Source: Escherichia coli
GTDB taxonomy: Bacteria; Pseudomonadota; Gammaproteobacteria; Enterobacterales; Enterobacteriaceae
Strand: one strand, 5' to 3'
Assembly (NCBI RefSeq): GCF_003334385.1
Contig: NZ_QOWN01000038.1
Length of the DNA: 42,323 nucleotides
In this document: positions 1-42,323 of the stretch, piece after piece
Numbering within the stretch: the stretch's first letter is position 1
Layout: each line of letters starts with the position of its first letter
The notes under the pieces: model-generated
Databases searched by the model: none
The model's input: only the letters and a program-made list of their open reading frames with translations
Told to the model about the DNA's origin: nothing
Made by a program: the position numbers and the translations under genes

Positions 1-19899: not shown

Positions 19900-21942
19900 A
19901 TGACGAATCCGTTACTGACTCCCTTTGAATTGCCTCCGTTTTCTAAAATTCTCCCGGAACATGTCGTTCCAGCCGTGACTAAGGCATTGAACGACTGCCG
20001 CGAAAACGTGGAGCGCGTAGTAGCGCAAGGGGCACCGTACACCTGGGAAAATCTCTGCCAGCCGCTGGCGGAAGTGGACGATGTGTTGGGGCGTATCTTC
20101 TCCCCGGTCAGCCACCTGAACTCGGTGAAAAATAGCCCGGAACTGCGTGAAGCCTACGAACAAACCCTGCCGCTGCTGTCGGAATACAGCACCTGGGTAG
20201 GGCAAAATGAAGGGCTGTATAAAGCGTATCGCGACCTGCGCGATGGCGATCATTACGCCACGCTGAACACGGCGCAGAAGAAAGCGGTTGATAACGCACT
20301 GCGCGACTTTGAACTCTCTGGCATAGGTCTGCCGAAAGAGAAACAGCAGCGTTACGGCGAAATTGCGACCCGTCTTTCTGAACTGGGCAACCAGTACAGC
20401 AACAACGTCCTCGATGCGACAATGGGCTGGACCAAACTCGTTACCGACGAAGCGGAGCTGGCGGGGATGCCAGAAAGCGCGCTGGCTGCGGCAAAAGCCC
20501 AGGCCGAAGCGAAAGAGCTGGAAGGTTATTTGCTGACGCTGGATATCCCAAGCTACTTGCCGGTAATGACCTACTGCGACAACCAGGCTCTGCGTGAAGA
20601 GATGTATCGCGCTTACAGCACCCGCGCCTCCGATCAAGGCCCAAACGCCGGTAAATGGGATAACAGCAAGGTGATGGAAGAGATCCTCGCGCTGCGTCAC
20701 GAACTGGCGCAACTGCTGGGCTTTGAAAACTACGCCTTTAAATCCCTTGCCACTAAAATGGCAGAAAACCCGCAGCAGGTGCTGGATTTCTTAACCGATC
20801 TGGCAAAACGCGCGCGTCCACAAGGCGAAAAAGAGCTGGCGCAATTGCGTGCCTTTGCCAAAGCCGAATTTGGCGTCGATGAGTTGCAGCCGTGGGATAT
20901 CGCTTACTACAGCGAAAAACAAAAACAGCACCTCTACAGCATCAGTGACGAACAGCTGCGTCCGTACTTCCCGGAAAACAAAGCGGTTAACGGCCTGTTT
21001 GAAGTGGTTAAGCGTATTTACGGCATCACCGCTAAAGAGCGTAAAGATGTTGATGTCTGGCATCCGGATGTACGTTTCTTCGAACTGTATGACGAAAATA
21101 ACGAACTGCGCGGTAGCTTCTACCTCGATCTGTATGCCCGTGAAAACAAGCGCGGCGGGGCGTGGATGGATGACTGCGTAGGCCAGATGCGTAAAGCTGA
21201 TGGTTCTTTGCAAAAACCGGTCGCGTATTTGACTTGTAACTTCAACCGCCCGGTAAATGGTAAACCGGCGCTGTTCACTCACGACGAAGTGATCACCCTC
21301 TTCCACGAGTTCGGTCACGGCCTGCACCATATGCTGACCCGCATCGAAACCGCTGGTGTTTCCGGTATCAGCGGTGTGCCGTGGGATGCGGTCGAACTGC
21401 CGAGTCAGTTTATGGAAAACTGGTGCTGGGAGCCGGAGGCGCTGGCGTTTATCTCTGGTCACTATGAAACCGGCGAACCGCTGCCGAAAGAGTTGCTGGA
21501 TAAAATGCTGGCGGCGAAGAACTACCAGGCGGCGCTGTTTATTCTGCGTCAGCTGGAGTTCGGCCTGTTTGATTTCCGCCTTCATGCCGAGTTCCGCCCG
21601 GATCAGGGGGCAAAAATCCTCGAAACTCTGGCAGAAATCAAGAAACTGGTTGCCGTGGTGCCATCTCCGTCCTGGGGCCGTTTCCCGCACGCTTTCAGCC
21701 ATATTTTCGCCGGTGGTTATGCCGCAGGTTACTACAGCTACCTGTGGGCTGACGTACTGGCGGCAGATGCTTTCTCGCGCTTTGAGGAAGAGGGCATTTT
21801 CAACCGTGAAACCGGGCAGTCGTTCCTCGACAACATTCTGAGCCGTGGCGGTTCAGAAGAGCCGATGGATCTGTTCAAACGCTTCCGTGGTCGTGAACCG
21901 CAGCTGGATGCGATGCTGGAGCATTACGGCATTAAGGGCTGA
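19900..21942 (+). CDS. prlC: Oligopeptidase A (M3 zinc metallopeptidase)
   Basis: 680-aa reading frame from ATG 19900 ([17 protein letters not shown]); HEXXH zinc motif in [13 protein letters not shown]. Confidence 0.93.
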
Positions 21943-21949
21943 TCATTCA

Positions 21950-22702
21950 GTGAAAATCTGCTTAATTGATGAAACAGGCACCGGAGACGGTGCCTTATCT
22001 GTTCTGGCGGCCCGCTGGGGGCTGGAGCACGATGAAGACAACCTGATGGCGCTGGTGTTAACGCCGGAACATCTGGAATTGCGCAAGCGTGATGAGCCAA
22101 AACTTGGCGGCATCTTTGTTGATTTTGTTGGCGGAGCGATGGCGCACCGACGCAAATTCGGCGGTGGTCGCGGTGAGGCGGTGGCGAAAGCGGTGGGCAT
22201 TAAAGGCGATTATTTGCCGGATGTGGTGGATGCCACTGCAGGACTTGGGCGCGATGCCTTTGTACTGGCTTCAGTCGGCTGCCGCGTGCGGATGCTGGAG
22301 CGTAATCCAGTGGTTGCCGCGCTACTCGACGACGGCCTGGCGCGTGGTTATGCGGATGCGGAAATCGGCGGCTGGTTGCAGGAGCGGTTGCAGTTAATTC
22401 ACGCCTCCAGCCTGACGGCGCTGACTGATATTACCCCGCGCCCGCAGGTGGTTTATCTCGACCCGATGTTCCCGCATAAGCAGAAAAGCGCGCTAGTGAA
22501 AAAAGAGATGCGTGTCTTTCAGTCGCTGGTGGGACCGGATCTTGATGCCGATGGATTACTGGAGCCTGCACGCTTGCTGGCGACCAAACGCGTGGTGGTA
22601 AAGCGCCCGGACTACGCGCCACCGCTGGCGAATGTCGCCACGCCAAACGCGGTAGTCACTAAAGGGCATCGCTTTGATATCTATGCAGGTACGCCAGTGT
22701 AA
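21950..22702 (+). CDS. rsmJ: 16S rRNA guanine N2-methyltransferase RsmJ (GTG start)
   Basis: Recalled RsmJ (250 aa) begins (M)[29 protein letters not shown]; in-frame GTG at 21950, 8 nt after the prlC stop. Confidence 0.88.
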
Positions 22703-22740
22703 AACTAAAACAGGGTAGCGATAACGCTACCCTGCTTTCT
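22703..22740. terminator. Bidirectional terminator between the convergent rsmJ and dtpB
   Basis: cagggtagcg ataa cgctaccctg hairpin flanked by an A-rich run on one side and T-rich run on the other. Confidence 0.5.
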
Positions 22741-22750
22741 GCAAGAATAA

Positions 22751-24220
22751 TTAATGGCTTTCCGGCGTCGCAATCATGCGTTTCAGCCACGGCACCATCA
22801 ACAGCATCACTACTGCAACGCCCAGCGTGACCAGACCAATCTTACCAAACACGTTGGTATAGACGGGCAACGTCTCAAGCGGATCGGTAATGTTGTCCGG
22901 CACCGCGGTAAATGTTGCCACATAGCCGCCCAGCAAGAACGCGGCAGCCTGCGTCAGGAACCACATCCCGAGAATAAAGCCCATCAAATGCTGCGGCACC
23001 AGGGCAGCAATCATCGCCAAGCCAAGGGCGCTAATAAACAGTTCACCTAAGCTCTGGAATAAGTACACCAGCACGATAAACCATGGCGATGTCAGCCCTT
23101 GTGCATCCGCAAACCACATTCCCGCAGCTGCCGCCGTCAAAAAGCCCAGTGAGCACATAAACATGCCGAGAGTAAATTTCATCGGCATCGAGAGGTCTTT
23201 GCCTTTGTTACCCAGATGCGTGTAAATGCCTGCCAGTATTGGGCTGGCGAGTACCACCCAGAACGGGTTAAGCGCCTGGAAGCTGACCGGGTTGATGGAA
23301 AAACCGAGAATTTCATGATGCACGTTGTTGATGGCAAAGAAGTTCAGCGATGTTGGCATCTGGGCGTAGAGAATGTAAAACACCACCGCTTCGAGCATCA
23401 GGACAAAGGCGACAAACATTTTATTGCGCCCGGTTTTATCCAGCTTGAATGCCTGACGAAAGAAGATGATGGTGACGACGATGGAGAGAACAATCAGCAC
23501 CAGATTGGCGACTTCTACGTTGTGCATCAGCCATGCGCATACGAAGATCATCACCACGCTGCCAAGTAACACGTACAACAGTTTGCTGAAGCTCATTGGC
23601 CGGAAGTCGGGTTCAGAACCAATGTCTTTCACCATTCCACGACAGGCGATGTAAACCAGTAATGCGATAATTAACCCCGCCCCGCACAGGTTGTAGGTGA
23701 CTGAATAACCGAATCTATCAGCGATCACAGGGGCCAGCGATAACGCTATCAACGAGCCGATGTTGATCGACATATAGAACAGGGTGAATGCGCCATCAAG
23801 CCGCGGATCTTTCGGCGGATAGCACTTCGAAAGCAAGCTGGCTGGGTTAGCTTTAAACAGGCCGTTACCGACAGCGATAGTCCCCAGGGCGATGAAAATC
23901 AGGTCAGGCTTAAGTAGCGACATGCCGGTCATGAAGTAGCCAATCGCCAGCACAAGTGCTCCAAGAACAATGGTGCGTTTGGTCCCCAGCAGGTGGTCGC
24001 CGACATAGCCGCCAATGGAAATGAGGCCATAGACCAGCGCAGCAAAAGCACCAAAAGTGACAAAAGCCTGCTCTTGCGAGAATCCAAGCTGTTTAACGAA
24101 GAAAACCGCCAGTACGCCCTGCACGCCGTAGTAACCGAATCGCTCCCATAACTCGACAAAAAAGATCATGAAAAATGGGCGAGGTTGCTGCAGCATCCCC
24201 ATGGGTGTTGTTGTATTCAT
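22751..24220 (-). CDS. dtpB: Dipeptide/tripeptide:proton symporter DtpB (POT family)
   Basis: 489-aa polytopic ORF with POT-family features ([14 protein letters not shown]..., [10 protein letters not shown]); exact length match. Confidence 0.96.
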
Positions 24221-24479
24221 ATTTATTAACCTTCCAATACCATCCTGAAAAGTATGAACGCGTAAGGGATAACGCGCGAAAAAGTTTACATCTGTCAGAG
24301 ATTCTTAATATTGATGCGGTGAATAGATTAATACACTATTACAACAGAAAATAACCAGATGATCACACTAATGATGGAAAATATGATGGTGTTAAATGTT
24401 GTATTGGCTGGGGATTTTGATTGCGTACGCAGACCGTAGGCCAGATAAGGTGTTTACGCTGATCAGGTAACAAGGCGCG

Positions 24480-24512
24480 CCAAAAAGCAAAACGCCCGCA
24501 TATGCGGGCGTT
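24480..24512 (-). terminator. Rho-independent terminator of uspA
   Basis: Minus-strand hairpin aacgcccgcatatgcgggcgtt followed by a T-run (plus-strand A-run at 24480-24490), just downstream of the uspA stop. Confidence 0.55.
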
Positions 24513-24536
24513 CAGGAACACGTCGTAGAGGGAAGA

Positions 24537-24971
24537 TTATTCTTCTTCGTCGCGCAGCGGAACAATCAGCATATCAACGTGAACGGTGTTGATCAGCTGA
24601 CGTGCGGAAGACATCAGTTTGCTCCAGAAGTCCTGGTGGTGACCACAAACCACCAAATCCATATCGTATTTCTTGATTGCATCGACCAGAACCTGGCCCA
24701 GGTCGCCGCTGCCGCTCAGGGTTTCAGTGATTGGGTAGCCTGCATTAGTGGAAAGCTCGGTCAGTGCATGATGTGTCTCTTCAGAGATGCGTTTCTGCAT
24801 ATCACCCAGATTCACATCAATAAGCCCGGTGTATAGGTCAGAGTAGTTTACATCTACGTGGATCAGAGAAACTTTCGCATTGTAGGGGCGAGCCATAGAG
24901 ACTGCTTTCTCTACCAGAACTTTGCTTTCCGGGGAGAGGTCGACCGCGATGAGAATGTGTTTATAAGCCAT
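24537..24971 (-). CDS. uspA: Universal stress protein A
   Basis: 144-aa [53 protein letters not shown]...; exact length match. Confidence 0.97.
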
Positions 24972-25361
24972 AGTGTTACTCCTTCCATAAAGTTGTCGAT
25001 GACTGGCCAGCTAGCGTTTCTTGTGCCGTTACGTCACCCGCGTCCTGCGAACTACGTGCGCGGGGCTAACCCAGCCGTAAAGATTCAGTGTTAAGACCAT
25101 CCTTACCTTATAGCGACCCGGATGATCCGTCAATCCGCCTTGCTTACTCGTTAGATAAACAAATTTTCGACATGAATATATTGATAGTGGTTAACCTTCT
25201 GGAAAAAAAACAACCTGATCTCCTACACTATCTATAGAGCCGCTCGTATGTTGGTCACCACAAAAGCGGTTTCTCCAGGACCTGGTGTTAACTGATTGGC
25301 AGCGTATCGGGAGCGGTAGCCCCGGGGTGGAACTCCGCGGGCAGGTCGCCGGGGAGGAGGT

Positions 25362-25697
25362 ATGATAAGCACCGTCGCATTATTTTGGGCTTTATGTGTC
25401 GTTTGCATTGTTAACATGGCGCGCTATTTCTCATCACTACGCGCGTTGTTAGTGGTACTGCGTAACTGCGATCCATTGCTCTATCAATATGTTGATGGAG
25501 GGGGCTTTTTTACCTCACATGGCCAACCCAACAAACAGGTGCGTCTCGTTTGGTATATCTATGCCCAACGTTATCGCGATCATCACGATGATGAATTTAT
25601 TCGCCGCTGTGAGCGGGTGCGTCGGCAGTTTATTCTGACCAGCGCATTGTGTGGTCTGGTGGTGGTCAGCCTGATTGCATTGATGATTTGGCATTAA
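25362..25697 (+). CDS. uspB: Universal stress protein B (small membrane protein)
   Basis: 111-aa ORF with two hydrophobic segments, divergent from uspA; SD GGAGGAGG immediately upstream. Confidence 0.95.
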
Positions 25698-25775
25698 GCA
25701 CTTCAGCAATAATAACGCATAAAAAAAGCGGGCCAGTAAACTGACCCGCTCGAGACTGATTACAAACGCAAAATT

Positions 25776-25874
25776 GCCTGATGCGCTACGCTTATCAGGC
25801 CTACATAATCTCTGCAATCTATTGAATTTGCATGTTTTTGTAGGCCGGATAAGGCGTTCACGCCGCATCCGGCA
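25776..25874. repeat. Pair of inverted REP elements (BIME) between uspB and pitA
   Basis: gcctgatgcgctacgcttatcaggcctac (25776-25804) and tgtaggccggataaggcgttcacgccgcatccggca (25839-25874). Confidence 0.65.
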
Positions 25875-25940
25875 TGAACAAAGCGCACTATGTCACAATC
25901 TGAAGCGGGCCAGCTGACCCGCTCGTTTTGGTGCGTACGA

Positions 25941-27440
25941 TTACAGGAACTGCAAGGAGAGCCAGTACAGCCCGCCGGAAAGCAGTACCGCAGCCGGAAG
26001 GGTAAACACCCAGGCCATCAGAATGCTGGTCACGGTTTTACGCTGTAAGCCGCCACCATCTACCACCATCGTCCCCGCGACAGAAGAGGAGAGTACGTGA
26101 GTAGTGGAAACCGGCATCCCGGTATAACTCGCCAGGCCGATAGACACTGCCGCCGTCATCTGGGCAGACATCCCCTGAGCGTAGGTCATGCCTTTCTTAC
26201 CGATTTTCTCACCGATAGTCGTTGCCACACGGCGCCAGCCAATCATCGTACCGATACCTAACGCCAGCGCGACCGCCATGATGATCCACACCGGTGCATA
26301 CTCGATGGTGCTAAGCATGTCGGACTTCAGTTTCTTCAACAGGCGCTGATCGTCAGCACTCACGCCAGGCATCTTCACCACTTTGTCGATAGTGTCAGAA
26401 ACGCACAGCATAATGCGGCGCATCTGGCTACGTTGATCAAGCGACAGCTTGTCGTAGCTTTCCACATCGGTGGTCAACATACCTTTCAGGCGGTTGAGCG
26501 CGTTAATGGTATTCGACGGATGGCAGTGGAACTCCGCAGGTTGCGTTGCGCCAGCTTCCGGAGCCGGTACTAACTGATCAGCACCGGTAGCCTGTTTGAG
26601 CAGCGCAGGATGCTGCTCAAAGTAAGCTTCGACGTTGTTGATGGCATCACGGGTACGGGTGATTTCGTAGCCAGTGGCATTCATGTTCACCACGAAGCCT
26701 GCTGGCGCGACGCCAATCAATACCAACATAACCAGACCAATGCCTTTCTGACCATCGTTCGCGCCGTGCGAAAACGCCACGCCGATAGCGGAAAGGATCA
26801 GCGCAATACGCGTCCAGAACGGCGGCTTTTTCTTGCCGTCTTTCTTTTCACGCTCCGCTGGGGTCAGGTGGATACGGGCGCGTTTCTTGGTGCCGCTCCA
26901 GTAGCGACGCAGCAAGAAAATCAGACCGCCAGCAAACACCAGGCCGACAATAGGGGAAACGATCAGAGAACCGAAAATACTTAATACTTTCGGGATATTG
27001 AGTGCATCCACCACTGACGTCCCGGTCATCAACGCATTGGTTAAACCAATCCCGATGATCGCGCCAATCAGCGTATGAGAGCTGGATGCAGGTAAACCAA
27101 AGTACCAGGTACCCAGGTTCCAGATAATCGCCGCCAGCAACATAGAGAACACCATGGCAAGGCCATGAGACGATCCCATATTAAGCAGCAGATCCGTCGG
27201 CAGCATATGCACAATGGCATAGGCAACACTCAGACCACCCAGCAAAACACCCAAAAAGTTGAATACCGCCGCCATAACCACGGCGAGCTGAGAACGCATC
27301 GCGCGGGTATAGATAACGGTTGCCACGGCGTTGGCTGTGTCATGGAAACCATTGATGGCTTCGTAGAACAGCACAAAAGCCAGTGCAAGCAATAATAACA
27401 GCCCGGTATGCAAATCCAGGCCAGCAAACAAATGTAGCAT
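25941..27440 (-). CDS. pitA: Low-affinity inorganic phosphate transporter PitA
   Basis: 499-aa polytopic ORF with duplicated PHO4 signature ([15 protein letters not shown]... / [10 protein letters not shown]); exact length match. Confidence 0.97.
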
Positions 27441-27671
27441 AGGACGTTACGCCATTTTGAGGACATGAACGCGGCGCATTATCAGTGACTTTCGCGGCGC
27501 GGGCAAAGTGAAATATAGACTTTTTTTGATTTGCCCCCTGTATGGATTTCACTCAAAAAATAATTATCTTATATAATTCAGGCAAATACTTCCTTTTAGT
27601 AATATTGATGCTGGTGCGACCACTGAGGAATCTTTACAATTCACGCCCGTTTTTTCTAAGAGGAGCGCAAC

Positions 27672-28874
27672 GTGGAAAGGTTTGATGCCATTATTATAGG
27701 CGCTGGTGCGGCGGGTATGTTCTGTTCTGCGCTGGCAGGTCAGGCAGGACGCCGGGTTCTGCTGATCGATAATGGTAAAAAACCAGGGCGCAAAATCCTT
27801 ATGTCTGGCGGTGGGCGCTGCAACTTTACCAACCTTTATGTCGAACCAGGCGCTTATCTGAGCCAGAATCCGCATTTTTGTAAGTCTGCACTCGCACGTT
27901 TTACCCAGTGGGATTTCATTGATCTGGTCAATAAACACGGCATCGCCTGGCACGAGAAAACGTTAGGGCAACTCTTCTGCGATGACTCCGCGCAGCAGAT
28001 TGTCGACATGCTGGTGGATGAGTGCGAGAAGGGCAATGTGACCTTCAGATTGCGTAGCGAAGTGCTGAGTGTGGCGAAGGATGAAACAGGCTTCACGCTT
28101 GATCTGAACGGCATGACTGTCGGTTGCGAAAAGCTGGTCATCGCGACTGGTGGGCTGTCAATGCCGGGGCTGGGCGCGTCGCCGTTTGGTTATAAGATTG
28201 CCGAACAATTTGGCCTCAACGTGCTGCCGACCCGCGCGGGTCTGGTGCCATTCACTCTGCATAAACCGTTGCTCGAAGAGTTACAGGTGCTGGCGGGCGT
28301 GGCGGTGCCTTCCGTGATTACCGCTGAAAACGGCACCGTTTTCCGTGAGAACTTACTCTTCACCCACCGCGGCTTGTCTGGACCGGCGGTGTTGCAGATT
28401 TCAAGCTACTGGCAACCGGGGGAATTTGTCAGCATCAATCTGCTACCGGATGTGGACCTCGAAACCTTCCTGAATGAGCAGCGTAACGCACATCCGAATC
28501 AAAGCCTGAAAAACACACTGGCGGTTCATCTACCGAAGCGGTTGGTTGAACGCTTACAGCAACTCGGGCAAATCCCGGATGTTTCGCTAAAACAGCTCAA
28601 CGTGCGTGACCAACAGGCACTGATTAGCACATTGACCGACTGGCGCGTACAACCCAACGGCACTGAAGGCTATCGCACTGCCGAAGTGACGCTCGGCGGC
28701 GTGGACACCAACGAACTCTCTTCACGGACGATGGAAGCGCGCAAAGTGCCTGGGCTGTACTTCATCGGCGAAGTGATGGACGTCACCGGCTGGCTGGGGG
28801 GCTATAACTTCCAGTGGGCGTGGTCGAGTGCGTGGGCTTGTGCGCAGGATTTGATTGCAGCAAAGTCGTCCTGA
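27672..28874 (+). CDS. yhiN: Predicted FAD/NAD(P)-binding flavoprotein YhiN (HI0933-like)
   Basis: 400-aa ORF MERFDAIIIGAGAAGMFCSA with an N-terminal Rossmann GxGxxG; SD gaggag upstream. Confidence 0.95.
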   Translation: MERFDAIIIGAGAAGMFCSALAGQAGRRVLLIDNGKKPGRKILMSGGGRCNFTNLYVEPGAYLSQNPHFCKSALARFTQWDFIDLVNKHGIAWHEKTLGQLFCDDSAQQIVDMLVDECEKGNVTFRLRSEVLSVAKDETGFTLDLNGMTVGCEKLVIATGGLSMPGLGASPFGYKIAEQFGLNVLPTRAGLVPFTLHKPLLEELQVLAGVAVPSVITAENGTVFRENLLFTHRGLSGPAVLQISSYWQPGEFVSINLLPDVDLETFLNEQRNAHPNQSLKNTLAVHLPKRLVERLQQLGQIPDVSLKQLNVRDQQALISTLTDWRVQPNGTEGYRTAEVTLGGVDTNELSSRTMEARKVPGLYFIGEVMDVTGWLGGYNFQWAWSSAWACAQDLIAAKSS

Positions 28875-29188
28875 CCTATTTCCTAAAGATGAAAATTATT
28901 AGAGTCGCATTAAAAATGAGCTAATTTTGATAGTGGTTATCTTGTGATTATTTTCTAATGAGCCCGTGAACTGAAACCCTCCATGCTTAATATAAGGTGG
29001 ATGGAAAGGTGATTGAAAACTCACCCAGTGGCCAGATCTTTATGAAATATGAACAGGTTGAAAAAAACAGTAACTTTGCTGTTTTTTATACTTAACCACT
29101 ATGCATTAATGCTGCGTTATTTCATGATGCCTAAGAAAAACCAGCGTTACGCAAATGGTCAACGCTGGTTTTATCCGGTACGTTGCAA

Positions 29189-30241
29189 TTATTTTTTAGC
29201 AGAACCCGCTTCTAATATTGAAACGATTGAGAACAACGTAAAGCATACCGCTCCCAAACCGACCAGAACTCGCGAAGGAATAAAATATCCCATGTCGGTC
29301 TGCGCCATTTCCGCAAGAAACGATGCCAGGAAAAGGCAAAACAGGCAGGTGAAGACGGGAATCATCGGTATTCTGTTGGCTAACGAACAGGTACGTCTCC
29401 ATACCAGTGCCAGTAGCCAGACTTTTGAGAATATGCTGTAACAGATCATTCCGAGGCAAATAAGAATAATGCCGGGAGCCAGTCGGGCGCTTGCATCGGA
29501 ACTGACTAAGACGTATATCCCCTGCAGTACCGTGATTGAGCCGAGAAAAATAACCCAATAACACCACAGCCAGTGTTCTTTAGTTGAAAACGTATTACGT
29601 GTTTGATGGACAATTGTGGCAACAAGGCCAATTAGACAGGCACAGATTGCGGTTAACCCAAGCAATACGTGACCCGCGACATAATGCGGAGTTATGTCAG
29701 CACTACGTAACAGCGTAATAGACCAAATGAAACCGAGCAGGGTGAGTAAAACGGGAACGGCAATGAGGCAGTTACCGATTAATGAAGAATAAGCCTGTAC
29801 CGGTGTTCCGTCGCTCTTGCTCCCCGCTGCATTTTTGGGAATGAGCAGAAAGTGACCGGATGACGCTGCCACCGTCGATACACAGGCGGCAATCATACCA
29901 ACGCCGAAAATAACATGGCCGGCGACAAACTCGTCTGCCATCACATCATTGCCTGCTAACAGTGCCCAACCCCATATCATGGTGATAATTGACCCCGCAT
30001 AGCCAATAATGGGGAACAATGTATTGTAAAACGTATTAACGCCGCGCGTGAGCTGCGAAATGATAATAAATGCGGTAGTGAATAATGCCAGGCATATGGC
30101 CGCCAGAGAAATCAGCACATGACCCGCGACGAAATACTCGCTTTGCCCTGAACTTTCCAGCACAAAGCCACCTAACGCGATACAAATTAAGCCCATAATC
30201 AAAGGGATTAATTTGAAAAGCCACCCGATATATATGTTCAC
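29189..30241 (-). CDS. yhiM: Inner membrane protein YhiM (GTG start)
   Basis: Recalled YhiM (350 aa) begins (M)NIYIGWLFKLIPLIMGLICIALGG; corresponds to GTG at 30241 preceded by gaggag; repeated FVAGHV and YVAGHV membrane motifs. Confidence 0.85.
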   Translation of the reverse strand: MNIYIGWLFKLIPLIMGLICIALGGFVLESSGQSEYFVAGHVLISLAAICLALFTTAFIIISQLTRGVNTFYNTLFPIIGYAGSIITMIWGWALLAGNDVMADEFVAGHVIFGVGMIAACVSTVAASSGHFLLIPKNAAGSKSDGTPVQAYSSLIGNCLIAVPVLLTLLGFIWSITLLRSADITPHYVAGHVLLGLTAICACLIGLVATIVHQTRNTFSTKEHWLWCYWVIFLGSITVLQGIYVLVSSDASARLAPGIILICLGMICYSIFSKVWLLALVWRRTCSLANRIPMIPVFTCLFCLFLASFLAEMAQTDMGYFIPSRVLVGLGAVCFTLFSIVSILEAGSAKK

Positions 30242-30623
30242 TTTAAACTCCTCAGGTATCCCTGCTAATATTGAAATATGCATTAATGATAATTTCATCC
30301 TGTTAATATAATGACGAGATATCATTAAAGACAAATGCATAGCATAACTATAGCGGGGTTTACTTTGCAGAGCGCTACTTTTCAGCGTTCAAAAGGCCAT
30401 GATAAATAAAAATTTATCCTAAGATTAATTCTTATGCTGTTGTTTTTTACAATTATCTTCCAGGGAGGGATTATTCTTCATTATTTGGTAAAAGACCGGA
30501 TAGTCTCGGTGCTTAAAATCAGCGAACATATAAGTATTATTATTTTATATCGTCGTAAATCTGTTTTTCAGACAAGTATCATTTATTTTGTTACAAACAA
30601 TTCAAAAATATCACAGGTTATTT

Positions 30624-32231
30624 ATGAAAGCAATTGACAATCAGATTAGAAACATCTCTTCAAGCCATCAAGATAAGCATTCAGATAAAGTTAACAGTCA
30701 TCAACACCATGGCAAGGTTGATAAAACACATCGTGCAAAGATAGTTGAATTTGATAAACTGGATAATGATTCGCAAATAGATAACGATTTTGGCCTGCAT
30801 ATCATCTATTTCCTGCAACATGGTCACTGGAAGGTAAATGATCGTAGTCACCAGATGGAGAAAGTATGGTTTTATAATAGTGAACCTTCTATAGATATTC
30901 AAGAATATAATAGATTCGCCGACAATACTACTGATACGTTTATCTTTACAATTATACCAGACAATAACCATGTGTTAAAATTATCGTCTCCCATTACCGT
31001 TACTGTTGAGTGTAAGGGCGGTTATTATTTTATTAATTCCTCTGGAGATAAATCAGATATAATTTATAAAGTTGATGGGCTTTCTATCATAGCGAGAAAT
31101 TTCTTTACTCTTCTTAGTGGTAATTTCAAATCTGACTGGCGTTGGGATGTCTCTAAAGAGACGTTTACTAAGGAAAAGTTTGATAGCTATGTTAAATCTG
31201 TGTTTTCAAAAATAGACTTCTATAAACAGTGTGGTGTGATTAACCCACAAAATGCCAACACGGCTTATTTTGGCGATACAGATGGAAGAGTAGGCGCTGT
31301 ACTTTATGCATTGCTCGTTTCAGGGCATATAGGCATCAGGGAAAAGGGTTGGAGTTTATTATGTGAATTATTAAAACACGAAGAGATGGCTTCATCTGCA
31401 TACAAACATAAAAATAATAAAGTGCTCTACGATTTATTAAATACGAGAGACATGATCTTGAATGAGTTGCATCAACATGTTTTTTTAAAGGACGATGCGA
31501 TAACCCCTTGTATCTTCCTTGGGGATCATACAGGCGATAGATTTAGTACTATTTTTGGTGATAAATATATCCTTACTTTGCTAAATTCTATGCGAAATAT
31601 GGAGGGTAATAAAGATAGCCGTATTAATAAAAATGTCGTCGTTCTGGCTGGAAATCATGAAATCAATTTTAATGGTAACTATACTGCACGACTAGCAAAT
31701 CATAAACTCTCTGCCGGTGATACGTATAACTTAATTAAAACGCTCGATGTTTGTAATTATGACTCAGAAAGGCAAGTTTTAACCAGTCATCACGGAATAA
31801 TAAGAGATGAAGAAAAAAAATGTTATTGTCTCGGTGCTTTGCAGGTTCCATTTAATCAGATGAAAAATCCTACTGATCCTGAGGAATTAGCCAATATTTT
31901 TAATAAAAAACATAAAGAACACATGGATGATCCTCTATTCCATCTAATCCGAAGCAATACTTTGAAACCCACACCTGTATATGCTAATTATTTTGATAAC
32001 ACTACTGATTTCAGACCAGCACGTGAACGTATCTTCATATGTGGGGAGACACTCAAAGGTGAAGACCCCAGCAAATACATTAGACAAAAATATGGGCATC
32101 ATGGGCCCGGGGTAGATCATAATCAACAATTTGATAATGGTATTATGGGGCTAAATTCCCTGAAGGAAGCACGTGATAAAAATAATAAAATAATTTATTC
32201 CTCAGGGCTTAGTTGTTTTCAACCACATTAA
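30624..32231 (+). CDS. yhiL: YhiL-like protein, intact 535 aa; C-terminal half has a divergent metallophosphoesterase-like motif set
   Basis: ATG at 30624 (MKAIDNQIRN...) inside the track ORF that begins at a TTG; AT-rich; shares YFGDTDGxVGAVL, PCxFLGDxTGDRFS, VLAGNHExNxNGNY and SHHGI motifs with the downstream paralog. As I recall, yhiL is a pseudogene in K-12. Confidence 0.8.
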   Translation: MKAIDNQIRNISSSHQDKHSDKVNSHQHHGKVDKTHRAKIVEFDKLDNDSQIDNDFGLHIIYFLQHGHWKVNDRSHQMEKVWFYNSEPSIDIQEYNRFADNTTDTFIFTIIPDNNHVLKLSSPITVTVECKGGYYFINSSGDKSDIIYKVDGLSIIARNFFTLLSGNFKSDWRWDVSKETFTKEKFDSYVKSVFSKIDFYKQCGVINPQNANTAYFGDTDGRVGAVLYALLVSGHIGIREKGWSLLCELLKHEEMASSAYKHKNNKVLYDLLNTRDMILNELHQHVFLKDDAITPCIFLGDHTGDRFSTIFGDKYILTLLNSMRNMEGNKDSRINKNVVVLAGNHEINFNGNYTARLANHKLSAGDTYNLIKTLDVCNYDSERQVLTSHHGIIRDEEKKCYCLGALQVPFNQMKNPTDPEELANIFNKKHKEHMDDPLFHLIRSNTLKPTPVYANYFDNTTDFRPARERIFICGETLKGEDPSKYIRQKYGHHGPGVDHNQQFDNGIMGLNSLKEARDKNNKIIYSSGLSCFQPH

Positions 32232-32492
32232 AACTCCATGAATACGGTGGTATGTCTTTTTAATCCTGCCAGTATTTCATAGGTTTTCTTAATCGATTGT
32301 AGAGGCATGTTCTGATGACGCCTCTACAATCTTTAGGGACTTTCTCTGCTATGAGATAAGAAATTTCATATTATGCTTTGAGGCTGAATGATTTGTGCAA
32401 AATATAATTATTTTCCCATCGAACATGAGGTGTATGTCATAAGATAAAATGTTAACTATGTATTCCTCGCGGTAAATAATATGAGGTAAAAT

Positions 32493-42323: not shown

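Follow-up and report, generated by a model that had tools for sequence, protein, structure and literature searches.

The two near-identical hairpins that lie between uspB and pitA in a 42,323-nucleotide stretch of K-12-like Escherichia coli DNA (the window, here and below) are very probably two copies of one ancestral bidirectional terminator, which would have been duplicated when a BIME-1 element inserted at the foot of the hairpin. The two genes are convergent, and the spacer between them is 243 nt long. A first-pass annotation had pointed to near-identical stem-loops on either side of a pair of REP palindromes in this spacer, and this is confirmed at 25726-25752 and 25903-25925, the two copies differing by a TAAA loop. 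The features of the locus are as follows.

25362..25697, plus strand: uspB coding sequence (ORF list; RefSeq annotation of identical loci), the mRNA of which extends into the hairpin and BIME region.
25721..25727, minus strand: A7 run, read from the sequence and the minus-strand terminator scan as the putative U7 tract of the pitA terminator.
25726..25752, unstranded: hairpin copy 1 (AAGCGGGCCAGTAAACTGACCCGCTCG; stem 25728-25749, loop TAAA), the left copy of the target duplication and the same as the hairpin of the empty allele.
25753..25902, unstranded: complete BIME-1 of 150 nt, delimited by allele alignments and missing from the empty-site allele.
25903..25925, unstranded: hairpin copy 2 (AAGCGGGCCAG / CTGACCCGCTCG), the right copy of the target duplication; the K-12-type allele lacks its TAAA loop.
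25926..25929, plus strand: T4 run, the U-tract of the uspB terminator, with a mapped RNA 3' end at 25928.
25941..27440, minus strand: pitA coding sequence (ORF list; RefSeq annotation of identical loci), convergent with uspB.

Hairpins 1 and 2 abut opposite ends of the BIME-1. When copy 1 is compared with copy 2 (AAGCGGGCCAGCTGACCCGCTCG, 25903-25925), the sole difference is the 4-nt TAAA loop that is absent from copy 2; the K-12 copies are identical at 23/23 positions, including a C/A mismatch and the flanking AA and TCG. A repeat search of the window returns exact direct repeats of 11 nt (25726/25903) and 12 nt (25741/25914). The hairpin pattern is found nowhere else in the 42 kb, for a chance expectation of ~0.01.

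The element between the hairpins is, as typed from its sequence, a BIME-1, that is, a REPIN-like quasi-palindrome made up of an end motif, a y REP, an L linker, a z1 REP and a second end motif. Its left end motif, (G)AGACTGATTACAAACGCAAAAT, is followed by an inverted y REP (GCCTGATGCGCTACGCTTATCAGGCCTAC, 25776-25804), the L linker (25805-25839), a z1 REP (GTAGGCCGGATAAGGCGTTCACGCCGCATCCGGC, 25840-25873) and the right end motif, ATGAACAAAGCGCACTATGTCACAATCTG(A); the two REPs form an inverted pair, and their y and z1 types were assigned by eye against the definitions in PMC3333891. In Rfam, the L linker matches ES036 (42 bits versus a gathering threshold of 37.6) and the z1 REP gives a partial match to naRNA4, and beyond these two REP-derived families the search returned only sub-threshold chance matches (L20 leader, suhB). 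The 35-nt linker (...TGCAATCTATTGAATTTGCA...) is conserved in the BIME-1 copies at glpD, entD-fepA, fbp, artJ-rlmC and yfeW-yfeX. Furthermore, the 22 nt to the left and the 28 nt to the right of the REP pair each recur 6-14 times per E. coli genome, and the flanks of the pair are thus part of the repeated element rather than unique spacer. The complete unit, with consensus GAGACTGATGACAAACGCAAAA...GAACAAAGCGCACTTTGTCAACAATCTGA and a length of 147-154 nt, is also present at entD-fepA, glpD, gudD-barA, cueO-gcd, fbp, yfeW-yfeX and artJ-rlmC. It has the properties by which BIME-1 (the RIP/RIB type) is defined, namely an inverted y and z1 pair, a long conserved L linker, and occurrence as a single extragenic unit that is present in some strains and missing from others (PMC3333891). 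The long L linker of BIME-1 often carries an IHF site, and the mobilisation of BIME-1 is presumed to be due to the REP-associated tyrosine transposase TnpA_REP/RAYT. The presence or absence of whole BIME-1 units among strains is known from earlier literature (cited in PMC3333891).

The repeat at this locus is confined to the hairpins. The first-pass annotation had noted a gattaca-containing segment after each stem-loop, but these segments do not belong to the repeat: the first is the end motif of BIME-1, and the second overlaps the pitA stop codon. The first gattaca is moreover a private, K-12-type G-to-T change of a GATGACA consensus, which is retained by the other alleles and by other BIME-1 copies. 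Evidently, the resemblance between the two motifs is coincidental.

Comparison of E. coli genomes reveals both an occupied and an unoccupied form of the locus. The long allele is covered by 1,941 of 5,426 complete E. coli genomes. A short allele, smaller by 173 nt, is found in ~3,460 of 5,400 locus-bearing genomes (~64%), the latter being the E. coli genomes that match the short-allele query. The short allele (...CATAAAAAAAGCGGGCCAGTAAACTGACCCGCTCGTTTTGGTG..., its context also read as ...CATAAAAAAAGCGGGCCAGTAAACTGACCCGCTCGTTTTGG...) contains a single hairpin with A7 on one side and T4 on the other (A7-hairpin-CG-T4), and no REP. When the two forms are aligned, the long allele equals the short allele plus the BIME-1 plus a second copy of the hairpin, exactly: an insert of 173 nt (177 nt in rare alleles) is placed after ...CCCGCTCG and ends with the second hairpin copy. 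This agrees with the earlier suggestion that the BIME was inserted into a pre-existing terminator hairpin. The other half of that suggestion, that BIME and hairpin were copied together, is not supported; a donor locus for the two as a unit was considered and rejected, the hairpin being specific to this locus (and unique in the window) and only the BIME ends being repeated.

The rare alleles with the 177-nt insert belong to 1919D3, BHUCD02 and VE-V11-M. In these three genomes copy 2 is a perfect 27-nt duplicate of copy 1 (27/27), with the TAAA loop identical in both. In every allele the duplicate is direct, since the two copies do not differ in the orientation of the C/A mismatch or of the AA and TCG at their flanks. 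Only 3 of ~1,942 long E. coli alleles still have the TAAA loop of copy 2, and in E. albertii the loop of copy 2 is TTTA, the reverse complement of TAAA. The interior of the BIME in BHUCD02 and VE-V11-M is divergent and identical to the BIME-1 at artJ-rlmC, while the right ends keep features specific to uspB-pitA; this indicates that the interior was probably overwritten by ectopic gene conversion from the artJ-rlmC element. We had also considered that the BHUCD02-type allele might be an independent, recent insertion, and rejected this, given that its right end shares private K-12-type features around an interior of artJ-rlmC type. As a separate observation, the flanks of the BHUCD02-type allele are nearly identical to those of a short allele.

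The single-hairpin form extends well beyond E. coli. In an ancestry scan of one genome per species, which recovered 80 uspB loci, the motif CGGG[C/T]CAG-loop-CTG[A/G]CCCG occurs exactly once between uspB and pitA in 62 of the 80, from more than 15 genera, and two copies occur in none of these 62 motif-bearing loci. The single hairpin is bracketed by A- and T-runs in the 62 Enterobacteriaceae species loci, with an A-run before it in nearly all outgroup loci; its loop is TTTC in almost all genera and TAAA or AAAA in Escherichia. Four Escherichia species other than E. coli have the short allele with one hairpin and no REPs. According to the first-pass annotation, orthologous spacers that lack REPs and still carry both hairpins would imply that the hairpins arose independently; all the REP-free spacers checked (~3,460 in E. 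coli, four Escherichia species, and the 62 of 80 species loci) carry one hairpin and never two. Two hairpins around a BIME-1 are found only in E. coli, Escherichia sp. MOD1-EC7003 (L008) and E. albertii. The design of a bidirectional terminator, with one hairpin, an A-tract upstream and a T-tract downstream, is therefore seen in the E. coli empty allele and in ~60 species. Given the single-hairpin spacers across the outgroups, we conclude from this comparison of sequences that a single two-way terminator is the ancestral state for uspB-pitA, and the A7 run at 25721-25727 would be a legacy of it. In Salmonella and some Citrobacter, unrelated REPs lie on one side of the single hairpin, and there is no duplication.

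To find other loci of this kind, metagenome contigs were scanned with the left end of BIME-1, and loci were then scanned with both ends, which yielded 10 independent loci with intact ends. At fbp-DUF2569, the filled allele reads AACGCCGGATTGCTCCGGCGTTT + BIME-1 + AACGCCGGATTGCTCCGGCGTTT-TT, with a 23-nt hairpin on each side. It is present in a metagenome contig and in the complete genome CP045690.1, the host being a non-coli Escherichia whose fbp is ~95% identical to that of E. coli, and eight empty alleles (seven genomes with an identical Fbp protein and one RefSeq genome) contain one hairpin each. At yfeW(pbp4B)-yfeX, the filled allele, found in 1,401 of 5,426 E. coli genomes, reads GGCCAGTCAGTAATGTTACTGGCTGGTCT + BIME-1 + GGCCAGTCAGTAATGTTACTGCCTGGCCT, with a 29-nt hairpin on each side, while only one hairpin, A5-GGCCAGTCAGTAATGTTACTGCCTGGCC-TTT, is present in the empty alleles (O157:H7, strain H3). 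Hence uspB-pitA, fbp-DUF2569 and yfeW-yfeX all have direct repeats that abut both ends of the element and one copy of the repeat at the empty site, and in all three the target is a hairpin between an A-run and a T-run, located between convergent genes. Local alignment of the cognate left and right flanks gives scores of 26, 23 and 24 at these three loci, compared with a mean of 5.4 +/- 0.9 and a maximum of 8 for non-cognate pairs (n=70).

The duplication is not a constant companion of BIME-1. Among the 10 intact-end loci, three have whole-hairpin duplicates, one has an 8-9-nt repeat, and at six no repeat was detected; where a repeat exists, its length is 25-27, 23, 29 or 8-9 nt instead of a fixed value. 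Given that the duplication is neither universal nor constant in length, a fixed-length duplication made by a transposase is unlikely. The end of the element abuts the foot of a stem-loop at ~10 of 12 loci, a count made by eye and not a formal statistic. At gudD-barA, where the BIME is fixed in E. coli and has no empty allele, the right flank matches the left hairpin at 15/25 positions by eye, with an alignment score not above background; this locus may hold a decayed copy of the hairpin. The glpD locus was examined as a further filled/empty pair and set aside as uninformative, as the gene and the terminator downstream differ in the supposedly empty genomes.

These comparisons also bear on other ways in which two similar hairpins could have come to surround a BIME-1. 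Two terminators that evolved independently and became alike only by convergence on a GC-rich stem would explain why each hairpin bears a U-tract for one gene only. Convergence does not, however, produce 23/23 identity in K-12 and 27/27 in three strains, and the second hairpin is missing wherever the BIME is missing, so that the allele and outgroup comparisons refute this explanation and we assign it practically no weight. A fold-back event, in which replication switched templates across the palindromic BIME and left a reverse-complement copy of the hairpin on its other side, has slightly more to recommend it: BIME and hairpin are both palindromes, the whole region folds as one long hairpin, and flipped loops do occur at these loci (TAAA versus TTTA, GCAA versus TTGC). 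An inverted copy would nevertheless read GGGTCAG...CTGGCCC with a TTTA loop and the ends CGAGC...GCTT, whereas what is observed is GGGCCAG...CTGACCC with the ends AAGC...GCTCG; the perfect alleles keep TAAA, and the duplicates at fbp likewise have the same loop orientation, TTGC in both. A fold-back origin is accordingly most improbable.

The duplicate could, on the other hand, have been acquired in two steps, either by a tandem duplication of the hairpin with later entry of a BIME between the copies, or by two insertions at opposite feet that then recombined within the BIME. Both feet are plausible targets, as BIME-1 ends abut a stem-loop foot at most loci, and recombination between BIME-1 copies does take place, as seen in the conversion tract from artJ-rlmC. 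The intermediates expected on these paths are missing, though: neither a hairpin-hairpin allele without a BIME nor an allele with a single hairpin and a BIME occurs in the E. coli genomes sampled or the 80 species loci. The same end product at three unrelated loci is, moreover, improbable for a multi-step path. We consider a two-step origin improbable, if less so than the two preceding explanations, and the reading retained is that of one ancestral terminator duplicated upon insertion of the BIME-1.

Regarding the age of this event, the E. albertii insert is orthologous to that of K-12, with which it has private linker and end features in common. It is 93.4% identical to the K-12 insert, versus 93.2% for the flanking 1.4 kb, and since the ortholog is as diverged as its flanks the insertion must be old. 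When a neighbour-joining tree is built from the uspA-uspB flank, all the long alleles fall in one clade, made up of E. albertii, L008 and E. coli. Flank trees do not separate the long from the short alleles of E. coli, which interleave; a long-allele genome (L085) and a short-allele genome (L228) differ at 1 of 2,830 flank positions. Such interleaving could be due either to recombination that shuffles the alleles or to precise loss through the 27-nt repeats.

The latter possibility leads to a different polarity. Inside Escherichia the two-hairpin allele would be the older one, and E. coli would have derived its single-hairpin alleles from it by precise removal of the BIME together with one copy of the hairpin, through slippage or recombination at the 27-nt direct repeats. 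Deletion in this form concerns polarity only and does not deny the original insertion. The equal divergence of insert and flanks between E. coli and E. albertii, the long allele of the divergent Escherichia sp. L008 and the interleaved flank trees are all compatible with it, and direct repeats around a palindrome are, as a matter of general knowledge, classic substrates for deletion. It has to contend, however, with the single hairpin in four other Escherichia species and in all other genera. In addition, a loopless single hairpin, which would be proof of deletion from a K-12-type long allele, is found in none of 5,423 genomes; loss via the 11-nt repeat of the 5' arm should generate this form about as often as the single hairpin that is observed, unless it is selected against. 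We therefore regard deletion as the source of the E. coli short alleles as rather unlikely.

Returning to insertion into the ancestral terminator, how the duplication arose is inferred from the footprints at three loci. Whichever strand is read, the hairpin sequence is linked through its 3' end to a 5' end of the element, and the duplicated segment consists of the stem-loop plus 0-3 nt. We tentatively propose, at appreciably less than even confidence, that the duplication was made during insertion. Both strands of the palindromic target would be nicked, each at its own 3' foot and in the way that an extruded cruciform is resolved; the element would be joined to the resulting 3' overhangs, and fill-in of the gaps would duplicate the whole hairpin, possibly with the involvement of a REP-associated HUH transposase. 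At uspB-pitA, the 150-nt BIME-1 would have entered between stem and T-run, that is, at the hairpin's 3' foot, and the whole hairpin (25-27 nt) would have been duplicated in direct orientation, so as to leave a copy on either side of the element. Subsequently, most E. coli long alleles would have lost the TAAA loop of copy 2, and in E. albertii it would have been flipped to TTTA. The corresponding general rule, that BIME-1, as a REPIN-type element, integrates at the 3' feet of stem-loops and that palindromic targets are cut on both strands so as to duplicate the hairpin (23-29 nt), is put forward just as guardedly.

The polarity of the insertion point fits HUH chemistry because the 3'-OH is on the target and the 5'-phosphotyrosine on the element: TnpA_REP, a relative of the IS200/IS605 transposases, cuts single-stranded DNA to leave a 3'-OH and a 5'-phosphotyrosine (PMC3333891). 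The loci resemble the IS200/IS605 family (HUH/Y1, 'peel and paste') in that those elements have sub-terminal hairpins and the insertion point here is, on either strand, at a stem-loop's 3' foot. HUH transposition of the IS200/IS605 type, which is presumed to be the model for REPs, gives no target duplication (PMC2817692), however, whereas duplications of 23-29 nt are present at three loci here, and no short specific target sequence is common to the junctions. TnpA_REP cuts between the C and T of CT dinucleotides, and the BIME-1 junctions show no consistent match to this rule; the bases 5' of the left junctions (…GCTC, …GTTT, …GTCT, …GCCT, …GCAT) have only a pyrimidine in common. A simple reaction by RAYT alone is thus disfavoured, as the junctions show no evident CT preference, IS200/IS605 transposition gives no duplication, and the duplication is absent at most loci.

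The target-site duplications of DDE transposons and MITEs are similar in that direct repeats stand at both ends of the element and one copy at the empty site. They differ in that the length here is not fixed (29, 25-27, 23, 8-9 and 0 nt) and follows the size of the target palindrome, not the stagger of an enzyme. Class C bacterial group II introns and the REP-targeting elements IS1397 and IS621 also insert at or after stem-loops in intergenic DNA, a hairpin or terminator structure being what they select as target; they carry genes for their own machinery, and they are not known to duplicate the hairpin as a whole. Compared with known BIME-1 elements, what sets the present ones apart is the direct duplicate of the entire target hairpin (23-29 nt) that bounds the element at three loci. 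What is new here is accordingly an ordinary BIME-1 with an unusual and recurrent target duplication of hairpin length. No paper linking BIME or REPIN insertion to duplication of a hairpin was found in the literature searched, although an earlier description is possible. The location of BIMEs between convergent genes and their overlap with bidirectional terminators were already known (PMC3333891; bioRxiv 10.64898/2026.03.23.713779), 78 REPs lying within 306 predicted bidirectional terminators, and the mode by which REPs and BIMEs spread is still called unknown (bioRxiv 10.64898/2026.03.23.713779).

The consequences of the duplication for transcription termination were considered next to its origin. 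In a terminator scan, copy 1 gives a strong call on the minus strand, with 11 pairs followed by TTTTTTT, and copy 2 is called on the plus strand with the T-run at 25926-29. The predicted RNA folds have energies of -13.9 (plus strand) and -19.6 kcal/mol (minus strand) for copy 1, and of -11.8 (plus strand; z -0.6, weak) and -15.8 kcal/mol (minus strand) for copy 2. Folding is better on the pitA strand for either copy, as a G.U pair takes the place of the C.A mismatch there. On the plus strand, copy 2 forms 5-6 pairs around an 8-nt loop, followed by CGUUUU, and is a weak hairpin without the TAAA loop. Hence a GC-rich stem-loop with an adjoining U-tract, as in intrinsic terminators, is present in copy 1 on the minus strand (U7) and, weakly, in copy 2 on the plus strand.

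Published Term-seq data (Adams et al. 2021, PMC7815308) place a strong 3' end on the uspB strand at MG1655 3639154(-), listed twice, with 130,524 and with 25,150 reads, and the sequences printed in the supplementary tables at the uspB 3' end are ...CTGACCCGCTCGTTT and ...GAAGCGGGCCAGCTGACCCGCTCGTTT, the latter with the boundary before a T. The MG1655 coordinate equals 3,665,082 minus the window coordinate, as derived from the offsets given for pitA (+46) and uspB (-13) in the PMC7815308 tables. The uspB 3' end thus maps to window position 25928, the third U after copy 2, and represents either termination or 3' processing. Together with the T4 run and the terminator scan, it upholds the earlier description of the second hairpin as terminator-like on the plus strand. 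The PMC7815308 Term-seq tables contain no 3' end of pitA at copy 1, where termination of pitA, with the U7 tract, is predicted. A Rho-dependent 3' region farther along, antisense to pitA at about window position 26290 (PMC7815308), suggests some read-through.

The whole 3' UTR is predicted to fold as one long hairpin on either strand, at -82.9 kcal/mol (z -5.8) on the plus and -101.7 kcal/mol (z -8.2) on the minus strand. The basal stem of this fold is formed by the 5' arm of copy 1 and the 3' arm of copy 2, with a U-tract adjoining it on either strand; because the target is a palindrome, its direct duplicate also serves as an inverted one. The insertion would have split the two-way terminator, copy 1 keeping the U7 for pitA and copy 2 the U4 for uspB. 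Each mRNA would read through the hairpin nearer to its gene, for which its strand offers no U-tract, and then through the BIME, to end at the far hairpin. The outcome would be a mutually complementary, REP-containing 3' UTR of ~200 nt for both uspB and pitA. Bidirectional intrinsic terminators have the same design as the empty-site allele and the outgroups (a hairpin with an A-tract and a T-tract), whereas the filled allele would consist of two one-way halves ~175 nt apart, with mRNAs that overlap by ~200 nt. Without the duplicate, the U-tract of uspB would adjoin the weak end of the BIME instead of a GC-rich stem, and the stem beside this U-tract is a plausible selective reason to retain the duplicate. 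That duplicate alleles persist at bidirectional terminators in general because a stem is kept next to each U-tract is a proposition for which we see even chances.

Taken together, our results describe two states of one locus within a species. About one third of E. coli, K-12 included, would have long, mutually complementary, REP-containing 3' UTRs for uspB and pitA and a split terminator, and the other two thirds one compact two-way terminator; for annotation purposes, hairpin 2 is the experimentally supported terminator of uspB in K-12. No repeats are more abundant in E. coli than REPs and BIMEs, and duplication of a hairpin's length is a rare footprint of their insertion. Its presence at three loci with clean filled and empty alleles sets a constraint on the mechanism, which would involve paired cuts that flank a palindrome, and provides natural test substrates. 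If the proposed mechanism is true, this would be the first sequence footprint of how REPs and BIMEs insert, and it would explain how these elements can colonise two-way terminators without loss of termination for either gene.

Ectopic gene conversion is seen among dispersed copies of BIME-1, the 150-nt element that lies between the two uspB-pitA hairpins in long alleles. The copies compared are the following:

uspB-pitA BIME-1 of strain BHUCD02 (L085), positions 1804-1975
uspB-pitA BIME-1 of strain VE-V11-M (L095)
artJ-rlmC BIME-1 of strain Ecol_224 (L238)

In both uspB-pitA copies, the interior of the element is that of the artJ-rlmC BIME-1, identical over ~75-95 nt, and the ends remain locus-specific despite this artJ-rlmC-type interior.

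At cueO-gcd of CFT073 (L089), the right end motif of BIME-1 alone is left and is joined directly to a terminator hairpin (…CCGGGCAT/GAACAAATCGCAC…CAATCTGA, with the slash at the junction), while a full BIME-1 is present at cueO-gcd in other contigs (L175/L189). An internal deletion bounded by CCGGGCAT and the REP end CCGGCAT would fit this CFT073 remnant. At the 3′ end of glpD (L091/L094/L101), the terminator hairpin arms, CAGATT...AATCTG, are similar to the inverted repeats at the BIME-1 termini (TCAGATTG / CAATCTGA), and the 3′ arm beside the T-run is re-formed by the BIME right end plus CCT. This likeness could reflect microhomology at insertion or be coincidental.

Insertion sequences also occur at such loci. 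E. coli JNQH498 (L088), which has the long allele, carries an IS30-family element in the uspB 3′ region, between the uspB stop codon and hairpin 1 and just upstream of the A-run. In E. coli F5656C1 (H328), an IS1B copy lies inside the BIME-1-bearing yfeW-yfeX region, where the match falls into two pieces across 1,378 nt.

The terminators of uspB-pitA (window 25728-25749; spacers L005-L084 of other genomes) and fbp (L218/L221 versus L102/L220) were observed to keep constant stems while their loops are flipped. Among the uspB-pitA spacers, the loop is TTTC in ~15 genera and TAAA or AAAA in Escherichia, with copy 2 of E. albertii reading TTTA. At fbp, empty alleles (L218/L221) have GCAA, whereas filled ones (L102/L220) have its reverse complement, TTGC. 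This looks like recurrent loop inversion inside perfect-stem hairpins at both loci.

The uspB-pitA synteny is itself not universal, since the gene directly following uspB in several Raoultella, Enterobacter and Leclercia loci (L015, L022, L024, L058, L079, L081) is not pitA but another one, which lies behind a different hairpin.

Published Term-seq tables (PMC7815308) place a strong RNA 3′ end on the uspB strand at window 25349 (MG1655 3639733), for which they give 109,975 and 42,672 reads. This end, 13 nt upstream of the uspB start codon, sits within the GC-rich uspB 5′ leader (GGGAGCGGTAGCCCCGGGG...) and could represent premature termination or processing in the 5′ UTR. The bicyclomycin table of the same work also lists a Rho-dependent 3′ region on the uspB strand at window ~26290 (MG1655 3638792), antisense to pitA, which implies that some uspB transcription reads through beyond hairpin 2 into antisense pitA.
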